Assembly: GCA_965202585.1 (NCBI GenBank)
Contig: OZ241827.1
Span: forward strand, 36,518,001 to 36,582,000
DNA: 64,000 bases
Direction of reading: 5' to 3'
Source of the DNA: Thalia democratica
Lineage: Eukaryota
Made by a program: the position numbers and the translations under genes
The notes under the pieces: generated by a model
Told to the model about the DNA's origin: nothing
The model's input: only the letters and a program-made list of their open reading frames with translations
The model's database searches: none
In this document: one piece after another, positions 1 to 64,000 of the stretch
Position numbering within the stretch: position 1 is the first letter of the stretch
How the letters are laid out: the number at the start of each line of letters is the position of its first letter

Positions 1-448
1 GTATTTTAGTGTAGTTTTTAAACTTACACTAGATATTACGGGAAATTTTTTGAATGTATACTGGATATTGCTATAATATTTGAAAGCAACACTAGCCATA
101 ACAATAAAACTAGAAACTTATGCTAGATGTTCTGGATTTAATGGTGAAGAAAAGAGAATAAATAAAATTTAGGCGTATCTAAGTGTATATATGAAATTCA
201 CACCAGACATTACGGGAAAGTTTTGAAAACTTAAGAGTTTCAAAGGATCTAGTCGGGTTCAAATTTAAAAATAAAATCATTATCTTTATCCGATTCCAGC
301 TGGATCCTTATATTAAAATGATATCTGGATCCGGCAGGGTACTAACCTAAAAATAAGATCCAGATCTGGTTTCTACTGGATACTAATTAAAAATAAGATT
401 TGGTTTCGGCCGGATATTTATTTTATAGATCTGTTAGATCACTAGTAA
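1..448. mobile_element. Partial non-autonomous DNA transposon with ATCCGG/CCGGAT subrepeats
   Basis: Clustered ctggat/atccgg motifs 280-420 ending in a ...gatcacta hAT-like terminus. Confidence 0.35.
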
Positions 449-490
449 TACATGACTCATATTAAAGTAAAGAAAAGGATAATTTTTCAG

Positions 491-582
491 GTGAAGTAAT
501 AGAACAAGGTACTCATGATGATTTAATGGAACTAGAAGGAGCTTATCACAAACTTGTTACTACTAATGCGTCACTTAGTTAA
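491..582 (+). CDS. Terminal exon of an ABCB/MDR (P-glycoprotein-like) ABC transporter; upstream exons lie before the window
   Basis: Acceptor ttttcag at 484-490; phase-1 translation (G)EVIEQGTHDDLMELEGAYHKLVTTNASLS* matches the ABCB C-terminal GxVxEQGTHxxL...GxY motif; TAA 580-582 followed by AATAAA. Confidence 0.8.
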
Positions 583-3500
583 TAAAAAAAAAACACTAAT
601 TCAAGTTTAATATTTTTTTGTTAAGAAAATTTAACTGTGTTGTGTCGTTGTAGTTAGATTTTATTTATCATGAGCAAAAATGTTTAATCGTTTTAAATAA
701 AAATAAACTTTATAGTTTAGAGTAGACCTATGTTGTATTAGTTTTCTTGCAAAAAAGATACGTAAAACTAATATTGTTTGCTATTAAATGTCTTTTTTAG
801 TTAAAAAAAAAGTTCACATACTAAATAATGTTTAAACAAGTTGATATAGTATTTAAAAGCAATTAATGTCTGGTATTACATTTTATATATACAAGACGTT
901 CCGTATATTAGGCAGTATTAAATGCTTATATACTTACTTATAAAAACAATTAGTAAAGACTAAACAGACCTTAATCAAAATTTTTAATTAAGTTAATCAA
1001 AGTTTAGTAGCTACTTCTATAAATTCTTTATAAGTTTTAGTTTTGTTTAAGACTTTTGTTAACTCTTTACATATTACCTAAACTTAAATTTTTGTTTCAT
1101 ATGTAAATGCTGAACTTGGATCTTAAGCTTAGTACTTTTTTAGAAGGTTACCAACATTTTCTTTTAGTTTTTTATTTATCTAAAGCTACTGCAATTGTTT
1201 ATTGCGAGACACTAAAAGAATAAAAGGTACTATTACGTAGATAATCCTAAAACACTTTGCTTATAGGTTTCTTTTTCAAAAAAAAATACCAATATAGGAT
1301 AGTTTTAGTTTTGCTTTTTGGTATTTTTAAATTTCATTAAACTTAAAAAAGAAGTGAAAAAATTTAAAATAAGTAGTTAATTCTAAGAAGCAAACAAACA
1401 GTTCGTGATATCAATGCTAAACGGAAAATAAATTCCTTTTAAAATTTTACTACTTAATAAATATTAACGTATATCATTTGAAAAAAGTTTTACTGATCTT
1501 ATAACAACTAAAGATAAGTAAACAAAATATCTAAAACTATTTGCATCTAATCTTTCTAAAACTGTCTAAAAGTTATTTAGTTTTGAAGTATAAACAAAAG
1601 TAGAATAGCCTTTTTTTATGTGTTTTGCAAAAGTTCATAGTTATGGGATTACTTTTCGATATTTTTTTTAACTTTAACGTTTACCATTTGAAGTTGCTTA
1701 TAAAACGCAAAAATAATTAACAATTTTTCGTTTTACACTTAACAAATTCACAAATGTTAACTTAAAAAAAAAAAATTGTGACAAAGGTAAGCAGCCATGT
1801 GCAACACATATGCAAAATGATAATTTTTTTAATAAATACTATAATAATATATATTTTGTTATAATTAAATCAAAATTTACGACCAACAAATAAAAAAAAA
1901 CATTAGTATATAATGTAAAGCACTTTAGATATACTACACAGTGTACTAGGGTGCATCCGGTGTCCCAAATCTTAAGTTTTTTTTAATACTTTTTTAGCGT
2001 GGATTATCATCTAACAAAAAAAAATTGTAAAAGTATATTTATATAATTTAAAAACAGTCAAGTTTAAGTTTTTAGTTTATTAACTAAAATTTTTGTTTCA
2101 AACTATGTACATTGTCAAAAATATTTTTCAAACTCGTACATTAATTTCAAAAAATTTTATTGTTTGTTATTATAGTGATAATAAAATCTAAAAGGTATTA
2201 ATTACTATATCTGTACGACGGTGTCATTTTTACTTAATTATTGTTATAAATTCTGTTATATATAATCAGTTTTAATGGAATAAAACAGTAAAAAAAGTAG
2301 TAGATGTCAGATTAGCTACTTAATATATGACACTTTTGCACGGGTTTCACTTTTTTCTCGAATTTTTATTTTAACAGTTGACACTAAAAACTTAATGAGT
2401 ATTATTTTAAAGAAGTGTAAGAATTTCTAATCGCCTTAGTATTTTGAATACAACTAATATTTGGTCAGATATTCTTACACAACAATGTTTAATGAAAATA
2501 AGATTTTTTAAATTTAGTTATGCAAAACTTAAACTTAAAAACTTTAGGAATTTTATTAAACAATTATTGGAACCAACTAAACTGTATAAACGTTTTGAGT
2601 GCATAAACTTTTTCGTTTTCTATTGTTTTATTCCTGCATTAGTTACTTTGAAGAAACATGATTATAAACAGATTATATTATTCATGTAATATTTTAAGTT
2701 ATTACTATTACTGTTTAGTTATTTTTAATCGTTAATAAAAGTAGTAATTATAATTATATCAAAAGTATTAATTTTTTTTCAATAAATTGCATTTTTTTTT
2801 TTTTTTTTAATCTTTTTGGTAATTGTTTTAACAAAAGTTTTTTTTTTAATAAAAATGTTTAATTATTTTAAAACTTGTGTAAAAAAATTCTTGATATCAA
2901 ACTATAATTAAGTTTATTTAAATAAAACAAGGGTAATAGAAACTTATATTTATTTGAAATTATTTTATATCAAAACTTTGTAGATTTCATGTTTGAAAAT
3001 CACTTGGAATTTTCATGAAAAATTTTGCACAAAATTAGAGTTACGTAATAAAATTATTTAGCTTATAATTATCTACTTTCAAATAAAATATTTTTCACCT
3101 GCATTTAAGAAATAAAAACTTTAAAAAAATTCAACAAAGTTCCACTTAGAAATAGATAAAACTTACTTATATAAAATAACGTCAAAAACAAACTTGCTTG
3201 AAATAAAATAGGTCATTTTCAAGAATAAGTCAAGAATATTTTTTCAATTAAATAAAACTATTCACATCTTGTGCTTGAAAATGTTATTTTTAACTTTACT
3301 ATTACTTTTAAAGTTTTTTGTTGGTAGATTTTTTGGTGTAAACCTGATTATACACAATAAGCTTAAGTAATTAGCATGTATACCAAGAAATTGATTACTC
3401 TTTATATAAAATGTTATACTAAGTATTATTTAAAAACATTATAGATATATTTTTACAGACTAATTAGTTTTGCTTAGAAATAAAATGTATTTTTCTAATT

Positions 3501-3692
3501 AGACAACAATATGGTTATTACATCAACATTTTTAAATCAAGTACTAAGTTAATCAAAAATATTGTTATTATTTATTTTCAGCCTCTATTATTTTGAAAAA
3601 TAAATTTTATTTCGAAAAATATTTCTCAATTATACTTTATAAACAATTAAAAAACTGTTTTTGTATCAACACTGAAAATTTACTTGCTATTA

Positions 3693-4050
3693 GTTTGTTA
3701 ACAAAGATTCTAACGAAACAAGTTCTTTGGAATATACAATAATAATAACAATTTGCACAACTTTTTTAAATTTAACTAGCGTAAGTTTCTCTGAGTTAAC
3801 CAACTAACGCAGTTTCACGGAGTTCTGTATAAAAATAAGTACTATAAAAAAATATCGAAGAATAAAAGACAAATACGTGTATTTACTAAAAAACAAATTT
3901 TTACAGTACTTTTTCTTTATTGAACCAATATATTTTAACTTGTTAATACTTATAAACATATGTTAAATCAATAAAGAAAAAGTACTGTGAAAATTTGATT
4001 TTATTATACATTCCATCAAACTGGCTTCGCTAGGATCTTTATTAACAAAC
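3693..4050. mobile_element. MITE-like element with imperfect ~45-bp terminal inverted repeats
   Basis: gtttgttaacaaagattctaacgaaacaagtt versus reverse complement of 4020-4050; internal perfect 21-bp IR 3903-3923/3968-3988; related ends near 19820 and 32290. Confidence 0.45.
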
Positions 4051-4196
4051 GATTAACTTAAATGTTTAAATGTTTGTATGTGTATTTACTAAATATAATC
4101 CATAATTGTTACATTCAACAAAAAACATCGGCTAAAGTCTGCAGAACAGAAGTCCGGACTTTCGTTTGCCGTGAGACAAGCTCAAATTTAACAAAT

Positions 4197-4335
4197 AGTT
4201 GATCATGCCAATTCGATCATCAGACCACAAGTTTCGGTAAGCTGAGACCGGTTTCGTCCTTAACTAGCGTAAGGACGAAACCGGTCTCAGTCTACCGAAA
4301 CTTGTGGTCTGATGATCGAATTGGCATGATCAACT
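4197..4335. repeat. Near-perfect palindrome: 66-bp arms, 7-nt loop, contains hammerhead-core fragments
   Basis: 4197-4262 is the reverse complement of 4270-4335 with 2 mismatches. Confidence 0.9.
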
Positions 4336-5215
4336 TAATTGTTACAGATTAATAATAAATGATAGCTACAATATATCTTAGTTATAAATCTATAACAATG
4401 TTTCGGCTTATATTTTGAAAACACCCATATTCATCATTAGCTTTAAGCGCTCGAAACGCTTTGCTGATAAGCGAGAATAGATAACAGTAGTACCCAACAC
4501 TAGGCCAGGACTACAGGCCAAAACTTAATCAACAACCACGAGTGTGCCAGAAGCTTTAAGAATGAGGATTTTTGATTATAATGCAAGCTATTTTTTTCAG
4601 TTAAGCATTGATATATACAATTGATAAAACCTTGTTTATGTAAGCCAAAAAAATGTCTACCAGGCTAGACATTTTGAATGTTTATGTAAGTTGCTGTATA
4701 GAACAACTGTCTTCTTGTATAAATTGAAAACAATTGTTTAGTTTTATTGAAATTTTACTTATATCGTAATTACAAAAAAGTTTTAAAATTAAAAAAATGT
4801 TATTTGAATAGTAAACAGTAGAGTCATTTTACGTATTATCAAGTATTATTTACGTTTATCAAGTTTTAATTAACTTCACAGTTGAAAATTTATTTAAAAT
4901 TAACTTTTTCCCAATTATTACTTGATTTTGATAGCTTAGTATTTAAAAGTTTGTGTTAAGAATACTTTTAACTTTTTTAAATTTTTTAAATATTACTGAA
5001 AAGTTTAAGTCCAAAGTTTTTTAATTAGTTTTACTTATTAAAAAGTGTATTGTTTTGACGCTATTGCTTGTTCCACAATTTAACGTTTCATTGAAATTTA
5101 TTAAATTTAATAGTAATTACCATAGCAACTTAACTTGTGTTAACTAAAGTTTTTATTGGAAATAAAAGTTTAGTTTACTAAATAACATAAACAGTAGATA
5201 GTTTCAAAATATGAA

Positions 5216-5338
5216 ATGAGTTTCAAAAAGTTATTACATGCAATAAAACCTTGGAACATCTTAGTTTGTGCACCTCTTTTAAAACAAAACGATTTCACTT
5301 TACATAATGTTAGTGAAAGCTCTGGTATTGGAATAAAG
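5216..5338 (+). CDS. LACTB-like exon 1 (MSFKKLLHAIKPW...GIGIK)
   Basis: ATG 5216, open 41 codons, donor AG|gtaagt; no conserved motif, so the start is less certain. Confidence 0.55.
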
Positions 5339-8300
5339 GTAAGTTTGTTAAATTTCAGTTTTTTTTTATTGTACTAGTTAAATCGAGGGTCGGCAAAATG
5401 CGGTCCTGATTTAAATAGCCATAAGACTAATGATTTTCATCTTAGTTTTTTTTTTATACATAAAGTATTGTCACTTTTTTGTAGTTTCATCATGTCATTG
5501 TTTAGTATTCTTAAAAGTTTTAAACATTTTGTAACTAGAGACAATTCGATTTTTAGAAGCAGTGCAAAGAAGCAACTAGACTTATTCTTCGGTTTTACGA
5601 AAGAGAGTACAAAGAGTCTCAACACAAACCAGCATGTTCTGTTGCCGTAACTTTTAAAGGTGAAACAGTGTATAAAAGAGGTATAAAACTTAAAATTATT
5701 AATGTAAAGTATTTTATAATTTTTAAAGAACATAAAAAATTAAATGTATTTCAAAGCTTTCGGGTTCATGGACTTAGAAAACCAAATTCCGGCATACACG
5801 GATATGGTAGGAGATATATCTGATGTAACAAAACTAATAACATCCCACGTTGCTTTGGCTTTGCATTGCGATCCAGAACTTACTAACCCTGGATCAATAA
5901 CTGGTCCAAAAGAGTTTAAATTTGAAATTTTTGACACAATACGCGATTATATGCCTCGTTATGGACCAGATCGCGTGACTGAAAATTGGGAAAAGGTTGT
6001 CTAAATTTTTTTTTAACCTATATACGTTTTTTTTAACGTTTTCATAAACAACTCAGTATGTAAGCTTTGGCTATAGAATTATAAAATAGATTTAGATAAA
6101 TTACACTATTATCGTTTTAGTGCCCTAGTAAAGGGTTTGTATAAATTGTTTTTACTAAAATAAATAAATCTCTAACTAAGAACTTCCCAAAAATCATCAA
6201 AAAGTTGAAAAATTTTATACGATAATTGATAGATATTAGAGCAGGAGTCTTCAAACTTCGGCCCGCAAAGCAAAAGTCTGCGCCCGCGAATACATTTTTT
6301 TAATTCGAAAAAAATAAAAACAAAATTAGATAACTAACTAGACAACTTCGTATTACTAATGCTCTACGATTGCTTATTTTATCACGTTTTTTTTCTTAAT
6401 AATATTATTTTTTTGATTAGTACAACTTTTTTTAAATAATTGCGGCCAATGGAAGACTTTTTTCTATACAGTGCTGCCCACTAACAACTTTTTCTTAAAA
6501 AAATCGCCCGCATTTTTAAAAGGCTGCCGACTCCTGCACTAGCTCATGAACTTAAACAACTTTAAGTGTAATAATCAACTAAATTATGTTATAGCTTTTG
6601 TTTTATTAGTGTTATTAAAAACAAGAAGACGTATACTACAAATGAAGTTTATAAATTGTGTGTTGGTGTACTAACGTTTTTAAAACAACAAAAAAACACT
6701 GTTGATAGTTTGATAGTAAAAAATGATAACATGTTAGAAAACTTTTCATTTGTTCTTTTTATTCGAGTAAACTGGCATTAAAAGTTTGTAATTTATGATA
6801 ACCGAAAGGTTTTTTTGTGCACCAGGTCCTAGGACCAACTATTTGAAGCACTTTTTTTTGTCTTTCAATAATATAGCTTTTCAAACAGCATTTTAAAGGG
6901 AAAGCTTCGTTCTATTGTGAAAAACTTTAAGTCTTTTTTTTAATTAATAAGATTTCGAAGGTACTTTAAATTACGAGTGATAACCCAACAAGGCAGTAAT
7001 TCCAAGAGATAGTTGGAGTAAAAATACCTAATACATTTTTACATAATTGTTATATGTTTTTTAATGTTTTTCTTCACAGTAAGATTACTTTTCATAGGAT
7101 TGTTCAAATTTTATAATCTTTAAGTAGCGGAACGTTGTCTGTCTAGTATACTATTTGACTATTAATTAAAAATAGTTGTTTTAAAATCTTAGTAAAAGTA
7201 TAATTGATTGATAGAAAACTTTTTTTTTCTAACAGTTTGTAAAAGGAAAAGATTGGCCTCTGTGGTATATAATGGCACATATGAGTGGAGTAAGACATTA
7301 TTCTAGCTTTAACAACGAAAATAATTTCGCCATTCAACAAGAGTATGCTGAAATATCTGAGTCATTTGAAATGTTTGTTGAAGATAGATTAGTAGCATAC
7401 CCAGGTTAGCTCAAACTTTCAGAAACATAATTTATTATAATTAGACTGTTGTACATTTTATTTAAATTTATAAATATGAAAACTTAAGAAAGGTAATATT
7501 GTTTTGCTCCACCCCAGGCTTTCTTTAGTTTGAGATAAAAATTTTAAAGTTATTTTTTAATATAGCAAAAAAATATTTAATTTCAAATTCAACTAAACCA
7601 TCATATCATGTCCTGTAATTACTTTATTGATTACAAAAAAAAAGTTTAATTACTTTAAGTTTTTGAAACTTTAAATTTTAAGTGTTATTCTAAAAAATAT
7701 TAAAGTACTTTCCGTACAATTTGTTAAGTTTTTATAACTACACAGTGGACCAGAAATTTTTTTAAATATTATGAGTCTTCTTTTGAACAAAGAACCTTAT
7801 AAAATTGAAACTTTAACCAAATAAAAGAAATTTATCTGCAGCTAAAGTTATGCGATTTTACGGGAAATTATTAATATATTTTTTACTCAAAAAAGTTTGA
7901 AGTAAACTTCAATAAAAAAATATTAACATATATTTACTTTAGTTTTTTTTTGCAAATTAAAAACCAAAAACTAATTATTTCACTTTTTTCTCTTAAACTA
8001 GTTTTAAGAGAGAGGAAAATTTTTTTAAATAGACACTAACACGTTAAAAAAAGCATACCAAAATGTTCTAAATTTAACTTGTTACAAATTCAACTTGGTA
8101 AATGATTAAAAAAGCTCATTACAAAGAACAGAAACAGAAACGAGACATATATTACTTTAATCCCCTTTCAACCTAAACGCCTCAACAACACTAGGCAAAT
8201 AATTCTAAAACCTAGTAAATACATTTTCTGACAGCAATCATCCATGTAGAAAATATTTAACAGCAATACTATTAAACATCATTCAACTGCTGAAGTAATT

Positions 8301-11300
8301 TCAGAAACAGAATAATAGCACATCATAATGAAATATTAAACAAAAAAATAATTGAATAATTCAACTACATAAAATCTATGTGCTACAAAAAAAACAATAT
8401 ATACAATCAAGCCTCATTTCTATATAGAGATATAGTCGAAACGAAACACTCAATAGTCTTATGAATCTACAGAAAATACACTTTAAAAAATACTAACTAG
8501 AATCATAAATGAAGATGTACAAAAAAATATATATACAAATCAGAAATGTCTAACTATATGTAGAATTTAAAAGTAAAAAATACAATGTGGAAACAGAGCA
8601 AAATCAAAATCCAATGCTAAAAATGGTTGTATTTGCACAGTAGAAAAAATAGAAATAGACACAATTGAAAAGTAAATAACTAAAGTAAAAATACCAAACA
8701 ATAAATTATATGCATCCACTACAAAAAGATTATTTCAAATCTAACACAAAACAAAGCCGTAGATACGATCAGTTTTTATATAATTTATCGAGTTTGTTAT
8801 TAGTACTTTATAAATGATTTTTATCAAAGGACTATAAGATTTTCACCTAGTTTTACCAACCTTTACTGAATAACTAGTCAGTAAATTAAATGCTTTAAAA
8901 GACTTTATCAAAATTAAAAAAAAGTATGAAAAAGTGCAGTAAATTATCTAATTCGACTAATACGTTATTATGTCATGTTGCTTAATTTTTTATAATTATA
9001 AATTTTGCTCAAATAAAAAAACGTTATTAAAAATTTGGTGTAAAGTAGTGATTTTTTTATCTATTATATAAGTAAAAACTATACACTATTCATCAAAAAA
9101 CCTATGATTAAATAAATTCAAGTAACATAAACAGCTGAATTTTTCAAATTGCAGATTTTTAGATACATATGACAAAACTTCAAATTTTATATTTGAAATA
9201 AGTTTAAAGATACCCTTAACTTATTTTCAACAAAAGACATGTATTTTTTAATCATAAACATTTTAAATTTAAAAACTACTAAACATCTATAAGCTGGAAT
9301 AAACAGAAATATAAGTAAAATGTTGTTAATGTTACATATTTTATAGTTAAAAAGAACTTGTTTTCTAGAAAAACAGCATGTAGCTTATAATATATTTCAG
9401 AAAGCAAATATTATAAGTTTGAAAACTTTTTTGAGTGAGAACTTTCTTACTTGAAGATTTATTTTGATGGTATCTTAGACCAACGGAAAATTTTTATTCT
9501 ATGAATTTCATTTTTTACAATGACTATAACTCATTACTTTTTAGAAAAACTTAGGTAAACTTTGTAATATTTTAGAATCTTTTTTAAGTTTCTTGCTTGA
9601 AGTGTTTCTAACGTCAAACTTAAAAGTTCAAATTTGAGTTTTTTATTTAACTAACTATGTTTTGTTAAATCTATGTCAAGAAAGGACTTTAATACAGCAA
9701 TATATTATTATTTTTTATTTATTTTGTTTACTGCTACCAGCTAATTAAAGTTAAACAAAAAAACAGTTTATGGTAATTTTTTTTATTGCTATTAAAACAA
9801 TTGTTTTAGAATAACAAACTAATAACACGGCTTTTTTTTTGTTGTTATGTTATTTTCTAAACGTACATGATTTTTTAGAACATTTGAAATATTAAATACT
9901 TGACTTTAATAGTTTCAAAATAAATTTGATAAATTTAAAAAGCAGCTTTCATAATATTTGCTCTCTACTTTTTTATAATGAATAAATTTAAGTATAGCTT
10001 TTATAAAATCATAAAACTATTTTTTGATGTTGTTGAAACATTCAGCACGTCTATTTAAAATTAAACTTTTAGCGTATAACGAAATGAATAATCCTTTTTT
10101 TCAACCAAATGTATGTATTAACATTTTTTAAAACTTGTAGCATCAAATAGCTCGTATAATTAACCATTTTTAGTATAAATGTATAGTTACACTAAAACCG
10201 TATTAGTTTTATTTTATTTATTATTATTTATTAGAGTTTATCAGGTTGAAGGTTGATTAAGAGTTTTTAAATATTAATAGTTTGATTGAAAAAATTTTTA
10301 ATACATTTGTCATTATATACTCAAAAAAAAAAATAGTGGGTAATAGTAACCGAATTTTAAATATATTTTTAATAAAACATAACTTACTGAAAGTAATTAT
10401 TTAAATTCGGCTACAAGTAAAACTTTTTATTTAATAAGTTAACACATTAAAGGGGTGGGTGTCAGAAAATCACAGCGTCACTTTAGCACAGAGTGACTCT
10501 TTGGCACTGGGTGACACTTTAGCACAGAGTATCACTATAGCACGGCGTCACTTTAGCACGGTGTCTTTTTAGCACAGAGTGACACTTTAGCACGATCGAT
10601 ACTTTTAAGTAATTAAATTATATACTATTAATAAAAAATAAAGTTAAAAAAGTATTTAAAATTTAATTTTATATAGTCAGAATCCTGTTGATTACGCATT
10701 TCAGACACTTTAAAGTGTGAATTCAAGGAAAAGAATATCTACCAAAGTTTATTTATTCAAAGTTATAGTTATGTATTAATATATATTAAGTTATCGAAGC
10801 TTTTAAAAAACAAAGGCAATTTATTTATCAGTATTTATTAATATTTTTATTATATATCCTTATTTAAAATTTGTGCTTCAAATCTAACCTTACTGAAATT
10901 AATTTAAGCTTATTAAAAATAAACCTGGACCTCGTATACATTGCTAGGTTTATACAAATAGTTTTGTGTTGAAAATATAAAAGTAAAAGGTTTAAAATCC
11001 CTTTTTTTAAATTTTTAGGTAAAATGAGTTAAAAGAAATTGTAAACTCACTTTTATTTTGTTGTTAAAAAGTTAAGGTTTGCTTTAAAATAATTAGTAGT
11101 ATTATATATTATTTACGAATCTCTAGTTAACGCTTTATTTTATAAAATATTAAAATCTTGTAAACTTTTAGTCTATATGTTGCATAGTTTGTTTTTAGGT
11201 TTTTAAACATAACAGTCAAAATGTCATGTAAGCATAAAAAAGAGTATCACTCCGTGCTAAAGTGTCTAACCGTGCTAAAATGTCACTCTGTGCTTAAGTG

Positions 11301-14300
11301 TCATTCCGTGCTAAAGTGTCAATCTGTGCTGAAGTGACGCCTGTGCTTTTCTGATCCGTTCCCTATTAAAAAGTGTAGAAATCTTGGTATTTTTAGTAAT
11401 CATTTAATTATTTTTAGCGTTTAAAATGATTTTATTTTAATAAAAAGTACTCTTGAAATTCTTATTAAAGTAAGTTAGACGTTATATTTTTAAATTTCTT
11501 ATTAAACTTGTGTAAAGTTTACTTTAACTAAATACTACTTTTTTGTTTTATCAAAATGTTAATTGCAGTTGTTTAACTTAAAAACTTATGTATTATTGTA
11601 CAAATTTAGAATAGTTTATACTGTAAAATACAAAACTTGTATCTTAGCTGTCTTAATTTAAAGTAAACAACTGACACAATATTACAAATTAACCGAGTTA
11701 TATTTCTTACAAAACTTTAGTTTTAAAACTTTTTTATGAATAGAATAAGAAGTATAAAAACATTTTAGGCCGAAAGCAAATTTATTCTGGATATGCATTC
11801 AACATACTTGGTTATATTGTAGAAAGACATACGGAAGTAAATTTTAGTGACACAGTGTGTAAAGAAATGTGCCGTCTTAATCTTAACAACACAATGGGCC
11901 ACTACTTTGATAATGTTCCCTTCAAAACTATGAAGTTTATATTTTCAGTAAAACTTATTTTATTTTTTAAAACTTAAAAGAATAGTATAAATAGCTTTGT
12001 TATAAGAATTAGTAGTTTTAATAAATCTTGAAATTTTGTAGTTGGTTCTACTTGAAAAACTTAATTTAAAGACTTCATCACTTTTTAGTTTACAGTTTTG
12101 AATATATGAAGCGTAACTAATAAATGCTATATTTAGCGATTGAACTATAGTGTAACAAAAACTAAACTATTGTACCTTTATAATTTTTTTTTATATAAAA
12201 AATAACAGACTTTAAATAAATTTAAATGCAGTTTTCAAACTTAGTCATCAGTCTCAACTAAATTTATAAATAATAAACGTTTTAACTTTAAAAACTATAA
12301 AAGTTGTAAAATCTTATATCTTAAAATGATAGATAGTTTAAGCTATAAATAGATTTTATTTGTCTCTCTGTTCTTGAAAGTATTGAAAAGAAAGTATTGA
12401 AATTAGGAAAAAAAATCCGTACTGAAGAAACTGTATTACTGTTTCATAAATTCAATAACAAATTGATTCTTAACAATAAAATAATTTTAGCAACTACTAC
12501 ATGCTAGATGATACCACAACCTGTAATAAAAAAAAAACTGTAAACGGAAATTTTTTTGACTACACTTACAATATGCCCTCTAGGGGAGTGATGTCTACAG
12601 TTGGAGATCTTGCTAAATTTGCAGATATGTACATGAGAGCAAAACAGGTTTTTAAATAAAAATAACGAATCATATCAGTTTAAAGCTTTTTAAATTATTT
12701 CAAACAGTTAATAGTAATAAATAGATAAAACTTAAATATAATTTTATTATTGAATGTTTTGGTTTAAAGAATTCAAATAAAGATTCTTTCTATTTGAATA
12801 AGATTTATTTTAGCACTGACAAGGTCTTTGACCGAAACTTATTTTGTAAAATAAATTTTTGAAAGAGTAAACTCATAATTTTATTATAGGGAGTAGCAGA
12901 TTCTGTTGGCCCAATACCTACGAAGTGGGTGAGTAAAAATTTGTTTTTTATGATTGAAAACGTTTTTACTGTAAAAAAAAAAGAAATACATGCCTAAATT
13001 TAAGTCCTTAAACTTTAATACTGTTCCAATAGATGCTTTTAAAAGTATTGAACTATAATATATGCGTAATATTAAGATTTTTTTTAAAGCATAATTAATA
13101 ATCTTTAACTTTGTCTAACATGTAAGGTATATAAATTTGCTTTGATACCAATGTTGTATTATGATGTTTAAAAAAGTATTTTTTACTAGAAAAATTATAA
13201 CTAGCTAAAAATTATTTATTCAGACAAACAACTTTGTTCTTGAGTTTAACCGTTGAGACTTAGAAATATGTAATATTTTTAAATTGTAAGTATATCGAAA
13301 AATTAATTAAGTGTTAGCATATAGTATCGTGTAAGTAGAAACAAATGTTTTTATAACAAAATCAACTTTCATAAATCAGCATCTTGTAAAATTTCTTTTT
13401 TTTTGGTCATTAAGACATTTTTAACTAAAAGCTTTTTTAAATTTTTATTATTCTCTCTATTATAACTTCGGATCATCATGTATATTCAATCTTGTGAAAT
13501 ATGTACTAAGATATTTAAAACATATATATAGTTGTTTTTATACTGTTTTATTTTTTATGAAATACTAGGTTAGACGAATGATGAGTAGAAGGGCAGGAAA
13601 AATGAGTGACTCAAGTGAAGCTATAGGACTAGGATGGTTTATTAAGTCACGAAAAACATTTGTAAGTACCTTTTTACTTGACTGTCATTTAAGTAACAGT
13701 TTAATATTGAATTTTCTAGCATTATCTTTTATTGCTAAAATAGGTTTGATTTTCTAAAACTTAGTAACTCGTAGAACTTTATTTAAATTACTTTAACTCG
13801 TATCCTTTTTTTTTTTGGGTACAAATTTAGTTAGAAAATATTTGAACAACTTTTTTCCGGTGCATAACTTATTTAAAAAATATAACAAAATACATTTAAT
13901 TTTCTTTTTAAATCTATTTGAATACTTTGGAAGTAAGTCTTGCCAAAGTTGTATCTTACTAAATTAAACTAAACTGAAATTGAGATGAAATTATATTGTA
14001 GTTTAAAGTTTCAAAATATAAAATGACGTAATAATCAAGTGTAAAAGTTAACTAAATGCCTATACAGATTTATATTTGAGGTTCTAAATTAAACAAAATT
14101 GTTCTCAACTTATTTGAAAATAAGGAGACAAATATACAACATTAATTAATCAAAATTTTATTTGTAAAACTCAGTTTCACCCTTTTTGGGATCTTCAGTT
14201 ACAATTTAAATCAGAAAAATAAAAGTGAAACAAAACATGGAAGATACTAAAAAGCAAAACAAAACAAGTAAATTAGAATTAGTAACTTATGGTATTTAGA

Positions 14301-17300
14301 AAGTTTCGAGTCTTAAACATGAAAATTGTATGTACTAGAATTACTTAATAAATTGAAAACTTTAACTTAGGTATTCAACATAAAACTAGTAAATTTTAAA
14401 ATAGAATCAGCTTTTAGTGAATAAATAAACTAAATGACTTACATATTATCATGAACAAAGGGATTTGAATTAAATTTTTAACTTGATTAACTACTAGCTA
14501 GCTGGAGTTAAATTGAACTAATTTAAAATTGTACTGAAAGTTTTTGAATAAAATCGCTTCTATTATTATGACGTAACTAATGTATACTTTGAAGTAAGTT
14601 AATGTTATAATTTAGTTTTTACAGTTTAAAGCTGGAGTTTTTTTTTAATTATTTAAGTAGGACTAAAAACGTTTTGTACCAATAAATTAAAACAAATTTA
14701 AGTAAATAAAATGACATGCAAAACTAATTATCAAGCGCTTAAGTCTTAAAGTGAAGATTTTTTAAGTGTGGACAATTAGCAAACAGTTCGTGTCTTTGTT
14801 TTAAACTCCTTATTTTACTGGCTCTGGCTATTTCTAGTTTTTCTAGGCTGCATATGCTGTGGATTTTTCTTATCTCCCCGATGTGGTGGATGATACTCCA
14901 TTTGATGTTATATTTAATATTGTTGTTTTTTAAAAACCAGATGTATTTAGCTAGTTCGGTGGTGTTTTCTTCGTAGGTGTTAAAACTGTGGTTATGATTG
15001 TACCATCTGCTATTAAAAGTATTAGCAGTGCTCCCAATGTATTCTTTTGTTTCCTTGTTTGATATTACGGTGGCTTTATAAGCAACATTTTTTATAAAAT
15101 CCCTTAAAGGGTTAAACTGAGTTTTACAAATAAAATTTTGATTAATTAATGTTGTATATTTGCTCCTTATTTTCAAATAAGTTGAGAACTATTTTGGTTT
15201 AATTTAGAACCTCAAATATAAATCTATACTGCTCTTCAACCATTGAATCGAGCACTTTCATAAAGAGAAGAACACCAAACAAACCATGGAAAATATTAAG
15301 AAAGTAGACTTCAACTATAGTTTGAAAGATATACCAATTGCAAATAAAAAAGAATACCTCATTAAACTTTATGATGCTACTTCGAGATTCGTCAACCGAT
15401 TAAGGTGGAAATTATTTTTTTACAACAGCGAAGACATTAGCCCACACGAGTTTAAAGAAGAAGATGTTTTCAAAAGCAGCAGATCAGCACCATCGTGTGA
15501 TGATCTTAAAGCGTTTGAAAATGATCTATTCGATATCATTATAAATATCAAATTCACCTCGTATAAGTCAAATTTTCAGAATAAACTAAAACAAGACCTA
15601 AAGAAACTACTAATCAAAAGCAAAGTAATACTTTTCGCCGACAAAACAATAAGTTTATATTAGACAAGCCAAAAACTTTATAACAAACTAATAACCGACA
15701 ACTTAACTAAAACATACAAAATTTCTAATACAGACTTAATCAACTAAATAAACCTAGAATCTGAACAAATTATATGTGAGAGAAAATACAAAAACAAAAA
15801 AATACCTAAATTTTCAGCTGCAGATGCATTCATTACTATAAAGGATCACAGGAAAAACTTTTCTTTTAACATCGAATGTAGAATCCTCAACCCCGGAAAA
15901 AACGAACTCGGTAGAATTAGTAAAACCATTTTAGAAAAAAACAGTAAATGAAATAAGATACAAATGTTCTCTAATACAATGAAAGAATTCTCACGATGTT
16001 ATATCATGGTTTAATAATATAAAAAATAAAAATACTTTGTTAATTTTGACATAGTTAGATTTTACCCAAGTATAAAAGAAGAGCACTTGATGAAAGCCAT
16101 AAGCTTTACAAGAGCATACACTAATATAGAAGATAAAGATATAATTTTAATCAAACACACATGTAAAACAATTCTAACATTTAACAACAAAACATGGATA
16201 AAAAAAGACGGCAACACATTAATTGATGTACCAATGGGATCATTTTTTGGCGCAGAGATCTGTGACCTTAAAGGCCTTTACGCCCTAAACCACCTTAAAT
16301 CCCTCTATAAAAATTATGAAATCGGTTTATAGAGAGACGACGGCCTTGCTATCATCGAGCGAAAAAGTAAACAAACTTTAGAAAATACCAAAAAGAAAAC
16401 AATCGAGCTATTTAAGGAAGTCAGATTCAAAATAACTATTGATATAGGCGCAACCGCATGCAACTTTCTAGATACAACTCTTAACCTCACTGACGACGAA
16501 AAACCATGCCGTTAAATATATCAACAAAAAATCAAACCACCCAATAATTATTAAAAAAACCTCCCAGAAATGATCGAAAAAAGAATTAAGAAACTCTCAA
16601 AAAAAAAAAAAATATTTAAAAACTCTGTACACAGTGTGTAGAGATTCGACATATCCAAACAAACAGAGGCGATTCGAACAGAAGCAACTCGAGCAAGGAC
16701 AACTCAAGTAAGGGCAAATCGAGCACCGGCAACTCGATTTTTTTTCTGCACCACCTTGGAAAAATACCACGCGACGCCACTAGTACACATATACCAAAAT
16801 GCTCTAAATGATTCAAATTTTAAACACATATTAAAATACTCAGAAAATAAAATCCCTCAAACTAAAAAGAAAAGAAACCGACCAAGAAAAATCATATACT
16901 TCAACCCACCCTTCTGCCAATCCGTTAAAACAAATTTAGGGAAAGTATTCTTTCAACTCATCGATAAACATTTTTAAAAGAATGAAGTACTCAACAAAAT
17001 TATAAACAGAAATAATTGCAAAAGTTCATACAGCTGTATGAATAATATCAAAGTTATAATACAAAAACATAATAAAAAAACCATAAATAATATTTCCAAT
17101 AAAGAAAAAAAACGAAATCAATATCACCCCTACTTGTAACTGCCGATCTAAAAACTCGGAATTTACAAAGATGTTTCTCCCACCCAAGAAAAAGGTAACA
17201 TCACCTATAAATTTAGTTGTCACTGTGGTAGTGACTACATGGGAAAAACATCTCAAAGGTTTCACGTAAGAATCGATCAGATCAGAAAAGATCACTTTCA

Positions 17301-18488
17301 GAAAATCCTGAAAAGCTTGTTTGATGGTCGTTCGGAGAAACCTACGAAAAAATACTTCTCGGCGATTGGGCAACATTTTTTTGACAATCATAAATGTGCT
17401 TTTCAGTTTTAGTGAGAGCGGAGAACTCTTTTCAGCTACATATTCTAGAAGCCTTATACATTCAATCTTTAAAACCCAGTTTATGTAAGCAGAAAGGGTC
17501 GTATACCAAACTAGACTTTTTAAATCCTTATATTAAGTAATTTTAGAGTAATTGGTTTCGCGTAAATTTATTTATTTTTTAAAGTGTAGTTTTATTTTCA
17601 TTTGTTATCGCTGATTTATTTTAGTTTGATTTTAATCTAACAAGTTTTATTAATACAGCAAAGTTCTTTAGTTTAAGCATTTAGTTAACTATTATAATTG
17701 ATTATTACGTCTTTTTATAACTTGAAACTTTAAACTACAACATAATTTCATCTCAATTTCAATTCAGTTTAATTTAGCAAGGTACAATTTTTGACAAGAC
17801 TTACATCGAAAGTACTCAAATAAATTTAAAAAAAACATAAATATAATTAAACTTTTTTTCTATTGATCAAAAAAAGTTTTTTTTTATATATAAATTTACA
17901 TTGTATCTGTGTAAAAATTATATCTTAAAAAATAATTGTTTTGAAAAGTTTAAGCTTAAATAACTTCTTAAACTTAAACTAACTCATTTTTTAGTACTAT
18001 AATTTTCTATTATTTTTTTACTATTTTTTAAGGTTATATTACTTAAACACTAAACAATTTTGTAGTAAAAATAAGCTAATTTTTGACAATAATTTTACCA
18101 GAAACATACAAAAGATGGGCTTCCATTTTATTACAACACGTACTACCATAAAGGTATTGGTAACTCTTCTTCTTGTTATCTTTCTACTAGTGAACTAAGC
18201 ACAACAAACTTTGCTGCTTCGCAAAAAGAAAACGAAGAGATCGCAAAACAAGCAGTAGCCTGTAAATTATCCTCTGAAAAAGGAACCGATGAAAGTAAAA
18301 TTAAGCAGAAATTAACACTTTCAAACACTGCTTTTACTAAAGGTGTAACAAATAAAAATAGTTTGACTAGTGCCGAAAAGAAAAAACTAAACTCTGTGAC
18401 AGTAGCTATTCTTTTAAATGATGGAGAAAAAGACTTGCAGAACTTAGGAGAAGAAGTAGCTGATGTATTCAACAATGATCTTAATTGA
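5216..18488 (+). CDS. LACTB-like serine beta-lactamase/PBP-fold protein, 9 exons, 498 aa, catalytic Ser replaced by Asp
   Basis: Exons 5216-5338, 5557-5680, 5757-5995, 7236-7404, 11769-11934, 12491-12647, 12890-12928, 13569-13661, 18102-18488 are all GT-AG, phase-consistent and sum to 1497 nt. LACTB-like motifs: AFGFMDLEN, AHMSGVRHY, DRLVAYPG, YSGYAF, GVMSTVGDLAKF, GLGW, HKG, VTVAILLN. Confidence 0.85.
5557..5680 (+). CDS. LACTB-like exon 2 (KQCKEATR...PACSVAVTFKGETVYKR)
   Basis: tttttag acceptor, G|gtataa donor; resembles LACTB PGIVVGVSVDGKEVW. Confidence 0.75.
5757..5995 (+). CDS. LACTB-like exon 3 (AFGFMDLEN...ISDVTKLIT...NWEK)
   Basis: Lies within ORF 5744-6004; tttcaaag acceptor, AAG|gttgtc donor. 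Confidence 0.85.
6242..6536. mobile_element. hAT/Charlie-like MITE in LACTB-like intron 3
   Basis: CAGGAGTC...GACTCCTG termini and cggcccgc subterminal motifs. Confidence 0.55.
7236..7404 (+). CDS. LACTB-like exon 4 (FVKG...MAHMSGVRHY...DRLVAYP)
   Basis: ttctaacag acceptor, G|gttagc donor; SHxSGxRHY-type motif. Confidence 0.85.
10453..11363. mobile_element. MITE with inverted subterminal arrays of ~17-bp repeats (cactttagcacrg) in LACTB-like intron 4
   Basis: Array 10471-10593 and inverted array 11242-11348; right end ccgttccc shared with elements ending at 37020 and 44285. Confidence 0.7.
11769..11934 (+). CDS. LACTB-like exon 5 (GRKQIYSGYAFNILGYIVE...)
   Basis: cattttag acceptor, AA|gtttat donor; YS-x motif of the second catalytic element. 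Confidence 0.85.
12491..12647 (+). CDS. LACTB-like exon 6 (...YNMPSRGVMSTVGDLAKFAD...)
   Basis: attttag acceptor, CAG|gttttt donor; STVGDL motif. Confidence 0.85.
12890..12928 (+). CDS. LACTB-like exon 7 (GVADSVGPIPTKW)
   Basis: ttattatag acceptor, TGG|gtgagt donor, 39 nt, phase 0-0. Confidence 0.7.
13569..13661 (+). CDS. LACTB-like exon 8 (VRRMMSRR...AIGLGWFIKSRKTF)
   Basis: aatactag acceptor, TTT|gtaagt donor; GLGW motif. Confidence 0.8.
14162..14204 (-). ncRNA. Minimal type I hammerhead ribozyme in the PLE pseudo-LTR
   Basis: Minus strand reads ttgtaa-CTGAAGA-tccc aaaaa gggt-GAAA-ctga-GTT-ttacaa; 6-bp stem I. Confidence 0.65.
16633..16782. mobile_element. 150-bp hAT-like insertion in the PLE ORF with 15-bp tandem repeats
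   Basis: Interrupts KNSVH|IYQNAL; GTACAC duplicated at 16627-16632 and 16783-16788; end ataccacgcgacgccacta matches 22818-22836. Confidence 0.65.
17157..17845 (+). mobile_element. Penelope/Poseidon-type (lineage B) GIY-YIG 3' fragment plus 3' repeat
   Basis: GIYKDVSPTQEKGNITYKFSCHCGSDYMGKTSQR...SAIGQH...EALYIQSLKPSLCKQK; 17677-17845 recurs inverted at about 13890-14059. Confidence 0.75.
18102..18488 (+). CDS. LACTB-like terminal exon (KHTK...YYHKGIGNSSSCYL...VTVAILLND...FNNDLN*)
   Basis: ttttaccag acceptor, 129 codons to TGA, AATAAA at about 18504; HxG third motif. Confidence 0.85.
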   Translation, partial: KHTKDGLPFYYNTYYHKGIGNSSSCYLSTSELSTTNFAASQKENEEIAKQAVACKLSSEKGTDESKIKQKLTLSNTAFTKGVTNKNSLTSAEKKKLNSVTVAILLNDGEKDLQNLGEEVADVFNNDLN

Positions 18489-18666
18489 ACATAATTTAAC
18501 AAAAATAAAACTATGACTGCTGACTTCTAAAACTAATTCAGTATATAGTGGCTTATAAAGCATTATACAAAAAAAATGTTTGATAAAAGTGCGGAAATTC
18601 TTACATCATAATGGTTTTTTTTGTTTATATTTCTTTTTATATTAATTATAAGTAGTTTTTGACAGT

Positions 18667-19573
18667 AAGCTGAAGTTTCGCAGATATTCTAAATCAGATA
18701 TTTGCATTTTTGAACAGATATTCGCTATAAACAAGTTTTCGTAAAAAATTAATGGAGCTTACAGTTCTTATTCAATTTAGACAAAAAAAATCTTAAACGA
18801 TTTGTCTTGCTTTTTAGATATTACATTTTTGGTTTAGATTGAAAAAATTTATAAAAATAATACTTTTTTTGACCTCAAAGTTCAACTAACTTTTTGCTTG
18901 TTTGTTCTATATAAAACAACTAAGTTTCGTAAAAAATTAATGGAGCTTACATTTATTATCAAACTTAGACAAAAAACATCTTAAACGATTCGTCTTGCTT
19001 TGTAGATATTACATTTTTCAATCTAAACCAAAAATGTAATATCTAAAAAGCTAGACAAATTGTTTAAGATGTTTTTTGTCTAAAATGAATAAGAACTGTA
19101 AGCTCCATTAAGTTTTTACGAAACTTAGTTGTTTTATATAAAATAAACAAGCAAAAAATTAGTTGAAGTTTGAGGTCAAAAACAATATTTTTTTTTATGA
19201 ATTTTTTTAATCTAAACCAAAAATAAAATAAATACAAAGCAAGACGAATCGTTTAAGATGTTTTTTGTCTAAGTTTGATAAGAATTGTAAGCTCCATAAA
19301 TTTTTTTACGAAACTTAGTTGTTTTATATAGAATAAACAAGCAAAAAGTTAGTTGAACTTTGAGGTCAAAAAAAATTTTTTTTTTAATGATTTTATTCAA
19401 TCTAAACCAAAAATGTAATATCTACAAAGCAAGACGAATCGTTTAAGATGTTTTTTTGTCTAAATTGAATAAGAACTGTAAGCTCCATTATTTTTTTACG
19501 AAAACTTGTTTATAGCGAATATCTGTTCAAAAATGCGAATATCTGATTTTGTTTATCTGCGAAACTTCAGCCT
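18667..19573. mobile_element. Fold-back element built from ~190-bp tandem subunits in inverted arms
   Basis: Termini gctgaagtttcgcagata / tatctgcgaaacttcagc; gtaagctccat recurs at about 19099, 19288, 19479 and inverted at about 18753, 18941. Confidence 0.85.
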
Positions 19574-20702
19574 CCAGTTTTCGACACATAGTTAAATACT
19601 TCTTTTTAAAAAAGAAAACAAAAGTGCATTAAAATTCCTTTTAAAGTATCTCGTAAAATATAAACATAAATAAACACAAAACGCTAGTTTCTGTAGCTTC
19701 TTATAATTAACTTATCAAAAAAAATTTTTTGTGTTTTATAAAAAAAAATTCGCTAGTGTTTGTAATTAAAAACAGCTAGAATAAATGTTAATTAATCAAA
19801 ATATAAATTTAAGTGTTTGCTAACAAAAGATCCTAGTGAAACAGGTTCACTGAAATATATAATAAAAACAAATTGTACAGTATCTTCTTTTATTGTACCG
19901 ACATATGTATCTGTGTGTTAACGAATTAATACTCTTCAACCGGGTTCTGTAAAAATTAAATACTGTGTAACGTATCGACCTGTATTAAAAAACAGGTTTA
20001 TATTTAACTTTAAAGTGTGGCAAACTAGATTAATAATTATTGTGTTTTAACAACTTGAAAATATTTAGTAAATGCTAATTATCAAGTTTTTATAATAAAA
20101 AAAGAACTTTATCTATAAAAGTTAGTCAATGAAGCTTTAAAAATAAATCCTATTGGCCCTATAGTATAGGGTTTTTCCAAATAACACGACAGCCTGAACT
20201 ATCTAAAAATAAATAAAGTTGTCGATTGTTTTTTGATATTTTATAACTATTTTCAATCTTTATAAATCTATGAAATTCAATTGTACATGTTTATCCCCTA
20301 ATTGTCCGCAAACAACATTAATCTTTAAAGGATTGCTATGGTAAACAGAAATAAAAATGTATAAATACTCTTTTTTAGTAAACTTACGGAACTTTTAATT
20401 GTTAGTTTTTTAACTATGTTAAAAATACAAAAAGTTTTAATGCAAATGTTTTTTTTCTAATAAGCTTTCTATTGTTAAAAACATCAAAATTCTATTTATG
20501 CTTAAACCGTTAAAATCGCCTTAAATCGCCTTGCAACATTATTTTATTTTAGGAAATATTTTTAAGATGAATCATTTATTAAAATTTAAACCTGGTTACA
20601 AAAGTTTAGTATTTCATCATAATACTAACTCTTATTATATACGTTTTTAGGAAAACTCGTAGATATTTCAATTTACATAATTTTTTTTTTTGCTTAACTT
20701 TA

Positions 20703-20747
20703 TTTATATTACGCCTTTTCACTGCAAAGCAGCTCTTCAGACACAAA
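20703..20747 (-). ncRNA. Candidate minimal hammerhead ribozyme (solo)
   Basis: Minus strand reads tttgtgt-CTGAAGA-gctgc ttt gcagt-GAAA-aggc-GTA-atataaa; intact core, stem III mispaired. Confidence 0.5.
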
Positions 20748-20856
20748 AAAGCTGAAAATAAAATTACAGAGCGTTGAAGTAAAATAAAAACAGAAGTAAA
20801 AACATAAATTCAAATATATTTCAATTTAGATAAATTTAATAAATTATAATATAAAC

Positions 20857-21154
20857 CAGTGGTCTTCAGGTGTGCACACTAGTGTGTATAGAAAATATTT
20901 TACTGTACCCAGAAAATTTTGTAAGGTGAAAAATATTTTTCAAGTGAAATTTGTTTCATCTTTTTATATTATCTTGAAAGCCATTTATAGCATATATTAA
21001 TAATTTTTAAAACGCTAATTATATACTTAGACTTTGATAAGTAAAAATAATAATTTCCTTAACAATTATTTTAGTTTTTCAAATTCCAGTGTATACAGAA
21101 TTTGTTTTCCAGTAATTGGTGTGCACAGTTTTAAAACGACTGAAGACCACTATG
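20857..21154. mobile_element. hAT-like MITE
   Basis: cagtggtcttcag...ctgaagaccact termini; near-TSD atataaac/atctaaac. Confidence 0.6.
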
Positions 21155-22949
21155 ATCTAAACTCAAGTTCATTAATTAACTCTAGTGAGAAGTACAGACA
21201 ATTGTTTGCGTTTATTATATTTTAGCTTAACTTTAAAATATATATACTTTTCATAAGACTTTATAAATAAAACATTTTCTTGCAAAAAAAAAAGATATAA
21301 GAACATAACTGACAATGATTTTAATCTCATAAAACCATGAGAAGTAATCAAAAAAATATCTAGAATATAAATTAACTTATCGGTGTTTCTTTTTTGAAAT
21401 TTAAATTCAAATAACTATCAATACTACAGATATCAAATAAAATATAATTGGTAATTAAATCCTAGATATTCAAACAAGCTAAGCCCGTCGAAAATTAAAA
21501 ACAACTTTCTTGTATGTATTTTATTTGACAAAAATTAAAGGTAAATATAATTGTAATCATCAATAACAAAAAAATCTATTTGTTTAGTTTAGATACTTGA
21601 CTAAACTAATAAACTTTAGATTTGACACAGTTTTTCACACTTGATCAGTTTTGCTGGTTGATTATGTTCTGTTACAAATAACGACATGTTAAATAATGTA
21701 TATAATAAACTAAGTACCAAAAAAAAAAATTAAACAGTAATGTCAAGCTAAGAATTCTCCTTCAAAATTATATAAATTTGTTTTGCAATCCAACTAAACA
21801 TTATTACTTTTTGAATTAAATTATAGTCGATTATTTTTCTAAATCAATTTCCATAGAAACTTATAGAGGATGTACAATTTCAAACTTTATAAACTTTTAG
21901 TAACTAGGACGACGTGTGGGAAGGAACACTGGAGCAGTTGTTCCTTCTAAGAAAAAAAAAATAAAGGTATCAGTTTTTATCCTTCAAACTTTTAATTTCT
22001 CTGCTAATTTGTTTTTTTCAACTACATATATTTGATATTCAAAAATGCCATTTCGAGGGGCATAGTAAGTATACTTGTTCTGAAAAACTTTTTAATGCAT
22101 AAACATTTTTAAGATTTCATAAAAAAATTAATAACATAAAATATAAAAAACTGATCATAACTCTAAAATTAATTTATTTTCATTATTTATTTTACAGCTC
22201 TCAGTTAAAATATACTTGAAGAAAAATACTATTTTTTTACTGTTTATACACTTTTTACAATATACAGTTAGTTATCTAGTTTAAAGGAGTGAATTAATTC
22301 CATGTTTTAACAGTTAAAACTTTTTCATAAGTTCAATTAAGATTATTCTGTTTCTATTTTTAATAAAAATGTTTGATAAGTTGGTAAATTTAAAGTTGTG
22401 TGGGTAAATAAAAATAAGATGAATGGTATATAGGTAGTCCGCGTTTTTATAAAAGGATCAGACAGTTTTTGATACTGATAAATAAAAATTGATTAAAATA
22501 CCATTGACAACAACTGTCACAACTCTTTAAAATAAAAACACTGAGTAGGAGATTTTTTGTTTATTATAAAAACATTTTTAACTCTTATTCAAATAAATTC
22601 TATTTTATAGATTATATTTTTATAAGGTTTAAGTTTCAAAATTAATAATGTTTATTGTGTAGTAGTTTCGATTTTATTCTTTTAATAAACCAATTTTTTT
22701 CTAAACGTTTTAAATGTAACTATATAATTTAAAAAGGTTCTCAAGAAGAAGCTTAATTAAAAAGTTTTAAGCTAAAGTAGTTTTTGCAAACTCAATTTTT
22801 TTCGAACCCTTACCAAAAATACCACGCGTCGCCACTGGTTACTAAAAATATCACAGTAAATCAAAAAATACAAATACTATTTTTTTAATACAATTAGTAT
22901 AGTATTAACCTATACTTGTTTTAAAATATCTTTTACTACAAAAACTTAC

Positions 22950-23087
22950 AGTTATGTTATGAAACTCATCATCATAATGCTTTAGCGTCATACGCATCTT
23001 ATGAAGTTCAAATACATGCGTGTCTTCTTTTCTTGCTAAATGCTTATACAAAAAATATACCACAACAATGCTTGTTGTAGTCCATAC
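22950..23087 (-). CDS. CATSPERG-like exon (VWTTTSIVVVYFLYKHL...; second half of TM helix)
   Basis: ataacag acceptor, ACT|gtaagt donor, 46 codons. Confidence 0.7.
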
Positions 23088-26000
23088 CTGTTATATGTAA
23101 TCATATTTAAATCATATATAAAAAAACTTTGGCAACTACGTTGTTTAATATCAATCTATTCTTTTTAAGATAATTTTTTGAGAACAAACACTCTAAAGCA
23201 GTGTTTCCACACGGTTGTGAATTTACTGTTTACAAGAATTATTTATTTCATTTATATTATCAATTTTAGTAGTAAAAAGATACACTAGCAGAGTTGCCAC
23301 AGATCAAGCTGAAAAAAAATTCCTGACTAACCTGACTTTTCTAATTAAAATTCTAAATTAAAACCGTTTTAAAAACACATAACCTACAACTTGAAATTAT
23401 GTTAAGTTTTCAATCTTATTTTTATACATTTTAAAAGTTCTTTTGCTATTTTTATATATAAAAAACAACTTTAATTGGGTTCGTCTATACTTATCTACAC
23501 TAGTTTGGATTCATCTAGGGGCTGTAAGGCTGAATGAAGGTTTTCTTTAAGGTCTTCAGCGGTGGTGTGACCCAAAAATTTCGAACTTAAGTATTGTGAA
23601 ACAACTTGAATTTTACACATGAATATCCATTTGGGCTTTATTAATGATGTCATTGTAGCTTCATCAAAAGGTACACTGTGTCACCTGGGTTTGTTTATTG
23701 CTTCCAGTAAGGTGTTTTGGAAATGAGGTCAAAGACCAAAATTATCAATTTGATTCGAGCCATTTGGCATGACTGTGCTATCGCAATTATGACCCTGTAT
23801 AACTTATAAAACTCAATTAGACCCTGAAAAAAAAAGATGAATTGTGAAAGCAAAACTTTTTAAAATATAACATCAGCAAAATTCAGTTTTTAAGGATTAC
23901 AAACTTTCTTATTAAGAACATGTTTACATCAAACTTCCTGTTTTTTTTCTAAACCCCCATTTTTTCCTGACTTTCCTGTTTTGTGGCAACCCTGTACTAA
24001 TATTGTTTTTATCTGACTTTCAACAGCTGAACTAAACAACTCTAAACAAGTTTCTGATTAACTATTTTTATTGTAAACTGCTTACGAGAGGTCAATTGTA
24101 CTAAAACCAAAAGAAATCAACTAAAGATATCAAATAGTAACGAAAAAGTGTATATAACTACTACTTTTAAAACAACTAATCATATAAATATTATATTTAA
24201 CATCTACAATATTGTTATAACTAACTAAAAAGTAAAAAAACATGAGTGTAGGATGAAGCTGCAGTCCATTAACATGTATGAGAAAATTATTGGTGAACAT
24301 ACAATTTGTGCTACTGTCTACATCACTATTTGAAACTTCCATTAAAAAGTGATAAGCTAATAAAAAATTTATAGTGTCACTAAATCCTTAAACAAACTTC
24401 AATAAGTAAAAAACAATTAATGGAAGTATGATTTATTACAAAACAGTGCTGTAGTTTTTACAGTGTTGAATAATGTAAATAGTATATAGAAATACTACTA
24501 TTTTAGATACTAATATTTAATTAAAATCAGTAATTATAATTTAAAAAAAAAATAAATTGAAATATAATCATACTTTTGGTTTTTGAAAAACTTAAATCGT
24601 TACTTAATAGTATCCGCATTAGGTAATCCTTAAAAATTGTTGAAAACAACTTGTCAATAACAAAACTAGTATACTAGACTTAAACGACAAACTACTCTAA
24701 GAGAAATGCACCTAGAATCATTATAAGCAAAACTAAATCTTCTTTAAATAAATTCTTATAAAATATGTGTTAATTTTCACGCTTCTTGTATAATCTCATT
24801 TTAAAAACGACCTTTAATTTGAAAAAAATATTGAATTCATAATCGTATATTTATTTTCAAGTTCATTAATGTAATCTTAAGACGTTTTTACTAAGATTAA
24901 ATAGTTATGTGTTTTCCATGCTTATTGTATAAACATTTTTTTATAAAATAACTTTGATTTAATTTAACTACCCTTTTAACCCAACTCATATAGTTACTAA
25001 AAATGGTTCCATACCACTCAACGTAATCACAGCATTGCTTAAAGTAAATATTTTATATTATTCATATTAATAATATACTACTACCATATACGTTTTACAA
25101 AAATATATGATTTAATTTATTAGTTAATAGTTTAGGAGTTTACTTAAATTGTAACAAATTAAATAACGCCACTAACTATCAGGAGTGAAAAGCGATAGAA
25201 ATTTTCCATCGCCGCAAGGTGAGTTTATTTTGCATATAAAACGCAAATACTGAGGTTTTAAAGAATCAAACACAATTGAACCTGTTTTCGCATTTACAAC
25301 ATCGTTATTAAAATTTGAAGTACTCCAGATTAAACTGTTGCTGGCTTTTCTGATAATTAGAGTTTTTTTTGTACAATAACTTTTATTATGTTAAGTGCAT
25401 TAACTTGTTCAACTTGTCACAAATATAATACAATAGTAATAATTTTATTATAGTTGCTTTTTATGAGTAATTGTATTTAATTTTGTTTTTTGCCGTAAAA
25501 AATCACAAAACAAAAAACACTGACAAAGAACGACAATAAGTATTCATGGTTTGCACTTAGTTAGGAAGGCCTAGTTTTAAGAACTACCTTAAAAATATAT
25601 TTTCTCATAATCTAAGGTTTGTATACAATAGACCTTAAATTTTGAGGAAACGTTCTCCGCACAATTATTTAAAATTGTATCATACCACTACTTAACGAAA
25701 TAAAAAATAATTTGAGCATTTGTTTTTTTTTTGTTTAAGGATATTTTTTGTTAAAGATTTAAAAAGTGCTACAACACGATTGTTTACAATAATGAATGGA
25801 TTGTGAAAATTTAAAATGAATTCTTTTATTTAGGAGAAGATATATTTATAATAGTTAGTACTTTTGTAGCGTTTTAGTTTATCCATCCGAATAAATTTTG
25901 ATCTCCGAATTTGATCAGTTATATCACAAAAGTTACTTTGAATTTTAAAAAGCAATTTGTAGCTTGGTAAAATATCTACAAACACCCTCTTTTAGCTCTA

Positions 26001-29000
26001 AATTACACTCTTTTAACCTTTACAAAGATCAACAAAAAAAAAAGCACAAGTTATTTTACAAACTTTAGTTTACGCTGCAAATTAATAAAAACAGGGTTGC
26101 CACTGGTTTTTGAGAAATTTCTTCCAGGTTTTTGAAAGTACACATTCATGGGTGTACTTTTTGTTTAAAGTTAAGCTTAAGATTAAAAATTCTGTTAAAT
26201 AGCATAGCAACATTGAAAAGATACTGTAAAGTTACTTTAAATTTGTTTTTGAATAAAAAAAGTTTTGATGATGAAAAAAAAATATTTTTATTATATATTT
26301 TTCGTGTCAAATCAAAATCTTATTACATAACTAAAAAGTTGTTTAAAATTCCAGGTTTTTTAGTGATTTTTGTTTAAAATTTTAGGTTTTTTAGTCTTAA
26401 TTGTCAAATTCCAGGTTTTGTTGCAAACAAAAACAATTTTCTAAAGTATAACAAACTTAAGTTTATAAATTAGTAACCATAACTTGTAGCGTGAAACACA
26501 GAGTGTCCAATAAATTTATGGTATCAAATTTGTTTGTTATTAAAAAATTGTTTGATATTAAAAAAACAAACAAAACGAGTCTGAACTGTTCCAAATGAAA
26601 ATATTTTAAGCTAAAATGAAAAAATTTATAATGTTTGGAGCAGTTAATCTTCAAATTAGTCACTTCACTAGAAAACCTCTAAATGGTATATTTAAAGATG
26701 TTACTCCCGATCCCGAAAAGAATAACGTTATATATCTATTGGTCACTGTGACAGTGTATACATTAGGAGAACTTCTCGGAGATTCCATCTGAGAAGGGAT
26801 CAGCATGTTTCAAAATCCCTCAGAAACTGGATGGCCAATAGAGTTAATAAACCGACTAAAAGTCCTTCGGCAATTAGAGATCACTTACTTAACTAACCGG
26901 AATGATCCAAACATTATAATGACAATAAATTTACAGTTTTAACTCAAGGACGTAACATATATCATTTAAGTGTTTTAGAAACTCTTTTTATAAAAACCTA
27001 TAAGCCTTAGATTTGTAAATATAAGCTAATTTAGAATACTAACTTTAACAAACTGATATAGTTTTTTAATTAATTTAGTTTTAATATATTTATTTGGTTT
27101 ACTTAGAATACTGTTTTTTTAATTGCGTAAGTATATTTTAGTGTTATTGTTCTGAAATTTTAATTCTTTAATACTATAGCTTTATTCCTTTTAGAAAAGC
27201 ACATTTACTAAATTCTGTTAATTATATTTTACTTCAAACGTTTTCATAGCTTTTTATTATTTTTATTTACGTTTATATAGTTTTAAAACTTGTATGTATA
27301 TTGTATATACTTTATTGTATTATCCTTTTACCATCTCAAGTTTTCTAATTACTTAATTATGGTTAAAAAGTCTTGTTTATCTAATTTTTACCAAATTATT
27401 ATCTAAACAGTATTTATTTCACTTTTTTTAAATGGAAATGCACAAAGGGTCAACTTTTTAGGATGGTTCTTTTTCACGAAGACAAATATGCACGAGGGGT
27501 CACTTTTGCACGAGAGTAAAAAAATCATTAAAATAGTTATAAAAAAAGCATAAAATAAAACTTGAAAAATTAATTTTAAAAAATCAAAGAGAAAAAAAAA
27601 GTTACTGACCGAGGGTAAGGGTTAGGGGTAACAGTGATAGTAAAAATAAAACTAATAAAAACTATTATTTTAAAAAAAAGCTACCGACCGAGGGTGAAGG
27701 TTAAGTGTAAAATGATAGTAAAATTAAATAAAACAATAACTAATATAGAAATGTTAATAATTTATAAAACAATATTAAGAAAAAAAGGGTAAGGGTTAGT
27801 GATAGTAAAAATAAATTTTAGATTAATAAATAATAAAAAAAATAAATAAAACCCGTGCAAAAATGTCTTCGCGCAAAACTGACCCTACGTGCAAAAGTAT
27901 CTTTGTGCAATTTTGTATACTCGTGCAAATTTTACACCTAGCCATTATGACGTATCCATTATCTAGCTTTAATGCATGTTAACATTATATTTTATAGCTT
28001 AGTTTAACACAGTAGTTGTTAAGTTAGTTTTGAAAAATTTTCTACTTTATAAAAATGCAATCTATTTGTCGATATTCTTTATTTAAATTACTATAAAATT
28101 ATTTAAGGTCATAAGAAGGGTAAAACACAATTTTCAGTTTAATCTTTTGCTTTACATAATTAGATAATCTACTCGTTATTTTTCACCGCTCGTTAAAATT
28201 TAAAGATACTTTTGAGATTACAAAGGGTTAAGCGATCAAAGTTAGAGCTTTTAATAGGTTCATTATGGGAGGTGACCATATAAGGGCAAAAGTAGACTAT
28301 TTCACATAAAATCTATCTCCTCCTTCAGTTTTTGAGCAATAGTTTTACAACTTTCTCATACTAATCTTTAATAAATTTGAAACAGATTGTAAAACACATA
28401 TTTTTTAAACTTTTGTAAGAAAGAATATTTTTTTAGAAGACAATTTTTTATTGATTTGGTCATAAATTTTTTCATGTTTTTGTTTTCCATAATCTGCTTC
28501 CTACAAGTTGTTTGTAATATTGAACAAGTACATTTGAACAAGTACATTACAATATTGAATAAGTACATTTTGAAAATTTGAATTAAATAGTCTCAAAACT
28601 GAAGGAAGAGATATATTTTTAGTAATTATCTAAACTCCCGACAAAATCAGCCTTAAAATTTTTTGATTTTATAAGATTGTATCGCAATTTTTTTACTAAC
28701 TTATTATATCTCAAAATTTAATTGAAACTGATTCCTTCTATAAAAAGTATGTTATAGTATATACTCCATTTTTGAAATAAGAGCCAATGTTAATTTTTGT
28801 AAGAAAATGTTTGACCTCCCCCTACGCCCTTAATATAAAAGTTTTCTAAAGTATATAGGATAAACGAACTTTTTATCCTAACATAAACTGGGCTTTGATT
28901 AATGTTAAAAAAAACTTTTAAGGGCCAATTACTTTCAACACTGTTGAAATTGAAAGTTGTAACAAGAGCAAGAAGTTAAACAACGCTAAATACGATTAGC

Positions 29001-32000
29001 CTCAAGATTGCTTGAAACTTCCTTACCTAAAAAAATTTCTGAGGAAGTAAATTAGATTTTTGGCTCTGTACGTTTAATAACAATTTAGTACACTAGTTGA
29101 TGTCTAAGTGGAATCTACAGGAACGTTTTCCCGCATAAGAAAAAAGCAACATCATTTATAAATTTAGTTGTCACATCAAACATAAATTTTGTTGTTAAAC
29201 TTATATGAGCATATTTTATTTTTTACACAAATATATTTTTTTAGATGTCGCCTAACAAAAGAGTTTCAATTGTCGTAATTTGAATCGTCACGTGACCCAT
29301 TAATGTTGGTTAACTTTAAATTTTAATTATACACTCGATTATTACGTCAACTTATATTTACAGGGTTGCCAAAGATACTGAGCTTTTTTTTTCGTTATTT
29401 AAAATTTCTTCCAGGTTTTTCTACTAAAAAATTTTTTGTCTATTTTTGGAAAAAATTAAAATTAAAGTAAAAAACTGTCTTAATTAATTTAACAACAACA
29501 GTTTATTCAACGACAAAAAAAGCGCTCAAAAAGTTTGGTCCAAGGAAAAAACCTTTCGAGTGTAAGAAAAAACCTTTCGGTTATCGAGTCGTACACCACG
29601 GATACCTTTTAACATCTTGTCCAGGACAGACACATGCAACATTGATAAGATACTGTAAAGCTAATTTAAAAGTGATTTATAATTAAAAAAACAATAATAA
29701 TAAAAAAAACTTTTGTCTTTATATGATATATTTTCGTATCCAATCAAAATTTAATTTTTACATGTAATTTTTTTCCCATTTTTTCTAGTGATTTTTGTTT
29801 GAAATTTGAGTTTTTTTATTTAAATTTCTCAAACTTCCAGGGTTTTCCAGGATGTTTTACCTAAATGTCAGGTTTAAGACAACCCTGTGATTAATTTTTA
29901 AAACTTATGTTTTGATTCAAACATACTTTTATTAGTTTATTCTTACTTAGATACTGTTTTGATAAGCATTAGTTTTAAGATCTTAACAATAAATTAATAA
30001 TTATGAAATGTGTTTTGCTGAATGTTTTAATTGGTATGAAAATCTTCAACTAAAGAATAACTTTGTAATGTATTATGCATCAAGTAAACTTTGATTGTTC
30101 AAATAACTAAATGAAGACTTTTAAACATTTTTAAAGTTTTTATTTAAAAATTATTAACACAAAAGTTTACAGGAAAAATGTGTCATGGAGCTTTAAATTA
30201 TGACTCTATTTACTCTTGATGGGTCACGCCTTACCTTGTACGAATGGCCTACTTAACTTTTATTAACCAACTTCATTTGGTAATTGAAAACTTAAACAAA
30301 AGTTTTTCTTATATATTAATGATATTTTTAAGAATAGAGTAAAATATTACAAGTTTAAAACTAAGTTTTTAAGCTCATAAGTGCGAATTTAAACGGAAAA
30401 TGACTGTACATAATATGCTTCATCTAAAAATAAAGTTTATTATTAATTAACTTTAAAGATCCATTTGATTATGATATTCTCTATTAGAAATAGATAAGTA
30501 ACAACAACTAAAATAAATAATATGAAATTATATTCGGAACAATAAGATTTTATGTCAGAATCACTGTATCTAACACTGCAAAATACTTAAATACAGTGCA
30601 CGAGTATTTAAAATTCTATTTCCGACAATTCAGACGGTAATAACTCTTAATTATTGTGATTTATCTCTTTTAATAAAAATGTTTACAATTTTATTTTACC
30701 ACTGCAATTTTATTGAGTTTATTTTTCAAATTTAAACTTTTTTGAGGTAAGGTTGAAAGAAGGTTTAAAACTTTCTAAAACATGGCAATTTATATGTATT
30801 TTATCTTTTAATAAATTTTTTTTTACCTTTACACTCTTATAATTAGAGTATTTTACCCACATGATCACTTTATATATTTCTCTGTTTTTCTTTATAACAT
30901 GTCAGAATTTGACTTGTCGTAATTAAAATTGTCGTGTAATGTTAAATTTAAAAACATTAAAATGTTTTTAAACTTATAAATTTTGCTTTTCCAAAATTGT
31001 TATAATTTATTAATTTTTTACAGAAACAACTAACCACCTTTTTCCAGGTATGTAATTAAATTTCTCTATTTCGTTCGGGGTATACAAACGGAAGTTAGAA
31101 CTATTCTGTTGATAAACCCCTGCGCCTCCTCCCACAATTTTTATCGTATAATTTCCTTTAAATGGAAATTTAAGCTTGTGATGTGTGTCAGAAACAGTAA
31201 AGAACAAAAGATAATCTGAAGAATTAAACTATTTTAATAAAAATACAAAAGTTCAAAAAATATATAAAATTTTAGTAAGAAACTAAAATTGAAAATCAGT
31301 GTGATGACGTCACGGACGTACAAATCAATATAACTCAAATGTAATGGTTTTTGATATTCATTATTGCAGTTTATAACAAAATTGAAAAACATAAAAAATG
31401 GACTATTTAAGAATGAAAAATTACTGCAATCAAGTTTATTCTGTTACGCACTAATATGAAGTAACCACGCGCCATCATCGGTCAAGCTAATAGTTTTTTT
31501 TTAAACAGGATTAGTCAGGGTTGCCAAATGTTTTTGGCATATTTTCTCCAGATTTTCAAAATTTCCTCAAGGTTTTTAACATTACACAATTTTTGGTTCA
31601 ATTTTTAGTTTTAAGTTAAGTTTAAGAAACTGTGTTAAATAGTATAAAAACATTAAAAGGATACTTTAAATGTGTTTTTTTATATATAAAAAAAATTTGA
31701 TTATGTCAAAAAACTTTTATCTATGTGATAGATTTTCGAGCCAAACTGAAATTTTACTACTTAACAAGTTAAATTGTTAAAAATTCAAATTTTTTCCAGA
31801 TTTTTTAGCTTAAATTGTCAAATTCCAGGTTTTTCTAGGTTTCAAGGTTTTTTGGCAACCCCTGATTAGTAAGTAACTCTTCAAAAATATACTTCAACTT
31901 ATAACTCAGTAAAATTGGTTTAGATAATTAGTATGACGAAGCGACGTTACTTAAACTAATTTAAATACATAATAAGTCTTATATTATGTTTAAATAAACT

Positions 32001-35000
32001 TGTATCATTCGAATATTTCATCAAATTATTTTGTATTTTTGTAAAGTGTTGCTGTATTTTTCCAACAAACTTGTTTTGTTCGAATCTTATTTATCAATTT
32101 TTTTTTAATTAAAAATCCTTGAACATTTTAAACTGAAATCAAATTATACTTAGTGTAAATATTCAATAGAAATATATTATACTTTTAGAAATAATTGTTT
32201 TAAATGTGTTAACTATTTTAATTGAAATTTGTTTATATACTTATAACATTTTTTTCCAACAGGTTAAATTTTTATAATATTTGCAAATTAAAGATAAGAA
32301 CGAAACAAGTTTCTTGGAATATAACAAAAAATAAATAAATAAGTAATTAATTAAGGGCATAGGGAATCCAACATTTTTTTACTAAAAATAACATTGGATC
32401 TTATATGAAAGCTTGAAGTACAAACTACAAGCCGGTTTTAATTTTTTTTAAATACTATTTAACTTTTGAGATATTGTATATTAAAAAAAAATTTCGATAC
32501 AAGCGTCTGGACCGCACATTTTCGGGGTAAATTTTCTCGGAAATTTAAAAAATCACTAAAAATCTATCTTCTCCTTAATTTTTCGGGCTAGAGACCTCAA
32601 ACTTTCAGGAAACGTTCCTTCAGTAGTTTACAAGACTATGAATATTGCAATTTGAAAAAAATAAAATAAATTAAATTTTATATACAAAAACAAAATAAAT
32701 AGGTGTTTTTTTAATTATTTTATTTTATTCAAAATTTTTAAAAATCCTGCATTCAATCTTTTTAAAATTCAATAATGGAATTTCTGTGAAATTTTGAAAA
32801 AGATTGCTTAAAAAATGAAGCAAGAGATAGATTTATAGTGAAATAGTTTTTTTTCGCATTTTTGGTTTGCACCTTCCATTAGGAACCTATTGAGGTCACT
32901 GACTTTGATCGCTCATATCTCAAAAACTACTTTAAATTTATTCAAGCGGTTAAAAATGTCTGATAGCTCAAATAAAACTCAATAAAATAAGATCAACTTG
33001 TAAAAATCAAGATGGACCCCTCACCCTATGTCCTTAATTTATTGAAAACTAACGACGTTTTCTACTAATTCAAAAACAGATTCTAAGAAGTTTTCATAAA
33101 GCGGATAAAATGTGAAAAGCTCCGTAAAACTGTGTTATTTATTTATAGCCATAGGGATTTCATGTAACCCACATAAAAAGGAGATTACTTTAGTTAATAA
33201 ATAGTATAGTTATAATCTACTTTAAACGTACACTTTAACCCATAAATAAATAAGAACATTAATTTAACTAATTCTGATACTATTAATACTTATGGCTACT
33301 CTATATAAAACTAGTCATGACACTGAACAAAGATATTGTATTAAAGAACAATTGCAAACACTAACAACTATATATAGAACATTATACTTTAGAAAATACT
33401 TTAAATGTGGTCAAAACCTTTACTGAAGACTTAATCTAACAGGAATATATTTTAAAATGTATAAAATAAAATAAGATTTAATTATTTAGAACAACGATTC
33501 TTAACCTGGGGTTAATTTCCCCCTGGGGGTGAATTCCCTAGATTTAGGGGGTAAATTTTCGTTAACACAAGCTGTGTAAATTTATGTTTATTAATTGTCT
33601 TAGTTGAATAAGAAACAACTGGAAAAATACACTATTTGGTGAAAATGTAAAGAGTAAAAATAAAACTTTAATGATAGTTTTAAAAAATACAGTTTCTAAA
33701 ACTTTTTAACTACTATATAAAAGGCCATATACACGTATATACTAAAAGGGTTGCAACAGATCAAGCTGAGAAAGATTTCCTGACTTTTTATTAAAATTTT
33801 CCTCACTTATCTAAATCAAGCTCTTGAATTAAACCTATTGTAAAATACATAATCAAACACTTAAAACTATATAAAGTTTTTAATCTTATTTTTATACAGG
33901 TTAAAACAACATTTTTTTTGCTGAATTCAATCATCTAACTTCCGTTACATCACTTGAACCAACTATATATGATTGATGTATTTGCAATAAACAGCTCTAT
34001 CAGCAAAATACTTGCATTTTCTAACTTATAAACACAACTTGTCTGAAATAAGAATCAATATTTTAGCATTTCCTAACATAAATGTATCTAAATAAACAAA
34101 AAGTGACTTTTACAATTACACCTTTAAACAATAACGAACTTTTACTACTAAAACCTGAAAACTATAACGAACTTTTATAATAGAAACCTTAAAACAATAA
34201 AGAACTTAATCAAACAATGTTTTTTTTTCACCATATGTACTAAAATTTGTTTCTTTATTAGCACTTCAACCTCTTCATCTAACGAAGATATGGTTTCCTT
34301 TATCTGGTCTGCATCCCGCTTAATTTTCTTGGCAGTTAAAACTATTTGCCTCATTTTATTTAAATCGTTCTCATCTGCTGCTCCTACACTTGGCGAAGAG
34401 AATATTTTCTCTTAATATCGCCACAGTTTGTGGGCTTAATTTCTTTTCGCAATCATTTTATTTATTTTTACCAGATGAAGGCATTGAAAATTGATGATTA
34501 TTTTAAGTTTTAAGTAAATTTTGACTTTATAGAATTTTAAATTAAACTTTTAGTACTTGAAGGCTTTGAAAAACAAGGAATTTTGTAAATTTGAACCAAC
34601 AAAATCTGACGTTTTTTTTTTAATTTTGACAAGTTTCCTGACTTTTATCTTTTTTTTTTTAGTTTTTCCTGACCTTGTGGCAACCCTGTACTAATCTTTC
34701 TTGACCAGTAGATATAAACTAAACTATAACTCGTTACTTTTAGATTAGTTTAAAACGGTATATTTAAATATTTTTATTGGTAACGTATAATAAAATAGTA
34801 ATTAAACGCATTATCAATTATTAAGATAAGTTCTACTAGCCGGAGTTGTACTGGAAACAAGCACAATTAAGAAAAGTTTCATATTGATCGTTAGATTGCG
34901 TCATCTGTACTGTTTTATTTTTGTCAATCAAAAACCTAAACGAAGGCGGGCAACCTCCTTTTACATCTACTTCTACTCCTGAAATATAAATAAATAGTAA

Positions 35001-38000
35001 ATAGTTTTAAATTAACTTCAATTTGAAATTTTGTAGTTAATTTCCATATAGTAAAATCATTTTTATTTTCTTAAATTGTTGACAACACTTTTTAAAATGA
35101 GTATATAACAACATGTCTTTGGCTTTTAACATTTATTGATACAAACAAACTACAAGTATGAAAAAAATAATAAGTAAATTGATCAAATTTTAAGTAACTA
35201 GTTTAGTATAATTTAAATTAAAAACTTTTACATATAAAATAAACATTACAATTTTAATTATTTAATTCTATAGAACGAAATTTAACATCGGAAATATAGA
35301 AAAAAATTAAAACTGGTTATTTCTAAAAAATTAAGAGAAGTTCGTTCTTCTATAGAAATTATGTTATAGTATATACTTTAAGCTTTTAAACAACTAGTAA
35401 TAGGTTAGAGGCTGTCAATTTTTAAGAATTGTTGCGATTGGTCCAAAATGTGGTTCTTAAAAACTAGTTAATTTAGCAGTTGTTATACTCCCTGCAGACT
35501 TTCCTGTAGGGATAGTCGGAAAGGTATGTAAAAATGCTTGCTTTACAGTAGACTACCGCTTAACTACGCAAATTGGACTCAACCAAAAAGTGCGTACTTA
35601 GCACGGGTAGTGCGTACTTTTTGTGGACATAGTATAATATGAAATTTAGTTGTTTGTTTTCTTTCTTACAACTAGCCACCAAATAATTAAGCCAAATAAA
35701 CAAGTCATTTATTTTAAATAACATTTAATAAATAATTCTAATCTGCAAAATTAATAACGTGACAGCAAAAGCGATCCAAAATTGCTTTCGGAAAGCTGGT
35801 CTAAAAATTCAATTTGTTGATCAAGAAGATGACTCAAGTCCTGCAAAGGAGGTAGATGTTGAAGACCTTGTACACCTGTTCTACGAAATGAAAGTTGAAA
35901 TCAATCATCAACTAATTGAGCAGTTCGTGCAAATTGACGACGAAAACAGTCCAGAGTATGCTGAAGTAATTACGATTGAAAATCAACAGGCAGTTGATGA
36001 ACTAGAAAGAGGTACTACTCACTTTCATGATGAAGAAAATGATGAGATGGCTGCAGGATCTAGTAAATGTCAGTTTCGTGGGTACACCAAGCTATACACT
36101 GAAGCTGTTGAAACAGAGTGTTAGCTCTCTAGTGAAGCATCACTTGGTATAGCTCCTGAGCTCTATCACACGCTAAAAAGCACCCATGAAAAATATCAAC
36201 GTTTGCTTAACAAAGCAGCCTTAATTGAACAGGGCTCGCAGAGAAAGAAAACCAAGCAGCTCACACTTTTTTTTAACTTAAGTTTTTTGTTGTTGTTGTT
36301 TCTTTTTATATGCTTATTTTGACTTTATAAAATTTGTAACTAGTTTTTGTGGCTAACTAGTGTTATATTATGTCACATTAAAATTAGCCTTTCTTTTGCA
36401 GATATTTTGAAAGTTTTTGAATAAAAAAAGATTTAGAAATTTTAGAAAAATTTAGAGAAGTTTAGAAAAATGGGTGGAAAGCGTCAGAAAATGACTCTAT
36501 GGAATAAGTCAAAGGATAAAGGTAAAGTTGCACCACCAAAGCCAACATATGTCTCCCGTGATAATATGAGGGAACTTCTTACGATTTAAAATGCTGAAAT
36601 GATGATAGATTCTCGGTTTTGCCTTTCTTGATAAGTGCGTACTTAAGGCGGGGTGCGTACCAAAAAAAAGTGCGTACTTAAGCGGTAGTCTACTGTATTT
36701 ATTTTTAAGTTTATGTGTTTTGATAAAAAAATGGCGTACGCTGATTCATTACATATATTTTTTACTTTTTTTTTTTTTTGATTATATTCAATTTCTAATT
36801 TTTATTCTGAATGAATGATTTAAAATACTATTATCGGTGAAAAATATTTTGGCTATATTTATTATAAAATCTCTAACTTCATTGCGTGTGTCTAAAGTGG
36901 ACGAAGGGACACTTTTTCACGAAGGTTCAAATATGCACGAAGACACTTTTGCACGGCGTCAACTTTGCACAAAGTGTCCATTGGTGTAAAAATGTAATCG
37001 TGCATATTTAACCCGTTCCCTCATTACGTACAAATGTAATATATGTTACAATATTGTTTAGGTTTAATGCGTCAACATTTAATTTTAACTTGTAAAAGGG
37101 TATAACTTAGTTTATCTCTTTGTACCATCTAATAATTTATTTTACTTTTCGATTTTAGTTGCATAGTTTCTAGTTTTTATTTGTGTTTGTTCTAGTTTTA
37201 TTAAACGTTTATTTTTCGTTAAAATAAAAGTTAGTCTTGGTCTATTTCTATTTAAAAGTTGATTAAATTATTACATTTGTTTATAAAAACCATACAGACA
37301 TAGACTATATATTTTTAATTATAAAGCAAATAATTTTACTTTTCAACTACAGAAAAACTGTTATCTTATACTAATTTGTTTCTAATTTTTTACAAAGTAA
37401 TTTCGAATTTCAAATACCAAAGTAAAAATTGCATCTTTATAACAAAGTTTTTGGCTTAAAAACTGGAAGAATACTGTCTTTATTTACAAAAAATATTTTT
37501 TATTCTCAAAACATCTAAAAAGTTTTAAACTTTTTTGGTGAAAACTTGGTCAAAAAAATAGCTGTAAATAAAAATTTCATCAGTAAAAATGTCTAGAAAT
37601 ATATTATAGTAAAGACTATAATATTTTGCATTAACAGATGTTTGAACTATCTTTTGATTTAAAACAATTTTGTCTTAAGGTCATTTTTATTAATATGAGA
37701 AATATGATTTAGTTTAATAAGCTACCAAAGAAAGAAATATTGTAGTATTAAACTTTTGAATTTACATTAGATAAATATTATGAATTCGTGATTAGATGTG
37801 TATACTACCAGTTGTAAAGAGAAACAAACATCCAGAAAAAATTTAGCAAACTAAATTTGAACGAAGGCTTTGACAGCGTTGTAATATTTTAAACTTCTTA
37901 ATTTTATTAATATATACAGCGAAATTGAGTTTTTCAAAATTTAATTAAAATAATATTCTAACTTTGAAATAGTTACAAAACTAGATGTTTAAGATATTAA

Positions 38001-40841
38001 AAATCTTTTTTGATACAAAACAGAACTAGACAGAGTTATCAATCCTTGGTGGGAGATATGAATTATATAGGGTTCCGCGACGCCTCTCAGGGGTTCCGCG
38101 AAGCCTTTCGAAGTTTAAAAATTTATGTAAAAATTTTAGATTTTATGTAAAATTAAAGTTAGGGGTTCCGCGGAAAAGTTGAACTTTGGAAAAGGGTTCC
38201 GCCACTAGAATAAGGTTCAGAAGCACTGTTTAGACCTTTCCAAATTAACATTTTCAGCATAACTCTGATTATTCACTAAATGTTCAAAAATAGACGATCT
38301 TTTTAACGCTTTCAAAATTTTCACATATTTCTTTTCTTCTCAGATGACCTCAAAAACTTATAAGCCCAAGTAGGTATATTTTTCTCAGCTCTTTTCTTAA
38401 GCTGTCTTGTTGTTAGACTGATATAACTGTTGTCACAAAAGAAATTAATTTGTATATAACCCATGCTAGGTAGGGGTCAAAAAGGACCATGGAAACTTTA
38501 GCACGAAGACTGGTTGAAACTTTTTTTAATTAATTTCCCTCTTTTTTTTTCTTACTATCACTCTTACCCCTAACCCTTTTACCTTTGGTCAGTAACTTTT
38601 TTCTTCTTCGTGTTATTACTTTTCTTTTTCTTTACTATTACTGTTCCCCCTTACCCTTGGTCAGTTTTCTATTTTTCTTATTAACTTTTTTTCTATTGCT
38701 GTCACCTCTAATCTTTACCCTTGTCCGGTTAGTTTTTTTTCTCTTATGCAAAAATTTCACTCGTGCGAAAGTGACCCGTCCCCAACCATGCTTTGACTTT
38801 AAAAAACTAGGGAATTCCAGAAAACTTACAAAAAGTGATAAGAATTACATAAAATCAAGAAACAAGGGCTACATGTAAAAAAAACTTCCAGCTAAAAATT
38901 CTAATTCGAATTTTTTGGGTCCCATACAGTACACATTGGGATGGTTTTCAGAAAATCGAATTCCGCCGAGGTGAGAGTTTATTTAAATTATCATTATTAA
39001 TTTAAACTTTACACTTTGTGTTTTTGTGGTATTACCAAGTGTAAAAAAAATTTAGCTGAAAACTCAAACGTCGCCGTATTTATAAAAACCTTATTGAACA
39101 GGTAATTAGTAAACAGAAAGAGAAATTCACAAAGAAAAATAAAATGCATTACCAGATTAGTTTCATTAAAATTTGGTACTTTGTCCGAATGTAGTACAAA
39201 CATTACACAATAGTTCGTCTAAACAGCTTTCTGGACAAGAAAATTTTGCTTTAAGGTTTAAATTTATCCTTTCCTTGTTTCAGGAATTACAAAGATTTAC
39301 TTTTTTAAACACAATGTAATAAACTTAAACCTAGATACATTTCTGAGAAAACAGTATTAGAGCTAATTAAGTCAATATACGAATAAAATAACTCAATAAT
39401 ATGTACTATTCAAAAAGACATAACAATGAGTTATCCTATCTGGATGTACTAGTGAAAAGACGTAATACTGAATTTGTTCCTACAGCTTTTAGAAAAGATA
39501 CTTTTACTAAACATTATCTTAATTTCATTCGCATTGTTGGTTAAAACGCAAAAACAACCTAATGAAGACTCTGTGTCATCGTGCACATTTAATATGTTTG
39601 CCTAAATTCTTTAAAGAAGAAATTGATTACATTGAAATATTGTAATGTAAAAATGGTTATCCTCCAGAGCTAGTAAGTAGAACCATTAAATTTCACTTAA
39701 TTGGTTTATAAAGATACAAGGAAATTGGATCCAAAAAATGTGTATTTAAAAAATTTTATAAAAAAACAATTAGAAAATTGGGATGCATAATCTAGTGCGT
39801 TAATTAAGTGCGCTTTTGTAATAGACGGATAATAAGTTTTATTAGCTTTGATATCGTCGAATTTTATCCGTCTATTACAAAAGCGCACTTAATTAACGCA
39901 CTAGATTGTGCATCCCAATTTTCTAATTTTAATAAATCAGATATAGACATTATATTCCATTCGTGTGACTCTTTACTTTTTTCGAGTGATGATGTATGGA
40001 AGAAAAATGATACCGATAGTTTTTTTGATATACCAATGGGTAGTTTTTATGGAGCGGAGGTATGCGATCTTGTAGGGTTATACATTCTAGATAAACTCAA
40101 AAGTATTTTTGATAATTGTGGATTGTATAGAGATGATGGACTTGGTGTCATTGATCTTTCAAAACCTCTTGTTTACGAAAAGATTAAAAAGTCAACGTTT
40201 AGATTGATGTCTGATATCGGTTTTATAATTACTTTAGAAATAGGAGCGCAAATAACGAATTTTTTAGATGTTACTTTAAATTTATCTAATAATACTTAAC
40301 GTTCGTACCGTAAACCGAATTCTTTATTAAACTTTATTAATATTAATTTTTACCACCCTTGTCATGTAAAAAAATGCCTCCCAGTAATAACACAAAAACG
40401 TTTAAGTACCCTTTTTTCAAATGAAAGGATATTTAAAGAAATAAAAGCACCGTACGAAACTGAATTTAAAAATAGAGGTTTTAAATGTAAATTAAAATAT
40501 GAAAAATTAGATGTAGATAAAAAACGCAAAAAACCGCGTAACCGACATATAATGTGGTATAATCCTCCATATTTCTCTTCAGTTAATATAAACTTAGGTA
40601 AAGAATTTTTAAAGCTAGTCGATAAACACTTCCCCGATAGCCACTTTAATAATAGAATTTTTAATAAAAAGACATTTAAAATTTCTTATAGTTGCATGAG
40701 TAATGTTAAAACTTTAATACAATCGCTCAATAAAACAGTAACTTCAAAATTTAAAAATAGAAATATCATAGCTAATACAAAAAATAATTCTAGTAATAAA
40801 GTTAGTAATAACGCAGATAAATATAATATTTCTAATTATAC

Positions 40842-40890
<49 letters not shown>

Positions 40891-43800
40891 TTTAATAGTA
40901 GTGATAATAACAGTAGTAATTATGATAATCCTAATAGTGGTAATTTTAATTATGGTAACAATAATGTAAAACATATTAAAACTTTAAACATAAAATATAT
41001 AAGCTGTAATGATAATTTTAATATTAATGATAACGAAAATATTCATATCAATAGTGCTAATAATAGTGTAGATTATAATAATCAACGTATAACTATAAGT
41101 ATTGCTAAAATGATAAAAGAAAACTTAGAACAAGTAAGTGATAATAGCGCTAAAAGTGTAAGTAAAATGAATAACAATAAAACTATAAATAAATATTCAA
41201 AACCAACTAAGCCTAATAGTGATAAGTTAAGTAATATGCCTAAAACGTGTAATTGCCGTAAAATAAATAAAGATAACTGCCCATTTAATAGTAATTGTTT
41301 AATTAAAAATGTAATTTATAAAGTTAAAGTTGAAAGTAAGGGCCCTGATAAAATTTATATCGGAAGTACAGCAGGTAGTTTCAAGGATTAATATGCTAAC
41401 CATAAACATTCTTTTAAAATTATAAATAAAAAACAAAGCACGCGTATATCGGATTATGACTGGAGCTTTTTTCACAGGTACGGTAAAAGGCCAAACATGG
41501 AGTGGAGTATTGTTTCAAAGATCAAACATGCATCCAACGGAGTAAGTAGAATTTGCCCAACTTGCAATACACGAAGAGCAGCAGAAGATAAAGACCTACT
41601 TCTGAACAAGCGGCAAGATTTATCGAATATTTGTCCCCACAACCGACGATTCTACTTTAAATAACTCTGTCTACTTATGCACTTATTTATTTCACAACAT
41701 TCACATTTACAATCACAACAACTTACAAATTTAATACTTCATATTTTGAAGCTGCATAAATTATTAATTAATTTGTAAAATTTATTATGACGTAACATTT
41801 CTGCAAAACTTAATATAATTTTCATTTTTTAAAACTTGCCTATTCTTAGAGCTTTTTTGAGGTTAGTATGTGAATTTATTAAAGTTGTAATTTTTGTAGA
41901 CAATTTTATACTTTTATAATTTTATTCCAAACTTTGTTTTTAAACCATAAAGTTCGTTTATAGTTACTACTCACATAAACACTATGCACAATTATACATG
42001 CTTTTTTTCTAATGTGTGTTAATATTTTATAGACTCCGTAGATCTGTTCTTAAATTTATTTGAGAGCAGTGAAACGCCGTTAGTCGGTATAAAGTTTTGA
42101 CACAAAAACATCTGTGGTATATATTCCGATAAGCTTAGCTTATCAGGATCTCTAGGATTTAACGCCTTTTAACGTTACATCTTATGATATATTTATTAAT
42201 TTATATAATAAAAATATAAAATATATAATTTGCATAAATCTATTTAAATAAGCTCTTTACATCCCAGTAAATTGAGCATTCTTTTTTAGTTAAGACAAAT
42301 AACTATATAGCGAAATTATCAAAAAAACAATGAATTTTAAACGTATACAAACATAAGATACAATGGTTCTAAGATAAATAAAGTAAAATATGTTATTAAC
42401 CGTTTAAAAGCACAGTCTTAAAAAGAAAGTTCGAGGATTTTTGTGCTCTAATCTCAATTAAATATGCAAATATTAGATAAATTGTATTTGGTATTTAAAA
42501 TGAAAAATTTTATCCGCTAGGTAGTGTAATAGATTCTGTTTAATACTAAAATTACAAAGATTTTGATTTAAAAATAATAACTAAATTTTTTATGAGTTTT
42601 TTTCACCACGCGGTGTTGCTGTTTTTGCTTTCAAATTTCAATCACCAATGAAAAAAAAAGAATTTCTAGGGATTTTCACATATTTTTCAATTTTTCGAGG
42701 GATTTAGGAGGATTTTTCAGAATATTGCAAATTTATAGGGAAGTGGGAACCCTGCATGTACCCTAAACATATACCTACTTGTGTTGATAAGCTTTTGAGA
42801 TCATCTGAATAAAAAATATGTAATAATGCAGTAAGAAATCTGAATGCAGTAAGAAAATCGTCCATTGCAGAACATTTAGTGATAATCAAAGTAATGCTTA
42901 AAATGTTAATTTGGACAGATTTAAAATAACTAAAAGTTATTGTAGCATTTTTGACTTAATTAAAATGGAGGCTGTTTGAATACTAAATAGAAATCTTACT
43001 CTTTGTAGACAAAATAAATTTTATTACAGTGTTGCTTTAACAAGTAAAAATGATAACTTGTTTGTGTATTTCACAAAACTATTTTAAATAGTATGTTTAA
43101 TCTAAAATTAATGTTAAAAAAAGTGTTTTAATATATTAGTATAGGTATTTTCACTCTTGGATCACAAAGCAAATACTAGTTATTTCAATTTTTTCGATAT
43201 CGTTTAAAAAGTTGACTTACCTAAGTGTACATCAGAATAACCTTGGATTGATGTATATAAAGAAATTGTAGATGTTTGAATATTATTACCAGGATCTCTC
43301 TGAGGCAACTTATTTCCTTTAAATGTAATCTACAAAAATAAGTTTTTTAAAAATAAACTTGAGCATTTTGAAACATAAAACTTACATAATAATTTAAACC
43401 AAATCTTTGGGTGCTAACACTTATAAGATCAGGTTTTGTGTTAACAGCTTTAACAGAAATATCTTCGTTTCTTATAAACCTATTTCGTCCAAGGTACTTT
43501 AATTCGACAGTTAATCTAGATTTTTATAACAAGTATCAACTAATAGATTTTGATAGACTATTGTGATATATATATAAATAATACATATTGTTTTTGTGTA
43601 AGGAAATATCGTTATGTGAAAGTTTCTTGCTTACACTATGCTTGTGTTTGCTTTTTATTATAAGGATTAATAAATGATATTTTTCAAAATATAGCAATAA
43701 AAAAGACAGCAATAGAAAAAAGATATTTTTTTGAAATAATTAAAGAGTAAAAACTATATTTTTAGGGTAGGAATTTTAAATGCACGAAGGGTCAAATATG

Positions 43801-46800
43801 CACGAAGACGCTTTTGCACTAAGAAATTTTGCACGGCGTCAATTATGCACGAGGGGTCTCATTTGCACGGGTTGAAATTTTTTATTAAGTTTAATTAGTT
43901 ACATTTTTTTTTACTATCACTATTACCCCTAATCATTACCCTCGGTAGTTTTTTTTTCTTCATTTTGTTGTTTTTTAATTTGTTTTTTTTAATGTTATTT
44001 TCTTTTTTATTAATAACTTTAATAAGGATTTTTTCTATCACTGTTACCCCTGGCCCTTACCCTCAGTCAGTAACTTTTTTTTTTAGTTTATTTATTTTAA
44101 AGCATTTTTTTTTTAATTTTTACTATCACTCTTGCCCCTAACCCTTACCCTCGGTCGGTAGTTTTTTTTTTTACTTAATTTATTTTCTTTACTCTCGTGC
44201 AACAATGATCTCTCGTGCAAAAAAGTCTTGTTGCAAAAAAGTCTTTATGCAAAAGTGTCCCTTCGTGCATATTTGACCTGTTCCCATATTTTTAATATAA
44301 CTTACACAAAAGTATCGAATCGGTCAAGAATAAATGTTCTTTTCATGGAGCAAACATCATAGTGTGGTGAGTAATATGCTACATCAGAAGAAAAACTTTT
44401 AAATGAAGTTAAGTATAACAAATCAGTAATACCAACATCTGCATCAAAATTCATATAACGATTACCCAAAGGTATTTTTAACCAATCATTGTTAGAGTAC
44501 GACGTTGAGTTGAATAACTATAAGCATTAAAAACACAGTTAAAAATGAAAAAACTAATTTAGTACATCCTGGCCAATACGGTCAGTTTACGACGAGAAGA
44601 AGATTTAATTAAAATATCTAAATTCTAAATTACATTTTAAAAGTTGCTTATGATATGACTTGTTTTCGTTAAACTGATTTTAAACTTTATCAAAGTCTTG
44701 TTTCGTTTACTTTTCCTGTTTCAATTGTTTGGTTCGTTAAAAAAAAAAACATTAAATAACATAAAACTCAGTGTGTATTTTATTATATACATATTGTAAT
44801 ATAAAAGAGGTAGATTATTTAAAGAAAAACAATGATTTGTTCTTATCCCAGCCATAGGCTAATCTGGTCATAATTACAAAAAAGCTTATTTAACATAACC
44901 GGATTAGCGAGGATGCACTGTACAAAAATTAAAAGAAAATTTGGTGTGTGTTTCAATAAATACATTGCATAATACAAAAGAAGTAGGTTATAAAAAAAAA
45001 ACGATGTTTTGTTTCTGTCCGGCCAAAGACTTATCTGACCATAATTATAAAAAAGCTTGCCCAACATGGCCGGATCAGCGAGAATGTACTAGCTAACTAA
45101 TAAAATTATACAAATTTATATGAAAGATCGTATACAAACAAAAATAAAAGTACAATTAACTTACATAACTTAGAACTTTTTGCGACTTTAAGCTGTACAA
45201 ACGAATTATATTTATGAAAGATGCATCAAGTTTATATACTGTATTTTTATTATCTAATAATTTAGGCGGATTTAATGTAAATTTTCCGGTAAAGAGTAGC
45301 TGCCATATATTTTCAGAACACTCTATATTCATAAGTAAAGTTCCTATAAAAAGCATAAGTTTTTACAAGTATTTAATTAAATATTATCGATCTATAAATG
45401 TACATAATAAAAATAACTGTGTATTTTTTAAATGTAAAGAGTTCAAAATATTTATAAATAAAATTTGTATCTAAACATAAAATAAACTAACTATCAGATC
45501 CATAAGAATTTCTTTTTAGTTCAACCTTTCTCAGCCTACCATTTTCACGAACAAACAAAGCAAAAAATACACCAGTTCTGTCATGTGATACAGAAAGTAA
45601 TTTTTCAGTATAAGCATTTGCTAATCCTGCTACATTATGCTGTAAAACTTTAATTTTTATATCTATAACACCGTTAAAAGCACCCTCTAAAAGAGTTCCA
45701 TTCTTCATCAATGCAACAAATAAATTGTACTTGTTTGTTGAAACAAAATGAATTATTTCACTTTCAAAGTGTAAAACTATACCATGTTTACAAGCAATAC
45801 CAATCACTTTAGATCTAAGATCTAAAACCAAAACATTGTAGCCAACCAGGTATATAAATGGTTCAGCGCGGTCCATTTCAACTATAATTCCAACATCAAT
45901 TTCAGTTTCTATAAAAATTAAAAACAAATTTATTTAATATAAAAAGTCGTAATTTTCAAGCAACTTAACTTATAAGTTATGTATGGTGTAATGTAAGTGT
46001 TAAAGGCATGTGGGAGTAAAAACATTTTTTACTAAAATTAAAAGTTGTCAACAGTATAAGAATATTTTTATCGATAAGAAAATTTTTAGTAATTTTTGAG
46101 ATATAGTAAATTTAAAATAAAGTTTTCAATACAAATGTAATCATAACTTTTTCATTGAAGTTTTTTTTTCGAAAAATTAAAAATTATTTAAATATCTATC
46201 TTCTTCTCTTACAGCTTTTGAACAGTCGTTCTCAAACTTTTGTCAGTCTAATCTTAACTTAATTATAAAAATCTGGTGTATGAATTTTAAAACTTTGAGT
46301 AAACTTTAGCAAGGTGGTCAAATGTTTTTGAGAAATTTCTTCCAGGTTTTTGAAAGTTTTTTGTGTATTTTTAGTTTAAAATTAAATTAAAGGTAAAAAA
46401 CTGTGTTAGATAGTATAACAACATTGAAAAGAAACTGTAAAGCTATTTTAAATGAGTTTTTTATTAAAAAAATTGATGATGACATAAAACTTTTATTCAT
46501 ATTATAGATTTTCGTGTCAAATCGAAACTTTACTACTTAACATGTATAAATTGTTTAAAATGTTAAGTTTTTCAAGTTTTTTTTTTTCAAAAATTCTAGG
46601 TTTTTCCAGGATTCCAAGTTTTTTGGCCACCTTGTTTTAGGAAAAAATCTCCGTTTTCTGAATTTTTTCCAGACCATTTAAAATACAAGCTTTTTGGTTA
46701 ATTTCGTTATTAAATTAAATTTAAGGTTATAAAAGTTTTAGAAAGTATAAAAATATTTAAAATATACTCTAATGCTACTTTAAATGTGTTTTATATTAAA

Positions 46801-49800
46801 TAAATATCTGATTAAAGCCAAAATAAAATTTATATGGCATATAGTTTTATTTCTTATCTAAATTTTATTATTCTACACGTAAAACTTGTTTAAAATTCCC
46901 TGTTTTTTAATGATTTTGTACAATTTTAGTTTTTTAGTTAATTTGTTCCAACTCTTTCAAAGAATTCACAAATTCTTCAAATTTCCGGTTTATCAATGTT
47001 TTTTTTTTTGCCTAAATTGTAAATTTCTGGTTACTCAAGATTTCTAATGGTTATGACAGCCAATTTTATTAGCTATAAATATAAATAATTGTTCTTGGAG
47101 CTGTTAAATAGTCTAGCGATATAAATAACTTATACGGTACTATAAAATTTTGCATCCACCATTAAGGCCATAGGGTGAGGTGAGATAGGCACATATTTTT
47201 ACATGTTGATCATTATTTTTAGATCAGTAACTTAGCAAGAAGTTGATTTTTACCGTTTTATAAAATTAAAATTAGTCTTTGAGGAATAATGGTAAAAAGT
47301 CGGAGTGCTCAATAGGTTCCTTATGGAAGAACCAAAGTAAAAAGACAAAAACAAGATTATTTCATTTGAATTTTTTATTTTACAGTTTTCAAGGAATCGT
47401 TCTGAACTTTTTTTCAGATTTATTTTAACTACATAATAAACATATCTAACTTATGTATATTTTCTTTTTTGAGTATTGATTAAGAAATATGTTTTTTTAG
47501 TCATAAAATTCTTAAATTTTTATCCTTTTTAAATGTCATAATAAGATTTTTTCTACTAATGCAACAAACAATTCCTGATAATTTGAAATTAATTGATCGA
47601 AAAATAAAAGAGAAAATATATTTTGAGAACATTTTTCAAATGTCAAGAAAATCAGCAATAATAAATGTTTCCTCCATACGTTTGAAATAAAAACGTTTTA
47701 CACAACTGACAATATCTTAGAAAGAAATTGATATTTTTTGTTCTGATGTTATACACAGGGTTACCAAATGTTTTTGGAAAATTTTCTTCAGGTTTTTCAA
47801 ATTTCCTCCAGGTTTTTAAAAGTACAAACTTTTAGGTCTATTTTTAGTTTAAATTTATATTAAGGTAAGAAACTGTCTTAAATAGCATAAAAACATTGAA
47901 AAAATACTGTAAAGCTACTTTAAATGCGTTTTTTAAACAAAAAATTTAAAAACTTTTTGATGATGACAAAAAAAGATATCTATATGATAGATTTTTTGTG
48001 TCAAATCTAAATTTTACTACTGAACATGTTAAGTTTCTCAAATTCCAGGTTTTTTAGCCTAAATCGTCAGACTCCAGGTTTTTTCAGGCTATTTCAGGTG
48101 TTTTGGCAAACCTGTAATATATATATATATATCTTTTAAAAAAGATCTGATGTCAATTTCTGTAAAAAAAGATAGTTGGACTCCCCCCTCCTATGGCCTT
48201 AATTTCAAACAAGATTTATTAACATTTCAATGTAGCTTCAAATCTTACAAAAGTTTAATTGCATATAAAACCAAAAAATAATTATCTACTCCAAAAAAAC
48301 TATACACTTATAATATCTTTATCGCAATAATGGTCTACTAACTCCTACTACTATAAAACTGTTCATATCAAAACAGTAGACTTTAAGTTATAAATAAAGT
48401 ATTATAAAAATGTATTGTATATTTCTTCTGTATGCTCAGTAAATTTAAAAAAAGAACGACTCTCTACAAGGTGCGGAAAAATGCAAATTAGTCGGGTTGC
48501 TCATTCAGTATTAAATAGAGAAGGAAAATATCATTGAGCACCAAAAATTTTGACTTAACGGAGACGACGGTTTAGCGATCGTAGAAAATAAGTATGGTTC
48601 AATTATAGAGCGGCTTTCAAAAAGACTTAGAAAAGTGTTCAAGAGGTTTAATTTTCAAATGACTATATAGTCCAATCTTGTAAAATTAGCACTAGACCTG
48701 TGCAAGGACTCTTACTCACCATTCAGAAAGCCAAATTTTCAAAGCCACATATCTCATGTTCAATCAAACCACCCACGATATGTTGTGAATCAAGTTCAAA
48801 AATCCATCCAAAAAAAATTTAAAAATATATCTAAGGAACAAAACTCATTTTACAGGGGGGAAAAACACTACCATAATGCGTTAAATACAAAAGGTCACAC
48901 GCACGAGTTGAAGTATAAGGTTGGTAAAAAAGCACCAAAAAGAAAATAAAACCATCGTATACTTCACGCCACAATTTTGTTTGTTAGTCAAGAGATAAAT
49001 TGACAGACGTTTCCTAGAAATTGATAACAAAATTATTGCGAATCTGTACCACAAAACTTTCAACATAAAGCTGTTGAAAACTTTTTACTCGTACATGCCA
49101 GACGTTAAGGGCCAAATAACTCCCTACAACCGGAATCAAATACTTCGCAAACTGGTTTTATATTCCAACGAACTATTTTTGTTCGTACCTTTGTCAAACA
49201 TTATTAATAAATAATAATTTTCAGACATTATCTTTTATATAAATGTGGCTGAATTTATAAGCAATCAAAATTTATAACAATTAGTTTTCTATAACATTTA
49301 ACAAAGAATTAAATATTTAAACATTGATATAACTACACTAAAAACATTGATAAAAACTTATTAATTATTTACAACTGATTTTAAGTTGTGTAAAAAATAA
49401 GAAAGAAGTTTGTAGATAATAATAAAAAACAAGTTTTACCGATTTGAGACCAACTTGAGCTAAAAAATAGAAAACTATCTTCCATCTTACATTCTGATTG
49501 AGGTATTTTTATCGGAAATTCTATAAATAATTCCCAAACTATTTCAGTATCTAAAAGTTACTGCATATAATATGAAATTTAATTAAAGAAACTATGTCTC
49601 ACAAAACTAACTTTTTATTTCGATTAGTCTATAAACTGTTTTGCATTTTATTAAAACAAATAGACTGAAGTGTTTATTGTTCATCAACATTTTTAAATCT
49701 TGAATTTTACAAGTTCTGTCAATAAAAAAGTCTGATATTTTCATTTCTTTTTTATCAACTAGTTCACTAAACTTTAGCTGAGAAACTTCTTGATTTTCTA

Positions 49801-52800
49801 GAGAGGTTAAACACTTATTATAGAAAAAAATGGTAAAAAATATATTATGAAGAAGAAAACTACAAAATATTATTTGAGATCTAATAAAAATCATTACTAT
49901 TTAATTCTACTAAATTACACAAGTCTGATTGAGTTTCTGTCTTCAGTGCACAAAAACTTAGTACAAACCAGGGGCGAAACCGGATGTGGAGAATTTAAGA
50001 TTTTGATTTTTATTTAATCATTTTATCAAGTAAAGAAGAATCATTTAACTGTATAAAACATAATTATCAATCAGCACTAAAATCTGCCAACTACAAATTC
50101 AATCTGACATACCAGAAAGCAAATAAAAGAACAAAAAAGTGCTTTATCTTGTTCTGATGAAGCGTGTTAAACGTTTGAAACTAGGTAAACATACCGAAAA
50201 TTAGTTGTTTTTTTGTATTATAAATATTCTAAATTAATATATAGTTTTTATTCATTTATACATTTATTTCATGCATGTCACTTTCTTTTCTCCGACTATA
50301 TATTCTTCATATTTTTTATGTGTTAGTTCCAAATTTAATTGGAAACCTGTAAAACCGTACTTTTTTACCTACTACGCCCAATAGTTCGGCTAAAGGTGTT
50401 CTTTTACTGCAGGTTAATACTTAGCATATAACCACCTTGTTGTTTTATGTTTTACATTTTATCTTTCATGTTAAACACAAACCCGCAGTTTATTAAATAG
50501 TTTAACTACTATATATTTAAAAGATCTGTATAACATCTTTAATTTAGATATCTGACTGCTCTTTTCTAAAAAAATAATTAATTCTTTGACTTATTATACA
50601 ATATATATGTAGTTTAAGTCATAGTAGTTTATGTATGGTGCTGTAATTTAGTTTAATGCTCAGGGCTTTGAAAGCTTAATAACAAGTTTGATTTTTAATC
50701 TTTGTTTTTTTATTTTTTTTAAACATTTTTTTCAAAATTTGATATTATTTTATAAAGTTACAAAGCTACAAAGTACTTTTTACAGATTATAAAAATTCAA
50801 AAAAATTTTTCAGATATAGCCGATCAAAGTCAGAGGCAGCAATAGGATCCTTATGGGAGGCAAAAATAGACTATTTCACTAAAAATATATCTTCTCCTAC
50901 GTTTTTTGAGATAACTACATCAAAATTTCAGGAAGTGTTCCTTAATATATTTAAAAAATTCTGTCGGAACAGAATTTTAAAAAAAATTAAAAAATAAATA
51001 TTTTATAACCAAAAAATAAAAAAATAACTGTTTTTTTTGTTTATTTTTTATATAAAATATTTATTTTTAACTTTTTTAAAATTCTTTCTGACAGAATTTT
51101 CTAAATATATCAAGGTACACTTCCTGAAATTTTGAGGTCTCAAAAAACGTAGGAGAAGATAGATTTTTAGTGAAATAGTCTATTTTTGCCGTTTTAGTTT
51201 TTGCCTCCCATAAGGATCCTATTACTGCCTCTGACTTTGACCCGCTATATCTCAAAAATTATTTTGAATTTTTATAATCTTTAAAAAGCATCTTGTAGCT
51301 TAATAAAAAATTTATAAAATAAGACCAAATTTCGAAAAAAAGTGTTTTAAACCTCCTATGCTCTTAATTACATATCAATTGAAAATTGGGTTATACTAAA
51401 GTAGACTCTTTTAATTTTTTACTATATTTTCATAATAATATAGATGTTATTGTATTGTTATTTAAGTATTGGTTTTTATTATTCATTAAATACTGACCAT
51501 GTCATTTCAATTATTTGACCACGACATTAATATAGTGACATTTAAATATTTTCTTCAAAACTTTAATTAGCTAAAAATATTTTATATTTATTTATCATTT
51601 AAATTTATTACTAAAGCTTAAGGCTAGAATTTTTTTCAAGTGGCATTTCGAACTATTTAAGTTAAAAGACATAAAAATAAACAAAATGTTTAACAAAAGT
51701 ATTTAACTGTAATGGAAATAAAAAAAAATTAATCGAGTGGATTTTATATGTAGAAATGATTTTTAGTTGTCAATTACTAACATTTTATTTATAAACATTT
51801 GTTCTTTTCTAATTATTATTTGTTATTTCGCAGATTAAATTTTCACAGAGTAAGTAAGTTACCATAGTGCCGCATCACTTAAAGAAGTAAATAACATTGT
51901 TTGAAATCTTTCATTGGAAGAAAAAATTCAATTAAAGTTAAAAGGAGGTCTGTTATTTACATAACAATAAACAAATATTGAAACATAATAGTAGAACTTT
52001 TATAGTAGAACTAGAAAATACTCTATTATTAAACAATTTAATTGTGCTGCCCTACTCAAAATATTCTAAACACGCCCCTGGTATATACATACAGAATTAG
52101 TTCAATTAATAAAATAAACATTTCATTGATCCCACTGAAAATAGTTCTTAAATAAATAAATTGATTTCTAAATGCAAAAATTAAAATGGTACATATGTTT
52201 TATGCAAAACAATCTTCAGCTGATGTACAAAAAATAAAATTTACAATTATTAAGTTTCGCATTTTGAAATAAACTTATTTTTAAACAAAAAAAAAAGTAT
52301 ACTACTTAGTTTACTTTTTAGATATTGACTTGATCGTTATATTATAAAAATTATAAATTTATCATAATTTTTTTAACAACTATAAAAATAAAATACTAAA
52401 CAGGATGATCTAAAAGTCCTTGGATTTTTTTTTATTAAAAAAACATTCATTAAAAATATTTCTTATCTTCTTAATTAAAGTAGCATTTAGTGTAGGGGTC
52501 AGTAAACTGCGGCCTGCAGGATAAATTCATCCAGCAATGTACTTATTAGTTAAAAAATAATTAGCAAAATAACTTAATTTTTTTCCAAGACATTTATAAA
52601 AAATTTCCAGCTTTTTAAATAAGGCTATCGACCCCTGATTTATTGTACTTTTAATCGGGTGTTTATTTAGCAAATCTGTGTCTAACTGCCTGACCTAAAT
52701 GAACTGATTCAGTCATTTAAACATAGTTTTACTAAACAAAAATAAGAATCCTAAAATGTATTATAGATACGTAGACGAATTATATTGCAATTTCGATTAT

Positions 52801-55800
52801 ACATCACAGATACAGAAATTTCATGAAAAAACTCAATAAAATTCACGAAGATATGAAGTTCACAAATCAAACCTGTAAAGAAAACAAATTACCTTGTCTG
52901 GACACACAAGTAAGAACAAAAGACAACAAATGTATTACCTTAACGTATAGAAAACCCATAAGTATAGATATGCTTATGTAGTAAAACTCGTGAGAGTTAG
53001 AAAGTTTCAATATATTGAATGCCTAAAAATAAAAGAATTTTAGCGGAGAAATCTTTCCAACTTATAAAATTTTTCCAACTAAAATTTATTGATGAACAAA
53101 CACAAACATAAATAAATTTTAAGACAAACGAGAATAAAAATACCAAAAAACATGAATAAACAATTTTTCATAAGAAAATAAAAATGGTAAAAACGAGAAA
53201 TGAAAAAACATTACTAAAACAATTGTAGATACATCGAGCGTACAAAACAGTGAAGAAATAAAATAATAATTTTACACAGATTCTATCAATCATTTATATT
53301 AAAGTTGCATAGTCTAAAATTTCACGTGTCAAGGTGATCTGAACAATGAGTATACTGGTGAGTCTGAAAGGCAACTATTTGTGATATAAAAGAACATAAA
53401 ACATTAACAGAGCTCCACGGAGTCTTCAACATCTAAAACTAACTATTGACAACTCAGTGGAACTGAGTTAACTTGTTTAACAGAGAGAAACATATGTCAG
53501 TTCAATTAAGAAAGAGTGCTGTACAAATAGTTTTTATTTCATATTCCAGCGAACTTGATTTGTTATAATCTTTAATTATTTAGGAAGTTGTACTTCTAAA
53601 ATTTTTTAAAGAAATCTGCAATATTTTTGCTTAAAAATCTACGACTAGTTTCAAAAAATCATTTTCAAGTAGATATAAGAATTATGAACAGAGAATTTTT
53701 AGTTTAGTATAAAAAAGTGAAAACATACAGTATAGTGACGTAACATTCATCTTTAATTTTAAGTAAAAAATAATAACATTTTATACCACTTGAATAAGTT
53801 TTCTTGAGATAAAGTAATATTTTTACGTACTTATTGAAATTTTAAAAGTAAGGTTTAAATAAAAAAGGAGAATTCAAATTATTTTGGAAAGATTGTGGCA
53901 CAAATTTGAATATACAAAAATAAGTTTAAGTATACTATAAAAATTTAAAAAAATTTTTAGTTTGATTGTTTATCTGTAAAAAGGTAGTATTGTTTTGTTC
54001 ATATTAATTTTAGCTTGTAGTTTATTTGTCCATTTGCTTTCTAAAAAATCTAGTTCTGCTTGATCTTCTGAGCTGTCCAAAAAAGTTATTGTGAAAGCAT
54101 TTTCAAATTCTTTAAATATAGTTGGATGATTTTTGTTATAATGAAGTTTAAGTGCAGCTCGATCGTTAACCTCGTTCTTATCCATGTTTTTCCAATTATA
54201 TTTATGCGAGCACCTATATCTACTTCTATATCACCAATTATATCTATTTAATTTTAAAAATTTTATAAGTACAACTTCCTAAATAATTAACTACGATCAA
54301 GAAAAAAAGAAATCCAATAAAGAAGAGTATACTGTGCTGGAAAGATTTAAGGTTATTTTGCAATTAGTTTGTATTCTTTATAATCTTTATTAACAAATAA
54401 TTAGCTTGAATTTTTGAATATTAATTTTTAAATAACTAGCTTTGTTTTGATTACTTTTTGTGTTAAAACAATCCGTTTTGTATTAATTACTTTTTAGTGA
54501 TTATTAATTGTAAGTTTTGATTACGTATTAATTTTATTCTGGTTTATGTTTGTTTCAATTACTAAGTATTTGTTTTTGATAAAGAAATAAGATGACTCCG
54601 AAAAGTAGCTATAAACTAAGAATTTTTATAATAACTATTAATCATTAGGTAATAGTAATATTGTCGATATAACATTATTATACATACTACTTATAAACTT
54701 TATATTAAACTAAACTTTTCAAACTTCATTACGACTGTAGTTAGCTAGTTAGTTTATTGAACACAAACTTTTAGTTTAATTGTTAATTTACGCTAACTAA
54801 ATGCTAAAGCAATTTACTCTTATTTATAAGAAACCTAGTTCTTTATTTAATAAACTAAAACTTTTTTTTTAATATTTTTTCTACCGATAAATGATGGTAC
54901 AACCTACCAAATAATAACATAACAACTTTCTTAGAACTTTTTAAACTATTAAGGCTATCTAATATTATTAGTGTTATCTAATTTAGTATTTGTGCTAAAC
55001 AGGCTGGACCCAGGTGCGGGCTGTAATTTGGTGATCCAAGATCTAAAATGTGTTTTTTAAAAGGCATATATTGTTTGCTTAGAGACAAAAAATATTACTA
55101 AATAAAAAAGTTACATAAAACTGTAACTATTCAAATTCAAAGTTTCATAGAAAATTATCTTTAATTAACACTTACCAAACCAATTATTCATCACAAATAT
55201 CCTGTCAGAAATATCACTTAACGAAATAAAAGGTATCTGCAAAGGGTTGGCTCTTATAACTTTAGCAATTTTGTTTATGCAAATGTTCCTAAAGGGTACT
55301 ATGACATCGTTTAATTTTAATTCAACTTCTGAAATTTCATCATTTTCAAGAAAATAAACGGAGTCCTAGAAGTAATTTATACGTTATTAATAATAAAGCC
55401 TTGTGTAGCTAAAAACTAGATTTTTTATTGCATACTTACTTTAGCTACAATTAGATATCCTTTTAAAACATGAAAAACCCCTTCAAACCCATTTCCACAT
55501 AAAACTGGACAAGCACCTATGTCTACCTTGAAATATACAAACTATACAAGACAATAGTTAAAACAAATTATAATATCAAAAACATTAAAGTAGTCCTTGC
55601 AAAATTTTAGACTAGATTTTTTTTACATGTTGTAAAGTTTTTTTTATCATACAATAAAATATTACTTGTTTAAACACAGATTCGACTAATGTGAACTGTG
55701 AAAATATATTTTGTTTTTATAAAAGTCTAAATAAACTAATCCGTTTTAAATATAGGATACTAAAATATTCTGTTTAACTGTTTAAAACTGTAACACTAAA

Positions 55801-58800
55801 GACTTTATTTAATACTACTGGTTTACTATATACTACAAGCTTTTAACCTAAGTACTTGTGTTTCACTGTATTAAAACTGTCACTTGATAAGTATAACATA
55901 GAATTCTTATAAATTACTCCATGTAAGTTGTTAAGTTTGGTAAAACTCATTGAATTACACACTGATTTATATATAGGTAAATCACTAAGTACTTCTTCTT
56001 TATATAACTGAGTTTGTAATAGTAACCTGCATAGTTAGTAAACAAATAAGTTTATTACTTAAAAGTACAAAAACTGTGAACTAATACAGTATATAAATTA
56101 CTTAAACCAAAAAAAAGATTAACTAAAATAATATTATATTACAACATAACAATTAGTTTTTACTTATAAGGTATATTTTTTGTAATCCTTTTTAAATTTT
56201 TAAAAAAGCTTTTGATTCAATATCACACAAAAGATTACTAAAAATTTTAAGTATATATGGGTTACATAAAAGCTTAATAAACTGGTTCAAAAAAAATTAA
56301 AATGATAGATCACAAACAGTACTCATTAATAATACGCTATCAGACCCTTTTACAATATTCAGTGGAGTATCACAAGGTGGTGTAATTGGTCTTCTTTTTT
56401 ATCTATATTAACGATTTTAATTTAAACATTGACATTCCAAGTGAAATTTGTTTATTTGCAGATAATATAAAAAAATTTAGTGAGTCAAATATTTGTTTAC
56501 AGTTTACTTTAGAATTTAGATAATACTTATAAATGGCTAAAAATAAGAAAGCTTGATTTAAATCCTAACAAATGTAAAATTTTAACCATTAACAAAAACA
56601 AACATTGCCCCATTGACATTTTAATCAAAAAAATTAAGATATCAACAGTTAATTTTTTTAATAATTTAGGAATATGTATCTCTGAAAATTTAAAATGGAA
56701 TGAACACATAAATTATTTATATAAAGTTGCACAAACTTAATGTTATCAAACATTAATAAGATTTAAAACTAATTCAGCTAGTATTGTAAAACTATTCAAA
56801 ATATACGTTTGTCCTAAGCTTGAGTACCACACCCAAATTTAGTGTCCCTATTACAAAAAATACACTATTGAAATTGAGTCTGTGCAATGAAATTTTACTT
56901 GTTTTAATTGTATTCGTTGTAACATATCCAAAAGGGTTGCATCTGTTGCACATCAAAAATAAAAATTTGGTAGTAAGCAAAATTAAACTTTTTTGCGTGG
57001 TAAATCACATAAATAGACAGCACAAAAAAAAGTTTCTACCTTTTACCACCGTCACGCTTATTTACACTTTTTCACCATTATTTGAGGTATTGGATATTTG
57101 TGTTGACACTTTGTATAGACTTGAGACACCCAGAATAAGCAAAAATAATTTTTGTGAACTTTTAAAGTTATCCACTAGTGGTGTACAATTTACATTTAAT
57201 TCACAAATGTATTCCCAACATGATGGAATAGCCATGGGATCCCCGTTAGGGCCAACTTTGTCAAATATATTTATGGGCTTTATAGAAAGAAAGGTGGTCT
57301 CTAAATACAAAGTAACTTATTATAGATATGTCGACGATTGTTTTGTACTAGGAAAAGATGAGAAAGAGATAGATGAACTTTTTAATGTGTTGAACAAAAG
57401 ACATTCTTCAATAAAATTTAATTCAGAAAAGGAAAACAATGATGAATTAGCTTTTCTTGATGTTTTAGTAAAACGACACAAGAATCAATTTTTGACAACC
57501 GTTTTTAGAAAGAAAACTTTCACTGCTAATTACTTAAACTTCCATTCATTCTTTAGCATGAAGAGAAAAACAAATTTAATAAGAACGCTTTGCCATCGAG
57601 CACATAAGATCTGTTCAAGAGAATTATTTGATGATGAAATAAAACAGATAAAATTGATATTAAATAAAAATAGTTATCCACAAGAACTTGTTAATAAAAT
57701 TATAAACTTACATCTTAATAGTTTGAACAAAATAAAGCCAGTAGGGCCGGAGAAATGCTTGATTCCTTTAGTATTGCCTTATGTCAATAAGAACTCAGGA
57801 GTGTTAGAAAGAGAGATTTGTATATTAGTAAGTAGGACGGATCATTCGGCCAAGCCGATTGTTATTTTTATATCGAAACCAATGTTCAGACCTGGAGGAA
57901 AAGATCCGATAGCAGAATTTAAACAAAGTATGGTAGTTTACCAGTTTAACTGTTTCTGTGAAGCTAGTTATGTCGGGATGACCTCAAGACAATTTGGCAA
58001 AAGAATAAAAGAACATATTCCAACAGGGTATCGATGAGTTTTGTATGAGTAATAAAAAAACTATATCTATTAGAGTAATAAATGCTTCAAAAAGATCTGC
58101 TATTTCTGAACACTTAGTAAATAACCTTGATTGTGCTAGTAATTATAATTTGAAAGGTTTAAAATTGTTAAAAATTTTTTCACATTTCGGATTTAATTAA
58201 ACTTGAGGCTATTTGTATTTTATTAAGAAAACCTAAGTTGTGTAAACATAAAGATTTTGATTATACTGTTTCATTGTTTTCTTAAATTGTTTTATAAGTT
58301 GTTGCTCTGTTTTATTATTTTTTAGTTGCATTGTAATTAGAAGTACTTATGTATTGTTAATTACTTTTTTCTTTATTATCATTAATTACGTTGATTGCAT
58401 TTCCACTATATAAGTTAGATTTAAAACTTTATTTTTATTGCTTAGTATACAACTGTTGAAAGAAGCATGAAATATATTTTGTTCTAAAAACTGAGTCTCA
58501 TTTAAATTGTTTGAAAAAATTTTTTGAAGAAACCAATAAATTCTAGTTAGTTGTGAATAAATTTAATTTTTTTGATTTTGTTTAGGTTTTTTTTTTCTTA
58601 AATTTCTGAATACAAGTGATCTTATTTAATTTTTTCTTCTTGTTTGTCCTGTTTACATGGCTCAGGTTTTGATGACTGAGTCCAACATTGCACTATAAAC
58701 AATATAATAAAAAATGATACAACAAAAACTATATATAACTTTTTATATTACTGCCAAACAAGGTTTCAAATTTAGTTTAAAGCTAACAAAAAAATGGATA

Positions 58801-60259
58801 GGTTGATTCACCACTCAAGCTTGTTGCATATGTCCTTTTTATACAATAAACGATCAAAAATCTGTCACTGGCTAGGGTAGAGTTAAGGTCAGGGTTAGGG
58901 TCTGAGTTAGGGTTAGCGTCAAAGTTAGGGTCAGAGCTAAGGTTATAGTTATGATTAAGGTCAAGATGAATACGTGCAAAAGTGACTTCTTGAGCAAAAG
59001 CAACTGCTTGTGCAAATGTGACACTAACCTCTTATAAATATCTAAATCTAACTAATACACAAAATATCTTGTACATGATAGGTATTTCTGTCTAATCTAA
59101 ATTTCATTATTTTACGTGGAATTTTAAAAATTATTCAAATTATTCAAAATTTTCTGCACTTATGGTTATTTTTGTTCAAAATTTCTGCTTTTTCCAGGTA
59201 TTTTTAGGTTTCCAGGTTTTATGGCAACTTTGTATAATACTAAACAAAAGTTTAACTTTTTACAGCTTTATGTTTCAAAACTGTTAAATTTTCAAAAACT
59301 GTAAATAATGTTTTAAATAAATTTAAGCTATTACATGTATTTCTAATTGATTTATTACTAAAACTTTTATTTTCTTAATTGCATGAAAGCAAGTATAGTA
59401 AATACAAAAACAAATCTAAAGTGATAGTTTACCTGCTTGAATCTACAACAATATTGTTTATGTAAACTTTAGGTATAAAAACTTCAAGAAACAGTAGATT
59501 ATTGACAAAGGATAAAGGATACAACCAATAACTATTGTCTTCTGAAATTACGTTGTTAATTTATTTTTCATTTTTAACTAATTTTTCAAATTTAATTAAT
59601 AATAATAGTTCTTTTTTTACTGTACATTATACAGCATTGCTACTCTTTAAGTCAAAAAACTATTCTGAATGACTAAAAACTGTCCTGATTGACCTAAGCC
59701 ATGCTGAGCTTTTTAAAGTCCACAAAAAAAAAGATTTGCTTATGGTGCAAACACAATGTTATTTCTTAGAGTAGTGAAGAGCTAGCAGCGTGGCTAAAAT
59801 AAAACTAAATAAACATTTCAATTCAATTAAAATCAAGTTCTTGAACAAAATTGGTTAAATAAAATTATAAAATATTTAAATAGGATCAACTAAAACTGTC
59901 CAGATATTTTTTTCTTAAAACTTAGCTGAGTTTTTTATGAAAAAAAAACGCTGAGTCAGCCTGAGTTTAAAAAAAAACTCATAATATCTTAAGTTATCTG
60001 AGATATCCTAAAATTTCGAAAATTTTTAAAAATTTAGAGTAGTGGCAACCCTGATAATATTACAATTATCTACAATTACCTTCTAAAAACATTTTTTTAA
60101 TAATTTCATTATTTATTAACACTTAGAATTTACAAATTAACCTTGTATTAACGATATAGCAGATACTTCTATTTCAAACTTATTTTCATTTTGATTTGAG
60201 TTGGAATATAGCATTTGTATAACAGGTCTAAGTAAATCTTTCATTAACTGAGTTTGACA
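22950..60259 (-). CDS. CATSPERG: CatSper channel auxiliary subunit gamma-like protein (multi-exon; N-terminus and cytoplasmic tail unresolved)
   Basis: Exons (5'->3'): 60259-60142, 59541-59433, 56026-55867, 55541-55440, 55365-55176, 49797-49612, 49550-49440, 45908-45492, 45343-45165, 44624-44580, 44517-44306, 43515-43386, 43329-43221, 34978-34841, 31215-31038, 25349-25177, 24356-24226, 23087-22950; 2826 nt, phase-consistent. Colinear with recalled vertebrate CATSPERG motifs: FILDRF (IFLDKG), GGCPP (IGCPP), KGNYTIKIVGGG (GSYVLLVVGGG), EIEKFN (EIYRFN), NSLIWST (NSLIWTT), CKINSPC (CLENAPC), VSNSDVDSSTNC..FLIHVNGL (VSNRGVDTSTYC..FLLHIHGL), then one TM helix. Confidence 0.75.
23289..23994 (-). mobile_element. 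CAGGGTTGCCA-family deletion derivative with hAT-like transposase catalytic-domain remnant
   Basis: TIRs cagagttgcca / tggcaaccctg; minus-strand remnant FGL.PHF..FDE..QMD..YLSSKFLGHTTAEDL..ISIDEPN at about 23470-23790. Confidence 0.7.
24226..24356 (-). CDS. CATSPERG-like exon (TYHFLMEVSNSDVDSSTNC...LMFFYFL)
   Basis: Within ORF 24130-24342; ttattag acceptor, TTA|gttagt donor. Confidence 0.8.
25177..25349 (-). CDS. CATSPERG-like exon (KASNSLIWST...FICKINSPC...FTPD)
   Basis: attatcag acceptor, A|gttagt donor. Confidence 0.8.
26092..26430. mobile_element. CAGGGTTGCCA-family MITE (right end eroded)
   Basis: cagggttgcca at 26092; internal similarity to 31516-31864 and 62382-62766. Confidence 0.65.
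26500..27030 (+). mobile_element. Lineage-B PLE linker/GIY-YIG relic
   Basis: GIFKDV..NVIY..HCDSVY..TSRR..RDQH..SAIRDHL..LETLFIK with stops. Confidence 0.75.
27435..27942. mobile_element. MITE with TGCACGA subterminal repeats and internal GGGTAAGGGTTAG repeats
   Basis: Inverted tgcacga/tcgtgca arrays; related copies 36895-37020, 38466-38785, 43763-44285, 58860-59030. Confidence 0.65.
28107..28829. mobile_element. Kolobok-like MITE (TTAA TSD, GG...CC termini)
   Basis: ttaa|ggtcataag ... cctacgccc|ttaa; internal similarity to 32355 and 47166 elements. Confidence 0.55.
28980..29175 (+). mobile_element. Short lineage-B PLE relic
   Basis: LKLPYL..GSVRL..GIYRNVFPHKKKSNIIYKFSCH. Confidence 0.5.
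29361..29887. mobile_element. CAGGGTTGCCA-family MITE
   Basis: cagggttgcca ... gacaaccctg. Confidence 0.7.
31038..31215 (-). CDS. CATSPERG-like exon (DYLLFF...KGNYTIKIVGGG...EIEKFNYIPGK)
   Basis: Within ORF 31010-31207; ttcttcag acceptor, AG|gtggtt donor. Confidence 0.8.
31516..31864. mobile_element. CAGGGTTGCCA-family MITE with 6-bp TSD
   Basis: TIRs present; ATTAGT at 31510-31515 and 31865-31870. Confidence 0.85.
32355..33033. mobile_element. Kolobok-like MITE
   Basis: ttaa|gggcataggg ... ccctatgtcc|ttaa. Confidence 0.75.
33746..34688 (-). mobile_element. CAGGGTTGCCA-family deletion derivative with a probable transposase C-terminal remnant
   Basis: TSD TACTAA both sides; left end shared with the 23289 copy; minus-strand ADENDLNKMRQIVLTAKKIKRDADQIKETISSLDEEVE at about 34260-34380. 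Confidence 0.7.
34841..34978 (-). CDS. CATSPERG-like exon (GVEVDVKGGCPPSFRF...CACFQYNS)
   Basis: atatttcag acceptor; predicted non-canonical G|gctagt donor. Confidence 0.75.
35546..36695 (+). mobile_element. pogo/Tigger-type Tc1-mariner deletion derivative
   Basis: 25-bp TIRs cagtagactaccgcttaa(c/g)tacgca, TA at both flanks; ORF 35759-36124 begins TAKAIQNCFRKAG (end of a DDE_1 domain). Confidence 0.85.
38031..38228. mobile_element. hAT-like MITE with ggggttccgc repeats
   Basis: cagagttatcaatcctt ... aaggttcagaagcactg. Confidence 0.6.
38235..38440 (-). mobile_element. Lineage-B PLE GIY-YIG relic
   Basis: CDNSYISLTTRQLKKR..IPTW..RSSIFEHLVNN. Confidence 0.65.
39400..39745 (+). mobile_element. 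Lineage-B PLE RT-thumb relic
   Basis: ELSYLDVLVKR..RKDTFT..KTLCHRAH..NGYPPELV; homologous to the 57400-57750 segment. Confidence 0.75.
40843..40890 (+). repeat. (AAT)16 microsatellite in frame (poly-Asn)
   Basis: Direct count of 16 AAT units. Confidence 0.95.
42032..42085 (+). ncRNA. Degenerate hammerhead ribozyme in the PLE pLTR
   Basis: gact-CCGTAGA-t ctgttcttaaa ttta tttgagagcag t-GAAA-cgcc-GTT-agtc; two core substitutions, 11-bp stem II. Confidence 0.5.
42770..42900 (+). mobile_element. Lineage-B PLE GIY-YIG relic
   Basis: IPTCVDKLLRSSE..RKSSIAEHLV. Confidence 0.5.
43221..43329 (-). CDS. CATSPERG-like exon (ITFKGNKLPQRDPGNN...DVHL)
   Basis: tttttgtag acceptor, G|gtaagt donor. Confidence 0.75.
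43386..43515 (-). CDS. CATSPERG-like exon (LTVELKYLG...FGLNYY)
   Basis: aaatctag acceptor, TAT|gtaagt donor; 56-nt intron to the next exon. Confidence 0.75.
43763..44285. mobile_element. TGCACGA-repeat MITE, 20 bp from a CATSPERG-like donor site
   Basis: gggtagg ... cctgttccc, inverted gcacga arrays, internal ttacccc/taaccc repeats. Confidence 0.7.
44306..44517 (-). CDS. CATSPERG-like exon (LFNSTSY...MKRTFILDRFDTF)
   Basis: cttatag acceptor, GT|gtaagt donor. Confidence 0.75.
44580..44624 (-). CDS. CATSPERG-like small exon (NLDILIKSSSRRKLT)
   Basis: aatttag acceptor, ACC|gtattg donor, phase 0-0. Confidence 0.55.
45165..45343 (-). CDS. CATSPERG-like exon (TLLMNIEC...FTLNPPKLLD...VLSY)
   Basis: Within ORF 45156-45356; tttttatag acceptor, TAT|gtaagt donor. 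Confidence 0.75.
45492..45908 (-). CDS. CATSPERG-like large exon (TEIDVGIIVE...RNSYGSD)
   Basis: Within ORF 45487-45927; tttttatag acceptor, A|gttagt donor. Confidence 0.75.
46310..46634. mobile_element. CAGGGTTGCCA-family MITE variant
   Basis: caaggtggtca ... tggccaccttg; TSD ctttag/ttttag. Confidence 0.7.
47166..48198. mobile_element. Kolobok-like MITE with a nested CAGGG-family MITE (47756-48114)
   Basis: ttaa|ggccataggg ... cctatggcc|ttaa; inner cagggttacca ... tggcaaacctg. Confidence 0.75.
48470..49140 (+). mobile_element. Lineage-A PLE RT relic
   Basis: GAEKCKLVGL..RDDGLAIVE..NHP..IVYFTPQF..YSYMP, many lesions. Confidence 0.7.
49440..49550 (-). CDS. CATSPERG-like exon (NTEIVWELFIEFPIKIP...SWSQI)
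   Basis: acttttag acceptor, G|gtaaaa donor, phase 1-1. Confidence 0.65.
49612..49797 (-). CDS. CATSPERG-like exon (ENQEVSQLKF...RTCKIQDL...LIEIK)
   Basis: Within ORF 49607-49894; ctctctag acceptor, A|gttagt donor. Confidence 0.7.
50150..50191 (+). ncRNA. Minimal type I hammerhead ribozyme candidate
   Basis: tgtt-CTGATGA-agcgt gttaa acgttt-GAAA-ctag-GTA-aaca; intact core. Confidence 0.6.
50718..51363. repeat. ~650-bp fold-back palindrome of Kolobok-like MITE sequence
   Basis: 50718-51030 is the approximate reverse complement of 51040-51350; right end cctatgctc|ttaa. Confidence 0.8.
52493..52637. mobile_element. hAT/Charlie-like MITE with 8-bp TSD
   Basis: taggggtc ... gacccctg; TSD atttagtg/atttattg. 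Confidence 0.75.
52650..53520 (+). mobile_element. Degenerate Penelope-type RT + GIY-YIG relic
   Basis: YYRYVDE..LNKIHEDMKFT..LPCLDT..YRKP..EYTGESERQL..EH. Confidence 0.65.
53572..54291 (-). mobile_element. 3' fragment of a third PLE type (GIY-YIG C-terminus, 3' UTR, hammerhead relic) with inverted terminal copy
   Basis: ORF 53970-54185 DRAALKLHY..LESKWTNKLQAKIN..LP; 53572-53612 inverted at 54250-54291. Confidence 0.6.
55176..55365 (-). CDS. CATSPERG-like exon (DSVYFLE...FRNICINKIAKV...NNWF)
   Basis: acttctag acceptor, G|gtaagt donor. Confidence 0.75.
55440..55541 (-). CDS. CATSPERG-like exon (FVYFKVDIGACPVLC...LIVAK)
   Basis: cttgtatag acceptor, AAA|gtaagt donor. Confidence 0.75.
55867..56026 (-). 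CDS. CATSPERG-like exon (LLLQTQLY...MLYLSSDSFNT)
   Basis: ctaac branch-like motif then tatgcag acceptor, ACA|gtgaaa donor. Confidence 0.65.
56305..56890 (+). mobile_element. CR1/L2-like non-LTR retrotransposon RT relic
   Basis: SGVSQGGVIG..YIND..LFADN..LNPNKCK..LKWNEHI..PKLEY..EIESVQ. Confidence 0.75.
57050..58500 (+). mobile_element. 5'-truncated lineage-B (Penelope/Poseidon-type) element with a largely open RT-GIY-YIG frame
   Basis: ORF 56820-58037 carries GIAMGSPLGP, YYRYVDD, FLDV, VVYQFNCFCEASYVGMTSRQ..RIKEH; frameshifted EN end SAISEHL..KLEAICIL..LCKHK to about 58285. Confidence 0.9.
58872..58966 (+). repeat. Degenerate (TTAGGG)n-like hexamer array inside a TGCAC-type MITE
   Basis: About 16 six-base units such as tagggt/cagggt/taaggt. 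Confidence 0.7.
59433..59541 (-). CDS. CATSPERG-like exon (EDNSYWLYPLSF...VVDSS)
   Basis: aatttcag acceptor, AG|gtaaac donor. Confidence 0.65.
60142..60259 (-). CDS. CATSPERG-like exon (CQTQLMKDLLRPVIQMLY...SLIQ)
   Basis: attttcag acceptor, G|gttaat donor. Confidence 0.65.
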
Positions 60260-61147
60260 CTGAAAATTGTTTTATTTTCATAAGGCTTTATCTAAATAAA
60301 AATTAAAAATTAAAATTAAAAACATTTAAAATTTGAAAAAACAAGCAGGTAAAAGATTCAAACAAATAATAAAAAACTGACGTATTTAACATTCTAAATA
60401 GAGTCCTCATTCATTTAAAAACAAAAAATATTGTAATATAGACTCACCAATTTTTATCACTATACCTTGAAATTTACTTTTAAAGTTGTTTAGAGGTTAA
60501 AAGTGTCTGATAGCTAAGATAAAACTCTACAAAATAAGATAAACTTGTAAAAATCAAGATCAACCTCCTCCCTATGTCCTTAAGTCAAGTTTTTAAAAAT
60601 TAATTATTATCCATTGAAAGCCACTGTTAGGCGCAACAGCTGCTAAATAATTGTAAATGAACAACTAAAAATGTTCAGTTGGTTTGTTTCTAATACTTAG
60701 GGCAGTGTTTCTCAAAATATGCATTATTTATTCTTTAATATCATACATTATAAATTTTCACTAATTAAATATTATTGACAAATGGTCTGTCACTAAACAA
60801 AAAAAAAACTATTTTTTCTGTGTTTTTTTTTCTATTTTAAGTAGTACTTTTCCGTGTTCTTTAGTACGAACAATTATATTTCGAGTGTTTTAAATTAATT
60901 AAACTCAGTTTTATATCTGAAAACAGTTCACAACTTTTACAGGTAGCAAATACTTCATCAAAAACTATTAAAGTATTAAAAAATATAATTGTATTTTTTT
61001 AAGTTATTTATTACTATTTAGCAATTTAACCTACAAACTTATATTTAATTTATATTCAAAAAAAATTTAATAACTCATATTTAGGTATAAAATAAAGAAC
61101 TTAGATTATTCTAAACCATTTATTATAAAAAATTTTAAACTTCTTAC

Positions 61148-61240
61148 TTTTCCATACTTATCAGTTAATTGAATGCTAAAATAGATTTGCTTGTTTTGAT
61201 CAAAGAATTCTTCATCTAAGTACTTTTCTTTAATGAAGAC
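61148..61240 (-). CDS. Tentative upstream CATSPERG-like exon (VFIKEKYLDEEFF...DKYGK)
   Basis: tataaag acceptor, AAA|gtaaga donor, 31 open codons, phase-compatible with the 60259 exon; little recognisable homology. Confidence 0.4.
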
Positions 61241-61339
61241 CTTTATAAATTTATTTTTTTAGAAAAGTTTAAAATTTCATTATTTATTTTGTTTTTAAAA
61301 AGTACAAAGAAACTTGATAAATACATTTAGAACAATGAT

Positions 61340-62270
61340 AACTGCGCACTTTAAGAGGTACGCACCCTAAATAAGCAAGAAATATCAAAAATGGATGGAT
61401 TTAAAAACTTAATGACAAAACGAATATAGTTGATTAATAATAAGAAATGAAAAAATTATCTTGAGCTTACTCCCTTAAAACTAAAGAAGGGTCAGAATTT
61501 TACTGCCCTTCAAAAACTTAACTAGTCTTTCTAGTAGTTTTCTAATAACATGGCATGCTGAAAAATGAAATTGATTTTTAGATAAAAAAATATTCTATGT
61601 CACAACATAGTTCAATTCAAAAAACAACAGAGTGCTAACCAACACTCAGAGGATATTCCTAAAAATATTTTAACCCTCTGTTGCCACAAGAAGCTAGCGA
61701 CTGTCATGGTTTGGGCTGCAATGTCAAAAATTTTTAAACCTTTTTATGATTTTTGTTAAACAGAGTTTCTAAGTCAACACAATGATGTCTGTTGATTACA
61801 TTTTAGCCCCTGTACTGGGTGATATGAAGAAAAATGTAAAAATGAAGATTTAACATTGCCTGATAACTGTGATCCTGATCACACCTACAACAAAACCTAA
61901 GTTTAGTGCTGGGACAATTTTCCACAGTTTTGAAGCAAGGAAATGTGGCTTCCATAATTGACTGATCTCAATCTAATAAACTTCAGTGTTTAGTTATTTG
62001 GAAAATTAGGTGTTTCACTCACAACAAACGTCTGTTAAATCTTTGTAAATGGTTTCGGATAAAGCTTTAACCAAAAACCTGTAGAAAAAGTTAAAAGCAG
62101 TTGGGACTCTCAGGGTAAAATACCCAGTAATTGAAACTAAAGAAGCTAATATCAAAAAAAAAGACTATGTTAATGTTTTATGAGGCTTTATATAAAATAT
62201 GAAGCATACAATTTTCATTTTACTTTATTAGTTTAAAAATCATGGCATCTTATACATATTTTATACCCTG
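61340..62270 (+). mobile_element. Highly degenerate Tc1/mariner transposase relic
   Basis: HKKLATVMVWAAMSK..D.DPDHT..W.P..TDLN remnants at about 61680-62000. Confidence 0.5.
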
Positions 62271-62381
62271 GAAATATAATACTTGTATAAACGTAAGCAT
62301 TCATTTAGTAAGATTTATTTTATTGTTTTAGTTATTATAAAATTACCACTAGAGCTGAAAATATTTAAAACATGCAAGAGA

Positions 62382-62766
62382 CAGGGTTGCCAAATGTTTT
62401 TGGCAAATTTTCTTCAGGTTTTCGAGATTTTCTTCAGGTTTTAAAAAGTAAACATTTTTCGGTCTAAATCTAGGTAAGTTAGTTAAATCTAAGGTAAGAA
62501 ACTGTGTTAAAAAGTATAAAAACATTAAAAAGATGCTCTAACGCTAGTTTAAATGTGTTTTTTTTTTTTAAGTTTTGATGATGTCAATATTTTTTTTATC
62601 TATATAATAGATTTTTTAAGTCAAATCAAAATTTTACTACTGAACATGTTAATATTGTTGAAAATTCTAGATTTTTTTAGTGATTTTTGCTTGAAATTCC
62701 ATATTTTTTAGCCTAAATTGTCAAATTCCAGGTAATTCCAGGTTTAAAGTTTTTTTGGCAACCCTG
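62382..62766. mobile_element. CAGGGTTGCCA-family MITE with 6-bp TSD
   Basis: Perfect TIRs; AAGAGA at 62376-62381 and 62767-62772. Confidence 0.85.
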
Positions 62767-64000
62767 AAGAGAGTTAGATAATTAATCTACATGTATAAAA
62801 AAATTAAAATAGTTTTGGAACAAATTCCAAAAAAAATATATAATCATTTTTCTTTTTTTTTAAATCAAGTGGCAAGCTTTAGGGGTCAGTAAACCAAACA
62901 AATAACTTTTGCAAGCTTTAAACACAAATTGAAGCTTTTTAAAGTAATTTTAAACTTAAACTCCTTAGACTTACTATAATAGTTCTGAACTTATGTATAT
63001 ACATGGAGGAAAATTTTCAAATTACTTTATAATTGAAGCACAAAAGATAGTCTTGTAATTAATGTCTATATAACCTTTTTTGGAGTAATAAAAAAAGAAA
63101 TAACATAACCCCTACTTAGTCTCAAATAGGACTTAATTAACAAAATTGTTACACATTTAAGCTAAAAAAAATTCAAATCAATTATATTTTAATTAATAGT
63201 ATATATTTCTTATTTTTCAATAAGGAAAAAACTATACCAACATTACCAGATTTTAACAAAATAATAGAAGTTTTCCATTGAAACTCATTTCCAAAAGAAA
63301 CAGTCAATAAAAAAAAGATCAAAAAAGTTCTTTTGACAAACAAATTCATGTTTTTAAAAGAATCTGAAAACTGAAAATTAGTTTTTACAGTTATTTTAGG
63401 TTTTTCTTAAACTTAAGTTTACTTTTATAAGTTATCAAAAAATTTATATTGTGAATAGGCCTAGTTAACTTTTTTAAAGACTAATACAGCCTAGACACTA
63501 ATTTTTTATAAACTTCTTCAAGGTTTTTTTAAGAACAAGTATACTTTTTTTTTAGGAAAAAAAATAATTTAAGATATAAAAATTGTTTTGAATTATGCTA
63601 CTTTCTAAAAACAAATTTTATAATATTTTTTTGTAATAAAAACTATAATTAGTATTTAAATTTTTTGTTGCTTATTGTAGCGACTTTTTCTTATAGAATC
63701 TAAATATTCATCTTCTACATATAGAATTTAATCAAAGATTTAGATTTTTATAGATTTTTGTTAAATTTTGGGTTTTTTTCCTGGAATTTCCTAGTTTTAT
63801 AGAAATCCTGTATACAGATGTTTAAAACATTAGATAGCTAAACATGTTTGTAAGAAAAAATGTGAACCAAAAAACTTGTTGAAATATAACAACAACTGTT
63901 TAAAATGTATTTGATCTATTAAAACTGATGTAAGTTATTTTGTGCTAACTGGTAACACAACTTTAATGAGGTTTGAAAAAATTAGTTAAATAATTATGAT

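Follow-up and report, generated by a model that had tools for sequence, protein, structure and literature searches.

The analysed window, a 64,000-nucleotide stretch of Thalia democratica DNA (contig OZ241827.1, positions 36,518,001 to 36,582,000 of the forward strand), is free of Ns and carries a nine-exon LACTB-like gene within AT-rich DNA of eukaryotic character. As modelled from reading frames free of stops, GT..AG sites and homology, the gene occupies positions 5216-18488 of the + strand and comprises 1497 nt, or 498 codons, with one terminal TGA and a GT..AG boundary at every intron. A sequence-only reading had described an uninterrupted 498-codon frame over nine exons, and an independent rebuild recovers the same model, with the junctions between exons 5 and 9 placed by sequence and homology. 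The exons are as follows.

Exon 1, positions 5216-5338, + strand: codons 1-41, with the ATG at 5216, an upstream in-frame stop at 5195-5197 and a GT donor at 5339.
Exon 2, positions 5557-5680, + strand: codons 42-82 plus one base; its 218-nt (GT..AG) and 76-nt joints are present in RNA from runs X1 and X2.
Exon 3, positions 5757-5995, + strand: motif 1, GDISDVTK; RNA contigs of X1, X2 and X3 match with 0 differences.
Exon 4, positions 7236-7404, + strand: AHMSGVRHY, equivalent to the family block HxxGxRHY; the 1240-nt GT..AG joint is present in X1, X2 and X3.
Exon 5, positions 11769-11934, + strand: motif 2; the loose end of the RNA after 7405, CCGAAAGCAAATTTATTCTGG, equals the sequence from 11770 onward.
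Exon 6, positions 12491-12647, + strand: the conserved family block PSRGVMSTVGDLAKF, placed by AG/GT, frame and homology.
Exon 7, positions 12890-12928, + strand: a predicted 39-nt, 13-codon micro-exon, GVADSVGPIPTKW, with donor GTGAGT, placed by sequence and homology.
Exon 8, positions 13569-13661, + strand: the GLGW block, placed by AG/GTAAGT, frame and homology.
Exon 9, positions 18102-18488, + strand: motif 3, a Lys/Ser/Thr-rich insertion, the last beta-strand block VTVAILLND and the TGA at 18486-18488.

Exon 1 encodes a basic N-terminus, MSFKKLLHAIKPWNILVCAPLL, and a Penelope-like retroelement lies inside intron 8 (13662-18101). A poly(A) signal, AATAAA, is found at 18504-18509, 16 nt past the stop. 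No Rfam family reached its gathering score across positions 1-20000.

The micro-exon, which sits in the sixth intron, separates this model from a simpler one. Among the stop-free, in-phase 39-nt AG..GT exons found in introns 4 to 7, 12890-12928 is the sole candidate that restores a ‘GP’ invariant in the closest paralogues. With it, the protein gains 10.4 bits against the paralogue profile (87.3, up from 76.9), and the alignment then reaches the third motif. The restored ‘GP’ and the gain in score therefore favor the nine-exon model, and an eight-exon, 485-codon version was dropped.

Three marine metatranscriptome runs (X1, X2 and X3) contain the exons without the introns. A 1510-nt RNA contig from X1 carries 5257-5338, 5557-5680, 5757-5995 and 7236-7404 with zero mismatches, followed by the first bases of exon 5; its GT..AG joints coincide with the modelled junctions, and X2 and X3 repeat two joints. 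Splicing is thus seen directly in RNA for the junctions of exons 1-2, 2-3 and 3-4 and for the run-on from exon 4 into exon 5; we infer the junctions from exon 5 to exon 9 from GT..AG sites, frame and homology. The length of the X1 contig fits a nine-exon mRNA with a 3' end near 18542, about 30 nt past the AATAAA.

A profile of 121 LACTB-like proteins matches the spliced protein at 117 bits, and one made from the intact paralogues of this genome matches it at 87.3 bits; both profiles were built from PF00144-annotated proteins. Pairwise phmmer comparisons give 58-67 bits to proteins named LACTB by their sources. A profile of the paralogue clade finds its best solved relatives in human LACTB (7V21, 7ULW and 7V1Y; E about 5e-13), whose RIASISKSLT falls on the same columns. 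In exon-by-exon searches, Pfam PF00144 matched exon 5 at 18.7 bits (E 0.0011) and exon 6 at 11.3 bits (E 0.18); neither reaches the curated 27-bit cut-off, which is here applied to single exons. Exon 3 gave no PF00144 match in Pfam, and exons 3 and 9 returned 0 matches to solved structures even at E 10. The gene is thus recognizable only as a whole, and exon 3 alone is too diverged. Judged by the profile scores, homology to the PF00144 beta-lactamase/PBP fold is clear and the protein, sharing common descent with LACTB and the class B low-molecular-weight PBPs, is a divergent member of that lineage. The LACTB-like assignment made from the sequence is upheld by these scores and by the human LACTB relatives.

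Close relatives of the gene itself are few. Among 1.84 billion representative proteins, exon 3 matched only P0001, a 111-aa ORF called from this same exon on a 95.7%-identical contig; four other matches were rejected as spurious repeat proteins. Scans of JGI metagenome contigs for peptide patterns and for the exon 2-exon 3 junction returned nothing, spliced eukaryotic proteins being scarce there. Likewise, no more distant orthologue was found in the collections searched, which contain few spliced eukaryotic proteins.

The genome carries several other LACTB-like loci. L002 (contig C6, 535 aa) and L003 (contig C8, 508 aa) are both intronless and score 92 and 79 bits against PF00144, respectively; the ESM Atlas matches of L002 are to generic bacterial PF00144 clusters only. 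A canonical LACTB-type gene is present at a multi-exon locus at C8:43.6 Mb, where one exon, GYGERDIENHVHCSTETSMLISSISKPIT, ends in LISSISKPIT and so carries SISK. That locus is the LACTB-type gene of this genome, and orthology of the nine-exon gene to human LACTB was rejected. Further LACTB-like exons have degenerate motifs, namely RIGTISMPIT (TISM) and FGYLSMLFT (YLSM). Loci at C10:18.58 Mb, C10:15.28 Mb and C2:32.64 Mb, with 1-3 weak tblastn exons each, were left out of the tree. In that tree the gene lies between the LACTB-like and the intronless paralogue clades, on a branch of its own that is 1.42 substitutions per site long and the second longest of the family; the tree gives no orthology. 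Neofunctionalization and earlier relaxation would both fit a branch of this length. Blocks distant from the active site are well kept, as in AHMSGVRHY, STVGDLAKF, GLGW and VTVAILLN, and the Lys/Ser/Thr-rich insertion after motif 3 spans ~70 aa.

The distinguishing features of the protein lie in its catalytic motifs, which map to the following positions.

Codon 105, positions 5822-5824, + strand: GAT, encoding Asp, within G-D-I-S-D-V-T-K, aligned to the catalytic serine position.
Codon 108, positions 5831-5833, + strand: AAA, encoding the retained Lys of SxxK, which is K in 121/121 homologues.
Y224-S225-G226, positions 11783-11791, + strand: motif 2, which reads Y-S-[T/S/N] in relatives.
H386-K387-G388, positions 18147-18155, + strand: probable motif 3, matching HDG/HSG of the paralogues and HTG of LACTB-like proteins.

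In the profile alignment, the nucleophile column holds serine in all 121 LACTB-like proteins, as it does in all 6 paralogue-clade sequences, and D105 here. Asp at this position is the sole case among the 132 relatives compared. Against L002 and L003, D105 falls on the nucleophile serine column with no gap on either side: the alignment runs ungapped from GFG-x-D-x-EN to T-S-H and sets GNIASISK over GDISDVTK. The paralogue profile sets D105 on the same column of the human LACTB chains 7V21 and 7ULW. The residue preceding the nucleophile, S104 here, is Ala in 119 and Gly in 2 of the 121 relatives. In motif 2, the first two columns are invariant (Y 121/121, S 121/121) and the third is T in 88, S in 32 and N in 1, against G226 here. 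The HKG is aligned by the paralogue profile and by MAFFT and is left unaligned by the 121-sequence profile, so that two of three alignments support it and its assignment as motif 3 is probable.

The LACTB family has been defined by SXXK, [SY]X[NT] and [KH][ST]G (Peitsaro et al. 2008; PMC2266909), and the present protein departs from each: D105-V-T-K108 from S-X-X-K, Y224-S225-G226 from [SY]-X-[NT] and, on the probable alignment, H386-K387-G388 from [KH]-[ST]-G, a definition that the SISK-keeping L002 (HDG) fails as well. The sequence-only reading had considered all three motifs altered. That description holds for the replacement of the nucleophile serine by Asp and for the change of the third position of motif 2 from N/T/S to Gly. 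It is overstated for the rest, since Lys108, Tyr224 and Ser225, and His386 and Gly388 are kept; in motif 3 the middle residue varies also in paralogues that keep SxxK (HDG, HSG).

The GAT at codon 105 stands in every source that covers it. It is read in RNA with 0 differences in X1 and X2. A DNA run of a second organism (organism B) covers 5150-6816 with 13 substitutions, of which 12 are non-coding and one is synonymous (5673 T>C), none of them at codon 105. An ENA metagenome contig (L011/P0001), 95.7% identical to the window, carries exons 1-4 in intact frame and reads GDISDVTK. Agreement of DNA with RNA across four sources rules out an assembly error or RNA editing at this codon. The identification of D105 as GAT at 5822-5824 is confirmed by the rebuild, by the alignments, and by RNA and DNA alike. 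In the paralogues and in the canonical LACTB-type exon, the codon of the catalytic serine is AGC or AGT; GAT is therefore two substitutions away, via Gly or Asn, in keeping with the earlier estimate of at least two.

Constraint on the protein was gauged from one pair of close lineages, the window and the L011 contig, over exons 1-4 (the first 218 codons), with 9 exon substitutions in all. The exons show 9 differences in 655 positions, against 89 in 2173 for non-coding DNA (p = 0.0004). By the Nei-Gojobori method, dN is 0.0096 and dS is 0.031 for codons 1-218, a dN/dS of 0.31. Intron divergence between the two lineages is 0.046, so nonsynonymous sites have diverged about a fifth as much as introns (p = 5e-5 for dN against the intron rate). 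No stop or frameshift is present in either lineage, and neither organism B nor L011 carries a disabling change over exons 1-4. Nonsynonymous sites evolve more slowly than introns, and the protein is therefore under purifying selection over at least the first 218 codons, altered motif 1 included. The spliced RNA and the low dN together speak against an unexpressed, neutrally evolving pseudogene.

Taken together, these observations are probably best explained by a transcribed LACTB/PBP-family paralogue that lacks serine-acyl catalysis and is kept as a binding or scaffold protein. In such a protein, Asp105 would replace the nucleophile serine next to Lys108, with which it is probably ion-paired, and on the simplest expectation the Asp-Lys pair would close the catalytic center. 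The change of the polar third residue of motif 2 to Gly would accompany this, the remaining fold being kept under purifying selection. The conserved fold and its cleft may then serve to bind a ligand, peptide or partner, to support LACTB-like self-assembly, or to modulate an active paralogue. That activity is lost, and that the protein acts as a binder or scaffold, is deduced from sequence. A conserved pseudoenzyme had been one of three options offered earlier for this gene, and transcription, splicing, purifying selection and the unique replacement of the nucleophile make it the one we favor, with somewhat more than even confidence. Lys108, Tyr224 and His386 are all retained, and a fully relaxed site might have lost them too, an observation that counts against the pseudoenzyme.

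The retained residues are also the starting point for the other two options, under which the protein would remain a hydrolase but use an unconventional nucleophile: Asp105 would act as nucleophile or general base with Lys108 and Tyr224, or else Ser104 would take over in a shifted S-x-x-x-K site. Such an enzyme would account for the retention of Lys108, Tyr224, Ser225, His386 and Gly388 and for purifying selection on the protein. The Ser104 variant gains further from a new hydroxyl one residue upstream of the usual position, where relatives have Ala (119/121) or Gly (2/121), and within a helix, residues i and i+4 can point to the same side. Against this variant, no gap interrupts the alignment to either side of the motif; Ser104 should therefore fill the small packing position before the helix, where exchange among A, G and S is conservative, and not the nucleophile position. 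As for the Asp variant, we know of no Asp-nucleophile member of this fold, and an Asp beside the Lys more likely forms a salt bridge that removes the general base. The loss of the polar third residue of motif 2 (G226) further weakens the case for an unconventional nucleophile in general. Given these sequence features, the Asp-nucleophile and the shifted S-x-x-x-K readings are both unlikely.

A second alternative is that the gene is a decaying, transcribed copy on its way to becoming a pseudogene, with constraint that is short-term or local. Its branch is the second longest of the tree (1.42), exon 3 alone finds only its own allele among the 1.84 billion representatives, the genome holds other degenerate LACTB-like pieces (TISM and YLSM), and intron 8 has admitted the Penelope-like element, all of which decay would explain. 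Yet the 498-codon frame is intact over 9 exons and 13.3 kb with canonical splice sites, the transcript is properly spliced, nonsynonymous changes have accumulated at roughly one fifth of the intron rate (p = 5e-5), and two other lineages show no disabling changes over exons 1-4. Furthermore, GAT lies two steps from AGY, so the loss of the serine is not recent, yet the frame has survived. Decay is accordingly a distinctly unlikely account of the locus.

Very unlikely, and purely inferential, is the proposal that the protein is a regulatory partner of the canonical C8 LACTB (LISSISKPIT), co-assembling into its filaments or capping them with Asp105 mimicking a phosphorylated, off-state serine: the SISK gene is present in the genome, LACTB activity needs filament assembly (PMC12148432) and its catalytic serine has been reported phosphorylated (PMC2266909), but identity to LACTB-like proteins is ~24% and the large post-motif-3 insertion differs from LACTB. 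More broadly, Asp is a classical phosphomimetic. That Asp105 is itself functional, whether through new carboxylate chemistry as nucleophile or general base or as a phospho-serine mimic that would make the protein a constitutive ‘off-state’ subunit of LACTB filaments, appears highly improbable to us.

LACTB is a conserved mitochondrial filament-forming protease and tumor suppressor whose physiological substrates and non-catalytic roles are debated. If the pseudoenzyme reading is right, an expressed, constrained, serine-lacking member of its family would indicate that the fold also has uses independent of acyl-enzyme chemistry. Such a protein would offer a natural ‘separation-of-function’ tool for probing what the fold does beyond proteolysis, including binding, assembly and the regulation of active paralogues. 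Large enzyme families commonly include catalytically dead members, and other degenerate copies exist in this genome; the finding therefore extends a known pattern and does not open a new one. It adds a well-documented case that should not surprise a specialist.

Comparison with known systems places the protein among several groups of relatives. The serine of SxxK is the acylated residue across the superfamily, and the founding survey of animal LACTB relatives, which admitted only proteins bearing all three motifs, reported conservation of the catalytic serine throughout the metazoan homologues (PMC2266909). In human LACTB, the S164A substitution abolishes peptidase activity, and the enzyme works as a filament (PMC12148432). 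The nine-exon gene shares with LACTB the fold family and an ungapped N-terminal block, GYADVENRVP...RIASISKSLT in LACTB and GFMDLENQIP...GDISDVTKLIT here. The two also have in common HxxGxRHY, YS-x-xG, STVGDL, GxxW, H-x-G and VxxxxN, together with an insertion between the last two strands. Unlike LACTB, which has S164, K167 and Y323, the present protein has Asp for Ser, YSG for YST and HKG for HTG, and the insertion that follows motif 3 is a Lys/Ser/Thr-rich segment of ~70 residues.

The paralogues L002 and L003 and relatives of theirs from metagenomes, P0006-P0009, resemble the protein in a K/W-x-W-P element before the HxxGxxHY block and in the ‘GP(I/L)’ block. The members of this group differ in that they keep SISK, YSN and HDG/HSG and lack both introns and the N-terminal extension, and in the tree the paralogue clade is separate, well supported and exclusive of this gene. 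Bacterial LACTB-like serine hydrolases, annotated as ‘CubicO group peptidase, beta-lactamase class C family’ and related to low-molecular-weight class B PBPs, provide the strongest profile match and the same motif spacing up to GxGW. In contrast to this gene, they have S-x-x-K and Y-S-[T/S/N] in 121/121 cases, measure 350-400 aa and have neither the long C-terminal insertion nor the N-terminal extension. The literature searched contained no report pairing ‘LACTB’ with ‘pseudoenzyme’. In its general features the protein nevertheless resembles known pseudoenzymes: it is a homologue of an enzyme family in which an essential catalytic residue has been replaced, and it is expressed and, over codons 1-218, selectively maintained.

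The source genome also holds a canonical LACTB-type gene, a multi-exon gene with a span of more than 15 kb, in addition to intact intronless paralogues and a scatter of exons whose active-site motifs have degenerated.

L006 / L012-L014, G000:C8:43.62-43.65 Mb, - strand: canonical LACTB-type gene of the genome; motif-1 exon GYGERDIENHVHCSTETSMLISSISKPITVAVLMKL
L003:334-1860, G000:C8:37.60 Mb, - strand: intronless LACTB-like paralogue, 508 aa, with SISK, YSN and HSG motifs
L008, G000:C10:18577089-18577247: PF00144-like exon, degenerate active-site motifs
L010, G000:C10:15282541-15282684: PF00144-like exon, degenerate active-site motifs
L009, G000:C2:32642822-32642947: PF00144-like exon, degenerate active-site motifs

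The base composition of the intronless paralogue L003 is atypical within this AT-rich genome, with a G+C content of 53% in the gene vs 27-28% in its flanks, and its opposite strand carries long spurious ORFs that mirror the same G+C-rich composition. Its sister on contig C6, the intronless L002, has a G+C content of 41% against 25% in the flanks. A retrogene origin, gene transfer or biased conversion could each be the source of the L003 composition.

Among the degenerate exons at L008, L009 and L010, one motif reads RIGTISMPIT, with serine replaced by threonine and lysine by methionine, and another reads FGYLSMLFT, with tyrosine in place of the serine and again methionine in place of the lysine; in one motif-2 exon the tyrosine is apparently missing. 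These three loci may be pseudogenes or strongly diverged genes, because tblastn detects only 1-3 exons at each.

Two introns of the nine-exon LACTB-like gene contain repetitive DNA. Intron 3 carries an extremely abundant repeat of ~45 nt (window 6797-6844), whose summed contig depth reaches ~8e5 in the DNA run of a second organism, organism B, and which is also found in all three RNA runs, which are marine metatranscriptomes. It occurs with many distinct flanks, with loose ends ...AGTGGTGTGCGACTC, and probably represents the core of a short interspersed element present in very high copy number.

Intron 8 harbors a Penelope-like retroelement (window 14063-17500), with ORFs on both strands.

14739-15176, - strand: GIY-YIG-like ORF, KEYIGSTANTFNSRWYNHNHSF
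15286-17409, + strand: several ORFs, the last of which again has a GIY-YIG-like stretch at its end

Searched against Pfam, the ORFs of this element gave no match at E 0.01.

Within window 1-20000, including 4197-4335 upstream of the LACTB-like gene, Rfam returned no family at the gathering score, a cut-off that could miss a sub-threshold or split ribozyme. A stop-free frame also lies upstream of the gene.

466-579, + strand: stop-free frame, ...GEVIEQGTHDDLMELEGAYHKLVTTN

On visual inspection its translation resembles the C-terminus of an ABC-transporter ATP-binding domain, and the frame probably forms the final exon of the gene upstream of the LACTB-like gene.
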